A stretch of 64,000 nucleotides of DNA, taken from NCBI RefSeq assembly GCF_020745735.1, contig NC_083435.1:24117231-24181230 (forward strand), written 5' to 3'. Below are positions 1 through 64,000 of the stretch, in pieces. The notes beneath the pieces are model-generated. The model was not told the origin of the DNA. It was given only the letters and a program-made list of their open reading frames with translations, and did no database searches. The position numbers and the translations under genes are program-made. How positions within the stretch are numbered: position 1 is the stretch's first letter; every line of letters begins with the position of its first letter. Origin of the DNA: Hemiscyllium ocellatum. Its lineage: Eukaryota.

Positions 1-18
1 TGCAGGACATGTCAGAGT

Positions 19-830
19 GTGGACACGGACACCACCATTACACGTGGGGACACGACCCACCGTGTACGCAGCAGGTCTGGCTGTAACACAATCTTTGTCT
101 CAGCCAGCGTTGTCTACCTCATACACTGCAGGCAAGGATGCCCCGAGGTAAGGTACATTGGGGAGACCAAGCAGACGCTACAACAACAGATGACACCACA
201 CAGCAATCACCAGGCAGGGGCGTTCCCTCCCAGTCGGGGAACACTTCAGCAGTCGGGGACATTTAGCCTCAGATCATCGAGTGACCATCCTCCAAGGAGG
301 ACTTTGGGATATACAACAACTCAGAGTGGCCGAGCAGAGGCTGATAACCCAAGTTCGGTCCCCATGGGAATGGCTTCAACCTGGACTACAGGTGACCCCA
401 CTACACAATACACACTCTCTCACACATACACAAACACTCTTACACACTCACACAGTCATGTAGATCCTCTCTCATACACAAGCTCTCTCTCATCCACACA
501 AACATACACCTCCCATACTCACACCCTCTCACAGGCTTATACTCCATCACATCCACATACACACTTTCACCAAGCTTTCACACATGCAAACACGCACTCT
601 CTCACTTTGACTCACACTCACCCACTCACATGCACATACCCTCGCTCTCTCTCTCTCTAAAAGACGTGCACACACATATTAGTCGATGGGGTGAATTTGT
701 ATTGGCAGAATTATATTTGCAGATACATTTTATTTTGCTCACAAAATGCATAATCTGCAGGCAGTCAATATATGTAACATTTTGTAAATTTCACTTTGGA
801 AATAGAACCAGTCTGACTCAAAATTGGGAT
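19..830 (+). mobile_element. Penelope-like element remnant (GIY-YIG endonuclease end plus CA-rich tail)
   Basis: The translation VVYLIHCRQGC...YIGETKQTL is a degenerate GIY-YIG motif. It is followed by a (CA)-rich tract and a tail that recurs inverted at ~19740-19830. Boundaries approximate. Confidence 0.75.
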
Positions 831-832
831 AT

Positions 833-962
833 GGGAGAAAGTGAGGAGTGCAGATGCTGGAGATCAGAGTCGAGAGTGTGGTGCTGGAAATGTGCAGCAG
901 GTCAGGCAGCATCCGAGGAGCAGGAGAATCGACATTTCGGGCATAAGCCCTTTTCCAGGAAA
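833..962 (-). mobile_element. Penelope terminal-repeat fragment with degenerate hammerhead
   Basis: The minus strand reads CTGGAAAAGGGCTTATGCCCGAAATGTCGATTCTCC, the same family as the 27600-27660 terminus. Confidence 0.6.
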
Positions 963-1204
963 GGTTGGGATACAGACAGACTCTAACCTCACACCTTTAA
1001 TGCATTGTCTGAGCTGAGTTGTCACCATTTGTTATGAAACCTTAAGTTATCTTGAAAAGGTGACTTAAAAGAAGTTCTGGGATTTAGATATTAATGAATC
1101 AAAATATTCTAAATGATGAAAGACTTAACAACAATCCAGGTTTGTTTAATATATCATTTTCAGTTGCATGACATTGTAATCTTTCATGATAAATGATGTG
1201 TCTT

Positions 1205-1345
1205 GGTCCTATTCTCCACAGCAACCTGATGATGGAGCAGCACTCTGAAAGCTAGTGATCCAAATAAACCTCTTGGACCAGAACCTGGTGTGGTGTGATT
1301 TTTAACTTTGTTCACCCCAGCCCAAGACCTCCACCTCCACATCAT
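1205..1345 (+). mobile_element. Penelope-type terminal repeat containing a hammerhead core (1223-1257)
   Basis: CTGATGA-T-GGAGC-AGC-ACTCT-GAAA-GCTA-GTG followed by CCAAATAAACC...CCTGGTGT. Related copies at ~2990, ~20215 and ~63089. Confidence 0.7.
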
Positions 1346-1672
1346 GCGCTCTGCTAATCTAGCAGCATCAACTGTTAATTGCAGGATAAGGCGAGCTCAG
1401 GCACTTTGCCCAGTCACTAGCCTCAGTCACATAGTGTCTGGACAGTGCTGGTTAGTAGCTGATAAGTAAATGTCTGTATACAAGAGGTTCTTGTAAAGGA
1501 AGAGCTGGGAAAGACTTCACTGTGAGGTATTTGTGCAGCTGCAAGTTCAACCACTTCACTGAGCCAGGGAACGTATGACAGACAGACACTAACATCAGAT
1601 TCAAAATGGGTTCCAGGCTTTTAGTATGTGACAAAATGACTGCTTTGGTTATGACAAATCTCCCAGCCCCTG

Positions 1673-1740
1673 ACTGAGTGTTGCAGACTGGCACATTCCA
1701 AGGTCCAGGACGATGTGCTGAGTGACCCAAGCTGAAGCCA
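1673..1740 (+). mobile_element. Short Tx1 ORF2 3' fragment
   Basis: GACTGAGTGTTGCAGACTGGCACATTCCAAGGTCCAGGAC is near-identical to ~9000-9040 and ~44870-44910. Confidence 0.75.
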
Positions 1741-2014
1741 AGAGGATGGGCATTTAATCCAATGATATCAACGACTGAATCTGTTCTCTGAATGTGAATG
1801 GCATCATCAACTGTGAATCTAACAAAGATTTGTGTGAACAAAACATACAAAATAGAAGAAAAAGTTTTGCGCTCTAGACAACAGCACCCTGTGCTGAACA
1901 CCAGCATCATAACCTAATAAGGCAGCCTGATGCAACTCTGCCCAGCAACACAGAGGTTAAAGCTCAAACTTTGAGTTTCCCAAATATGGGGGTGATTGTT
2001 CACCGATTGTCAAA

Positions 2015-2165
2015 CCGTCCAATCACAAAGCGCAATATCAACCAATCAGTGACATCAGCGGGGGTGCTTTATGCGCCAATCAGACGTGGGATTTACTGGA
2101 CCAATCAGAAAATGCCAGGCGCCAGCCGCCAGCGGCTCAGAACGATACAAAAGGAGGGGCGGGGT
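2015..2165 (+). promoter_or_regulatory. Cluster of four CCAAT boxes, CRE-like, TATA-like and GC box
   Basis: CCAATCA at 2019, 2042, 2076 and 2101, TGACATCA at ~2050, GATACAAAAG at ~2144, GGGGCGGGG at ~2156. No downstream exon identified. Confidence 0.4.
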
Positions 2166-2190
2166 GGGTGAGTGAGTGAGAGAGAGAGAC

Positions 2191-2484
2191 ATGGGGATGG
2201 GGATGGGGATGGGGATGGGGATGGGGATGGGGATGGGGATGGGGATGGGGTTGAGGATGAGGATGGGGTTGAGGATGAGGATGAGGATGGGAATGGGGAT
2301 GGGGATGGGGATGTGGATGAGGATGGGAATGGGAATGGGAATGGGAATGGGGATGGGGATGGGGATGGGGTTGAGGATGAGGATGGGGTTGAGGATGAGG
2401 ATGGGAATGGGGATGGGGATGGGGATGTGGATGAGGATGGGAATGGGAATGGGAATGGGAATGGGAATGGGGATGGGGATGGGG
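2191..2484. repeat. Hexamer microsatellite (GGGGAT/GGGAAT/GAGGAT)n
   Basis: Directly visible tandem hexamers. Confidence 0.97.
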
Positions 2485-2680
2485 AAGGGAAGTCCACTGG
2501 GAGGTGAAAGGACCGTGGGATTGCCAGAGATGCGTCCGTGATAATGCTGTTCATATGCAAGTTGAAACCTTAACCACTTTGATTCCTTTCCCCACAGGTC
2601 ACCGAAGGCGCCAGATTGTTTGCTGATCCCTGCCTGGGAGCTGGCTCTGGGTGTGAAAGACTCAACTCTACAATCAACCA

Positions 2681-2905
2681 CTGATCCTCAATCCGGGATC
2701 AAGGGCTGATCCTCAATCCGCGATCAAGGGCTGATCTTCAATCCGCGATCAAGGGCTGATCCTCAATCCGCGATCAAGGGCTGATCTTCAATCTGCGATC
2801 AAGGGCTGATCCTCATCCACGGTCAAGGGCTGATCCTCATCCACGATCAAGGGCTGATCTTCAATCCGGGATCAAGGGCTGATCCTCAATCCACGATCAA
2901 GGACT
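2681..2905. repeat. 25-bp tandem repeat, ~9 copies
   Basis: Unit CTGATCCTCAATCCGCGATCAAGGG. Confidence 0.92.
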
Positions 2906-3129
2906 GATTCCCAGCCCCGAACTATGTTCGCTGATGATTTGGAGACGCCGGTGTTTTTGGGACAAATTCTGTGTCTTGAATCACGACAACCACCTGAAGG
3001 AGCAGTGCTCTGAAAGCTTGTATTTCCAAATAAACCCTGTTGGACTATAACCTGGTGTTGGACGGTGTTTTTCGTTTAAACTTTTAATAGTTAGTACTAA
3101 AGTTTATTTGTAAGACTAGCAACATAAAT

Positions 3130-3340
3130 ATCTCATCTCGTCAGTGTGGAATGGATAGGTGGGAAGGAAAATGGACAGGTGGGACAGGTCAGGTGGACGG
3201 TCGGGTCTGAGATGAGGTGGGGGTTGGAAGATGAGGAAACGAATGAAGTCAACATTGATGCTGAGTGGTTGGAGGGTCCGAAGGCGGAGGATGAGGCATT
3301 GCTCCACCCAGGCGTGAGGTGGGCTGGATTACAATTACAA
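3130..3340 (-). mobile_element. Penelope-like endonuclease 3' end fragment
   Basis: Minus translation EQCLILRLRTLQPLSINVDF resembles LEEERLIFHLGTLQPHGIFVDF at ~27310-27370. Confidence 0.7.
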
Positions 3341-3439
3341 CATGCGAAAGACATCTGAATGGCTATATAGATAGGAAGGGTTCAGTGGGATAACGGCCAA
3401 GTGCTGGCAAATGGGACAAGATTAAATTAGGATATCTGG

Positions 3440-3950
3440 ATTACTGCGGAGCAGCTGTGCGGCAGAACAAAGTGGGCTGGAGACCTGGATCAGTGCGGGG
3501 CAGCTGTGAGCCAGCACACAGTGGACTGGAGGCCGAGTGTGGTGTGGTGTGGAGAGGCTGGGAGGCAGAACAGAGTGGGCTGGAGGGCTAGATTAGTGTG
3601 GAGCAGCTGTGATGTGAGGCAGAGGCCTGGATCAGTGTGGGGCAGCTGTGAGGCAGAACAGAGTGAGCCAGAGACCTGGATCAGTGCAGAGCAGCTGAGA
3701 GCTGAAGAGCCGATGGAGAGCCGCAACAGTCTCGAGTGGCTGAGAGCTGGATTGGAGCGTATTCGAGGCCTGTATCAGCACAGAATGGCTGAGTCCTGGA
3801 TGGGGCAGTATTCGAGGCCTGTGTCAGTACAGGATGGCTGAGGCCTGGATCAGTACAGAAAGGCTGAGAGCTGAATTGGAGCAGACTGGAGGCTTGGAGC
3901 AGAGCAAAAGCGGTAGTTGGACTGGAGGTGGTTGTGGAGCTGGGGGAAGC
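3440..3950. repeat. Degenerate G-rich minisatellite (GGAGCAGCTGTGAGGCAGAACAGAGTG...CCTGGATCAGTG units)
   Basis: Recurrent CCTGGATCAGT and GCAGCTGTG motifs at roughly 45-50 bp spacing. Confidence 0.7.
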
Positions 3951-3974
3951 TTGCTGTGAAGGTGAGAGGTACAT

Positions 3975-4310
3975 TCAAGTGGGTGGGGGTTGGGGAGCAT
4001 TGATGGGGATAGGTCAGTGTGGAGTGTGGAGTGGATAGGTGGGAAGGAAAATGGACAGGTGGGACAAGTCAAGTGGAGGGTCGGGTCTGAGATGAGGTGG
4101 GATGTGGAAGATGAGGAAACGAATTAAGTCACCATTGATGCTGCGTGGTTGGAGGGTCCGAAGGCGGAGAATGAGGCATTGCTCCCCCAAGGGGTGAGGT
4201 GGGCTGCATTGTGCACTTTGTAGCTCAGGGTGTTGATGCCCTTGCTTGGTAGGTTGGCGAAGAAGCAAATGGTGGTAAGACATGGAGCAGATGGTGACTG
4301 AGAGCAGTTA
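3975..4310 (-). mobile_element. Penelope-like endonuclease 3' end fragment (second copy)
   Basis: Near-copy of 3130-3340, translating EQCLILRLRTLQPRSINGDL. Confidence 0.7.
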
Positions 4311-4568
4311 AGAGGGAAGGTGTTTAAGTAACATGTTCAGAGATATAGTGAGGAAATGGAGGGAAATGGTCGCATATGCAGCAGAGGTTTGGTGGTCGCT
4401 TAATGGTTTTAAACTTTGAACTGCTCTTGCTTGGAGAGGGAAGAAAGGTATCCCAAAGACTGCCCGAACAAACCTGGACGTTAATGTAGCAGCGACAAGG
4501 CAAGTTACAGCATAACAGCACTGCCTACAGAAAACGTGTATTTCAGATTCTGTCATTGGTTTGTAAAT

Positions 4569-4695
4569 CAGGGGAGAGCGCGAACGCAGTCCCCCACTAC
4601 CACAAATTTTGCAGTCGAGTATCCCGCATTTGGGGACATCGCAGGCGTCAGTACACCCGAAGTGCAATGGGATAGCCTCGTCCTGGAAGCGGCAC
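4569..4695 (-). ncRNA. RNU1: U1 snRNA variant, 3' portion (~nt 38-164), disrupted gene
   Basis: Minus strand: GAGGCTATCCCATTGCACTTCGGGTGT...CTCGACTGCAAAATTTGTGGTAGTGGGGGACTGCGTTCGCGCTCTCCCCTG. Contains the U1A loop ATTGCAC, the Sm site and stem-loop IV of vertebrate U1. Confidence 0.95.
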
Positions 4696-5208
4696 TTTTT
4701 AAAAATTTCAAAATATACTTTATTCATAAATAAATCTTTGGTACCTGTACAATTTGTCATGTCATTGTGGGGCAGTGGGTACCCTCTGGTTCTCATTGGG
4801 TGGAGGGTGGACTTCGGAAGGTCCGTTATTTCCTGGTTGGGAGGAAATGCCCTCCTTTTTATCTACGGCGCTCTGTCTCTTCTGGTGTTGATGACCTTCT
4901 TTGCACCCGTCTTCCCCACCTGAAGAGCTGGCCATCTCTCCATCATGCAGCTGTCTTTTCCCCCTTTGCTGGGAGGCTTTGGGGGCCTGGCAGGATTTTC
5001 TCTTCCTGTTTTTAATAAGTATCTGCTCCTCTGCCTTCTCCATGACCTCCTCCTCCATTGCTTCCATCTGCCCAGCAAGAATCAGCTGCTGCCTCCTCCA
5101 CTCCAGCCTGTTCTTCTTTCTAGGTGCCAACAGTCTCCGTTTCCCTGCTGTCTGGGTGGACCTTGCTGGTCTTTGGGGGTCCATGGCTCACATTGCCACC
5201 TCCAGCCA
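4696..5208 (-). mobile_element. 5'-truncated Tx1-derived insert (ORF1 C-terminal fragment plus 3' tail) inside U1
   Basis: The ORF1 fragment is near-identical to ~6090-6530. The tail ends ATGAATAAAGTATATTTTGAAAT plus an A-run. Flanked by an imperfect 18-bp repeat of U1 sequence. About 430 bp is deleted relative to the 5572-7252 copy. Confidence 0.9.
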
Positions 5209-5263
5209 TCATCCTGGGAGCGCCACCACATATATCATGTCATCTCTCCTACCAGGTAAGTAT
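5209..5263 (-). ncRNA. RNU1: U1 snRNA variant, 5' portion (~nt 1-55)
   Basis: Minus strand: ATACTTACCTGGTAGGAGAGATGACATGAT...GGTGGCGCTCCCAGGATGA. The U1 5' splice-site-pairing end ATACTTACCTG is intact, while loop I is diverged. Confidence 0.9.
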
Positions 5264-5325
5264 GCTCAGCACTCACACTCGCTCACACCCCACAACAGCC
5301 GCTCCGTCTCACTCTCACACTCACT

Positions 5326-5470
5326 CACTTTTGCAACATCGAACATTCACTTACTCAACCTTCCCTGCCTGTCGATCAGCTTCATTCTTCAAATGGATCA
5401 CCGAATCTCTCCAGGACTCCCGTTTTACTCAAATCCCACCCACGGCTGCCCCTGCACTGCTTATCTGCAT
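5326..5470 (-). promoter_or_regulatory. Putative snRNA promoter: PSE-like element (~5326-5344) and octamer-like DSE ATGCAGAT (5463-5470)
   Basis: ATGCAGAT lies at about -200 and a ...GCAAAAGTG element at about -63 to -81 from U1 +1, matching the usual Pol II snRNA promoter layout. Confidence 0.5.
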
Positions 5471-5489
5471 GGAGCCCTTCAAAGGACGC

Positions 5490-5571
5490 GCAGTCGAGTA
5501 TCCTGCATGTGGGGACATCGCAGGCGTCAGCACACCCAAAGTGAATGGGATAGCCTCATCCTGGGAGCGGC
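5490..5571 (-). pseudogene. RNU1: Second U1 snRNA 3' half, truncated before the Sm site
   Basis: Minus strand: GCCGCTCCCAGGATGAGGCTATCCCATTCACTTTGGGTGTGCTGACGCCTGCGATGTCCCCACATGCAGGATACTCGACTGC. Confidence 0.9.
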
Positions 5572-7252
5572 TTTTTTTCATTTCAAAATATACTTTATTC
5601 ATAGAAATAAGTATAAATTTTAAGTATAAGTATAAATTCTTTGGTACCTGTACAATTTGTCATGTCGTTCATAGATATATACATTGCATGTCTTAACGTT
5701 ACAAAGAACAGATTGAATTAATCGAATTTACAATTATCCTATTTACAGTTCCCTTTATTAACCATCCAGTCTCTTATTATTTCGCTGTGGCTTCAGCGGA
5801 ACCCACCTAGTGAGTGGATGCCCTGTTATACGATAGCAAAGGAACCTTCTTTAACCACCAGTTTATGGGGTTACCATTGTCCATTTGACTGTCCTGTCTC
5901 TGGGGTAGCTGTCTGCATCCCCATGGTGAGCTCGAACTGCTGGACCTTTGCTGGGCTGAGGTAGCTATCCAGCTCCTCACTGGGGTCATTTACCCGCTCT
6001 GGTATCATTGAGCCAAGGCAAGGGTCCGCACCGTCCAGTTCTGTGTCTGACAATGGGACTGTCAGAGGATCACAGCTTTCAGTTACCTGTAGTTGTGGGG
6101 CAGTGGGTACCCTCTGGTTCTCATTGGGTGGAGGGTGGATTTCGGAAGGTCCGTTATTTCCTGGTTGGGAGGAAATGCCCTCCTTTTTATCTACGGCGCT
6201 CTGTCTCTTCTTCTGGTGTTGATGACCTTCTTTGCACCCGTCTTCCCCACCTGAAGAGCTGGCCATCTCTCCATCATGCAGCTGTCTTTTCCCCCTTTGC
6301 TGGGAGGCTTTGGGGGCCTGGCAGGATTTTCTCTTCCTGTTTTTAATAAGTATCTGCTCCTCTGCCTTCTCGATTACCTCCTCCTCCATTGCTTCCATCT
6401 GCCCAGCAAGAATCAGCTGCTGCCTCCTCCACTTCAGCCCGTTCTTCTTTCTGGGTGCCACCAGTCTCTGTTTCCCTGCTGTCTGGGTGGACCATGCTGG
6501 TCTTTGGGGGTCCATGGCTCACATTGCCATCTGTGCGTAAGTGGGGCTCCCCCGTCTTGGGCAGGTCTTGTACATGTGGCCCTCTCCACACAGGTTGCAG
6601 CTCTTTGCTTCCTAACAGTCCTTAGTCAGGTGACCCTCCTGTTTGCAATTCCTGCAGATGGTCACCTTACAATCCGCCCCCACTTGTCCCGCCTTCCCGC
6701 AGGTTCGGCACACTTTCGGCTGCCCTGCATATGTCAGGTAGCCTCTGCTCCCTCCAATTGCGAAGCTCGAGGGTGGGTGGAGAATGATTCCATTATCATC
6801 GACCCTCAGAGTTACCCTGACCTGCCGCTTACTGGTCCAGATCCCAAAGGGGTCGATCACATCGGTGGCTTCTCCCTCAACTTGGACGTACCTTCCCAGG
6901 AAGGTCAGGACATCAGCCGCTGGAACATAGGGGTTGTACATATGGATTGTAACAACCCGACTCCTCTGTGCAGGAAGCACACACAATGGGGCCACCGACA
7001 AGATGGAGAATAGCGGCTCCCCTTCCTTCTCCTTGGAGACCTTCAGGAGCTGCTCGCACAGCTTCACACTTCAGATGGTCACGTCGAAATACTCTGCCTC
7101 AGGGAAATCCAGCAGGCAGTACACATCCGCTGCGGCGAACCCACAGCATCCCAACAGCACTTTCTTAATAAACAGGATGCGATCGACCAGTGTATGACCC
7201 TCTACTTTCTTCACAGTCACCCTGACTGTGTTTCGAACCCCCTGTCCAGCCT
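5572..7252 (-). mobile_element. Tx1-derived element with ORF1 only (RRM-like region plus CCHC knuckles), own ~300-bp 3' UTR, joined to U1
   Basis: ORF1 runs from GVRNTVRV (~7240) through CRTC/CRNC/CNLC knuckles to a stop at 5871, with a nonsense codon at ~6612 and a frameshift. No ORF2 follows. The tail resembles the autonomous Tx1 tail, and the poly(A) abuts U1. Confidence 0.88.
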
Positions 7253-9335
7253 CTCAAAAATTGGAGACCAATCTCACTGTTGAATGCGGATTACAAAATC
7301 CTGTCAAAGGTAATCGCCAACCGGGTCAGGTCTGCTCTGGGGTCGGTGATTCACCCTGACCAAACCTGTGCTGTACCGGGCAGGAAGATCGCTGAGAGTC
7401 TCGCACTCCTCAGGGATATGATCGCCTACGTGAAGGACAGGGGGTTGGACACCTGTCTGATCAGCCTGGACCAGGAGAAAGCCTTTGACAGGATATCACA
7501 CAGGTATATGAGAGATGTTCTCTCCAAAATGGGCTTTGGGGAGGGAATCTGCAATTGGATCAGACTGCTCTACACCAACATCGTCAGTGCAGTCTCAATC
7601 AATGGGTGGGAATCAGATAGCTTCCCAGTCAGATCTGGAGTCAGGCAGGGCTGCCCTCTCTCTCTCCAGCCTTGTTTGTGTGCTGCATAAAGCCATTTGC
7701 CGAGTCCATCAGGAAGGATGTGAGCCTGAGAGGGGTGACTATTCCTGGCAGCGGGGGCCTGCAGGTTAAGGCCTCCCTGTACATGGATGACATCGCCGTT
7801 TTCTGCTCGGATCCGCTGTCCGTGCGCAGACTCATGTGCATTTGTGACCAGTTCGAACGGGCCTCAGGGGCCAAGGTAAACCGAGGCAAGAGCGAGGCCA
7901 TGCTCTTCGGGAACTGGGCCGACCAATCCTCGATCCCCTCCACCGTCAGGACCGACCACCTGAAGGTGCTGGGTATTTGGTTCGGGGGGGCTGGGGCGTG
8001 TGCCAAGTCTTGGGAGGAGCGTATCAGTAAAGTGAGGCAGAAACTGGGCAGATGGAGGCTACGGTTGCACTCCATCACGGGAAAAAAACTGGTCATCAGG
8101 TGTGAGGCACTGTCATTGCTATTATATGTGGCACAGGTCTGGCCTATTCCCAGAACCTGTGCCACTGCAGTCACCCGGGCCATCTTCCAGTTTATATGGA
8201 GTTCAAAGATGGACCGGGTCCGAAGGGACTCGCTGTACAAAGATCTGGCCAATGGGGAAAAAATACACCCAATGTCACCCTCACCCTGATGGCCACCTTT
8301 GTGTGTGGCTGCATCAAGCTGTGCGTGGATCCCCGGTACGCAAACACCAAGTGTCACTACGTACTGAGGTTCTACCTGTCCCCGGTGTTGGGAAGGATGG
8401 GCCTGGCCTCGCTGCCGCGGAACGCTCCGAGTAGTTGGACCGTTCCGTACCACCTGTCCTTCGTGGGGAAGTTTATGAAGAAAAACACCTTCGACCACAA
8501 GTCCATCAGGAAGTGGTCAGCACGTAGTATCCTCGAGACCCTTCGGGAAAAGGAGAGGGTGGATCCTGTTGAGTGGTTCCCTGAGCAGACTGTCAAAGCC
8601 ATTTGGCAGAATGCCTCATCGCCAGAACTTTCCAACAAGCACCAAGACATGGCTTGGCTGGTGGTGAGAAGGGCTCTACCTGTGAGATCGTTTATGCACG
8701 CCCGGACTCTCAGCCGCACCGCACGCTGCCCTCGAAGTGGCTGCGGGGGGGACGAGACTGTCACACACCTCCTTCTGGAATGTGCCTATGCAGAGGAAGT
8801 CTGGAGAGGAATGCAGTGGTGTTTGTCGAGGTTCGTCCCAAGCAGCGCCGTGACGCGGGACTCCATGCTCTACGGCCTGTTCCCCGGGACGCACATCGAG
8901 ACGAACATCAACTGCGCCTGGAGGATCATCAACTCGGTGAAGGACGCTCTCTGGGTGGTCCGAAACCTGTTGATCTTCCAGCTGAAGGAGTTGACCCTGA
9001 CTGAGTGTTGCAGACTGGCACATTCCAAGGTCCAGGACTACGTGTTGAGGGACGCGCTGAAGCTTGGGGCAGCTGCAGCCAAGGCGCAGTGGGGAAAGAC
9101 CACCGTTTAACATCTGCCTGTCGAAAGAAGATCAGGGGGCCCATGCAGTCATTTGGGCTCTGCTGATGCCTCAGCTCAATATATGGGCATATGAGTGAGA
9201 AATGCACAGACCTGTATATAATAATGATAAATTCTGATCTCTGTATGTAAGTGTTTACATATGTACGGCATGACCAACTGTACAGACCATCAAATTATTT
9301 TATGAATAAAGTATATTTTTGAAATAATAAAAAAA
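7253..9335 (+). mobile_element. 5'-truncated Tx1 non-LTR retrotransposon (RT with YMDD, C-terminal zinc finger, 3' UTR, poly A)
   Basis: KNWRPISLLNADYKILSK, SLDQEKAFD, GVRQGCPLS, LYMDD and CGGDETVTHLLLEC motifs, with frameshifts. AATAAA and an A tail end at 9335. Confidence 0.95.
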
Positions 9336-10725
9336 GCGGACGTGTATTGCCTGCAGGATTTCCCTGCGGCAGGGTTTTTTGATGTGACCTTCAGGAGTGT
9401 GAAGCATTGTGAGCAGCTCCTGAAAGTCTTCGAGGAGAAGGAAGGGGAACCTCTGGTCTCCATTTTGTCGGCGGTCCCGTTGTGTGTGCTTCCTGCGCAG
9501 AGGAGTCGGGTTGTAACAATCCAGATGTACAACCCCCACGTCCCAGCAGCAGATGTCCTGACCTTCTTGAGAAGATACGTCCAGGTCGAAGGAGAAAGCA
9601 CCAATGTGGTCGATCCTTTCGGGATCTGGTCCAGCAAACGACAGGTCAGGGTAACCCTGAGGGTCGATGCCAGTGGGAACATCCTCCACCCACCTTCCAG
9701 CTTTGCCATCAGAGGAAGCAGAGGTTACCTGACGTACGCAGGGCAGCCGAAGGTGTGCCGAACCTGCGGGAGGTCAGGCCACATGGCGGCGGATTGTAAG
9801 GTGACCGTATGCCGAAACTGCAAGCAGGAAGGCCACCCGACCAAGGATTGTAAGGAGGCCAAGAACTGTAACCTGTGCGGAGAGGCGGGCCACATGTACA
9901 AGGCCTGTCCAAGACGAGGAGCCGCCACCTACGTACAGATGGCCGGAGGTGGCAACACGAGCCGGGGACCGACTAAGACCAGCAAGGCACCACAAAACAG
10001 CACGGGAATGGTGTCTGGAGGCACCCAGAAGGAAGGGCAGGCTGTAGTGGAGCAGACGGCAGACAGCGGGGAGATGCAGCAGCCGATCCAAGCTCCTTCA
10101 GGACAAATGGAGGAAATGGAAGAGGAGGAATCAAAGGAGGCAGAGGATTGGATTACTGTCAAAAACAGGAAGAGGAAACCTCCCAAGGGCCCCAAAGCCA
10201 CCCAGAGAAGGGGGAAGCGACACCTACACAATAAGGATACAGGCAGCTCTTCCGATGGTGAGGACGGGCGCAAGAAGGGTCCTCCCAGAGGAAGAGACAG
10301 AGTGCAGTGGGGAGAAAGGAGGGCAGCACCACCCAAGAAGGGAAAGACGATCCCTCTGAGGGGACGGGTAAAGGCCTCCCCCGACCCGGTGAGAACCAAG
10401 AGGTGTCCACCGGCCCACAGCTCCAGGTAACTCGGAGCAGCGGTCCTGTGACAGCCCCGCTGTCAGATGGAGAACTGGACGGTGCGGACCCTGGGCTCGA
10501 CACAAAGACACCAGAGCAGGGAAGTGGCTCCAGCGTGGAGCCGGACAGCTCCCTCAGCCCTGGGATGGTCCAGCAGTTTGCCGTCACCACGGGGATGCAC
10601 ACAACTACCCCAGAGGGGCAAGATCAGCAGCAAATGAACACTGTTAACCTTGCAAACTGTTAAAATGGGGTTTAAAATTGCCAGCATCAATGTGCGTAGC
10701 ATCAAATCGGCGACGCGATGTGTTT
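9336..10725 (+). mobile_element. Tx1 ORF1 (three CCHC knuckles) plus first codons of ORF2, truncated at both ends
   Basis: ORF 9342-10430 has CRTCGRSGH, CRNCKQEGH and CNLCGEAGH. ORF2 starts MGFKIASINVRSI at 10665 and breaks at ~10725. Confidence 0.93.
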
Positions 10726-11204
10726 TTATATACGTTTCAATAGTTGCTGTTGCGGTTTGAAGACATGGAACCTATTTATCCCTCTCTCAGTTACAGCCAA
10801 AAGCTCGGGGTCCTCTTCCTGTTTCTGGAGTTGGATGTGAGACAGTCTGTTTCCTGACCTTCCATTTTGCCAAGGGTGTATTAATGGGATATTACTCTAT
10901 TGGAACAATTAATTAGAAATAGTTACCACTTCAATTATTCTGTTATATTTTCAATAGAGTTGTTATTTTGCTGTATTTTGACTACAGTGGATGAATAACG
11001 TGTGTTCTGCTTTAAACCCGGTAGACTGACCAATCAAATTGCATCTGGAATGCAGCATTTCATATTTAACTTTAAAATAAGAAAAAGTTAGAGTCGAGAC
11101 TATCTTCTGAATATTTTGAAGGGGTTTGGTCTGGTTCATAACACAACCCTCTGGATAGTTTTAACAGTCGTCTCTCAATGTAGTGTTTCAATCCCGGTGT
11201 TTCC

Positions 11205-12375
11205 CAACAGGAAACCGGGGATGAATCAGGACAATCAGAATCTGCTGAAAACCAGGCGTGAGGCCTTCACATCAGGAGACCCACTCAAATATAAGGAACC
11301 CAGGTGTGACCTTCACAGAGCCATGAAGACAGCCAAGGACCAATGCTGATCCAAACTAGAGATCCAGACAGACACCCAACAGCTATGGCAAAGACTGAAT
11401 GACATCACAGGTTCGAAAAAGAGACAGTGCAAGATAGCAGACGATGACACATCCCTCCCAGATCGTCTCAATGCCTCTCTGCTCGCTTTGAGCAGAATTT
11501 CAGCAGAGAGGTAACACCTGCCCTGACGAATTAATCCCAAAAGTCACTGCATCGCCAAATACCAGACTAATGCCATTTACAAGTTCGTTGATAACACTGT
11601 CAGTCAAATCTCAGATGGCAACAAAACAGAGTACAGACGGGAGGTGTAAGGCCTGGAAAATGGCGCACTAAGAACAACTGAGCTCTCAATGCTAGCAAAA
11701 CCAAAGAACTCATTATTGACTTTCAGCGGAATGTTACTCATACCCCCCTGCACATTAACAGCACAATAACAGGAACGAGTGGAGAGTGTCAAGCTCCTGG
11801 GAGTGGTCGTCAGCAACAAGCTTCCTTGGACTCTTCATGCGGACACACTGGTTACAAAGGCCCAGCAACGTCTCTTCTTCCTCAGGCAGCTGAGGGAATT
11901 TGGCATGCCGCTCTGCCGACTTTTATAGGTGCACCATCGAGAGCATTCTGTCTGGGTGTATCACTACCTGGTATGGCAACTGTACCATTCAAGATCGGAG
12001 ACGGTTACAGAGAGTGGTGAACTCTGCCCGGACAATCACAAAGGTCAACCTCCCATCTATAGAATTCATCTACCAGGCCCACTGTCAGGGAAAGGTCACC
12101 AGCATTCTCAAAGCTCCATCCCACCCTGGCAATGTTTTTCTATACCCTCTACCAGAAGCCTGAACACATCCACCAGCTGGTTTTGAAGCAGTCTCTACCT
12201 GAATACTGAATGGACTCACAAACTCTTAACATTCGCCTGTACCTGTGTTTTTGTTTTTGCCGTTTTTCACCTATTATTTACTTACCGTGCTATTTAACTG
12301 TGATCTGCCTGTATTGCTCGCAAAACAAAACTTTTCACTGTGTCTCTGTATATGTGACAATAAATTCAATTAAAT
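11205..12375 (+). mobile_element. Rex1/Babar-type LINE, internally deleted
   Basis: FYRCTIESILSGCITTWYGNCTIQDRRRLQRVVNSA is typical of the Rex-Babar C-terminus. The tail reads ...GTGACAATAAATTCAATT. Confidence 0.8.
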
Positions 12376-14449
12376 TGTTGTAATGCTCTCCACATTTCTG
12401 GGTGGTACACAATTGATTTAAATTATTTGGATTTCTAAGCTCTTTCTAATTTCCTTGAATAACTTTGATGAAAAATTTGATCCTTGTTCCAATTGCATTG
12501 CGGGTTGTCGGTAACGAGGGAAAAATATTGAGTAATTCTTCTACACTCCTTTCAGCCATGCTATCTCATTCTGGAATGGCCTCTGGAAATCTCAGAGACA
12601 CGTCTATTATGGTCAGCAAATACGGATCCCCACTGTTTGTTTTAGGGCTGGATCTGATGCAATAATTAAAACTTTTGCAAAAGATTCATCAAATGCTGGA
12701 ATAGGTATGAAAGGTGTTGGTTTTATTAATAAATAAGTTTTCCAATTATGTGACATGTCTGGGAAAATGCAAGAACATATTTCTGCAGTCCAGGCCAATA
12801 AAAATAAACTTCTATTTTCCTTATTCCCAAATGACCTCCTACTGGTAACTCTCATGGTGCTACCCACAACCCCTCCTTTATATCACACACCAGTAATACA
12901 GCCTGATGAGCTCCTGCCCATTTTTCACCCACTTGAATATGTGATGGTCTCCATTTCTTCATCAACACTTCATTTTTAAGATACTGACATTGTGGGATAT
13001 GTGCAGATTCACCTTTTCAGTACAACTGCTTTATTTTTCCACCTTTCTGTTGTATTTTAGCTAATGTCTCTGAGTTAGAAAACATCTGCTTTGTTCTCCA
13101 ACTGTTTTTGCGTTTTCTCCAGAACTTGATCAAATATAGTTTATGATAACTGAATTTTAACTTCCTTATCTTGTCTGTTTGAGTTCTCTTTCTGTTCAAC
13201 CTGTGGCTTTGTGACCTTGTAATCACACATTCAGGAAAGATCCCAGAAGGAACTGTTCTGGAATGGAGAATTTCTCTGTTACTCCATCCACCACTTTTCA
13301 TCAGACCCTCTAGCTTCGCCTTACATGAAAGAATACGACTTTTCTCACCATGGACTCCGTGTGTTCTAGTAATACTCTTTCTATTTACACATCTCCTTAT
13401 CTCTCCCGAACAATGATTGACTTGCTCCTGTATCTCTGAAAATCAGAATTTCTTTTCCTACTCCTCTTGGTAAACATGGGGAAAACTTTATTCGCTCAAG
13501 TGTTGCAAAGTTGAGGACAGTACATGTGGATTGGAAAGCATGAAGTTAGAATTTGGTGTTTGTAAAATACGAGTGGTAGGTGGAGGAAAGAATTGCATGG
13601 TCCCTTGAAAAGATCATGTGCTTTTTCCACACTTAGAGATTTACAATGGATGTCTGTGAACAGCAGCTTGCAAGTTTTCAAGTACACAGAGTGCACCCAA
13701 ACTGACACATTATATTGAAAGGCCATGCAGTTAGCAGGCTAAACGCCAGCTTTTTTTTTCAATACAACAGGTTTTTGAATTTAGCCAATTAATTTGAACA
13801 GGTACTTAGCTACCAAAAATGTATGAAATTTAAATCTGATGATTTCAACAACATAGGACGAGCCCTATCATGTGAAATATTGATATGTCATCAAGGGGAT
13901 AAAGGAAGGGGGCAGTTGGATAAAGACCCCAGAGCTAACTCCCCTCCAGCAGAGCCAATAGCCCTCAGCTCTCAAGAGAGAATCGCTGGCTCTCGAGTTG
14001 GATAAATAAATGGTGACGAGTTGATTTTAAAGTGAGTGTCAGGGATTTGTTTTATTGAACCACTTGAAGTTGCTGAGAAACAGGTTAAACCACTCGGCAC
14101 TCCCCCTTTTACAGATTATGAGGTGAGGTGCCCCTATTTGCTATTTCTGTTTAGTTCTTGGAGATGGAGGGGTCAACCTCCACTTTATATCACAAGGAAA
14201 TTCTTCACAGTTTTAACTCTCTGCTCCTCCACATGAGTTCTCATTACTTCACAAAGTGAATTCTTGAACTCAAACAAAGTTGGCTCTCCAAGAGTATGAT
14301 AAGAGTCTGATTTATTTGCATCCACTTCACAATGTTACTTTGTTTGATCTTTTCTAACTTTGACCAAGTTCTTCCATTAGATTTTGAAATTGTTTTCTTT
14401 CAGCTTCTGGTACAAGTTCATATGAACATGAGATGGCTGTTTTTAGAAT

Positions 14450-14545
14450 CATAGATTCATAGACTCCCTACAGTATGGGGACAGGCCATTTGGCCCAACA
14501 AGTCCACCCCGACCGGCCGAAGGGTATCCCACAAAGACCCCACAC
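14450..14545 (-). mobile_element. HE1-type SINE/CR1 3' tail fragment
   Basis: CCCTACAGTATGGGGACAGGCCATTTGGCCCAACAAGTCCAC matches the SINE tails at 38690 and 63400. Confidence 0.65.
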
Positions 14546-14872
14546 CCTGTGTCCTGCCAACGGGAGAAAGGTCAGTTTTCCCTGTGTCTGTTTCACAGCG
14601 AGTAAATCAACCTGTCTGTGTCTGATCTCCCTGGGAACTGGTGACAGAACCTGTTTATCTCTTTATTGGGTTTTTTACTGAGGCTGGGACTGAGACTGGT
14701 TCAGCAGCTTCAAGTTCAGGAAATGATCAAATTACTTTGTCAATCAGGAAATGGCATCATGGTAGAAACAAACGTTTATTTTGTTTATTTTTCAGTTTGT
14801 GAACAGCAGATATTTTCCAATCACTGTTTTATTCCAAGTCCCTGATTGGAATAGGGAGAGAGGATTCCCAGA

Positions 14873-14924
14873 ATGTTGCTGATCCTTCTCTCCATCTCCC
14901 TGTGTTTTTCCCGGGTCTCTCCCA
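14873..14924 (+). CDS. MHC class I-like gene A exon 1 (signal peptide MLLILLSISLCFSRVSP)
   Basis: ATG, hydrophobic leader and phase-1 GTAAGT donor. Paralogous to 40508-40559. Confidence 0.85.
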
Positions 14925-14946
14925 GTAAGTACAGAATTCAGCTTTC

Positions 14947-14984
<38 letters not shown>

Positions 14985-15144
14985 CTGGGGTGAATGTGAG
15001 TCTCTTGGGGAGAGTTTGAAATGGGGGATGTTTGATCAGCCGCCTGTTATACTGCCAGCCTGATCTTTTACACATTGAAGGCAGCATAGTCTGGGAGACT
15101 CCGATGGGATTTGTGCCCAGGTTCCTAATCTAAAACTTTCTTAA

Positions 15145-16057
15145 AAGTGCAAGGTTTGTGAAGGTTTGTAGCTCAGGTTGAGGTTTAGGGTGTAGGTTTG
15201 CTCGCTGAGCTATAGGTTTGATATCCAGACGTTTCATTACCTAGCTAGGTAACATCGTCAGTGGCGACCTCCAAGTGAAGCGAAGCTGTTGTCTCCTGCT
15301 TTCTATTTATATCTTTCTCCTGGATGGGATTCCTGGGGTTTGTGGTCATTTCCTGTTCGTTTTCTGAGGGGTTGATAGATGGTATCTAGATCTATGTGTT
15401 TGTTTATGGCGTTGTGGTTGGAGTGCCAGGCCTCCAGGAATTCTCTGGCATGTCTTTGCTTAGCCTATCCCAGGATAGATGTGTTGTCCCAGTCGAATTG
15501 GTGGGGTTTTTCATCCGTGTGTAGGGCTATGAGGGAGAGAGGGTTGTGTCTTTTTGTGGCTAGCTGGTGCTTGTGTATCCTGGTGGCTAACTTTCTTCCT
15601 GTTTGTCCTATGTAGTATTTGTCGCAGTCCTTACATGGAATTTTGTAGATGACATTGGTTTTGTCCATGGGTTGTACTGGGTCTTTTAAGTTTGTTAGGT
15701 TTTGTTTGAGAGTGTTGGTGGGTTTGTGTGCTACTAGGATTCCGAGGGGCTTAGTAGTCTGGCTGTCATTTCTGAGACTTCTTTGATGTATGGTAAGGTG
15801 GTTAGGGTTTCTGGCTGTGTTTGGTCTGCTTGTCGTGGTTTGTTCCTGAGGAATCTGCGGACTGTATTTTTTGAGAATCCATTCTTTTTGAATATGTTGT
15901 ATAGGTGGTTCTCCTCTGTTTCCCGAAGTTTGTCTGTGCTGCAGTGTGTGGTGGCTCGTTGGAATAGTGTTCTGATACAGCTTTGTTTGTGTATGTTGGG
16001 ATGGTTGCTGGTGTAGTTAAGTATTTGGTCAGTGTTTGTCGGTTTTCTGTATACGCA
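15145..16057 (-). mobile_element. Penelope-like element (GIY-YIG) with intact hammerhead motif at 15225-15264
   Basis: NVIYKIPCKDCDKYYIGQTGRKLATRIH is a GIY-YIG domain. The terminal repeat contains CTGACGA...GAAACGTC on the minus strand. Confidence 0.9.
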
Positions 16058-16195
16058 GATTGGTTTGTGGCCTCATGGCCAGTTGTAATGACAGAGGTCC
16101 TCTGCCCACCAACAGCAAGGTGATTGGTTGTCAGGGAACTGAACTGCTCAGGGCTAACAGCAAAATTGAACTGAATTTATTGCCACGTGCACCGA

Positions 16196-17930
16196 TTCAC
16201 AACCCTTTGGGAGAAGTAGCTTCTCCTCAACTCTGTTTGAAATTTGCTCCCTCTCATCCTGCAACCTCTCATCCGAAAATGCCCCACAAGGGGAAGCATC
16301 CATTCCCCATCTATTTTATCCATAGTTTTTTATTATCTTGACAACCTCAATTTGATCTCCACACATTCTTCGAAATTCCAGACAGCATCGGCCTACACTG
16401 GTCAATCTCTCTTCATGTGACAAACCCCTTATCTCTGGGATCAATCTCATGAACCCTCCTGGGAACTGCCTCCAATGCCATTACATCTTTCCTCAAATAA
16501 GGGGACCAGAACTGTGCACAATACTCCAGGTGTGGTCTCACCAATGCCTTGGATAGCTGCAACAATACGGCCTTCCCTTTATATTCTATTTCCTGAGCTA
16601 GGAAAGACAACATTCCATTCACATGCTTTACTATCTGCTGGACCTGCATGCTAGCTTTCTGTACCTTATGAATGAGGGCACCCACCTCCCTCTGTACCTC
16701 AGCATCACAAGTCTCTGCCCATGTCGATAAAGGTCACCTTCCCATCGCTCAACCCCAATGCATGACCTCACACGTATCTGTGTTAAACTCCATCTGCCAC
16801 ATTTTGGCCAATTCCCCACCCTATCTGTTGTAAGGTTCCTGTTTCCTCATTTACAATTTACTATCCTGCCTATTTTTGTCGACCGGGCCTTCTCTCCCTG
16901 TCTCCAAGTCGGGAACGTAGATTGTCAATAACTGGGGCCCAAGGACCAAACCCTGTGGCACCCCACTCGTAACGTCTTGCCATCCGGAAAAAAAACCTAA
17001 TTTATCCCGACTCTCTGTCTTCTGTCCATTAGCCAGTCATCTACCCAAGATAATATATTACTCATAATCCCATATGATCCAACTTTGTGAATTATCCTTT
17101 TGTGCGGCACCTTATCAAATGCCTACCAAAAGTCCAGATACATTACACCTATAGGATCCCCAGTATCCACTTTGCTTCTTGCATCTTCAAAGCCATCCAG
17201 CAAATGAGTTAAACATGATTTGCCCTTCATAAACCCATGCTGACTCTGATGGAGCACAGTCTGACTTGCCACCTGTCCTGATATTGCTCCCTTAATAATT
17301 GATTCTAACACTTTCCCAACATCTGCTCTTCAAAAATTACAGACCAGTTAGTTTAATAAGATTAATATTTTTCCGATCCATGGGAGCTTTTCCCATGTAG
17401 AGGGAATTTTGGAATATTGTAATGAATGGATCCATTATCTCCACCGTCACTTCCTTTAATACCCTCGGCTCTCGGCCATCTGGCCAGGGAGACTTGTCTG
17501 CCCTCAATCCTAATAGTTTGCTGAGTACCTTTTCCCAATCAATGTTGAATGTTTTACATCCTACCCTTTCTATTGCCTCTGACTCGAACCAATAAGAATG
17601 GTCCTTCACTGTGAAAACTGGGGCAAAGCATTGATTTGGCTTCTCTGCCATTTCAGTCGTCCCCACGGTTAACTCTCCAGTTTCACCTTCCAAGGGACCA
17701 ACATTCACATCAGCGACTCTTCCCTTTTGTAGACTTATAGAAGCTTTTGCTATCCTTTTTGATATTTTGTGCCAATTTTCTTTCTTCATTTACCTTCGCT
17801 CCTGTTATTAATTTTTTAGTATCCCTTTGCTTATGTTTGACAGTTTCCCAAGCTTCCAGCCTGCCCCTGGCCTTTGCAATATGGTAGACCTTCACTCTTG
17901 ACTTTATATTGTCCTTGACCACCTTTTTTA
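16196..17930 (-). mobile_element. CR1 LINE fragments
   Basis: LVRPHLEYCAQFWSPYLRKD, SQHGFMKGKSCLTHLL and KSPWPDG motifs of CR1 ORF2. Confidence 0.88.
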
Positions 17931-18149
17931 GCTATGGAAGTTTTTGACTTTCTACGCCCTACCCTCCACACCACCCCCCCCCCCCCCCCCCCAACGCCTT
18001 ACCACCTTTCTTACTCACTAGCATATATTTTAGTTGTGAGGAATTTTACTAGCCCCTTAAACAATTGCTACTGCTCATCCCTTCTCTTACCTTTCACTTT
18101 CCCGCCCAATCTACTCGAGCCAAATCTCTTCCTCTGTTTAATTCCAGAA

Positions 18150-18400
18150 CACGAGTGTGGGACTCCACTTTCTCCCCCCAAACTGGAGTCACCCTTTATT
18201 TACAGGTGCATAGCACATGACAGTGACTCAGCTAGCATGGATCCAGCTCCTAGAGTGAACAGAACCCCTGCCCCTCTTGTTTATATCTGTCAGCTGGGGT
18301 TACCTGATTGGATGAAGTTAACAGCCACAATCAGGGAACTCATATTCGATGAGGTAAACCTGAGTGATCTCATACAGATCAGTACACCAGTATACTGGGG
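18150..18400 (-). mobile_element. Solo LTR, Gypsy-related
   Basis: The minus strand shares GAATATGAGTTCCCTGATT, CCAATCAGG and AAAGGGTGACT with the LTR at 32387-32602. Confidence 0.6.
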
Positions 18401-18519
18401 CTGAGGGGTGGTTTAAAGTGAAGCTGATTGGTTTGTGGCCTCATGACCAGTTGTAATGACAGAGGTCCTCTGCACGCCAACAGCAAGGTGATTGGTTGTC
18501 AGGGAACTGAACAGCTCAG

Positions 18520-19560
18520 GGCTGACAGCAAAATTGAATTGAATTTATTGCCACATGTACCGAGGCACAGTGAAAAGCTTTGTCTTGCGAGCAATACAGG
18601 CAGATCACAGAGTTAAGTAGCACAGGTAAGTAAATAATAGGTAAACAGCAGCAAAAGCAAAAATGCAGGTACAGGCGAATGTTAAGAGATTGTGAATCTA
18701 TTCAGTATTCTAGCAACAGTAGGGTCGAAATGGTTTCAAAACCAGCTGGTGCATGTGTTCAGGCTTCTGTACCTTCTCCCCAGTGGTAGGGGTTGTAGAA
18801 AAACATTGCCAGGGTGGGATGGATCTTTGAGAATGCTGGCGGCCTTTCCTTGACAGTGGGCCTGGTAGATGGATTCTATAGATGGGAAGTTGGTCCTTAT
18901 GATTGTCTGGGCTGAGTTCACCACTCTCTGTAACTGTCTCCGATCTTGAATGGTACAGTTGTCATACCAAGTAGTGATACATCCAGACATAATGCTCTCG
19001 ATGGTGCACCTATAAAAGTTGGCAGAGCGTCATGCCAAATTCCCTCAGCTGCCTGAGGAGGAAGAGACGTTGCTGGGCCTTTGTAACCAGTGCTTCCATG
19101 TGAATAGTCCAAGAAAGCTTGTTGTGGATGACCACTCCCAGGAGCTTGACACTCTCCACTCGTTCCACCTCTGTGCTGTTAATGTGTGTGGGGGGGCCTG
19201 AATAACATCCCGCTGAAAGTCAATAATGAGTTCCTTGGTTTTGCCGGCATTGAGAGCTCGGTTGTTCTCAGTGCACCATTTTTCCAGGTCTTTCATCTGC
19301 AGTCTGTATCGTCGCCATCTGAGATTCGACCGACTATGGTGGTGTCATCAGTGAACTTGTAAATGGCATTGGTCTGGTATTTGGCGATGCACTCATGGAT
19401 TTACAGTGAGTACAGTAGGGGACTGAGTACACACCACTGCGCGGGCTCCAGAATTAAGTGTTGGTGAGGATGAAATATTGTCCCCAATCTTCACTGATGA
19501 TGGCCTGTGGGTCAGGAAACAGGTCAGTTTCAGAGAGTGGGGCTCAGTCTGAGATCACAA
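18520..19560 (-). mobile_element. Rex1/Babar-type LINE 3' fragment
   Basis: Inverted homolog of 11205-12375, translating SGCITTWYDNCTIQDRRQLQRVVNSA. Confidence 0.85.
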
Positions 19561-19739
19561 AGTTTAGTCATCAGTCTTGAGGGGATAATGGTGTTTTAAG
19601 TTTTTTTTAAAGTTACATCCTCAAGTGCATTTTAACAAACGGAGTCATGTCGGCCCAGATTAGGTATTGAAGGTGTTAATGTCCTGTATGAGAATGTCTG
19701 TGCCACAAGGGTCAGAATGATTCAAATCTAAAAACAGAT

Positions 19740-19905
19740 TTACAGACTCTTATGTGGATTCATGCAGTTTTTGAGCAAAGTAAAATGTAATTCTGCAAGT
19801 ACAAATTCACCCCACAAACTTATATGTGTATGTGTGCGTGTGTGTATGTGTCTGTGTGTGTGTGTGTATGTAGGAGTGTCTGTGTATCTAGGAAGTGACG
19901 GTGGA

Positions 19906-19943
<38 letters not shown>

Positions 19944-20325
19944 GAGTGTCTGTGTGTGTCCTTGTGTGTGAGTATGTCTGTCTGTGTGCGTGCATGTTAT
20001 GTGTATGTAGGAGTGCCTGTGTCTGTCTGTCTGTGTGTGTGTGTGTGTATGTTGTGTGTGTGTGTGTTTGTGTATGTGTATGCAGGAGTGTCTGTGTGTG
20101 TCCGTCTGTCTGTGAGACATAACAAACAATCCACGTCTTTTTCAATATATGATTTCAGTTTATATTACACTGTAAACTTTTGCTGTAAATTCTGTGTCCT
20201 ACAATCTTATTCTCCACAATTACCTGATGAAGTGGAAATTAGTGCTTCCAAATAAACCGATTGGACTGGAGCCTGGTGTTGTGTGATTTTTAACTTTGTC
20301 CGCCCCAGTCCAACACCACTGCCTC
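19740..20325. mobile_element. Penelope-derived remnant with (GT)n-rich tract and terminal repeat
   Basis: 19740-19830 is an inverted homolog of ~670-760. A TG-rich tract spans 19820-20115 and a terminal repeat lies at ~20210-20320. Confidence 0.6.
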
Positions 20326-20459
20326 CCAATTAATGAAGCAAGCCCCAGTTCGAAAACCGAATGAAATGATGTGGCACTGTCCCTGTTTAAATGACAGGGT
20401 TAAATGAAGCTAAATTGGACATTTTTAACACCCAATGGCATAACTAGGAAATATCAACC

Positions 20460-21330
20460 AAATCATTGAGCAAACTTCCTAGTCTCTTGCTTTCTCCCAA
20501 CAATCTCTCTCTCTTCCTTCCCACTGTTCTCTCTCTCTCTTTCCCCTCCCCAGCGTCTCTCTCTCTCTCTCTTTCTGTTCCTCCTGAGTCTCTCCACCTC
20601 CTCCCAGCTCTTATCCCCTCCCTCACCATAAGCCTCTTTCCCATCCCCTCCCCATTCTTTTATCCAACCTCCCCCAGAGTCTCATTTCCCTCCCTGGTCT
20701 CAACCCCTCCACCCCACTCCCCATCCCAGTTTCTTTCTGTCCTGTGTAATCTCTCTCTTCCCCCTCCTTCACAGTCTTTATCCCCCTCATCAGTCCCTTT
20801 GCTCCTCCCAATCCCTTTCCTTCCCCTGCAATATCTTTACCTTCTGCGCCTGCCTCTCGCCCTTCTCGATCTGTTAACCCCTTCCATTCTATTCCTCCAG
20901 GTCCCAGTCTCTTTTGTCCTCATCCCAATGCTCTCTCTTCACCTCTGACCTTCCTTATCTCATTTCCAAACCCTCCACATTCTCTCCTCACTCCTCAGTG
21001 TCCCTCCTCCATGCTGTACAGTCTCTCTCCCCCATTTCCCAGTTCCTCCGCAGTGTGTCTCTCTCTCCCCCCCATCCCCAGTATATATTTTCCAACGCAA
21101 GTCTCCATCCCACCCCAATTTCTGTCTCTCCCAATCACTGTCCCTCCCCAGTCTCTGCCCCTCCCCAATCACTGTCCCTCCCCAGTCTCTGCCCCTCCCC
21201 AATATCTGTCCCTCCCCAGTCTTCCTCTCTTCATCCCCGAAGTTTCTCTTCCTCCCCACTACCAGTCACATTCTGTCTGGTTTGCTAGTTCCTCTCCCTC
21301 CCAGTTTCCCTCCCAGTGCTTGTTCTGCAG
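20460..21330. repeat. Long pyrimidine-rich low-complexity tract
   Basis: About 870 bp of strongly C/T-biased + strand immediately upstream of the alpha1 acceptor. Confidence 0.85.
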
Positions 21331-21366
21331 TTTGATAACCAGCTCCTCGAACTGTTTATATTACAG

Positions 21367-21627
21367 AAACTAACTCACGAACTTTGAAATATACAATTGT
21401 CTCAGGAGAACAAGATTTCCCTGAAGTCACTGTTGTTGCGATGGTCAACGGAATACAAACAGGTTACTTTGACAGTGATACCCATCGCTGTGTCCCCAGG
21501 CAGCAGTTCCTGACTGAATCACTCGGTGTGAAATTCTGGGACGATGCTACAGATCAGGCAACCACACACACCGGGCTGGCAAAGGAGAATCTGAAATCGA
21601 TCATGAAAAGGACAAACCAGACTTCAG
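21367..21627 (+). CDS. MHC class I-like gene A exon 2 (alpha1)
   Basis: AG/GT bounded, 261 nt, phase 1. DFPEVTVV..VNG...YFDS...PRQQF...FWD...KRTNQTSG includes the conserved N86 glycosylation site. Confidence 0.95.
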
Positions 21628-21659
21628 GTAAAATCTCACCGTCAATTGTCCACATTATC

Positions 21660-22670
21660 CCCCAGGTCACTCCACTCGTTCCATCCCCCAGCACTGACCC
21701 CTGGGTCACTCCACTCGTTCCATCCCCCAGCACTGACCCCTGGGTCACTCTACTCAGTCCATCTCCCAGCACTGACCCCTGGGTCACTCCACTCGGTCCA
21801 TCTCCCAGCACTGACCCCTGGGTCACTCCACTCGTTCCATCCCCCAGCACTGACCCCTGGGTCACTCTACTCAGTCCATCTCCCAGCACTGACCCCTGGG
21901 TCACTCCTCTCAGTCCATCCCCCAGCACTGACCCCTGGGTCACTCCACGCAGTCTATCTCCCAGCACTGACCCCTGGGTCACTCCACGCAGTCTATCTCC
22001 CAGCACTGACCTCCGGGTCACTCCACTCAGTCCATCCCCCAGCACTGACCCCTGAGTCACTCCACTCAGTCCATCCCCCAGCACTGACCCCTGGGTCACT
22101 CCACTCAGTCCATCTCCCAGCACTGACCCCTGAGTCACTCCACTCAGTCCATCTCCCAGCACTGACCCCTGAGTCACTCCACTCAGTCCATCCCCCAGCA
22201 CTGACCCCTGGGTCACTCCTCTCAGTCCATCCCCCAGCACTGACCCCTGGGTCACTCCTCTCAGTCCATCCCCCAGCACTGACCCCTGGGTCACTCCACT
22301 CAGTCTATCTCCCAGCACTGACTGTGGGTCACTCCACTCAGTCCATCCCCCAGCACTGACCCCTGGCTCACTCCTCTCAGTCCATCCCCCAGCACTGACC
22401 CCTGGGTCACTCTACTCAGTCCATCTCCCAGCACTGACTCGTGGGTCACTCCACTCAGTCCATTCCCCCAGCACTGACCCCTGGGTCACCCCACTCAGTC
22501 CATCCCCCAGCACTGACCCCTGGGTCACTCCACTCAGTCCATCTCCCAGCACTGACCCCTGGGTCACTCTACTCAGTCCATCCCCCAGCACTGACCCCCA
22601 GGTCACTCCACCCAGTCTATCTCCCAGCACTGACCCCTGGGTCACTCCACTCAGTCCATCCCCCAGCCCT
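21660..22670. repeat. 39-bp minisatellite, ~26 copies, in alpha1-alpha2 intron
   Basis: Unit CAGCACTGACCCCTGGGTCACTCCACTCAGTCCATC(C/T)CC. Confidence 0.97.
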
Positions 22671-22870
22671 GACCTTGGAATGAAAAGTGAAATGAGGACT
22701 GTCAACTAATTCTGCAAGTTTACCTTGAGATTGGAACCCTTTCCCCTCTGATCAGACTGTGACCCTCATCCCCGATTTCCATCTGATATTTGGTCCCCTT
22801 TCCCTCTGATCAGACAGTGTGTGATTATCTATCGTTTACTGATGATTGATCCCTGTCTGGTCACTGACAG

Positions 22871-23146
22871 GAATTCACACTCTCCAATGGATACATTCTG
22901 TTGAGGTCAGTGAAGATGGCTCTGTGAAGAGATCAATGAGATTTGGATTTGATGGAAAGGACCACATTAGTTTAGAGCCAGACAGAATGAGATGGGTTGC
23001 CGCAAATCACTTTGCAGTGATCAATAAAGAGAAATGGAATTCGGATCAATCCTGGAACTACTATTGGGAATCATATCTGCAAAAAACATCTGTTGAACAT
23101 TTAAACAGATATCTGGAAGTTGGAAAGGAATATTTCACAAGGAAAG
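22871..23146 (+). CDS. MHC class I-like gene A exon 3 (alpha2, no cysteines)
   Basis: AG/GT bounded, 276 nt. IHTLQ, FGFDGKD, KEKW and LNRYLEVGK match class I alpha2. Confidence 0.95.
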
Positions 23147-23262
23147 GTATGTATTTCAGTTTTGTTCCACGTTCTGACCTAACCTCACTGATCTATGAAA
23201 CCGTTCTCCCATTCCATTCAGTGTCTGTCTGTTGGTTGTGTTTTTACCCTTTCCCATCACAG

Positions 23263-23541
23263 TTCAGCCTGAAGTGTTCATCTCCAGGAGGGAGCCCAAT
23301 CGCCAGGACAAGCCGCTCACTCTCTCCTGCCTGGTCACTGGGTTTGATCCTGTAGACATCGAGGTGACCTGGCTAAGGAATGGAGAGGTCATGTCTGAGA
23401 CCCAATCCTCAGGGGTTCGACCGAACCACGATGGGACCTATCAGATCCAGAAAGAGATTGAGATCAATGCTGGGGATGAGGATCAATACTCCTGTCAAAT
23501 TGAACACAGCACCCTGGCAGAAGCCAAGCTTTATCAGTGGG
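23263..23541 (+). CDS. MHC class I-like gene A exon 4 (alpha3, C1-set Ig)
   Basis: LSCLVTGFDPVDIEVTW...PNHDGTYQ...YSCQIEHSTL, 279 nt, AG/GT bounded. Confidence 0.97.
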
Positions 23542-26500
23542 GTAAGGGACTGGAGTGTGAGTGTGAATGTGTGTGTGTGTGTGTGTGTGTCTGTCTGTCT
23601 GTCTGTCTGTCTGTTCCACCATTAATTGAAGTTGCTCTGATCTGTCCCTCACTCCCTTTACCCATTCCTGGTCCATGTCTTTTGCTGCTCTTCCCCAACA
23701 AAACCCTCCTGATCTCAGGCTGGAAATATTCAATTGATCCTCAGCGCTCACAGCATTTCGGTTCGAAAACTCCAGATTTCCATTAACATCAATAGGAGGC
23801 CTCTGATTGGTCCGTTAACCTGATCCAATCAGGGAGTCCTGACTGACATTAAAAAAAGGGTGTGTCAGAGGTCTTGAGGGTCTGGCAGCTGAATCTGAAT
23901 GAGGTACCACTAAAGTCTAGGACTGTTCTTGTGTAAATGAAGGGTGACTTTGTGAGTGAATGCTAGCTTCTGTCGGGCTATTCCAGTGGCAATGGGAGTA
24001 AAGCATAATCATGAAGAAACTTGCTCACAACAGGCGCCTTTCAGTCAGGGAAGCATTTGGTACATCCATGCCTTTGTTTGGGAAACTTGACTTGTTCGAT
24101 CCTGCCATCGAGGACTGGGCCCAGTGTGTGAAAATAATGTGGCATATTTTCTGGGCAAATAGCATTGTGGTAGGTGAAAAGCAACAAGTAATTCTCCTGA
24201 CAGCTTGTGGAGCTGCAGCTTTTTCTGTTATTAGGATTCTAGCTTTCCCTGTGGCACCAGGTACTAAAACCTTTCAAGCATTGATAGGAATAATTAAGAA
24301 ATATTATGTACAAAAGCCTCCTCTAATTCTGAGATGCTATCTTTTTTATTTGGCAATTCAAGAACCAGGGAAATCCACACTGGGATATCTGACTAGGTTA
24401 GAAGACTGGCAAAAGTATGGGAAATTGGTTTAATCCTTAATGAGATGCTAAGAGAATGGTAGGTGAAATTACTGATGTAACTATGATGTAATACTGATAT
24501 AACTATGATGTAATTAATGATGTAACTATGCAAAAACACCTACTGGCTGAATCCCAACTGCACTTCAGGCAGCTACTACAACTGGCTTTATCATTGGAAA
24601 ATGCAGCAAGTGGAGCTCATGAATTACAGGGTATTCCAATGGAAGTGGACACCCTCAACAGTTCGACTGAACTTGGAGGACACCACCTGGGTGCATGCAA
24701 TTGCATAGCCTCACTCAGGACATATCGATCAGATGGACTTGAGGTTGGCTCACCATAAAACACTAAACCAAGCCTCAACAAACAGTTAAAATGTTGATCA
24801 GGTTCCTGGCCATTAAGGCATTGCAGTTTCTGTCGATGGGTGGAATTGAGACAGCAAAAATGTCCTACTTGACTTAAATTGAGCGAGATAAATTATAGCC
24901 CCATATTCAGGTGGGTATCCTGAAAAATCCATCCATATCTGGTTTGGAACAGTTAAATTGCATCGCGGCATCAAAATCAGAACCAACCAATTAAAACATC
25001 TGGTTAACTGGTCATTCGGTTCTGATGGAGGTCGATCCGAGTGCAGCTGTATCAGTGATCACAGAACCAACCTTTAACAAGATTCACTCTGAACCCCAAC
25101 CCTTAACTTGGCAGAAGTTCTTGGCCAGACTGAGAACCTAAACTGAGGAAGCTTCAGAGAATAGGGGTACAACTTCAGTTTCGCTCTTTCACGGAAGGCA
25201 GCTGGTTCAGTTACCAGTGATTGTGCTAAAAGCTTCAAATCCGAGCTTAATGGGGAAAAATCAGTTGTGAGAGATTCACCCCGAATGGCTCAATATGTTT
25301 CAATTAGAAAATGGCTGCTTGAATGAAATTCAATTTACTTACCTGTAGATCATCCAGGAAGATCTAGGGGTAATCAGAGGAGCCAAACCACCTTGCATGT
25401 TGACCAGGAATCAATCCCCTGTAAGGCCTGCCCAGTGCCATTGGTCTTACGGGCAAAAGTCAAGGCAGAAATTAGAAGGCTGGAAAGTGAAGGAATTATC
25501 AAACCAGTCCAGTTTGTGGGATAGGCAGCAGTGATTGGAATGGTACTGAAGCCCAGTGGGTCGGTTTGCCTTTGTGGGGATTTTAAACAAAGTGTAAACT
25601 GCTTTTGACAGCAGAATAGATCGCCAGCCCCTCAGGATTTGTGCCCAACGTTGGTGCAGGATGGGAGTTCTCCTTCACACAGCTGGACATGGGCCACACT
25701 TACTTGCAATTGTGATTAGACCAGGTTCCCAGACGTATGCTACAATTAATATCCATCAGGGATTGTACCAAGATACAAGACTGCCATTTGAGGTATTGTC
25801 AGCCTGTTCGATCTTTCAGTGGACAATAGAGAACATCTTGCATGGTCTACCCCAGGTCGCCATTTACTTAGATGGTAAATTAGCCAATAACAGGGAAAAC
25901 TAATAAGGAGCAGTCAGAGAACTGGATATAGTCCGAAGGTGGTTTTCCAAGGCAGGCATTTGCCTAAGGAGGGAAAAAATGTATATCCCAAATGATCTAC
26001 TTGGGATACAGATTCAACAACTCTGGGTTACACCTGTTGGAAGGTAAAGTGAGGGAGATCAAAGGTGCTCTGGTTCCTACGTCTGTCCAGGAACTTACAT
26101 CATATCTTGGGCTGGTAAATTATTTTGGAAAGTTTGTACATAACCTGGCCTCCGTCCTGGCACCATTACATCAACTCATGACAGAAAGGATCAGCCTGGG
26201 AAATGGTTGCAAACATAAGATTGAGCTGTCAATGAAGGAACAATACAACTGTCATCCTCCAAGGATTGGCACTCTGTGATCCCAAGAAAGATCTAGTGTT
26301 GACATGCGATGTTTTCCCGCACAGCATTGGAGTCGTATTAGCTCATGGTGGCTCAGTGGAGAGGAACATCCAAGAGCATATACATCTAGGACTTTGGCCA
26401 ATGCAGCACGTAAATACACCCAGATACAGAAGGAAGGATTGATGGTCATATCTGGGGTCAGGACATTCCACCAATACCTTTGTGAATTAAAATTTGTGAT

Positions 26501-27100
26501 AATCATGGACTACTTGGTGTGCTTAAAGAGGACAAGGCAGGGCCACCCTGTAATTTTGGGCCACCTTCAATTGTGCGTTCTAATACTAAGTGCTTACAAT
26601 TGCAAGCCAGAACACTGCCTGGGAGGCTGAGTAGCGAATGTGGACGCATTGAGCTGCCTGCCATTAGCAAATACACCACTGGTAGCGCCCCCAGTGGAAA
26701 GGTCTGTAATGGTATTAAACTTTCTGGACAAGCTCCTAATCAGAGCTGACTATCAGGCTTTGGACACAGAAAGATCCAATCCCTTCAAACCGGAAATAAC
26801 TTTATGAGGGAACCAAAAGGCACTTGAAATCCTTTGAATTGAAAAATGTTTGGACCCAGAGATACCAGCTCACGGCAGAGGATGGAATATTGTTAGAACT
26901 TGTCAGAGAAAGTGTGGTTATCCTGAGTAAAGGCTGCCGCCAAACTCTAGCTGAACTCCACCAGGGATCTCTACAATGAAATGTGCGGGGAGACATCGCA
27001 TGTCAACACCAGATCTTTCTTGGGATCACAGAGTGCCAATCCTTAGACAATGACAGTTGTTTCATTACTTCATTGAAATCTTGGGCTTATGTTTGCAAGC

Positions 27101-27229
27101 NNNNNNNNNNNNNNNNNNNNNNNNNNNNNNNNNNNNNNNNNNNNNNNNNNNNNNNNNNNNNNNNNNNNNNNNNNNNNNNNNNNNNNNNNNNNNNNNNNNN
27201 NNNNNNNNNNNNNNNNNNNNNNNNNNNNN
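27101..27229. other. Assembly gap (129 N)
   Basis: Run of N. Confidence 1.
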
Positions 27230-27690
27230 ACTCCCCCTCTCACTCTGCCAAGGACATGCAAGTCCCTGGGCCTCCTCCACCGCCAAACCCTAACCACCCG
27301 ATACCTGGAGGAAGAACGCCTCATCTTCCACCTTGGGACCCTTCAACCACACGGGATCTTTGTGGATTTCACCAGTTTCCTCATTTTCCCTCCCCACACC
27401 TAAATCCCAGAAGCAACCTTCCAACTCAGCACTGCCCTCTTGAACTGTCCCACCGGTCCATCTTCCTTCCCACCGATCCACTTCACCCTCCCCTTCGACC
27501 TATCATCTTTACCCCCACCTTCATCTACTTATTGCATTCCCAGCTACATTCCCCGCACCCAACCCCACCCCACCGCCCTCCCATTTATCTTGGGATAAGC
27601 CTCATTCCTGATGAAGAGCTTACGCTCGAAACGTCGAGTCTCCTGCACCTCAGATGCTGCCTGATTGGCTGTGCTTTTCCAGTGCCACAC
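27230..27690 (+). mobile_element. Penelope 3' end with hammerhead motif (27604-27639)
   Basis: LEEERLIFHLGTLQPHGIFVDF, then CTGATGAAGAGCTTACGCTCGAAACGTCGA. Confidence 0.85.
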
Positions 27691-29030
27691 TCTTTGACCC
27701 TGACCAATAAAGGCAAGATGCCATACACCTTCTTAACACCCTATCTACTTGGGTGATCACTTTCAGGGAGCTATAGACTTGAACCTCAAGATCCTTCTGC
27801 CTATCAATGCTGTTCCGAGTCCTGCCACTAACTGTATCCTTTTCCTTAACATGTGATCTCCAAAAGCACAGCACCTCATAATTACCTGGATTAAACTCCA
27901 TCTACCATTTTTCCGCCCATATCTGCAACTGATTTATATAAATGATGAAAAGCAATGGAGCCAGCACCGATCCTTGTGGCACACCACTTGTCACTGGCTT
28001 CAGCTCCAAAAAGCAACCCTCTTAGACCAACCTTTGTTTCCCACCTTGAAGCCAAGTTTTATATTCAGTTAGCGAGCTTCCTCTGGGTCCCACGTGATCT
28101 AACCTTACTAACCAGTCTACATGCAGAACTTGGTCAAACACTTTGCTGAACTCCATATGGACAACATCTACCCCTCTGCCTTCACCAATCTTCTTTGTTA
28201 CCTCTTCAAAAAACTCAGTAAAGTTACAGAGACACAATTTCCCATGCACAAAGCCATGTTGACTATCCCTAATCAGTCCTTGCTTTCCAAATGTATGTGA
28301 GTCCTATTCCTCAGAATCTCCTCCAACTATGTATCCACCACTGATGTATGGCTCATTGGTCTATAGTTCCCTAGCTTTTCATTACAGCCTTTCTTAAATT
28401 GTACCACCACATTAGCCAACCTCCAGTCTTCTGGCACCTCTCCCTTGGTTATTGATGATCCAAACATCTGAGCACGGTACGCAGCAACCTCTTCCCTAGC
28501 TTCCCACAGAATTCTGGGTAACACCTGATCAGGTCCTGGGGATTTATCTACCATTATGCATTTTAATCTTCAGTACCTCCTCTTCTGTAATGTGCACTGT
28601 TTTCAAGCCATCACTATTTATTTTCCCAAGTTCCCAAGCTTCCATGCCCTTCTCCATGATACGTACTGACACAAAATATGTGATTAGTATCTGACTGATC
28701 TCTTATGGTTCCACACATAGACAGCCACATTGATCTTTAAGGTGCCCTATTCTCTAACTATTTACTCTTTTGCTGAAATGTACGTTTAGAGTCTCTTTGA
28801 ATTTTCCTTAACTGCATTTGCTAAAGCTGTCTCATGTTCCCTTTGTGTCCTCCTGATTTCCCTCTTAAGGATACTCCAACTGCCCTTATACACTTCTTGG
28901 GATTTACTCAATCCCTGCTGTCTATACCTGATAAATGCCTCTTTCTTTTTCTTGACCAGAACTTCAATTTCTCAAGTCTTTCAGCATTTCCTATATCTAC
29001 CAGCCTTGTCCTTCTATTATCATGCAGTGG
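27690..29030 (-). mobile_element. CR1 LINE RT fragments
   Basis: HGKLCLCNFTEFFEEVTKKIGEGRGVDVVHMEFSKVFD and KSPGPDQVLPRIL. Confidence 0.85.
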
Positions 29031-29899
29031 TCAAACCCCTCTGTTACGTAAAAAGAATAACTCTGATAGTGAACATTAAACCAAAAAAAAATTCACATAT
29101 CCAAACCCCCCCACCCCACTTCTCTTAATTTCTTACGATCTGACCCCAACTCTACGAAGAAAAGCTATTCCAATAACACACTTATTAAACATTACATTAA
29201 CCTAATCTCAAGACCACATACTCTCTATCTTCTTCGGTGTCTTCAATCTTCCCCCTGCTGTTCTCCCTGAGGTTGTTTCCTTTCTTTGTTACTCCGAGGA
29301 TGTTTCACATGCAAAGGTACCTTGGATAGAGAATGTTTCTAATTTCTTTGAGAGCAAGATGTCAGATGGGCAGTTGCTCAGTGGATTGATGGCAGTTGCT
29401 TTCTGACCAATTTTCAAAACTCCCATGTTTTATAGCCTCCATGACACAGTAAATTCCTATAATTTGATTGGTTTCCAGGTGTCAAAACAATAAACTCAAA
29501 CTCAGTCGGGTTTTTAGTATCCTCGGCACAATTTAAACCGATCAGTTAAATTTGCGTTGTCAAAACAGCAGCAAAACTCAGGGTAGACAGGCAGGAGGCT
29601 GGAAGAACACAGCAGGCCAGGCAGCATCAGGAGGTGGAGAAGCCAACACTTCAGGTGTAACCCTTCTTCAGGTCTGGGGCTGGGTGTAAGGGAAGCTGCA
29701 GGTATCTATTTACACAGCCAGTTACTGCATGTATCTATTTTGGAACAGCTCGTCTCCCAGTCTTTCCATTCAGGCAGCTGAGCCTGCACTTGAAGTTTAC
29801 TTCAAACTTCAGAAAATACTTTCTACTTTAAAGTGAACAGACAGGCTTTTGACTTTGTAACACTTCACACTAACAGGAACATGCTGTCTCTGGACCCTC

Positions 29900-30835
29900 A
29901 TTATCTTCTTCTTAAAGGCCTCCCACTTCCCACTCATCCCTTTACCTGCAAACAGCCTCCCTCCAATCATCTTTTGCAAGTTCTTGTCTGATACTGTCCA
30001 AATTAGCCTTACTCCAATTTAGAACTTTACCTTTTTGATCAGTACTATCCTTTTCCATCACTACTTTAAAACTAATGATCACTTGCACCACAATGCTCCC
30101 CCTGGACACCTCATTCACTTGCCCTACAATTGTTCCCAACAGAAGTTCAAGTATTACTCCTTCTCCAGTCGGTACATCCACATATTGAAGAAGAACGTTT
30201 TCTTGGACATACTTAACAACTTCCTCCCAATCCAAGCCTTTAACACAATGACAGCCCTAGTCTATGTTTGGAAATTAAAATCTACTGTTACCATCCGAAT
30301 ATTCTTACAGATATGAGATCTCCTTACATATTTGGTTTTCAATTTCCTGCTGCCTACTGGGGGCTATAATACAATCTCAACCAGGTGATCATCTCCTCCT
30401 TATTTCTCAATTCCACCCATATAACTTCACTGGTCACTCTCCCAATATATGCGTCTCTAAGTACAGATGTAATGTTATCCTGAACGAAAAACTTGTCCTC
30501 CTCTCTTGCCCCCCCACTTTCTATCCTTCCTATAGCATCTATACCTTGGAACATTGAGATACCAGTCCAGTCCATCCCTGAGCTATATCTCTGTAATAGC
30601 GGTGATACCCTAGTCCCATGTTCCCAACCATGCCCTAAGTTCATCTGCCTTCCCTGACATACCTCTTACATTGAAGTAAATGCAGTTTATCATTCTGACC
30701 TTGGTCACTGCCAAGCTCTTGCCTGTTTTGACGATTTGAGCTGTTCCCCTTAGAGCTGTACCAGCCTCAGCCCTTTCTCTTTACTCACTGTTACTTTGAT
30801 TTGAGTCATCCCCTTACTAGTTTAAAGCCTCTGGA
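29900..30835 (-). mobile_element. CR1 LINE endonuclease-region fragment
   Basis: DWEEVVKYVQENVLLQYVDVPTGEGVILELLL and SEVIWVELRNKEEMITWLRLYYSP. Confidence 0.8.
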
Positions 30836-31240
30836 GTAGCACGATAAAGCCTCCCAGGTAGCACAAGTAACGGACCACAATTTACAAACCAGAAATTTTG
30901 TCCTGTTTTTAAAATGGGATGAGATTCTTCAGGTAAGGACAGCTTCATACCACCCAACATTGACTGGCCTGGCAGAAAAAGCAGTCCAAACTATAAAGGC
31001 TGGCTTGAAAAACAGCCTACCCTCTTGATAGTTACCAAGGTATCATGGTTCTTATTTGACTATGGGATCACCCACATGCAACAGCAGAGTTGGGACCAGC
31101 AGAGTTGCTGATGTGTAGAAGACTCTGCACCAGGTTGAATCTGATCTTCCCAGACCTGTGGGGGTCAGGTGTAATGGCCTCAGGAACAGCAATGCTGGAC
31201 ACAAGTCTCCACCAAACAAGAGAAACTGTTTAATACAGGG

Positions 31241-31892
31241 AATTAAGGATCAGACCAGACCCCTGCAAAATATTTTAAGAAGGCAGCCTGGGGCCTAACT
31301 TTATCTTATTTTAAAGGCACATGTAAAGTGCTGTGTTCCAGATGCAATTCGATTGGTCACACTACTCAGTTTTAGGCAAAACACACTTTATCGAAACGCT
31401 AGAACTAAAATATAACTAAAGAAAGTGGAATTTAGAATACCATAAATCTATCAGAAAAATTAACAAATCAACAGACACAGTACCGATTACTAATTAATGG
31501 TTCAATTTAGTAACATCTCATAAACACACCCCTTAGCAAAGCTCAGAAAATAGATTTGTCTCACAGGTAACTGCAGCAAGCCAGAAGGAAAAGCTTCAAG
31601 AGAAAGCTCAGAGAGAGGAGCAGCAAGGAGACATTTACTGTAATTCCGAGCCTGTTGAGACTCCAACAGTAACTGATGCTGAATCGCAAAGCTAAAAAAC
31701 TACAAATTAGAAATCTAGGTCCGAGAGCCAGCCACACCCACCCAGGCTGCTTCTATTGTTCCTGCTTTAAAAAACCCAAGGCCTCATAAGCCAGTCACTT
31801 CATTGGCTTTCCAACCAGACACCTCTGCCTTACAACTTCTCTTTAAAAAGAAACAGGATAAAATAACCTTTTAAAGTCGCAGTATCATCACA
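31241..31892 (-). mobile_element. Solo LTR inserted in the Gypsy integrase
   Basis: Inverted homolog of 60828-61471, with a TGTGATGA terminus on the minus strand. Confidence 0.75.
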
Positions 31893-32757
31893 GTAAGGGG
31901 AGGAGGTTTGGTGTAAGAATGATGAAAATGGCCCTGTGTGGGAAAGAGGCATGCTCCATGTGAGATCAGGACCAGTGATGTGGAAAGGTCAGGCAGGTGC
32001 AATGGTCCTGAACCAGCACAAGATCCGTTTGAAAGTTAAATTTGTAAACAATGCGGGAGCAAAACATACTCTGCCCCTCTGAGCAGTCAGAAAGGCTGCC
32101 AGAACCCATGGGTTCACTATCTCTGTCAAGCATTGTTGAGAGTTTAGAATCTGAGATGGGCATGATGGAAGGAGCCAAATCGATGCCTTTGCCACTGGAA
32201 GAAGAAAATAAAATCCTGCCGAGGCACTCCTGGCACAAGAGGCGAGCTCCTGCGCAGTCGATGCTGCCGTTATTATCTGCTGAACATGGAGGAAGCTGTC
32301 CCAGTGTTAAAACGCCCCAGGATGCTCTCCAAGGAAAATGGCTGGCCGATGTTCTCAGACTCAGAGGAGGAGGGAAGTTGTGATTGTAACGAGGCTAGCC
32401 AGCAGGACCTCAGGGAATATGAGTTCCCTGATTGATCCAGCCCCAATCAGGGAGCCCTGGCTGACAAATAAAAAGGGAAGTGTCAGGGATGATGACACTC
32501 TGCTACCTGACTCTGAAAGTGTCAGTCCTAAAGTCAAGGACTGTTCATGTATAAAGAAAGGGTGACTTGGTGATGGATACCATCCTCTGTGCAGTTATTA
32601 CGTCGACCCCATCAATGAGATCTGGAGTGCAAACTTTATTGAACCAAGTCCATCAATTCCCAATGGGTGGGTGAAACTAAAACTGTCCCCAATCAACACA
32701 GACCGAGAGTGGATCCAGGAACTGAGATAATCCTGATATTATTCCAATGTGTTTCAG

Positions 32758-32865
32758 AAATCCCAGAAAACAGTGTGGTACGTTCCCATTTGATACTTTT
32801 GATTGGATTAATCGCTGCAATGGCTACAATATTCGGAATAATCATCTGGAAAAGGCCCTGGAGAG
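32758..32865 (+). CDS. MHC class I-like gene A exon 5 (connecting peptide/transmembrane)
   Basis: EIPENSVVRSHLILLIGLIAAMATIFGIIIWKRPWR, AG/GT bounded, paralogous to 62248-62367. Confidence 0.9.
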
Positions 32866-33260
32866 GTAAGATTCAGAGAGAGGGGAATGTGGAAGTGAGG
32901 GGACAGAGTGAGTGTGGGGGAATCTCCACTGGGAGTAAAGGGCACTGTGGGGAATGGAACTGATTGAATTCCAGCACAGATACACACATATAAACCCGTC
33001 TCGTTCCCTGTCTGATCATCCTTTGGCCTAGATCAGGTCTAACATTGATCAATAAACCCATCACACACACGTACATCCTCATTGACTGAATATCAATGGG
33101 ATGGGAGAGATCTCCAGAATCTCCATAAAGTGTAAGGATAGAGGGGAGTGTGGGAATGAGGATTTCTGACGCAATCTCCAACCCCTCACACTTGTTGTGT
33201 TCTCACTCTCTGAGAATAGATTATTCCCCATTCGAATGGACATTTATTTTGTTTCTGCAG

Positions 33261-33293
33261 GTTCCCCAAGTGGGACCTACACAACAGCTCCCA
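33261..33293 (+). CDS. MHC class I-like gene A exon 6 (cytoplasmic, GSPSGTYTTAP)
   Basis: 33 nt, polypyrimidine-CAG acceptor and GTAAGT donor, paralogous to 63299-63331. Confidence 0.85.
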
Positions 33294-33679
33294 GTAAGTG
33301 ACTGAGGGGACAGAGTGTTGGGAATGATGGGAGAGGGATTGGAAGATGTAGAGTTACATTCTCCTGGATGGGACACTCATCAGTTTCCTCACGGCTCAGT
33401 TCTTCATGACTCTCTTATCCTTCATGACTCTCTCATCCTTCTCTTCCCCAACTCCATCCCCCACAACCTCTCCTTCCAATCCTCACCCCCTATTTTCCCA
33501 TTCTGTGCTCCCTCTCCCTCACTCCTTCACCCTTCATTCCTTCTGCACTGTGCTGTGTGAATGTAGTTAGTCAGTGCTGAGGGTGTTTGAATCCTGGGTC
33601 CAGTGAGTGAGAGAGAATATTTCAGAGTGTGTAACTTTATATTTCATTTCATTTTAAACTTTCTGTTTTATTTTCTCAG

Positions 33680-33711
33680 CTTTGGATGTCTGTATTCCAG
33701 CTTCTTCATAA
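33680..33711 (+). CDS. MHC class I-like gene A exon 7 (TLDVCIPASS-stop)
   Basis: Strong acceptor TTTTCTCAG, phase-compatible with exon 6, in-frame TAA at 33709-33711. Confidence 0.7.
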
Positions 33712-33771
33712 TTTCGTCAATGATATGTCAATTTCTGTCCATAGACTTATTTGGAAATTCTTCACTCTCCT

Positions 33772-34985
33772 CCTGAATCTGTCCCACCCTCCCAGTCACT
33801 GTTAAACCCTATCAGACTCATTTCACTCCCATCCTGACCCTATCCCACCCTCCCAGACACTGTTAAACCCTGTCAAACTAATTCCCCTCCCTCCCCTGAC
33901 CCTGTCCCACCCTACCAGTCACTGTTAAATCCTTACAGACTAATTCCCCTCCCCTCCTGACCCTGTCCCACCCTCCCAGACACTGTTAAACCCTGTCAGA
34001 CTAATTCCCCTCCCCTCCTGACCCTGTCCCACCCTCCCAGACACTGTTAAGTCCTGTCAGACTAATTCCTCTCCCCTCCTGACCCTGTCCCACCCTCCCA
34101 GACACTGTTAAACCCTGTCAGACTAATTCCCCTCCCCTCCTGACCCTGTCCCACCCTCCCAGAGACTGTTAAACCCTGTCAGACTAATTCCTCTCCCCTC
34201 CTGACCCTGTCCCACCCTCCCAGACACTGTTAAACCCTGTCAGATTAAATCCCCTCCCCTCCTGACCCTGTCCCACCCTCCCAGACACTGTTAAACCCTG
34301 TCAGATTAATTCCCCTCCCCTCCTGACCCTGTCCCACCCTCCCAGTCACTGTTAAACCCTATCAGACTCATTTCACTCCCATCCTGACCCTATCCCACCC
34401 TCCCAGACACTGTTAAACCCTGTCAGACTAATTCCTCTCCCCTCCTGACCCTGTCCCACCCTCCCAGACACTGTTAAACCCTGTCAGATTAATTCCCCTC
34501 CCCTCCTGACCCTGTCCCACCCTCCCAGACACTGTTAAGTCCTGTCAGACTAATTCCCCTCCCCTCCTGACCCTGTCCCACCCTCCCAGACACTGTTAAA
34601 CCCTGTCAGACTAATTCCCCTCCCCAACTGTCCCTGTCCCACCCTCCCAGTCACTGTTAAACCCTGTCAGACTAATTCCCCTCCCCAACTGTCCCTGTCC
34701 CACCCTCCCAGTCACTGTTAAACCCTGTCAGTCTCATTTCACTCCCATCCTGACCCTGTCTCACTGACCTTTAAAACTTGACAGACTAATTTCAGCCCTC
34801 TCCTGCCCTTGTCTCACTCCCCAGATAACGTTACAACCTGCCAGTCCACTTTCACTCCCCTCATGACTCACCCTCCCAGACACTGTTAAACCTCGTCAAA
34901 CTAATTCCCTTCCCCTCCTGACCCTGTCCCACCCTCCCAGACACTATTAAACCCTGTCAGACGAATTTCACTCCCCTCCCCACCC
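33772..34985. repeat. 61-bp minisatellite, ~20 copies, just 3' of the gene A stop codon
   Basis: Unit CTGACCCTGTCCCACCCTCCCAGACACTGTTAAACCCTGTCAGACTAATTCCCCTCCCCTC. Confidence 0.97.
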
Positions 34986-35924
34986 TGAAGAGATTGCCTC
35001 GTGTCTGTCCATTTCTGACCTTGTGGGTTTCCTGAGCTCCACTACAGGTCATTCCCGGAGCTTCATTGCGGAATAATGGGATCCTCCTGTTTCAGTGTGC
35101 ACATGGACATCAACGTCCATCCTTCCATATCACAGCAGATACACAGAATTACAGCTCATTGCTCACACCCAGTTGTTTCAGGATTGAGATTGATTTTCCT
35201 GAAAATGTGTTTCCACAGGTTGAACAGTGGATCCCAGATCCGCACGTGGATCCTGATTCTGCAAGTGAGACCCTTTCAAGTTGTGTTTCCATCCCGTCTC
35301 AGAAATGTGAGCAGTGTCACCGTCAGAGGGATCTTCACGGATGGTTCCTCCCTCACACTTTCTCATCCTCACTGTCTTCAGTGGGTCAGTGATTGACCTG
35401 AAACGTAGCAATGTCCTGAACTGCCTCTGAGCAAGGTTTTGTATTGTAGGACGTGAATCATTTCTGCACTTTATGCAACAAATGAATTTTGTCATTGTCT
35501 GATTTTTATATTGATATCTCTCTCTCACTATTTAACTTCTATTTTTATTCTCATCTATTTTAAGCCTAACTGATCTGTTTTGCACTTTATGTAAACAGCG
35601 TGATCAAATGTGAACTTTTATGTAAACTTCCTTTATTTTATTTGTTCACAATCATGTATTTATTGCAGCAAACATCTGTCATTATTTATCATCAACTGCA
35701 GATACTGATCATTGCAGTTGTTAATCAATAAATTATTGCTGATCATTGATTTGTCTGAATTCTTCATTAATGATTTCACAGGAAAGGGTTAATTCATTCA
35801 CTCTGCAGATTGTGGATCTTGGAATCAGCAGTGTTTGAGCTTCAGTTCAGTGTGAACTGGGAGGGGGTTATGACCATGTAACTCCCCAGGAAGCCTTTCC
35901 CAAACCAAGCAGGATGTACACAGT

Positions 35925-36140
35925 AAAAAACCAACAGAACTGTACATGCTGTAAATCAGAAACAACAATGGAAATGGCTGGAAAAGCTCAGCAGGTCTGG
36001 CAGCATCTGTGCAGAGAAATCAGAGTTACTGTTTCGGGTCTGGTGACCCTTCCTCAGAACTGGTCTGATTTCTTTGATTTCTCTTGACAGATGCTGCCAG
36101 ACCTGCTGAGCTTTTCCAGCAATCTCTGTTTTTGCTCAGC
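35925..36140. mobile_element. Penelope-derived hairpin element: perfect 34-bp inverted repeat enclosing a hammerhead motif
   Basis: 35977-36010 is the exact reverse complement of 36087-36120. The loop contains CTGAGGA-A-GGGTC-ACCA-GACCC-GAAAC on the minus strand. Confidence 0.75.
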
Positions 36141-36671
36141 TTGTACAAAGTGATGTTTATTTAATGTGTGTGTTTCAGAGTTGGATGGTTGATAATGTCT
36201 GGGAGTGTTCATTCCCTGGGGGGGGGAGGGGGAGAGCGGGGGGGGTGGGGGTGGGGGTGGGGAATGTCCTTTTGGAAGGATCTGAATGAGTGTGAAGAGA
36301 GGGCCAGGCAGATGCTGAATATTTAGTTCCTTTCACCTTTTCCTTTTTCAGCTTCCGCTTCGTCTGTCAGGACCCCTCCGCAGTCACATTAAATTTTTAT
36401 CAGAATCTGTGCAATGGCTTCTTTCACTGTCTTTCCACATCTATATATGAGCAGCCAATCCACAATAATATCCACTGTCAGAAGATCCCTGATGTTCTCA
36501 TGCTGTCTGCTTTGATGCTGTTCTGGAACAGTCATTGAAATCCTTTGGATCTATGCAGACTCTCAGATTTCCAGGTGGTTTTTTTCCCGATGGCCGCGAT
36601 GCCGCAAATGCATTCTGTAGGAGTTGTCCCTTTCTTGATAACTACCATTTTTTCCACAGCTTGACTATCAG

Positions 36672-36948
36672 TGGGTGGCATGGTGGCACAGTGGTTAGCA
36701 CTGCTGCCTCCCACTGCCTGAGACCTGGGTTCAATTCCTGCCTCAGGCGACTGACTGTGTGGAATTTGCACATTTTCCCCATGTCTGCATGGGTTTCCTC
36801 CCACAGTCCAAAGATGAGCAGGTCAGGTAAATTGGCCTTAGTGTTAGGAATGGGACAAATGTAGACATATGGGTGGATGGTGGGTCGGTGTGGACTTGTT
36901 GGGCTGAAGGGCCTGTTTCCACATTGTGAGTAATGTAATCTATCTTTC
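36672..36948 (+). mobile_element. HE1-type tRNA-derived SINE
   Basis: A box TGGCACAGTGGTTAG, B box GGTTCAATTCC and a CR1-like tail. Confidence 0.88.
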
Positions 36949-37899
36949 CTTTCAGGTTGGACAGGAGGGCAGCTGGATCTCTCCTCAGCAAATGCTGCAC
37001 TGGTCTCACACTCTCATCCTCTTCGAGATGATATGTGTTGCCAATGTAAGCTTTAGACTTGCTTCAGCTGGGATGAATGGATTGTTACTCGATGTCTACG
37101 ATCTGGATCTGCAGGTCTTTATTGTGACAATCACATTGGTTTCTCAGCTTCATTTGTCCTCTTTGGAAGAGTGAGGTTTCAGTAGGTGGTCTCAAATTTA
37201 CCTTTGATGGATTCATTTTCAGGTCATCAAATAGAGCCACTTCACATTGTGTCGTGAAGATTATGATGTTGCATGAATCACTGGCGCCTGTCTGACAGTT
37301 CACATTCACCTGATGCTCTCCTTCAGCAGTCATCATTCTAACAATAACAAACCATTTGTTACCTTTAGACCCAGTGATGCTGACAGGTTATATGGTTTAG
37401 AATGACCCGTTTAGAATCACCATCTGACACGTCTCCAGCAATAATCAGTTTGGGCCTGCTTTTCCTCTTTTGAGCTGAAGACTTGTGTTTCAAGTGAATC
37501 AGATTTTGCATGGAGACCATAAATTCCCCAACACTTGATGTCCTTCCTTTTCTTTGCTGTGTTGTCCTCTACAACATTTACATCTTGTACATTGGGGCTT
37601 GATGTTTCTGCTGGCCCTTCAGCTAATATTTCTTCTTGTTTTTCCCGTAATGCTGTTCTTGATTACCGGGACAGAGTCTCAGCATAATGCAAAACCTTGT
37701 CTTTGTCCATTAATCTTCTCCAGCTTTGATTGACAACCTCAGAGCTTCTGCACATGGCAATAGATTTCTCGAGCAAGTTTCTCCTCTCTCAGAAGCTACG
37801 CTGTCATGGTGGGACCTCTCAAAAGACATTCTTATCTCCAACAAGCTTAGCTTCTATTATCCAGACTCTGAGATTCCAGCCAGATACCTCAATGCCATC

Positions 37900-39795
37900 A
37901 CCATACTGATCCATATCCTTTGTCTCCTTCAGGGATCTGATGTCCAGCACAGCTCCGTTCTGTATAATCAGTAATGGAGTGCTCAAAAAATAGCTTCAAG
38001 GCTTTCAAAATGTCTCCAGCCTGATGTTTCTGTCCCCAGTGAGGTCTAGAATGTAGACCAGCTGGTAGCTGGAGCTTGGGCCTGATGGGATGCATCCCAG
38101 CGTATTCAAGGAAGTAGCCACAGAGATAGTTGATGCATTGAATCTTCTGGAAATTATCCGATTCTGGAAAAATCCCAGAGGATTCGAAATCCGCCACTTT
38201 TACTTAAAAAAGAAAGGAAACAAAAAATGATAACTTTTGGCTGGTCAGTTTGATGCCTGTTATTGGGAAAATGAATCTAGAAATAAACAGCATGACCAAG
38301 CAGAATCAGCATGGCATTGTGAAGGTGAAATCCTGCCTGAAAAATAAATTGAAATCTTTGAGGAAGGAACAAGCAAGACAGATACAGCGAAAGCAGTGGG
38401 TGAACTGTCTGGATTTTTGATCATGTCCCACATATGAGGCTACTTAATAAGATAAGAGCCCATGATGGTGGAGGTAGTATATTAGCATTGATTGAGGATT
38501 AGCAAATGAATTAAAGAGAGAGAGAGTTCCAATAAAGGAAGCGTTTTCACAATAGCAGCCTGTAACTAGTGCCACAGGGATCAGTGTTGTGGCCATAACT
38601 ATTTACAAAAGATATTAATGACATGGAAAAGAAAAGTGAATGTAATACAGTCTAGTTTGAGGATGATACAAAAAGATTAGATTAGATTACTTACAGTGTG
38701 GAAACAGGCCCTTCGGCCCAACAAGTCCACACCGACCCGCCAAAGCGCAACCCACCCATACCACTACATATACCCCTTACCTAACACTACGGGCAACTTA
38801 GCATGGCCAATTCACCTGACCCGCACGTCTTTGGACCGTGGGAGGAAACCGGAGCACCCGGAGGAAACCCACGCAGACACGGGGAGAACGTGCAAACTCC
38901 ACACAGTCAGTCGCCTGAGGCAGGAATTGAACCCAGGTCTCTGGCGCTGTGAGGCAGCAGTGCTAACCACTGTGCCACCGTGCCACCCCACGGGATGTGG
39001 GATGGCAAGTGATGAAGAGGACATGAAGTGTCTGCAGAGGGATATAAAGGGGTTGACTGAATGGGCCAACACTTGGCAGATGGAATGTAATGTGGGAAAA
39101 TGTAGGTTGTGCACATTGTCAGGACAAACACAGGGGCTGAATATCATTCAAATGGAGAAAGCCACAGGAAAGAGGGATTTCAGGGTCTTCACCCCTGAAT
39201 CACAAAAAGCCAGTGTTCAGGTTCAGCCGGAAGGCAAATGGAATGTTGGCCTTGACTTCAAAAGGATGGAGTGTAAAAGTAAGGAGGCTTTGTAACAACT
39301 ATAGATGGCACTGGTCAGACCCAGTGGGAAGACGGTGACCAGGTTTGGGCCCTTTATCTAAGGAAGGATACCCTGGTAGTGAGGGCAGTCTGAAGAAGGT
39401 TCACTCGGCTGCTCCCAGATATGGAGGTTCAGTCTGATGGGGAGAGCTGGAGTAGATTAGCCTGCACTCATTGGAACATAGAAACATGAGAGGTGGCCTT
39501 TCCCCAGAGGAGGGGAGTCCAAAACTAGAGGATATAGGGATAAGAGGGGAAGGATTTAAAGGGAGCTGAGGGGCCAGTTTTTCACACAAGGAGTGGTGGG
39601 TACATGGAACCAGCTGCCAGAGGATGTGGTAGAGGTGAGTACAATTACAATATTCAAAAGACATTTGGACAGGTACATGGACAGGAAAGGTCGAGGGGAA
39701 TACAGGACAAACACAGACAAATGGGATTAATCTAGTTTAGGAAACCTGGTGGTGGGCATGGACGAGTTGGGCTGAAGGGTCTGCTTCTATGCTGC
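37900..39795 (+). mobile_element. Decayed CR1 LINE (RT to 3' end), interrupted by a SINE
   Basis: EEDMKCLQRDIKGLTEWANTWQMECNVGKC and the 3' UTR GGACGAGTTGGGCTGAAGGG. Confidence 0.8.
38675..38988 (-). mobile_element. HE1-type SINE, full length
   Basis: The minus strand starts GGGTGGCACGGTGGCACAGTGGTTAGCACTGCTGCC and ends in (AATCT)n. Confidence 0.93.
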
Positions 39796-40507
39796 ATGTT
39801 TCTACAACTCTCTCTGACTCTAGGCCTGCTCTAGAAGTAACTCTCAAACCATGGGCCCTTCAGGACCTCACTCTGGAGCTCAGGGACACCTAGTACTGCC
39901 TTACATCAGCCAGGTCACTGTGTCCAGGGATAAACAGTATCTTCCATACCCAGACAGACTGACCTTAATACATAACGCTGGATACAGGGGGAAATGTACA
40001 AGTTTAAACGGAAGCAAACAGGGATGCATCCACCCGGATAGAGATGAGAGTTCAGGGTCTCACATGACCAGCTTTTATAATTGGATAGGGATCACTGTCC
40101 TTTCTGATGAAGAGTGGGAGCGGGGCTGTCGGATGGAGAATGAGGATTTCCCTCCCATTTCAGCTGCAGCACACGGTCTGTGCTTTCACCTCCTGGAGCG
40201 ATCCCCGTTCCTGATGTGGGCAGCGTCTCAAACCTGCAGCTCTTGGTGTCAAACCCCTGTGTGTCTGCCTTTCAGTCTCACGGTAACTGGTGACACTCTC
40301 ACGGTTTCACATTTAATTGGGTGTTTTTTTTTTCTGATACGAACCAATCATCCCCCTCTCTGTTTGAGTTGGAGGAAGTGATCAAATTTCCATCCAACTT
40401 GCAGAATGGACTCACTGCAGACGTTTTTCTTTGTCAAATCCAGTCCATTATCAGCAGCTTTTACCCCAATCCGTTTTTGATGGGAATAGGGAGAGTGGAT
40501 TCCCAGA

Positions 40508-40559
40508 ATGTTTCTGATCCTTCTCTCCCTCTCCCTGTGTTTTTCCCAGGTCTCTCCCG
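40508..40559 (+). CDS. MHC class I-like gene B exon 1 (signal peptide MFLILLSLSLCFSQVSP)
   Basis: ATG, hydrophobic leader and phase-1 GTAAGT donor. Confidence 0.87.
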
Positions 40560-40584
40560 GTAAGTACAGAATTCAGCTTTCCAT

Positions 40585-40615
<31 letters not shown>

Positions 40616-40934
40616 CTGGGGTGAATGTGAGTCTCTTGGGGAGAGTTTGAAATGGGGGATGTTTGATCAGCCGCCTGTTATACAGCCAGCCTGATCTTTT
40701 ACACATTGAAGGCAGCACAGTCTGGGAGACTCTGATGGGATTTTGTGTCCAGGTCTCCTGACAGCAGGATGTAGAAACCCCGAGATCAGAGAAACTCCGA
40801 GCAAATGGGAAATGGTTCCAATGGACAATTTTAATTGGGAGAAGCCAGACAGCTTCATCATTCCTGGTCTAAAGTCTTGTAAACACTGGGGGGGAGGAGA
40901 AGGAGACTCCATGTCTAACCCAGCCCAGGCTCAG

Positions 40935-43900
40935 GGATCCCTGATGGAGGTGACTCAGCAAGTCTGAGCCTATAGTGCTTCTCCCAGGACCGAGGCAAAG
41001 TGAGCCACCCTCCTCCACCACACTCACCAAATCAATTCAAAATAGTTTTTATTTAATGTTTTGCTGGAATGCTGGGGGTTTGAAGTATTGGATTACTGTC
41101 AAAAGCAGGAAGAGGAAACCTCCCAAGGGCCCCAAAGCCACCCAGCAAAGGGGGAAGCGACACCTGCAAGTCGAGGACACAGGCAGCTCTTCCGATGGTG
41201 AGGACGGGCGCAAGAAGGGTCCTCCTCAGAGGAAGAGACAGAGCGCCGTGGGGAGAAAGGAGGGCAGCACCACCCAGGAAGGGAAAGACGATCCCTCTGT
41301 CGGGAGGGGTAAAGGCCTCCCCCTACCCGGTGAGAACCAAGAGGTACCCACCGGCCCACAGCTCCAGGTAACTGGGAGCAGCGGTCCTGTGACAGCCCCG
41401 CTGTCAGATGGAGAACTGGACGGTGCGGACCCTGGGCCCGACACAAAGACACCAGAGCGGGGAAGTGGCTCCAGCGTGGAGCCGGACAGCTACCTCAGCC
41501 CCCCGGAAAGGTCCAGCAGTTTGCCGTCACCACGGGGATGCACACAGCTACCCCAGAGGGGCAAGACCAGCAGCAAATGGACACTGTTAACCTTGTAAAC
41601 TGTTAAAATGGGGTTTAAAATTGCCAGCATCAATGTTGGCTGCGCGATGTGTTTCAACGATGGCCTTCCTGGCCAGCGTTAAAGCCGACCTCCTGTTTCT
41701 GCAGGAGTGTGGGATACCGCACCTCAGCAGCTACAGGAGATGGTCGAGCTTGTGGGCCCATGGGCAGTCAGTTTGGTCGGGGGGGACAACGATAGCCGCG
41801 CCTCCGGCCTGGGTATCCTGTTGCGAGGAAGCAACTTCACCATCTCCGAGGTTCAGGAGGTGGTGGGCGGGCGCCTCCTCATCACCGACGTTATGTACAA
41901 GAATGCTCCCCTGAGATTGATCAATGTGTACGCCCCAGTGGGTAAGAGTGAACGGTTGGCCATCCTGCAGCAGCTTCCACTGTTGCTGGCTACGTCCAGG
42001 CTGGTCATTCTGGCCGGAGACTTCAACTGTATCATTGATGCAGATGGACGATCCGGCGGGGGGGACAGTAAACTGGACGCCACGTCCAGAGCCCTGATGG
42101 TCATGGTAAAAGATGCCAAGCTGCACGACATCTTCAGCACCCCTGCAGATGGAGCACAGCGTAGATACACCTGGTCAGGGGCAGACGGGTCTATCCGTTC
42201 AAGGATAGATTACCTGTTTGTGTCCCGAACGCTCTCGGTCAGATCCACCGACGTCAAGCCGGTGTTCTTCTCTGACCACTGCCTCCTGCTGGCCGACTGT
42301 CACCTACAGGATGAGCAGCGGGCGGGTAAGGGAACGTGGAAGCTGAAAACAAAGCTGTTGAACCCGGGAAACATTGAGGAGCTCAAGAGGGACTATGCAG
42401 GTTGGAGAACCGTGAAGCCCCTCTTTGAGTCCCCAGCGGACTGGTGGGAAACAGTAAAAGGGAACATCAAGAGGTTCTTCATCCTCCGAGGTGTTCAGGA
42501 GGTGAGAGAGAGGCGGGGAAAACTGTCCCAGCTCCAGGAAAGTATGCAGAACCTGCTCCTGCTGCAGACGATGGGGGTCGATGTCACGGAGGACCTCAAG
42601 GAGGTGAAGAGCCAGCAAGCCTCGCTCTTTGCCTCGGAGGCCTCCAAGATAATCTTCCGGTCCAGGGTCCGCTCGGTGGAGCAGGACGAGACGTGCTCAC
42701 ATTTCTTCTTCCAGAAGGTGCACAAAGAGAGCTCTGTGCTCAGCAGCCTGAAGGAAGAAGACGGCTCGACAACGTCATCTCAGGCTGATGTCATGAGGAT
42801 CAGTAAATCCTTCTATGCCAGTCTGTATGACGCGAAGCCAACTGACAGCGAGCCCTCCCAGTTATTCCTGTCCTCCATCACGGAGGTCTTAGACGACAGA
42901 ACACGTGAGAGGCTGGACCAGCCGCTATCTCTGGACGAGCTGACCAAGGCCCTCGAGTCCTTCGAAAAGAATAAAACTCCCGCTCTGTGGGACTTGATTG
43001 GCCAGGACCTGCTGGAGGTGTATGTCAGTATGCTTCAGGCGGGTACCATGAGCGAATCCATGAGGAAAGGCATCATCACCCTCATCTACAAGCGGAAGGG
43101 GGGAGGGAGGAACTCAAAAATTGGAGACCGATCACACTGTTGAATGTGGATTACAAAATCCTGTCAAAGGTAATCGCCAACCGGGTCAGGTCTGCTCTGG
43201 GGTCGGTGATTCACCCTGACCAAACCTGTGCTGTGCCGGGCAGGAAGATCGCTGAGAGTCTCGCACACCTCAGGGATACGATCGCCTACGTGCAGGACAG
43301 AGGGTTGGACATCTGCCTGATCAGCCTGGACCAGGAGAAAGTCTTTGACAGGATATCACACAGGTATATGAGAGATGTTCTCTCCAAAATGGGCTTTGGG
43401 GAGGGAATCTGCAATTGGATCAGACTGCTCTACACCAACATTGTTAATGCAGTCTCAATCAATGGGTGGGAATCAGATAGCTTCCCAGTCAGATCTGGAG
43501 TCAGGCAGGGCTGCCCTCTCTCTCCTGCCTTGTTTGTGTGCTGCATAGAGCCATTTGCCGAGTCCATCAGGAAGGATGCGAGCCTGAGAGGGGTGACTAT
43601 TCCTGGCAGCAGGCGCCTGCAGGTTAAGGCCTCCCTGTACATGGATGACGTCGCTGTTTTCTGCTCGGATCCGCTGTCCGTGCGCAGACTCATGTGCATA
43701 TGTGACCAGTTCGAATGGGCCTCTGGGGCCAAGGTAAACCGAGGCAAGAGCGAGGCCATGCTCTTCGGGAACTGGGCTGACGAATCCTTGATCCCCTTCA
43801 CCGTCAGGACCGACCATCTGAAGGTGCTGGGTATTTGGTTTGGGTGGGGGGGGTGGGGCTGGGGCGTGCGCCAAGTCTTGGGAGGAGTGTATCAGCAACA

Positions 43901-46900
43901 TGAGGCAGAAACTGGGCAGATGGAAGCTACGGTCGCTCTCCATCACGGGAAAAAGCCTGGTCATCAGGTGTGAGGCACTGTCATTGCTGTTATACGTGGC
44001 ACAGGTCTGGCCTATTCCCAGAACCTGTGCCGCTGCAGTCACCCAGGCCATCTTCCAGTCTATATGGAGTTCAAAGATGGACCGGGTCCGAAGGGACTCG
44101 CTGTACAAAGATCTGGGCAACGGGGGAAAAAAATACATCCCAATGCTACCCTCACCCTGATGGCCACCTTTGTGTGTGGTTGCATCAAGCTGTGCATGGA
44201 TCTCTGGTACACAAACACCAAGTGTCACTACGTACTGAGGTTCTACCTGTCCCCGGTGTTGCGAAGGATGGGCCTGGCCTCGCTGCCGCGAAACGCTCTG
44301 AGTAGTTGGACCGTTCCGTATCACCTGTCCTTTCTGGAGAAGTTTATTAAGAAAAACACCTTTTGACCACAAGTCCATCAGGAAGTGGTCAGCACGTAGC
44401 GTCCTTGAGACATTTCGGGAAAAGGAGAGGGTGGATCCTATTGAGCGGTTCTCTGAGCAGACTGTCAAAGCCATTTGGCAGAATGCCTCATCGCCAGAAC
44501 TTTCCAACAAGCACCAAGACATGGCTTGGCTAGTGGTGAGAAGGTCTCTGCCTGTGAGATCATTTATGCACGCCCGGACTCTCAGCCGCACCGCACGCTG
44601 CCCTCGAAGTGGCTGCGGGGGGGACGAGACTGTCACACACCTCCTTCTGGAATGTGCCTATGCAGAGGAAGTCTGGAGAGGAATGTAGTGGTATTTGTCG
44701 AGGTTCGTCCCGAGCAGCGCCGTGACGCGGGACTCCGTGCTCTACGGCCTGTTCCCCGGGACGCACACCGAGACGAACATCAACTGCGCCTGGAGGATCG
44801 TCAACTCGGTGAAGGATGCTCTCTGGGTGGTCCGAAACCTGTTGGTCTTTCAGCTGAAGGAGTTGACCCCGACTGAGTGTTGCAGACTGGCACATTCCAA
44901 GGTCCAGGACTACGTGTTGAGGGACGCGCTGAAGCTTGGGGCAGCTGCTGCCAAGGTGCGGTGGGGAAAGACCACTATGTAACATCTGCCTGCCTCAGAA
45001 GAATAGGGGGCCCTGCAGTCATTTGGGCTCTGCTGATGCCTCACCTAAATATATGGGCACATGATGGATAAATGTACAGACCTGTATATAACAATGATAA
45101 ATTCTGATCTCTGTTTGTAAATGTTTACGTATGTATGGCATGACCAACTGTACAGACCATCAAATTATTTTATGAATAAAGTATATTTTTGAAATAAAAA
45201 CAAGTAATTAGTGGTTTAGTACTAAATTTATACACTTCAGTCTCCTGTAAAAATGACTCGGGGGAAAGGAGCCCCTCCCCAGCTGCAGTAGAGGCGTCTG
45301 CAGCTGCCCGGGGTACTTACCTACAGTGGCGAGCCTCGCGAAAATAATCTCCAAACTCGATGCAAAGATCGATGCTTTCATAGAAGAGTCCCGAAGTCGG
45401 TGGAATTCATTCTCGGCTGCGCTATCAAAGCACGGCCGAGACAACGAAGAAATCGAGCGCCGAGTCGGAGGGGCGGAGCTAAAGGCCGCGACCTCCGAGG
45501 CCATTGCAGAGTCGGCCGTGGATCGTGTCCGGACTCTCAAACAGTGAGTCCGGACCTTAGAGAATCACATTGACGACCTCGAGAATCGAGGTCATAGAAA
45601 AAAATATTCGTTTGCTGGGCCTTCCCAAACGGGAAGAAGAAGGTCAGCTTATAAGGTTGCTTGAACAGTGGCTTCCGCAGTTATTAAATCTGGAGGCTGG
45701 ATCAGGCCAGGTAAGGGTAGAATGGGCCTACCGGGTTACAATACATGGGCCCGGCTCGAACCAGCACCCCAGCCCGGTCCTGTTCCAGCTGCAGAGCTAT
45801 AAGGTGAGGCAGATTCTCTTGGAAGCCTCCAGAAATCTTGGGAAAGATCCACAAGCCATGACTCATAAAGGATCCAAGATTATGTTATTTCAGGACTTTA
45901 CCCCAGCTTTGGTCCGAAAGAGGAAGGCGTTTGATGAAGCAAAGAAGTGTTTAAGGGATTTAAACATTCAATACTCCTTGCGCTACCCAGCTCTACTACG
46001 CTGTAGCCGTGAAGGGTCCGTGTATAACTTCGGATCACCGGAGAAGGCCAAGGAACTTCTGGACTCTCTTAGACAAATTATAAGAGTTAATCAATGTTGT
46101 TTTGCCCTACCCCACCCCGGTTTTAGCCAGAGAGTCTAGTTAATGTAGATGGGGGTGGGGGGGATGGTGGCTACCTTATCTTATTTTATCTTTGTCCTTG
46201 GGAGCGGGGTGGTTTTCCCCTGTTATTTTGTATTAATATATTTAATTATTATTTGCTGAGACCGTAATTTTGTAATACCATATATGAACATATATGACTA
46301 ACATTACCAAATATATTCAGGTGTTGGTGTAGGTGGGGGTGGGGGTGGTGGTGAATAGGGTACTCACTGCTAGTTCTACTTCAGTCGTATACTTGAATTT
46401 TCTTTATCCTATCGTGGGATGCCTGTGTCAAGGGTGGAGCACTGGTTGGGAGAGGTTATGGTGGGTGTTTTGGAAAAGAAACAATGTCCCCTGGGAATAA
46501 GGGGGAAGATCTCCATTTAAATACATTTTATACTTTTTTTTACTATTTAGAAAATAGTTTTTTTAAATTGTATCGATTTGAATGTACTAAAGAGCTTTTA
46601 TATTTGTGAATTTTATATGTTCTATGCTCGTGATGTTTTGGATAAATAAGGGTTTTGTTGTGATCTGATGTTAACACATTCCGAGCAGGTATGTCACTGC
46701 TCAATTTATGTGTTATCCGTTAGGTTTTTTTTCTCTGAATAATGTAAGAATTTTAATTATACACTCTGGTTAGTTGTAAGTTAGATGAGTAGTTAGTTGA
46801 GTTTTTTGTCTTTTTTTTTCTCTTGGTATTTCTTTTTTCTTGTCTGATAGATTTTGGTTGTCATTTATTTAAGATTTAACTGTATATCAATGTTTATACT

Positions 46901-46940
46901 TGGGTTATTTTTAGTTTTCTTCTGTAAACTTGTGAAAAAA
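40935..46940 (+). mobile_element. ORF1-only L1-clade element (HAL1-like, ~1.9 kb), interrupted by Tx1 at 41087-45200
   Basis: L1-type ORF1 at 45253-~46140 (coiled coil, RLLGLPKREEEG, IMLFQDFTPALVRKRKAFDEAKKCL), a T-rich tail and poly(A) at 46935-46942. Direct repeat AACCCAGCCCAGGC at 40917-40930 and 46941-46954. Confidence 0.78.
41087..45200 (+). mobile_element. Tx1 non-LTR retrotransposon, 5'-truncated in ORF1, ORF2 disrupted
   Basis: ORF2 ATG at 41608, APE endonuclease (LFLQECG, LAGDFNC, SRIDY, SDH), RT YMDD and C-terminal zinc finger, with several frameshifts and stops. AATAAA and an A tail. Confidence 0.96.
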
Positions 46941-47768
46941 AACCCAGCCCAGGCCCAGCTGTGATGCCCTCATGGTTGAATAGGCCGGGTTATCTCAGAT
47001 ACCAACATCCTACTGGTCGTGTATAAAGGGCTGATTAAAAAGCTCAGTGAAGGACAGTGGGGATCCTGCTCTGGATTGTCCATCCCCCTGTTTGACAGAG
47101 AGACTGTTGACACAGTGACTGTCCCCCATGGTCTTACACTTCATCCTCCCAAATACTCCTGTTTCTCTTCATTTCAATCTGGATTTGCTCACCCCACACC
47201 TTTCCTGGTTATGGATAAACCTGCCCTCGGATTATCCTGAATTCCTCACTCCAGATGAACCATGGGCAGGAGAGTCCCTTCAATATTTTTCTTCCATTTA
47301 TGCCAAGTTCCTGTTCCAGGTTAGTGATTTTCTGTTTAATATCCAATCACTGGATTGTGTCCCAGCCTCTCCCCTGTGTCCACACTGATTCCATCGAGTA
47401 TCTGAGTGACCCTGATTCTGTGTTTACTCCCTGTTCTGAGAGGCTGCAGCAGCCAATTCTGACCCAGTTGAATCTGATCCTGTTGATTATATCAGACAGG
47501 ATTCTGACAGTGTTATAATTTGGTGGGTTATTGGAGATTGTCACTGTGTGGATGGGCCTCACTTTGACCAGCTGGAAGTGTGTGTAATTGTTTTCAGCCT
47601 GACCTTTACAGATATTGTAAGATGTTGAAAGTAATTTTGAGGGCAATCTCTCACATTAGTGATGTCCCTGATGTCTGTGATGTGATTCTGGTTTTGTGGC
47701 CCAGGTATATTAATATGATGTTTATTTTCGTGTTGAGTAACTCCCTGCTTTCATTGTTTGCTTTATAG

Positions 47769-48029
47769 GGACTAATGTAATCACTGTGATTTACACAGTT
47801 GTTTCTGGAATTAAGGATTTTCCTGAGGTTACAAACAGTGCAACAGTCAATGGAGTTATCATAGCTTCTCGTGACAGTAAAACCCAACAGTGCATCCCCA
47901 GGCAGCAGTTCATGGCAGAATCCTTCAATGTGAATTTCTGGGATTATCTCACAGACCGGGTAAAAATACGTTCAAACATAGCAAAGGAAACAATGAGTGC
48001 AGTAATGAAGAGGACAAACCAGACATCTG
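47769..48029 (+). CDS. MHC class I-like gene B exon 2 (alpha1)
   Basis: 261 nt, AG/GT bounded. DFPEVT..VNG...CIPRQQF...FWD...KRTNQTSG. Confidence 0.95.
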
Positions 48030-48295
48030 GTAAGATGTGGCTGATTGAATTTCTCTATTGGTTGTCTCCTTTCATCCTTTCATCATAAAACCTCATTCAT
48101 TCCCCAACACTGGCATTTGGGTCCCACGGCTGGGAGACACATAATAGGCCTCGATGCTTCCCTTATCTCTGTGAGCCTTTTCCACCCACAGTGCACCACC
48201 AACATTCAACCCCGCTTCTTCATATCTTTTGAGCGCCCGAAATAGGGAACTGTAGACACAGTGCAGTCAAAATGTTTTCCATAGGTTTAACAAAA

Positions 48296-48890
48296 TTTTT
48301 TTATTTCAAAAATATACTTTATTCGTAAAATAATCATAAAATAATTTGATGGTCTGTACATTTGGTCATGCCTTACATATGTCAACATTTACATACACAG
48401 CTCAGAAATTATCATTGTTATATACAGGTCTGTGCATTTCTCGCTCATATGCCCATATATTGAGCTGAGGCGTCAGCAGAGCCCAAATGACTGCATGGGC
48501 CCCCTGATCTTCTTTAGACAGGCAGATGTTAAACGGTGGTCTTTCCCCACCGCGCCTTGGCGGCAGCTGCCCCAAGCTTCGGTGCGTCCCTCAACACGTA
48601 GTCCTGGACCTTGGAATGTGCCAGTCTGCAACACTCAGTCGGGGTCAACTCCTTCAGCTGGAAGATCAATAGGTTTCGGACCACCCAGAGAGCGTCCTTC
48701 ACCAAGTTGATGATCCTCCAGGCACAGTTGATATTCGTCTCGGTGTGCGTCCCGGGGAACAGGCCGTAGAGCACAGAGTCCCGCGTCACGGCGCTGCTCG
48801 GGATGAACCTCGACAAACACCACTGCATTCCTCTCCAGACTTCCTCTGCATAGGCACATTCCAGAAGGAGGTGTGTGACAGTCTCTTCCC
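48296..48890 (-). mobile_element. Tx1 3' fragment
   Basis: EETVTHLLLEC...AKARWGKTTV plus 3' UTR and poly(A), near-identical to ~44630-45200. Confidence 0.95.
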
Positions 48891-50209
48891 CCCAGATTTT
48901 GTACTCCATTCGTCTATTTGCAAAGCCTATTGAAATCTCAGCTTTCAGTGTGACCCAGCTTCCAACCATTGCTTTCTAAGATGTTAGACTTTATCTGTGA
49001 GAGTCTGAGTCACGGAGCAGATTCAGGTAACCTTTAATGTGATTGACAGCTTCAGTTACAGCATTGCAAAAAGGCATACAAAAAAACTTCAGAATGTCTG
49101 AACATATAGGGTGTAAGTTGAGAGTGTGCAGGCCCCTCTTCCCCCACCAATAACAATTGGTCAGTGATGTTGAGTTATCCCTCTGTAATTGGCTCTCTAT
49201 ACAGCATTTTACACAGTTCAAGTTTACCTCAATGTATTTCATCATATCACTGAACAACAAAGAGATGGACAGGTTATTGGCCCACCCCTGGTCCTTCATG
49301 ATGTTTACCCAGCCTTTCTTATCTTTCTTCTTGAGGTTTTTCACAATAGATACTGAATTCCAGTGACACCTCCCAGCTGCACCATGTTAACTGCCAATTT
49401 ACTGGATACTTGCTTCAAGAATCTTTCACATTTCTCATCACAGGAAAAACAAAAGAATATTGAGTTTTAAATGGTCCCAACAAAGTTAGGTAGTTTCACT
49501 AAATGTTAGAATTCTTCAGCTAACAAATTGTGTCTTAAAGTGTTCATTCAATCCACATTACAATATCTGCTGATCTCTGTTTTCATTCCTGTAGTAATGG
49601 GGGGGGGGCGCGAGGATTGTCTTTCCTGTCTGAAACTGGTTTGAATCTTTTCCTCCAGTACTTTTAGTTTTGTTTTATATATATGTAGATTCACAACTAC
49701 TTCAGAATCGATATCTATGATTATCTGAAGAATCATAAATGAAACCTACTCTTAATATTGTAACAGATTCATTAAATAATTCAAGAGAAACAACTAATTA
49801 GCGTGAAATGTTCTTACCTAAGAAAGCAACTGCAGCTGCACATTCTCTCTTAGTCAGTAACCTTGATTATACAGAGTTACTGTTGTCCTACATGTGAAGG
49901 CTACGTGAAGCAAACATTTTCCTAAGTGCTGTAACTACTGTCAGCCATGTTCTGCTGCATTAACCATGGGCAGCCAGCAGCCATTTTGTGCCGCTCAGTT
50001 ACGGGAGCCCTACCAACATGCAACTTGTTTTTTCCTGTTATGTGAGCATCTCTGTTTCTTCAAAGTAATGCAGTAACATCTTACAGGTACACCGAAAGTA
50101 GACATGTCACTGCAGCATATCAAAAGTTAGGAAAGTATTGCAGATGCTGGAAATCTGAAAGTCAAACAGAAAATGCTGGAAATTCAAAGCTGGCCAGGCA
50201 GCATCCATC

Positions 50210-50715
50210 AAGAGATAAGCAGAGACAATCAAGAGTTGTGTAAAGATTTGTAGCTTGGGTGCCGGTTGCCATGGGAAGGGTATGGTCGCTGAATGAGAAA
50301 GTTGATTTGCAGACATTTCATCCCCTGTCTAAGTGACATCTCCAGTGCTTCAGAGCCTCCTGTGAAGCGCTGCTGTACTGTGCTTTTGGAATTTACTTGG
50401 CTGTGTTCCTTCTGGTTCCAGTTGTTCATTGTAGTGGCCGGTATATTGGGCCTAGATAATGTGTTTGTTGATGGAGTCTGTAGATGACTGGCGTGCTTCT
50501 AGAAATTCACTGGCTGTCCTCTGTTTAGCTTGTCCTATGATAATTGTGTTGATTCAGTCGAATTTGTGGTCCTTGGCTTCTGTATGTTTGGCTATCAGGG
50601 ACAGCTGGTCAAGATATTTAGTGGCTAGTTGGTGTTCATGGATGTGGATTGTTTGTTGTCTGCCTGGTCTATTTCGTGTTTCATGGTATCTTGTAAATTA
50701 CCTCAGTCTTACACA
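50210..50715 (-). mobile_element. Decayed Penelope-like element
   Basis: Homologous to 15145-15650, with a degenerate hammerhead at ~50310-50345. Confidence 0.7.
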
Positions 50716-50719
50716 TGAT

Positions 50720-53420
50720 GGGTAAAGGGTCTTTTGTTGAAGGTTAGATCCTAGGGAGTTAAAGGTAGAGTATTGGCTTGAATAAAGGATTGACTAACTG
50801 ACACAAAACAGAGGATCAGGAAAAATAGGTCCTTCTCTGGATTGTGACCTGTAACTAGTCTTGTGCTGCACGGGTTAGTTGTCAGACTTCAAGTATTTGC
50901 AATCTGTAAAAATGAACTGCAAGCAGGATCAGTGTGTATCACAGTTAAACTCGTGGAAGATACTGATATTGGTGGGAAACCATGCTATGATGAGGAGATA
51001 ATAAGTTTCCAGATGGATATTGCTTGGAGAATGGGTCAGACTCTGATTGGTGGAGGTTAACGTGGATAAGTGTGGGCTTGTTCATTTTGGCTGGAAAATA
51101 AGACGACAAATACTCATTTCATTGGGAAGCAGGTTCACAGTGTGTCAGTGCAGAGGGATTTGGGTGTTTTGGGACATGAATTGCAGAAAGTGGATATGCA
51201 GGTGCAGCATATAACAAGAAAGGCAAATGGAATACTGGCACTTATTGCAAGGAACATATGACAGAGGAGGAAGTGCTGGATGTCTTGAAATGGGTAAAGG
51301 TGGATAAATCCCAGGACCTGAGCAGGTGTACCCTAGAACTCTGTGGGAAGCTAGAGGAGTGATTTTCTAGGCCTCTTACTGAAATACTAGAGGTGAGGTG
51401 TCAGCAGACTGGAGGTTGGCTAATGTGGTGCCACTGTTTACGAAGGGTGGTAAAACAAGCTAGGGAACTATTGACCGATGAGCCTGACCTCGGTGTGGGC
51501 AAGTTGTTGGAGGGAATCCTGAGGGACAGGATGTACATGTATTTGGAAAGGCAAGGACTAATTCGGGATAGTCAACATGGTTTTGTGTGTGGTAAATCAT
51601 GTCTCACAAACTTGATTGAGTTTTTGATGAAGTAACAAAGAGGATTGATGAGGGCAGAGCGGTAGATGTGATCGATATGGACTTCAGTAAGGCGTTCGAC
51701 AAGGTTCCCTATGGCAGATTGATTAGCAAGGTTAGATCTCATGGAATACAGGGGGAACTAGCTATTTGGATATAGAACTGGCTCAAAGGTAGAAGACAGA
51801 GGGTGGTGGTGGAGGGTTGTTTCTCAGACTGGAGGCCTCTGACCAGTGGAGTGCCACAAGGATCGGTGCTGGGTCCTCTACTTTTTGTCATTTACATAAA
51901 TGATTTGGATGCAAGCATAAGAGGTATATTTACTAAGTTTGCAGATGATACCAAAATTGGAGGTGTGGTGGACAGCGAAGAGGGTTACCTCAGATTACAA
52001 CAGGATCTTGACCAGATGGGCCAATGGGCTAAGAAGTGGCAGATGGAGTTTAATTCAGATAAGTATGAGATGCTGCATTTTGGAAAAGCAAATCTTAGCA
52101 GGATGTATATACTTAATAGTAAGATCCCAGGGAGTGTTGCTGAACAAAGAGCAGGTTCATAGCTCCTTGAAAGTGGAGTTGCAGATAGATAGGATAGTGA
52201 AGAAGGCGTTTGGTATGCTCCTCCTTTATTGGTCAGAGTATTGAGTACAGGAGTTGGGAGGTCATGTTGTGGCTGTACAGGACATTGGTGAGGCCACTGT
52301 TGGAATATTGTGTGCAATTCTGGTCTCCTTCCTATCGGAAAGATGTTGTAAAACTTGAAAGTGTTCAGAAAAGAGTTGCAAGGATGTTGCCAGGTTTGGA
52401 GGATTTGAGCTAATAGGGTGAGGCTGAACAGGCTGGGTCTGTTTTCCCTGGAGCGTCGGAGGCTGAGGGGTGACCTTATTGAGGTTTACAAAATTATGAG
52501 GACCACGGATAGGATAAACAGACAGTCTTTTCCCTGGGGTCAGGGAGTCCAGAACTAGAGGGCATAGGTTTAGGGCGAGAGGGGAAAGATATAAAAGATA
52601 CCTACGGGGCAACTTTTTCACGCAGAGGGTGGTATGTGTATGAAATGAGCTGTCAGAGAGTGTGGTGGAGGCTGGTACAATTGTAACTTTAAGAGGCATT
52701 TGGATGAGTATATGAATAGGAAGGGTTTGGAGGGATAGGGGCCGGGTGCTGACAGGTGGGACTCGATTGGGTTGGGATATCTGGTCGGCGTGGATGGGTA
52801 GGACCAAAGGGTCTGTTTCCATGCTGTGCATCTCTATGACTCTATGACTCTAAGTGTTGTTACAATTATATAAGGCATTGGTGAGTCCACACCTGAAGAA
52901 TGATGTCCAGTTGTGGTCTCCTTATCTAAGGGAGGATGTGGTGGCATTGCAGGCAGTTCAGAGGAGGTTCACCAGGCTGGTTCCAGGGATGAAAGGGTTA
53001 TTGTACGAATTGCAATTGTATAGCTTGGGCCTGGACTCACTGGAGATCGTAGGAATGAAGAAGGATCTGATTGAGGAATATAAAATGCTCAAGGTGAATG
53101 GGAAGGTTGATGTTAAACAGATGTTCCTCTGTGGGACAGTCTCGAACAAGAGGTCATAGACACAGAGAGAGGGGAGATAGATTTAAAACTCATTTGAGAA
53201 GAAACTCCCTCTTTCAGAGGGTTGTGAATCTGTGGAACTCACTGACCCAGAGTGGGGCAGAATCAATCAACAAATTCAAGAAAGAAATGGCTATGTTTCT
53301 GATGGAAAGCAGGATAAAGGGGGATGGGAGCAGGCAGGAAGGTGGAGGTGAGACCAGGAGAAGATCAGCCATGATCATGTTAAATGGTGGAGTGGACTTA
53401 AAGGGCTGACTTGCCCACTC
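50720..53420 (+). mobile_element. Stacked CR1 LINE fragments
   Basis: [28 protein letters not shown] and LVRPLLEYCVQFWSP, with a (CTCTATGA)n tail at ~52831-52852. Confidence 0.92.
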
Positions 53421-53904
53421 TCCCTCTGAACTCCCATGTTACTAGAATTAACTGGGAGTGTGTTTGAAAGCAGCTTATCAAGTGTAGCATTGCAGTATAT
53501 TATTTATTGTCATTAAAATAGAAAAAAGAATTATAAAGCAAACAAAGCTAGGAATGAAGAAATATTTTAAAGATGCAGAAATTGATGGAATGATTATTAA
53601 TATTATTCATGTTAAGTTATGAGCCAATCAGCAAACAGTTAGACAATGAATGAATTGAGAACATGAGGGATTTGAAAGAGAATATTTGACGGTCACGGTC
53701 CATTCATGATCTGGAGATATTTTTGAATTACATTGTGCAGATACATTGTGACCCCTTTGGGACAGCTGGGACCTGAAACTCGCCATTCTGGGAAACCACC
53801 ACTACCCAAAAGAGGCCAACTCATTATGTTTAATTTGTGATGAATAGATTAAACAATGAGAATATAGTTTAAAAACACTGTAATAATTAGAGGAAATTGT
53901 AGAA

Positions 53905-56900
53905 GGTAGATTCATAGAATCGTACAGCACAGAGATAGACCTTACCGTCAACTCTTCCATGCAGACCAGATATCCTAAACTGATCTAAGTCCCATTTGTC
54001 AGCATTTAGAGTCATAGAGATGTACAGCACAGAGACAGACCTTTCGGTCCAAGTCACCCCTGCTGACCAGATATTCTAAATTAATCTGGTCCCATTTGCC
54101 AGCACTTGGCCCATCCCACTCTAAACCCTTCCTATTCATATACCCATCCGGATGTCTTTTAAATGCTGCAATTGTACCAACCTCCACCACTTCTTGTGGC
54201 ACCTCATTCCATACATGTACCACCGTCTGCATGAAAAGGTTGTCCCTTACGTCCCTTTCCCCTCTCTCCCTGAACTTATGCCTTTGAGTTCTGGACTCCC
54301 CCACCCCAGGAAAAAGACCTTGTCTATTTATCTTATCCATGCCCTCATGATTTTATAAACCTCTATCAAGCCACCCCATAGTCTCCAACCCTCCAGGGAA
54401 AACAGCCCTAGCCTGTTCAACCTCTCCCTTCAGCTCAAACCGTCAACCCTGACAAAATCCTTGAAAATCTTTTCTAGACCCTTCCAAGTTTCACAACATC
54501 CTTCCCATAGGAAGGAGACCAGAATTGCATGCAACATTCGAAAAGCAGCCTTACCAATGTCCTATATAGTCACAATATAACTCCCAACTCCTGTACTCAA
54601 TACTCTGACCAATAAAGGAAGGCATACAAAATGCCTTCTTCAATAGCCTATCTACCTGCAACTCTACTTTCAGGGAGCTATGAATCTGCACTCTGAGGTC
54701 TCTTTGTTCAGCAGCACTCCCTCGGACCATATGTCATGCTTTGATTTGCTTTTCCAAAATGAAGCACCTCACATTTATCTAAACTAAACTCCATCTGCCA
54801 CTCCTCAGCCTGTTGGCCCATCTGATCAAGGTCCCGTTGTAATCTGAGGTAACCATCTTCAATGTCCACCACATCTCCAATTTTGGTGTCATCTGCAAAC
54901 TTACTAACTATACCTCCGATGTTCACACCCAAATCATTTATATAAATGACAAAAAGCAGTAGAGCCATCACTGATCCTTGTGATATACCACTGGTCACAG
55001 GCCTCCAGTCTGAAAAGCAACCTTCCACCTCCACCCTCTGTCTTCTACCTTTGAGCCAGTTCTATATTCAAATGGCTAGTTCCCCTATATTCCATGAGAT
55101 CTAACCTTGCTAACTAGTCTTCCATGTGGAACTTTGTCAAATGCCTTACTGAAGTCCATATACATTACATCTACCACTCTGCCCTCATCAATCCTCTTTG
55201 TTACTTCCTCAAAAAACTCAATCAAGTTTATGAGACATGATTACCCACACACAAACCCATGTTGACTATCCCCAATCAATCTTTGCCTTTCTAAATACGT
55301 GTAAATCCTGTCCCTCAGGATTCCCTCCAACAATGTGACACCACCAATGTCAGGGTCACCGGTCTGGAGTTCCCTGGGTTTTCCTTACCACCCTTCTTAA
55401 ATAGTGGTACCATGTTAGCCAATCCCCAGTCTTCTTGTGACTATCGATGATACAAATATCTCAGCAAGGGGCCCAGCAATCACTTCCCTAACTTCCCACA
55501 GAGTTCTAGGGTATACCTGAGGATTTATGCACTTTTATGTGTTTCATGATATCCAGCACTTCCTCCTCTGTCATCTGGACATTTTTCAAGATGTCACCAT
55601 CCATTTCCCTACATTCTATATCTTCCATGTCCTTCTCCACAGTAAACCCTGATGTAAAATACTCATTTAGCATCTCCCCCATCTCCTCTGGCTCCATACA
55701 AAGGCTGCCTCTCCCTACTTACCCTGCTGTCCTTATTTGTAAAAACACTTTGGATTCTCCTTCACCCTATTTGGCAAAACTATCTCTTGTCCCTTTTTGC
55801 CCTCTTGATTTCTGTCTTTAGTATACTCCTACTTCATTTATACTCTTCTAAGGATTCACTTGATCTATCCTGTCTGTACTTGTCATATGTTTCCTTCTTA
55901 TTCTTAACCAAGCCCTCATTTCTCTTGTCATCCAGCATGCCTATACCTACCAGCCTTTCTTTTCACCCTGACAGAAATATACTGCCTCTGGACTTCCATT
56001 GTCTCACATTTGAAGGTTTCCTGTTTTCCAACCATCCCTTTACCTGCAAACATCCGCCCCCCCCCCCCCAGTCAGCTTTTGAAAGTTCTTGCCTAATACC
56101 ATCAAACTTAGTCTTCCACCAATTTAGAACTTCAGCCTTTAGGTCAGGTCTATCTTTTTCCATCAGTACTTTAAAACTAATAGAAATATGGTCGCTGGCC
56201 CCAAAGTGCTCCCCCACTGACACCTCAGTCACTTTTACCTTACTTCCCAAGACTCAGTCAAGTTTTCCACTTTCTCTAGTAGGTACATCCATACACTGAA
56301 TCAGAAAATTTTCTTGTACACAAATTCCTCTCCATCTAAACCCTTAACACTATGGCAATCCCAGTCCATGTTTGGAAAGTTGAAATCCCCTTTCATAACC
56401 ACCCGATTATTCTTACAGATAGCTCACATCTCTTTACAAACTTGTTTCTCAGTTTTCCGCTAACTATTAAGGCATCTATAATTCCAAAAAGGTGATCATC
56501 CCTTTCTTAGTTCTTAGTTCCACCTAAATAACTCATCTTGATGTACTCCCAGGAATATCCTCCTTCAGTTATACTGTCCCTTACCAAAAATGCTGCTCCC
56601 CTTCCTCTCTTGCAACTCCACCTCCCTCCCCCCACCCCTGTAATCCTTCTCTCACATTTGTATCCTGGAACATTAAGCGACCAGGCCTAATCATCCCTGA
56701 GCCACGTTTCTGTAATTGCTATGATATCCTTGTCCCATGTTTCCAGCCATGCCCTGAGTTCATTTGCATTCTCTATTCGGCCTCTTGCATTGAAGTAAAT
56801 GCAGTTTAATTTATCACTGCTATCTTGTTGTCTGCTATGTTCCTTCCTGCCCCAGCTGTTTGACTAACTCCCTTTCCCAACTGTACCAGTCTCAGCTTGA

Positions 56901-58395
56901 TCACCTTTCTCAATATCTCCCTGGGTGCGCCCCCTCCCTCCACCTTACTCATTTAAATCCTCCAGAGCAGCTCTAGCAAATCTCCCTGCCAGTATATTAG
57001 TCGCCCCCCCACCCTTCCAATTTAGATGCAATCTATCCTTCTTGTACAGGTCACTTCTAACTCGGAAGAGATTCCAATGATCCAAAAATGTGAATCCTTC
57101 TCCCATACACCAGCTCCTCAGCCAATTATTCATCTGCTCTATCCTTCTATTTCTACCCTCACTAGCTCGCAGCACCAGGAGTAATCAAGATATTACTACC
57201 CTTGAGGACCTCCTTTTTAAATCTCTGCCTAACTCTCTATATTCTCCATCTTTTTTCATCCTTTTCCCTTCTTATGTCATTGGTTCCAACGTGTACAATG
57301 ACCTCTTGCTAGTCCCTCTCCTCTTTTGAGAACATTCTTCACTCTGTCTGAGATATCCTTGATTTTGAGACCAGGGAGTTAACATACCATTCTGATTTTT
57401 CACTGCTGGTCACAGAAACGTTGTCCATGCCTCTGAATAGAGAGCGCCCTAACACAATCGATTGCTTGGAACCCGACGTACCCCACATTACATGAGAGCC
57501 AGTCTTGATACCAGAAACTTGGCTGTTCCTGTTACACTCCCCTGAGACCCCATCACCCCTTACATTTTCCAAAACAACATCCTTGTTTGAAATGGGAATA
57601 GCCACAGGAGACTCCTGCACTTCGTGCCTACCTCTCCTACCTTTCCTGGAGGTAACCCATCTACCTGACTTTATCTGTGGCTTTTCTGCCTTCCTGTAAC
57701 TGCCGTCCACCACACCCCCTTTCTCTAGTAAATTCCTCATTGCCTCCAACTGTAGCTCCAACCGATCCATGCGATTCAATAGGATTCGCAACCAAGCACA
57801 TTTCCTGCAAACAATCATCAGTAACATGAAAACTCTCCCTAACCTCCCACATCCGACAGGAAGAGCATATCACTCTACTAAGGACCATCACTGCTCCTTC
57901 ACAATATACAAATCCAGAAAATGGCACCGTCTTATTGCGCTAGAAAGCAGTGCTCCAGGCTAACTGGGAACATTTGGTTTATATTTATAAAAATTTAATC
58001 AAGAGACAGGTTTCAATTAAACAAATCAAAAAATAATTTACTCTATTCAGGACTGCAGACTTCCAGCAAGGTTACGCATTAAAATTTGTGAACGTATCTG
58101 TTCCTGTGCTGGTTCCTCCAAGGTCAGGTATGAATTTCGCTGTTTGTTAATTTTCCAAGACACACTCTGATATCCACAGATACGTGAACTCTTTGTCTGC
58201 CTTTCCTCCTTTTAAAAGTGCTGTTGTTTTGACTTTTCTTTCTCTCTCAAGCTCCAAAACAATGCAGCAGCATGTACAACAGTAATTGCTGCTCCTGGAA
58301 TTTGAGTAAATCACCCGAACACCTAAAATACCTCAAAAAAGAGCAGCTCTTCCAGACACATTTTCTTTCCTGTCCTCCAGCTTGGATTACCCAGG
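53905..58395 (-). mobile_element. Near full-length decayed CR1 LINE (zinc-finger/SGNH esterase ORF1, APE-RT ORF2)
   Basis: ICSSCRMWE, IVCRKC and WLRSWCMGEGFTFLDHWNLF..YKKDRLHLN (ORF1), HFGASDH (EN) and KFADDTKIG (RT). Confidence 0.9.
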
Positions 58396-59150
58396 ACAGC
58401 CCAGATCCTTCTCAACTCTTCCTCTTTATAAACCCATCCTGATGCCTTTTAAATCCTGTTATTGTACCACTCTCTATCACTTCCTCTGGCAGCTCATTCC
58501 ATATTTGCATCACCGTCTGTGTGAAAAAGTTGCCTCTTAGATCGCTTTTATATCTTTTCCCTCTCACTTTCAACGTATTCCCTTTAGTTTTGGACTCCCC
58601 TATCGTGGGTAAAAGAATTTGGCTATTCACGTTATCCATGCCCCTCATGATTTTATAAACTTCTATAAGGTCACCCCTCAGCCTCCAACACGCTGGGGAA
58701 AATAGCCCCGGTCTATTCAGTCACTCACTACAGCTCCAAACCTTGTCAATCTTTTCTGAATCCTTTCACATTTCTTAAGCAGGAAGTCAAGAATCTAACA
58801 TAGCATTCGAAAACTGGCTGAATCAATGTTCTGTACAGCTGCAACATGATATCCCAACTCCTGTCCTCAATCCACTGACCAATAAAGGCAAGTAGACCAA
58901 ACACCTTCCTCACTATCCTGTCAATCTGTAACTCCACCTTCAGGAACTATGACTCTACACTCCAAGGTCTGTTTGTTTGGCACCACTCCCCAGCACCCTA
59001 TCATTAACTGTACAAGTGCAACTATGATTTACCCAAAATGCAACAACTTTTATTTAAATCAAACTCCTCGGCCCTGTTTTGGTGTCATCTGCAAATGAAC
59101 CGTTACTAACCATTCCTCCTATATGCACATCCAAATCATTTATAAAACTG
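58396..59150 (-). mobile_element. CR1 3' fragment
   Basis: RTLIQPVFECYVRF and RYKSDLRGNFFTQ. Confidence 0.8.
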
Positions 59151-59660
59151 ACAGAAAGCTGTGGACACAGGTCATGAGTAACTTAAAGCAATTGATCCTC
59201 ATCTCCATTCAGCCAGGCTCAGGGGAAGAGATTTCACAGCCCTACGCAAGGAGAGGGCCCTTGTAAATAACACACAGAGTCCGATCGTGGGCCAGTGCCT
59301 GTGGGAGGCTGACAGTGGTCACGGACAGACATGGATTACACCCCCCAGAATGCAGCCTGTGATTGAAACAAATGACCAGGAAGACTGGGCCAGTCGTTCC
59401 AGGACAGTGGGAATGTGAGCGCTGGAATTCTGACCTGGATCGGAGAGCACATTGCTTATCTGCTCCAGGTTGAGGTGTGTGACAGCAGCTGGAGAAAGGG
59501 GCAGTGCTGCCTGAGTCTGGGACCCTCTGACAGCACAGGCCTTGGGGATTAGCCCCATGTGTAACCCCCTCACCCTGGGCCTGATACAGGATAATTTGAT
59601 CAGATTGTTCCTCTGGTTAAATAATGTATTAATTATCTATGTCTATTTGATCACCAACAG

Positions 59661-59936
59661 GAATTCACACTTTTCAACAGATAACTACTGTTGAGGTCAG
59701 TGATGACGGCAGCATTAAGAAATCAATGAGATTTGGATTTGATGGAAAGGATTTTATCAGTTTAGAACCAGACACAATGAGATGGATCGCATCCAATCCC
59801 ATTGCAGTGATGACTAAAGAGAAATGGGAGTCTGATGAATCCTGGAACAATTACTGGAAAAGACACCTGGAAGAACTCGTTGTTGAATATTTAAACAGAT
59901 ATCTGGAAGCTGGAAAGGATTATTTCAAAAGGAAAA
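59661..59936 (+). CDS. MHC class I-like gene B exon 3 (alpha2, no cysteines)
   Basis: 276 nt. IHTFQ...FGFDGKDFI...TKEKW...LNRYLEAGK. The donor is A|GTATAT. Confidence 0.95.
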
Positions 59937-60052
59937 GTATATATTTCTGTTTTGCTCCATGTTCTGATCTAACCTCACTGATCTATGAAACCGTTCTCCC
60001 ATTCCATTCAGTGTCTGTCTGTTGGTTGTGTTTTTACCCTTTCCCATCACAG

Positions 60053-60331
60053 TTCAGCCTGAAGTGTTCATCTCCAGGAGGGAGCCCAATGATCAGGACA
60101 AGCCGCTCACTCTCTCCTGCCTGGTCACTGGGTTTTATCCTGTAGACATCGAGGTGACCTGGCTAAGGAATGGAGAGGTCATGTCTGAGACCCAATCCTC
60201 GGGGGTTCGACCGAACCACGATGGGACCCATCAGATCCAGAAAGAGATTGAGATCAATGCTGGGGATGAGGATCAATACTCCTGTCAAATTGAACACAGC
60301 AGCCTGGCAGAGGGCAAGCTCTACCAGTGGG
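60053..60331 (+). CDS. MHC class I-like gene B exon 4 (alpha3, C1-set Ig)
   Basis: LSCLVTGFYPVDIEVTW...YSCQIEHSSL, 279 nt. Confidence 0.97.
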
Positions 60332-60827
60332 GTAAGGGACTGGAAAGTGTGTGTGTGTGTGTGTGTATATATACATGGGACAGATGAAACCATTTCGAGG
60401 ACACTTTTTCACGAACTTGTTTGCAAGGTACCTTGTTCTCTGTGTTGATATGTCATGTTGGTCTCACTGAGTTAAAGATATCGATTCTAAGTTTGAAAGG
60501 GTCTCGGATTCCAGATTCCCACAGCCCTGTTATTGGTGAAGTACTCATCGATTTCACTCCGGAATAATCTCACTAGAATTACAAGCAGATTCCCTTGTCT
60601 TCCAGGCTTCAGCACCAGACATGGGTCCAGATTGCCCAGTAGCCAGACAGTCAGAGACTGGATACACCCTGAGAGAGGAGGGTCTGGACCCCTCAGAATT
60701 CCTGACTCACTGAATGGGATTTGTCTGGGAAATTTCAACTTTGGATGGACAATTACCTCGCATCCGGAACCCTCTAGAAAGATCTCAGGTTCTGAGATTA
60801 GGGGTTAGAAGCTTCTTTAACTCCTAG

Positions 60828-61471
60828 TGTGATGATGCTGTCACTTTAAAAGGCTGTTGGTGTCCTAGTTTTTGTTTTGAAGAGAGGTTGTAAGGTAGAG
60901 ACACCAAACTCCCTGCTGATGATGACTGAGGTAAACCAGTTGTGAGGCCTTGGGGTTTTTTTAAGCTGGAACAGTAGAAGCAGCCTGTATGGGCGTGGCC
61001 AGCTCTCACAGATCCAGATTTCTCAGTTTGGGTTTTTTCAGTTACATCAGAAGCTTTTGGGGTCTCAAAAGAGTTGTCAGCTTCAGTGAGTATCACCTGG
61101 CTACTACTGTCTGCATTTTCTTCTTGATATTATTTCCTCCAGGAGTGGAGAACTGTATGTTAGAATCTGTGTCTGAATTTACCTTTTTGCCAAGGTGTTT
61201 ATGGGATGTAACAATTGGAACAGTTAATGAATAATAGGAACTGTATTCGGTTATATTTTCAATTATTAAGTTATTCAAAATTCCTTTTGCTTTTGTTTTT
61301 ATTTTAATGACAGCGTTTAAATAAATTGTGTTTTGCTTAACGTCGAGTTGTTTGACCACTTGCATTGTATCTGGAACACAGCATTTCCCATCTAGCTTTA
61401 AAATAAAAAGCAGTTCAGATATGGGTTACCTTCTTCAAATATTTTGAGGGGGCCTGGTCTGGTCCCTAACA
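60828..61471 (+). mobile_element. Solo LTR (TG...CA, 644 bp)
   Basis: Starts TGTGATGA, ends CCCTAACA, and has a homolog at 31241-31892. Confidence 0.78.
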
Positions 61472-62247
61472 CCAGAGAACTAGAAAAACGACCATCGCTA
61501 AACGTACTGCTGATCCTTCCATTCACACACTGACGAGGATATCTGGTCAATGTGGGAAAGTTGGACTGAACATACGCACTTGTTGTGTGACTCTAACTCT
61601 TTGACTCCATCCCCTCAAACCCATGACCTGACATTCTGCAACCAACACTTGACCTCTCCCCAGCACCAACACCAGCTCACTGCCTCCAGACGTCTATCAG
61701 ACTCGCAGTGTATCACCCTGGACAGACAACTGAGGCACAACACAGACCTCCACAACTGGATGCCTAACAAGGCCCCCTCACCAGCCCACTGTGGCACCCA
61801 AACACACACCATTCCATTGGTACTCAACATTCCCAACACTCGCCAGTAAGTTCCCAAACTGCCCCTTGCCCAACCACTGAGGAAGTGCCTTTCTGGGACA
61901 CCTAACTACACCCCTCCAACCATTCACTCACTCTTTCACCTCAACCAAGGCCGATCTACCCCACCAGCACGAGTAAGGACAGGACACAGAGATATCGGGG
62001 AGAATGGGAACTGAACTATCTGGGGAGGTAACCCCCAGGACAGGTACAACACGATGTTTATACCCCTATCAATGGGATCCTTGGTGACTTCACTGGAGAG
62101 TGAAATCAGGTGACGGTCAAACCAGCATTTCAACCAATCCCAACAATTCCCAACAGCCCGGAGCAGTTGAAATTGTTCCAATCAACACAGAGCTAGAAAT
62201 AAATCCAGGGACAGAGAGAATCCTGATATATTTCCAATGTGTTTCAG

Positions 62248-62367
62248 AAAATCCGAAAAACAATTGGCTGCATTCCCATCTTGCAAGTCTCATTGCATCA
62301 ATGGTCATTCTGTTGGTTGTTATTGTCGGGATAGTCGGTATAATCATCTGGAAAAGATCACAGAGAG
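62248..62367 (+). CDS. MHC class I-like gene B exon 5 (connecting peptide/transmembrane)
   Basis: ENPKNNWLHSHLASLIASMVILLVVIVGIVGIIIWKRSQR, AG/GT bounded. Confidence 0.92.
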
Positions 62368-63084
62368 GTAAGAATCAGAGAGAGAGGAATGTGGAACTGA
62401 GGGGACAGAGTGAGTGTGGGGGAATTTCCAGTACTGGGAGTACAGGGCACTGTGGGGAATGGAACTGATGAATTCCCACACACAGATACACACGTATAAA
62501 CACATCTCGTTCACTGTCTGATGTTCCTTTATGTGATTGGTCTGGACCAGGTCTAATATTGATCATGAAACCCACTGCACCCAGTCAGATCCTCACTGAC
62601 TGAATATTAATGGAATGGAAGGGGTTTTCTGCATCTCCATAAAGTGTAAGGATAGACGGGAGTGTGGGAATGAGGATTTCTGACACAATCCCTGTAAAAC
62701 CTTCCTTCCTGCCTTGTGTGGGCACCATCTCCTTGATAAATTGTGAAGATCTCTCTCCCTTAATTAGTTTGTGCAGTTTTGGATGACTTATTACTTTGGT
62801 TTGACCCTTGGCGTGTGACTCTGATACCGATCATGTTATTCCAGGCATTTGGGTTGTCTCCATCACCACCGTATTTTTAATGTTTTGGAATGATCTCTCT
62901 GCTTCATGTAATGGGATTCTTGGTCATCCCTTCTCTTGTTATCCAGCTGTTGACACTTTCCTCCCACCGTCTGACACTTGTGATCACCTGCAGAGACTCC
63001 ATTCACCCCATTTGGATGATCTTTTGATCTCTCTGCCCATTGATCTCCCTGCTGATCAATTCGGTGTCTGTGTGCTTCTCTCTC

Positions 63085-63210
63085 ACTTCACCTGAGGAAG
63101 GGGCTACGCTCAGAAAGCTTGTGATTTCAAACAAACCTGTTGGACTGTAACCTGGGGCCGTGTGTGATTTCTGACTGTGTTCACCCGAGTCCAATACCAA
63201 CACCCCCCTC
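63085..63210 (+). mobile_element. Penelope terminal repeat with degenerate hammerhead (63089-63123)
   Basis: CACCTGAGGAAGGGGCTACGCTCAGAAAGCTTGTG...AAACCTGTTGGACT. Confidence 0.65.
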
Positions 63211-63298
63211 AAACTCCATCCCCTCACACTTGTTGTGTTCACAGTCTCTGAGAATGGATTATTCCCCATCCTAATGGGCATTTATTTTGTTTCTGCAG

Positions 63299-63331
63299 GT
63301 TCACCAAATGGGACCTACACAACTGCTCCCA
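63299..63331 (+). CDS. MHC class I-like gene B exon 6 (cytoplasmic, GSPNGTYTTAP)
   Basis: 33-nt paralog of 33261-33293. The final exon is expected just beyond the window. Confidence 0.87.
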
Positions 63332-63390
63332 GTAAGTGACTGAGAGGACAAAGTGTTGGGAAAGATGGATAAGGTAATGGGAGGTGTAGA

Positions 63391-63716
63391 GTAGATTCCC
63401 TACAGCGTGGAAACAGGCCCTTCAGCCCAACAAGTCCACACAGACCCTCCAAAGAGTAACCCACCCAGACCCATTCCCCTACCCTATATTTACCCCTGAC
63501 TAACACACCTAACACTATGGGCAATGTAACGTGGCCAATTCACCTGACCTGCACACCTTTGGACTGTGGGAGGAAACTGGAGCACCCGGAGGAAACCCAC
63601 ACAGACACAGGGAGAATGTGCAAACTCCACACAGACAGATACCCGAGGTGGGAATTGTACCCGGGTCCCTGGTGCTGTGAGGCAACAGTGCTAACCACTG
63701 AGCCACCGTGCTGCCC
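63391..63716 (-). mobile_element. HE1-type SINE
   Basis: tRNA-derived head on the minus strand, GTGTAGAGT repeated on both sides, absent from the equivalent intron of gene A. Confidence 0.9.
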
Positions 63717-64000
63717 CTAACAGAGTGTAGAGTTATATTTGCCAGGGTGTTGCTCAAGGTGACGGATCTGTCTCCTCACAATGCTGTTTCTCTTTCGTCC
63801 TGTTCTCTACTCCATGTCCCCAGTGTCTCTCCTTCGAATTGTCACCCTCCATTCTCTTCCCCCACTGCCCCTCCCTCCACTCACTCACCCTTAATTCCCA
63901 CTGGGGGGGGGCTCGGAGAGTCTGGTTAGTTAATGCTGAGGGTGATTAAATCTTGGGTCCAGTGAGTGATAGAGAATATCTCACACTGTCTCATTTTATA

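Follow-up and report, generated by a model that had tools for sequence, protein, structure and literature searches.

The Tx1-clade LINE Keno inserts specifically into U2 snRNA genes, as PMC4494074 and PMC4640811 relate after Kojima & Fujiwara 2004. As these citing papers present it, Keno resembles the elements reported here in being Tx1-type, in occupying a fixed position inside a spliceosomal snRNA gene that offers a multicopy target, in its gene-sense orientation and in its A-tailed 3' end, which adjoins snRNA sequence. The target differs, being U2 for Keno and U1 nt 37-40 here, and whereas Keno-like targeters are described as encoding their own target-specific endonuclease, the copies at the present locus have neither endonuclease nor reverse transcriptase. 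A 2015 paper gives only Keno and Utopia (U2), Dada-U1 and Dada-U6 as snRNA-gene targeters (PMC4640811), to which PMC4494074 added a U5-targeting Tx1 element. In the literature that we searched, the targets of Tx1 elements are U2, U5, 5S rRNA, tRNA spacers, satellites, microsatellites and DNA transposons; U1 is absent from them, and no U1-targeting retrotransposon has been reported there.

Use of U1 snRNA genes as a site-specific niche is known from Dada-U1A and Dada-U1B, zebrafish DNA transposons specific for U1 genes (PMC3706591). Unlike the present copies, these are DDE transposons; they duplicate 6 bp (GCGAAT) within the CCCCTGCGAAT stretch of U1, about nt 90, so that both site and mechanism differ. 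Tx1 biology is linked to U1 sequence in the crocodilian SINEU/Tx1-Mar system as well, in which SINEs with U1/U2-derived heads are mobilised by Tx1 (PMC4494074) and, being non-autonomous, depend on a target-specific Tx1 partner. In SINEU, U1 is the head of the element and a Mariner transposon is the target, whereas the present element is a LINE derivative that carries ORF1 and has U1 as its candidate target. For the ORF1-only architecture the counterpart is HAL1 (half-L1), a group of mammalian L1 derivatives that are non-autonomous and carry ORF1 alone (PMC5753468, after Smit 1999 and Bao & Jurka 2010). By that summary HAL1 elements, like those described below, keep ORF1 and the LINE 3' end without ORF2, reach high copy number and presumably move in trans; they derive from mammalian L1, in contrast to the present elements, which are Tx1-type with an RRM/CCHC-type ORF1, occur in sharks and are associated here with a specific site.

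Results

Two U1 gene units in the window

The window, by which we mean the whole 64-kb stretch of DNA analysed, holds just two U1 pieces according to Rfam. The stronger match (4569-4706) scored 79.2 bits against a gathering score of 69.5, and the weaker one (5495-5562) scored 21.6 bits. Direct reading resolved the stronger match into a U1 gene split by a 513-bp insert on the minus strand (5208-4696). The 5' part of this gene, U1 nt 1-55, lies at 5209-5263 and the 3' part, U1 nt 38-164, at 4569-4695, both on the minus strand; Rfam and direct reading thus agree with the original prediction that the first of two inserts is bracketed by U1 halves. When 5263-5209 and 4677-4569 were joined, taking out the insert and one copy of a terminal duplication, exactly 164 nt of U1 were obtained, which keep the 5' splice-site-pairing end and the Sm site; the loop of stem-loop I in this unit (unit 2) is non-canonical. 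The weaker piece belongs to a neighbouring unit 1 (5491-5571, minus strand; U1 nt 40 to about 120, 91.5% identical to the other U1 flank). It is 3'-truncated at 5491 and fused to the upstream spacer of unit 2 (5264-5490, minus strand), which was delimited by contig depth and by loose ends at 5490/5491. The spacer is multi-copy in two shark organisms, A and D, at U1-like contig depth, consistent with a U1 gene repeat unit. The best explanation for the host site of both inserts is adjacent units in a small cluster of variant U1 snRNA genes. At 5543, in the U1 flank, the apparent loss of 1 nt in many copies was discarded as a soft-clipping effect, the clipped contigs having the canonical base.

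Insert junctions and the target-site duplication

The original prediction had two minus-strand, Tx1-related inserts joined through poly(A) to U1 at about nt 38-40, and the junctions fall at nt 38 and nt 40. At the 3' junction of the short copy (4696-5208), ...GAAAT is followed by T4A5 and then by U1 nt 38; at that of the long copy (7252-5572), ...GAAAT is followed by GA7, and this terminal A-run is joined to U1 nt 40. Both subfamily copies in the window (2/2) therefore lie in U1 in sense orientation, and the only two subfamily tails in the 64 kb each adjoin one of the only two U1 pieces. The predicted 18-nt duplication at the ends of the short insert was also recovered: U1 nt 38-55 is present at 5226-5209 (upstream copy) and again at 4695-4678 (downstream copy), with 15/18 positions matching. 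Because the 5' junction has 2-4 nt of microhomology, the length of the duplication is refined to 16-18 bp. The nick site is GC-rich, with a primer end of ...CGCCAC, in contrast to the T-rich nick site of L1-type elements, which points to sequence recognition. These data support a genuine target-primed insertion for the short copy, which entered a U1 gene in sense orientation with a duplication made of U1 sequence.

It could be argued that U1 formed part of the retrocopy itself, either because reverse transcriptase switched templates onto U1 snRNA, giving a chimera of the L1 type, or through 3' transduction by a master copy residing in U1, since snRNA-LINE chimeras and U1/U2-headed, Tx1-mobilised elements are known (SINEU, PMC4494074). 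However, the short insert is flanked by U1 at either end, and the two flanks overlap in their U1 coordinates (nt 1-55 and nt 38-164), which is the signature of a duplication and not of a chimera. There is neither a duplication outside U1 nor an A-run after the U1 3' end, and the sequence preceding U1 nt 1 is present in many copies, at a depth like that of U1, as expected for a gene unit. The exact-junction words were absent from the low-coverage contigs of organism A (three sampled words, a weak sample), suggesting that the junction is not a high-copy composite. We consider a retrocopied U1 highly improbable.

Structure and decay of the two copies

The short copy was delimited by its 97.25% identity to 6529-6093, by alignment of its tail and by its 5' end, which matches the canonical ORF1 sequence of P0001. 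It is 5'-truncated within ORF1 and then runs through an internal deletion of about 420 bp into the conserved tail and T4A5; the deletion corresponds to long-copy positions 6092-5673, so that the end of ORF1 and most of the UTR are gone. In the long copy, ORF1 (5871-7252, minus strand) was defined by Pfam, frame analysis and alignment to P0054, P0001 and P0002, and is 5'-truncated or interrupted at 7252. It contains part of a first RNA-binding domain, a second RNA-binding domain, three CCHC knuckles and a K/E-rich C-terminal region, and Pfam reported PF23058 (E=1e-27) and PF00098 at 6612-7067. The domains are thus ZCCHC3-type RNA-binding domains and CCHC knuckles, in the order (RRM-like, then CCHC) of a Tx1-type ORF1. 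The 3'UTR (5572-5870, minus strand) consists of a GA7 run, a conserved tail with AATAAA, about 235 nt resembling the autonomous 3'UTR and a remnant of about 65 nt of inter-ORF sequence.

Frame analysis and alignments showed that ORF1 is broken in both window copies, that of the long copy by two in-frame stops and by deletions of 10 nt and about 20 nt; both copies are dead. A premature stop seemingly common to the two was rejected, as this TGA lies out of the canonical frame after alignment to P0001 and P0054. The copies share 97.25% identity over 437 bp and are only 76-79% identical to the ORF1 of the ORF2-bearing family represented by copies A and C, which bears out their assignment to an ORF1 subfamily of their own.

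ORF2-bearing relatives

Three relatives of the autonomous type lie on the plus strand. Copy A (40975-45200), which served as the reference for clade and 3'UTR homology, spans the end of ORF1, endonuclease, reverse transcriptase, 3'UTR and tail, and its ORF2 has Exo_endo_phos and RVT_1 domains (Pfam). A structural model of its N-terminal 478 aa, with a mean pLDDT of only 64, found as best match the Tx1 149 kDa protein of Xenopus (P14381; E=6e-19, 22% identity), with L1 ORF2 behind it (E=1e-13 to 1e-15, 17-18% identity). Copy B (7253-9334) is 5'-truncated and extends from the reverse transcriptase (RVT_1, zf-RVT) to the tail, with 93.9% identity to copy A 43113-45200; it adjoins the 5' end of the long copy and is not in U1. 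Copy C (9335-10693) comprises ORF1 (PF23057, PF23058 and CCHC in Pfam) and the first codons of ORF2, and thereby marks the ORF2 start relative to the ORF1 stop. That the ORF2-bearing copies here do not sit in U1 held true: within the window the flanks of their three tails are unrelated to U1, the 3' flank of copy A included. No further ORF2 candidate was found among the other long ORFs of the 64-kb window, and neither an ORF2 partner bearing the UTR of the long copy nor a U1-flanked ORF2 copy was seen in it.

An ORF1-only derivative amplified in sharks

The long copy was predicted to run from the ORF1 stop at 5871 into a UTR of about 300 bp without ORF2, and we measured 299 bp of non-coding sequence with no ORF2 before the tail. 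Translated comparison (tblastx) of this UTR with the ORF2 end and 3'UTR of copy A gave only short, weak matches with E of at least 0.002, and UTR positions 96-288 aligned to the copy A 3'UTR with 62.6% identity (E=4.5e-6). Homology to copy C continues past the ORF1 stop as far as about the ORF2 start, and it resumes only in the 3'UTR. Over the last ~40 nt, identity to the tails of ORF2-bearing copies is 90%, as expected from the predicted resemblance to the autonomous Tx1 tail. Judged from these alignments, the element consists of ORF1, inter-ORF spacer and a 3'UTR homologous to the autonomous one, with ORF2 excised almost exactly. Since the UTR is homologous to the 3'UTR of autonomous copies, half-Tx1 is a fair description.

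At a threshold of at least 85% identity, 2,519, 1,965 and 1,538 contigs from the shark organisms A, C and D, respectively, were mapped onto the element. UTR depth was comparable with ORF1 depth, and contigs of each organism bridge 5871 from the ORF1 stop into the UTR; the architecture is therefore family-wide. Organism B yielded a UTR contig (5573-5830) and ORF1 contigs, none of them across the ORF1 stop. The original prediction had named a UTR produced by recent deletion in a single copy as an outcome that would speak against it; the contigs of organisms A, C and D instead reveal the architecture of an amplified family. As in HAL1, ORF1 and the 3' end of the parental LINE are kept, ORF2 is deleted and the derivative has been amplified as a family. 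In Chiloscyllium punctatum, P0054 is annotated as a 450-aa ORF1 with both RNA-binding domains, a faint CCHC match and 63% identity, and a 214-aa query from the ORF1 C-terminus returned Chiloscyllium proteins only. An exact scan of JGI metagenome contigs with a 22-nt tail sequence hit three marine bacterial contigs, all of them chance matches.

One insertion or two

The two junctions lie only 0.9 kb apart in one cluster. A single chance insertion into U1, followed by tandem duplication or unequal crossing-over of the unit and by deletions that remodelled both copies, would yield such a pair with no targeting at all. It would account for the position of the junctions in neighbouring U1 units, for the deletion of about 20 nt that both inserts share relative to the Chiloscyllium ORF1s, and for a G-to-C change at U1 nt 41 that is common to both 3' flanks and absent from the upstream duplication copy; this last feature hints at shared ancestry or gene conversion. 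Against it, the 5' ends of the elements differ (about 6540 in the short copy, beyond 7252 in the long one), and the short copy meets U1 nt 55 at its own element position with perfect 164-nt U1 geometry, which would require the later deletion to begin exactly at the element boundary. Each copy has a private deletion (420 bp in the short, 10 nt in the long), and the A-runs and junction offsets differ as well. We read the mismatch in 5' ends, junction offsets, A-runs and internal deletions, taken together, as evidence of two separate insertions. Moreover, the U1 flanks are more diverged than the inserts (7/82 versus 12/437 positions; Fisher p=0.019), and an initial chance hit in U1 is very improbable in itself. 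We thus regard duplication of a single insertion as unlikely and favour two separate events.

Possible specificity for U1

The association with U1 is based on two examined junctions (n=2). Among the mapped contigs the family greatly outnumbers U1-like sequence, a comparison that is unreliable as human-resembling contigs had been dropped and U1 is conserved. Under this filtering, the depth of U1, tenfold lower and seen as a dip in read coverage, is uninterpretable and does not count against targeting. In two organisms there are contigs in which a Tx1-type tail runs into ORF1 position 7124-7128 and not into U1, and the tail of copy B meets copy C at the corresponding position. Comparison by eye revealed no likeness of the U1 site to the sequence around ORF1 position ~7131.

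These joints, together with the very large size of the family and the non-U1 flanks of autonomous copies with the same tail, would fit a weak or occasional U1 preference in which most copies lie elsewhere, for example in the A-rich tails of other LINEs or repeats. Weakly specific snRNA-targeting families do exist, such as the reptile Utopia (PMC4640811), and with most copies at other sites "U1-targeting family" would overstate the case. In contrast, both subfamily tails of the window (2/2) are in U1, the GC-rich nick site was reused within 2 nt, and the tail-ORF1 joints may derive from the autonomous family, which has a tail with 90% identity. A preference as loose as this is possible, although we doubt it. 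Insertion at the same spot in two neighbouring U1 genes points to a candidate U1-directed machinery, of a kind absent from the literature searched.

Discussion

Our preferred interpretation, which we hold to be probable, is that the window contains two separate, dead insertions of an abundant, ORF2-less, Tx1-type LINE derivative in adjacent U1 units, mobilised in trans with a preference for U1 nt 37-40. For the family as a whole, U1 may be the exclusive target or a preferred one. Integration proceeded by target-primed reverse transcription, with a bottom-strand nick between U1 nt 37 and 38 (39/40 for the long copy). The other strand was cut after about nt 55, which gave the 16-18-bp duplication, and the 5'-truncated cDNA was attached through 2-4 nt of microhomology. 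The element codes for neither endonuclease nor reverse transcriptase and must therefore be mobilised in trans, presumably by an autonomous Tx1 relative that supplies the ORF2 protein. Such a partner protein would recognise the conserved 3' tail, and its apurinic-like endonuclease would favour U1 nt 37-40 in the way that the Keno enzyme favours its site in U2. New copies, inserted in sense orientation 37 nt into U1, might be transcribed from the U1 promoter. A bolder proposal, which we put forward only tentatively, is that sharks of this group harbour the first non-LTR retrotransposon lineage specific for U1 genes (nick at nt 37/38), with an ORF1-only parasite in thousands of copies that uses large variant-U1 arrays and U1-promoter transcription; the endonuclease of its partner would recognise the stem-loop I/II junction in the U1 DNA.

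If the family is old and dead and its preference for U1 no more than weak, the locus amounts to routine repeat annotation. The ORF1-only derivative would be the first HAL1-like element outside L1 in the literature searched, and a HAL1-like Tx1 bears on the question of whether ORF1 protein supplied in cis aids the hijacking of ORF2 protein. A U1-directed Tx1 endonuclease, if true, would be a new specificity in a clade whose specificity has changed repeatedly. Target-specific LINEs in multicopy RNA genes are models of how selfish elements avoid harm to the host and starting points for programmable gene insertion.

A U1 snRNA gene split by a half-Tx1 element

Read along the minus strand, the locus opens with the long copy of half-Tx1, an ORF1-only Tx1-type LINE derivative (7252-5572), followed by a U1 fragment spanning nt 40 to about 120 (U1 unit 1, 5571-5491; Rfam 21.6 bits). 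A 227-bp spacer (5490-5264) lies upstream of U1 unit 2, a gene divided by the short half-Tx1 copy (5208-4696) into nt 1-55 (5263-5209) and nt 38-164 (4695-4569; Rfam 79.2 bits, above the gathering score). Relaxing the Rfam threshold to E<=1 revealed no further U1 pieces in the 64-kb window, and a search of the window tolerating <=3 mismatches yielded no further U1 5' ends. In assembled Logan contigs from organisms A and D, the upstream spacer of unit 2 was multi-copy at U1-like depth, and 1-2 very deep contigs, with breakpoints at 5490/5491, covered its stretch 5400-5494. This stretch therefore belongs to a multi-copy unit, which is probably the U1 gene repeat, and the loose contig ends at 5490/5491 indicate that a deletion fused U1 unit 1 to the spacer of unit 2. 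The locus is thus a degraded two-unit U1 cluster.

The stem-loop I loop of the split gene (5209-5263, minus strand) reads AUAUAUGUG, which is non-canonical when compared with AUCACGAAG, the vertebrate loop bound by U1-70K. Contigs of organism C carried a U1 version nearer canonical at nt 38-47. Elsewhere in the window there were two minisatellite-like tandem arrays (2191-2491 and 2662-2908; self-match ladders whose periods range from a few bp to tens of bp), a stretch at 3143-3330 repeated at 4023-4210 with 92% identity, and an MHC class I-like gene (21384-23786, plus strand), with an Ig C1-set domain at 23232-23786 and a weak MHC_I alpha1/alpha2 match at 21384-22055 (23.8 bits, short of the 28.3-bit Pfam cut-off).

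Insertion signature at U1

The original prediction placed both element/U1 junctions at nearly the same U1 point and proposed that an 18-nt U1 segment is duplicated around the short copy; both claims were confirmed. The short copy joins U1 at nt 38 and the long copy at nt 40, and the U1 halves flanking the short copy overlap over nt 38-55, the two copies of the segment agreeing at 15/18 positions. Excision of the short insert with one duplication copy restored a U1 of exactly 164 nt, in which the Sm site and the 5' splice-site-pairing end are both intact. The overlapping halves and this clean restoration mark the short copy as a target-primed insertion that produced a target-site duplication. 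An snRNA-LINE chimera was also considered for the short copy, but the pattern is not the one expected of such a chimera. Direct sequence reading showed that U1 and both element copies share sense orientation. In contrast to the T-rich site of L1-type endonucleases, the bottom-strand primer end here (...CGCCAC) is GC-rich and unable to anneal to an A-tail, which suggests sequence recognition at the U1 nick site.

One insertion event or two

The long and short inserts differ at 12/437 aligned positions, as against 7/82 for their U1 flanks (Fisher p=0.019). This divergence is a modest argument for two events, because CpG-type changes account for several of the flank differences; the structural differences are the stronger evidence. 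Within the element, the 5' truncation point of the short copy lies ~710 bp downstream of the 5' limit of the long copy, with the duplication geometry still exact. Its opening nucleotides are canonical element sequence, coding MAGGGN of the Chiloscyllium ORF1 protein P0001, and show a microhomology of 2-4 nt to U1 nt 51-55. The 3' junctions differ by position (U1 nt 38 versus nt 40), the A-runs of the two copies are T4A5 and GA7, and each copy has private deletions. One feature does not fit this picture: U1 nt 41 is C in both 3' flanks versus G in the upstream duplication copy, which may point to common descent or gene conversion.

ORF1 without ORF2

ORF1 contains ZCCHC3-type RNA-binding domains and CCHC knuckles, and a single reading frame covers the entire long copy: it opens in a partial first RNA-binding domain and ends with the stop at 5871. 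Alignment to the annotated Chiloscyllium ORF1 proteins P0054 (450 aa, 63% identity), P0001 and P0002 revealed decay in both window copies: a 10-nt deletion near 6530 and two in-frame stops in the long copy, one additional stop in the short copy, and a ~20-nt deletion near 6400 common to the two.

In copy C (9335-10693), an autonomous-type relative retaining ORF1 and just the first ORF2 codons, ORF2 starts ~20 nt past the ORF1 stop. The long copy is homologous to approximately this point and then continues for 299 non-coding nt, in line with the predicted ~300-bp UTR lacking ORF2. Positions 96-288 of this stretch match the 3'UTR of copy A (40975-45200; ORF2 with endonuclease and reverse-transcriptase domains) at 62.6% identity (E=4.5e-6). 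The anticipated resemblance to autonomous Tx1 tails also held, the final 40 nt being 90% identical to the tails of copies A, B (7253-9334) and D (48893-48298), the last two likewise with ORF2. One common tail block, the CATGAC..TGTACAG motif, is invariant; a second, near-invariant block holds the AATAAA signal and terminates in GAAAT. Homology up to the ORF2 start, resuming in the 3'UTR and tail, indicates that ORF2 was excised almost exactly, which is the HAL1 pattern.

Logan contigs aligned to 5400-7300 at >=85% identity numbered 2,519 in organism A, 1,965 in C and 1,538 in D, with 34 in B. UTR depth was comparable to ORF1 depth, and contigs of organisms A, C and D bridged the ORF1 stop into the UTR, all of which shows that the ORF2-less form did not arise as a local accident. 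Three predicted proteins from other sources (P0055, P0056 and P0058) showed a K/E-rich segment resembling the ORF1 C-terminus fused directly to the mid endonuclease domain; they may represent further Tx1 derivatives with internal deletions, or else incorrect gene models.

Autonomous-type relatives and target specificity

Copies A-D share 94-95% mutual identity, whereas the ORF1 of their family is just 76-79% identical to the U1-linked pair, supporting the proposal that the pair forms an ORF1 subfamily apart from the ORF2-bearing copies. When the first 478 residues of copy A were modelled (mean pLDDT 64), the top match was the Xenopus Tx1 149 kDa protein (E=6e-19, 22% identity), with L1 ORF2 proteins ranking behind, which lends moderate support to the Tx1 label. 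Consistent with the expectation that no ORF2-bearing copy here sits in U1, three autonomous-type tails have flanks unrelated to it. About 110 nt past the copy A tail, GTACTTACCTACAG (45300-45330, plus strand) loosely resembles the U1 5' end, ATACTTACCTGG; the likeness is probably chance, since Rfam gave no U1 match there.

Contigs resembling human DNA were removed, and low U1 contig depth is thus no evidence on targeting. Certain contigs, independently in organisms A and D, carried a Tx1-type tail and A-run joined to ORF1 position 7124-7128. The A-tail of copy B similarly adjoins copy C at 9334/9335, where copy C is 5'-truncated at the equivalent of long-copy 7131. U1 is therefore not the sole 3' neighbour of such tails. 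The tails joined to ORF1 7124-7128 may belong to the autonomous family, and the recurrent junction could mark a hotspot of truncation, a second site of insertion or an internal start site.

Known Tx1-clade targets include U2 (Keno), U5, 5S rRNA, tRNA spacers, satellites, microsatellites and DNA transposons (PMC4494074). According to a paper from 2015, the only elements reported to target snRNA genes were Keno and Utopia (U2), Dada-U1 and Dada-U6 (PMC4640811); the Dada-U1 site in U1 is a GCGAAT motif, unlike that of half-Tx1 (PMC3706591). HAL1 has been described for mammalian L1 only (PMC5753468), and our full-text literature search found no U1-targeting retrotransposon. U1 specificity across the family and a partner endonuclease are putative; for these two insertions and the ORF1-only architecture, the interpretation is a well-supported hypothesis.
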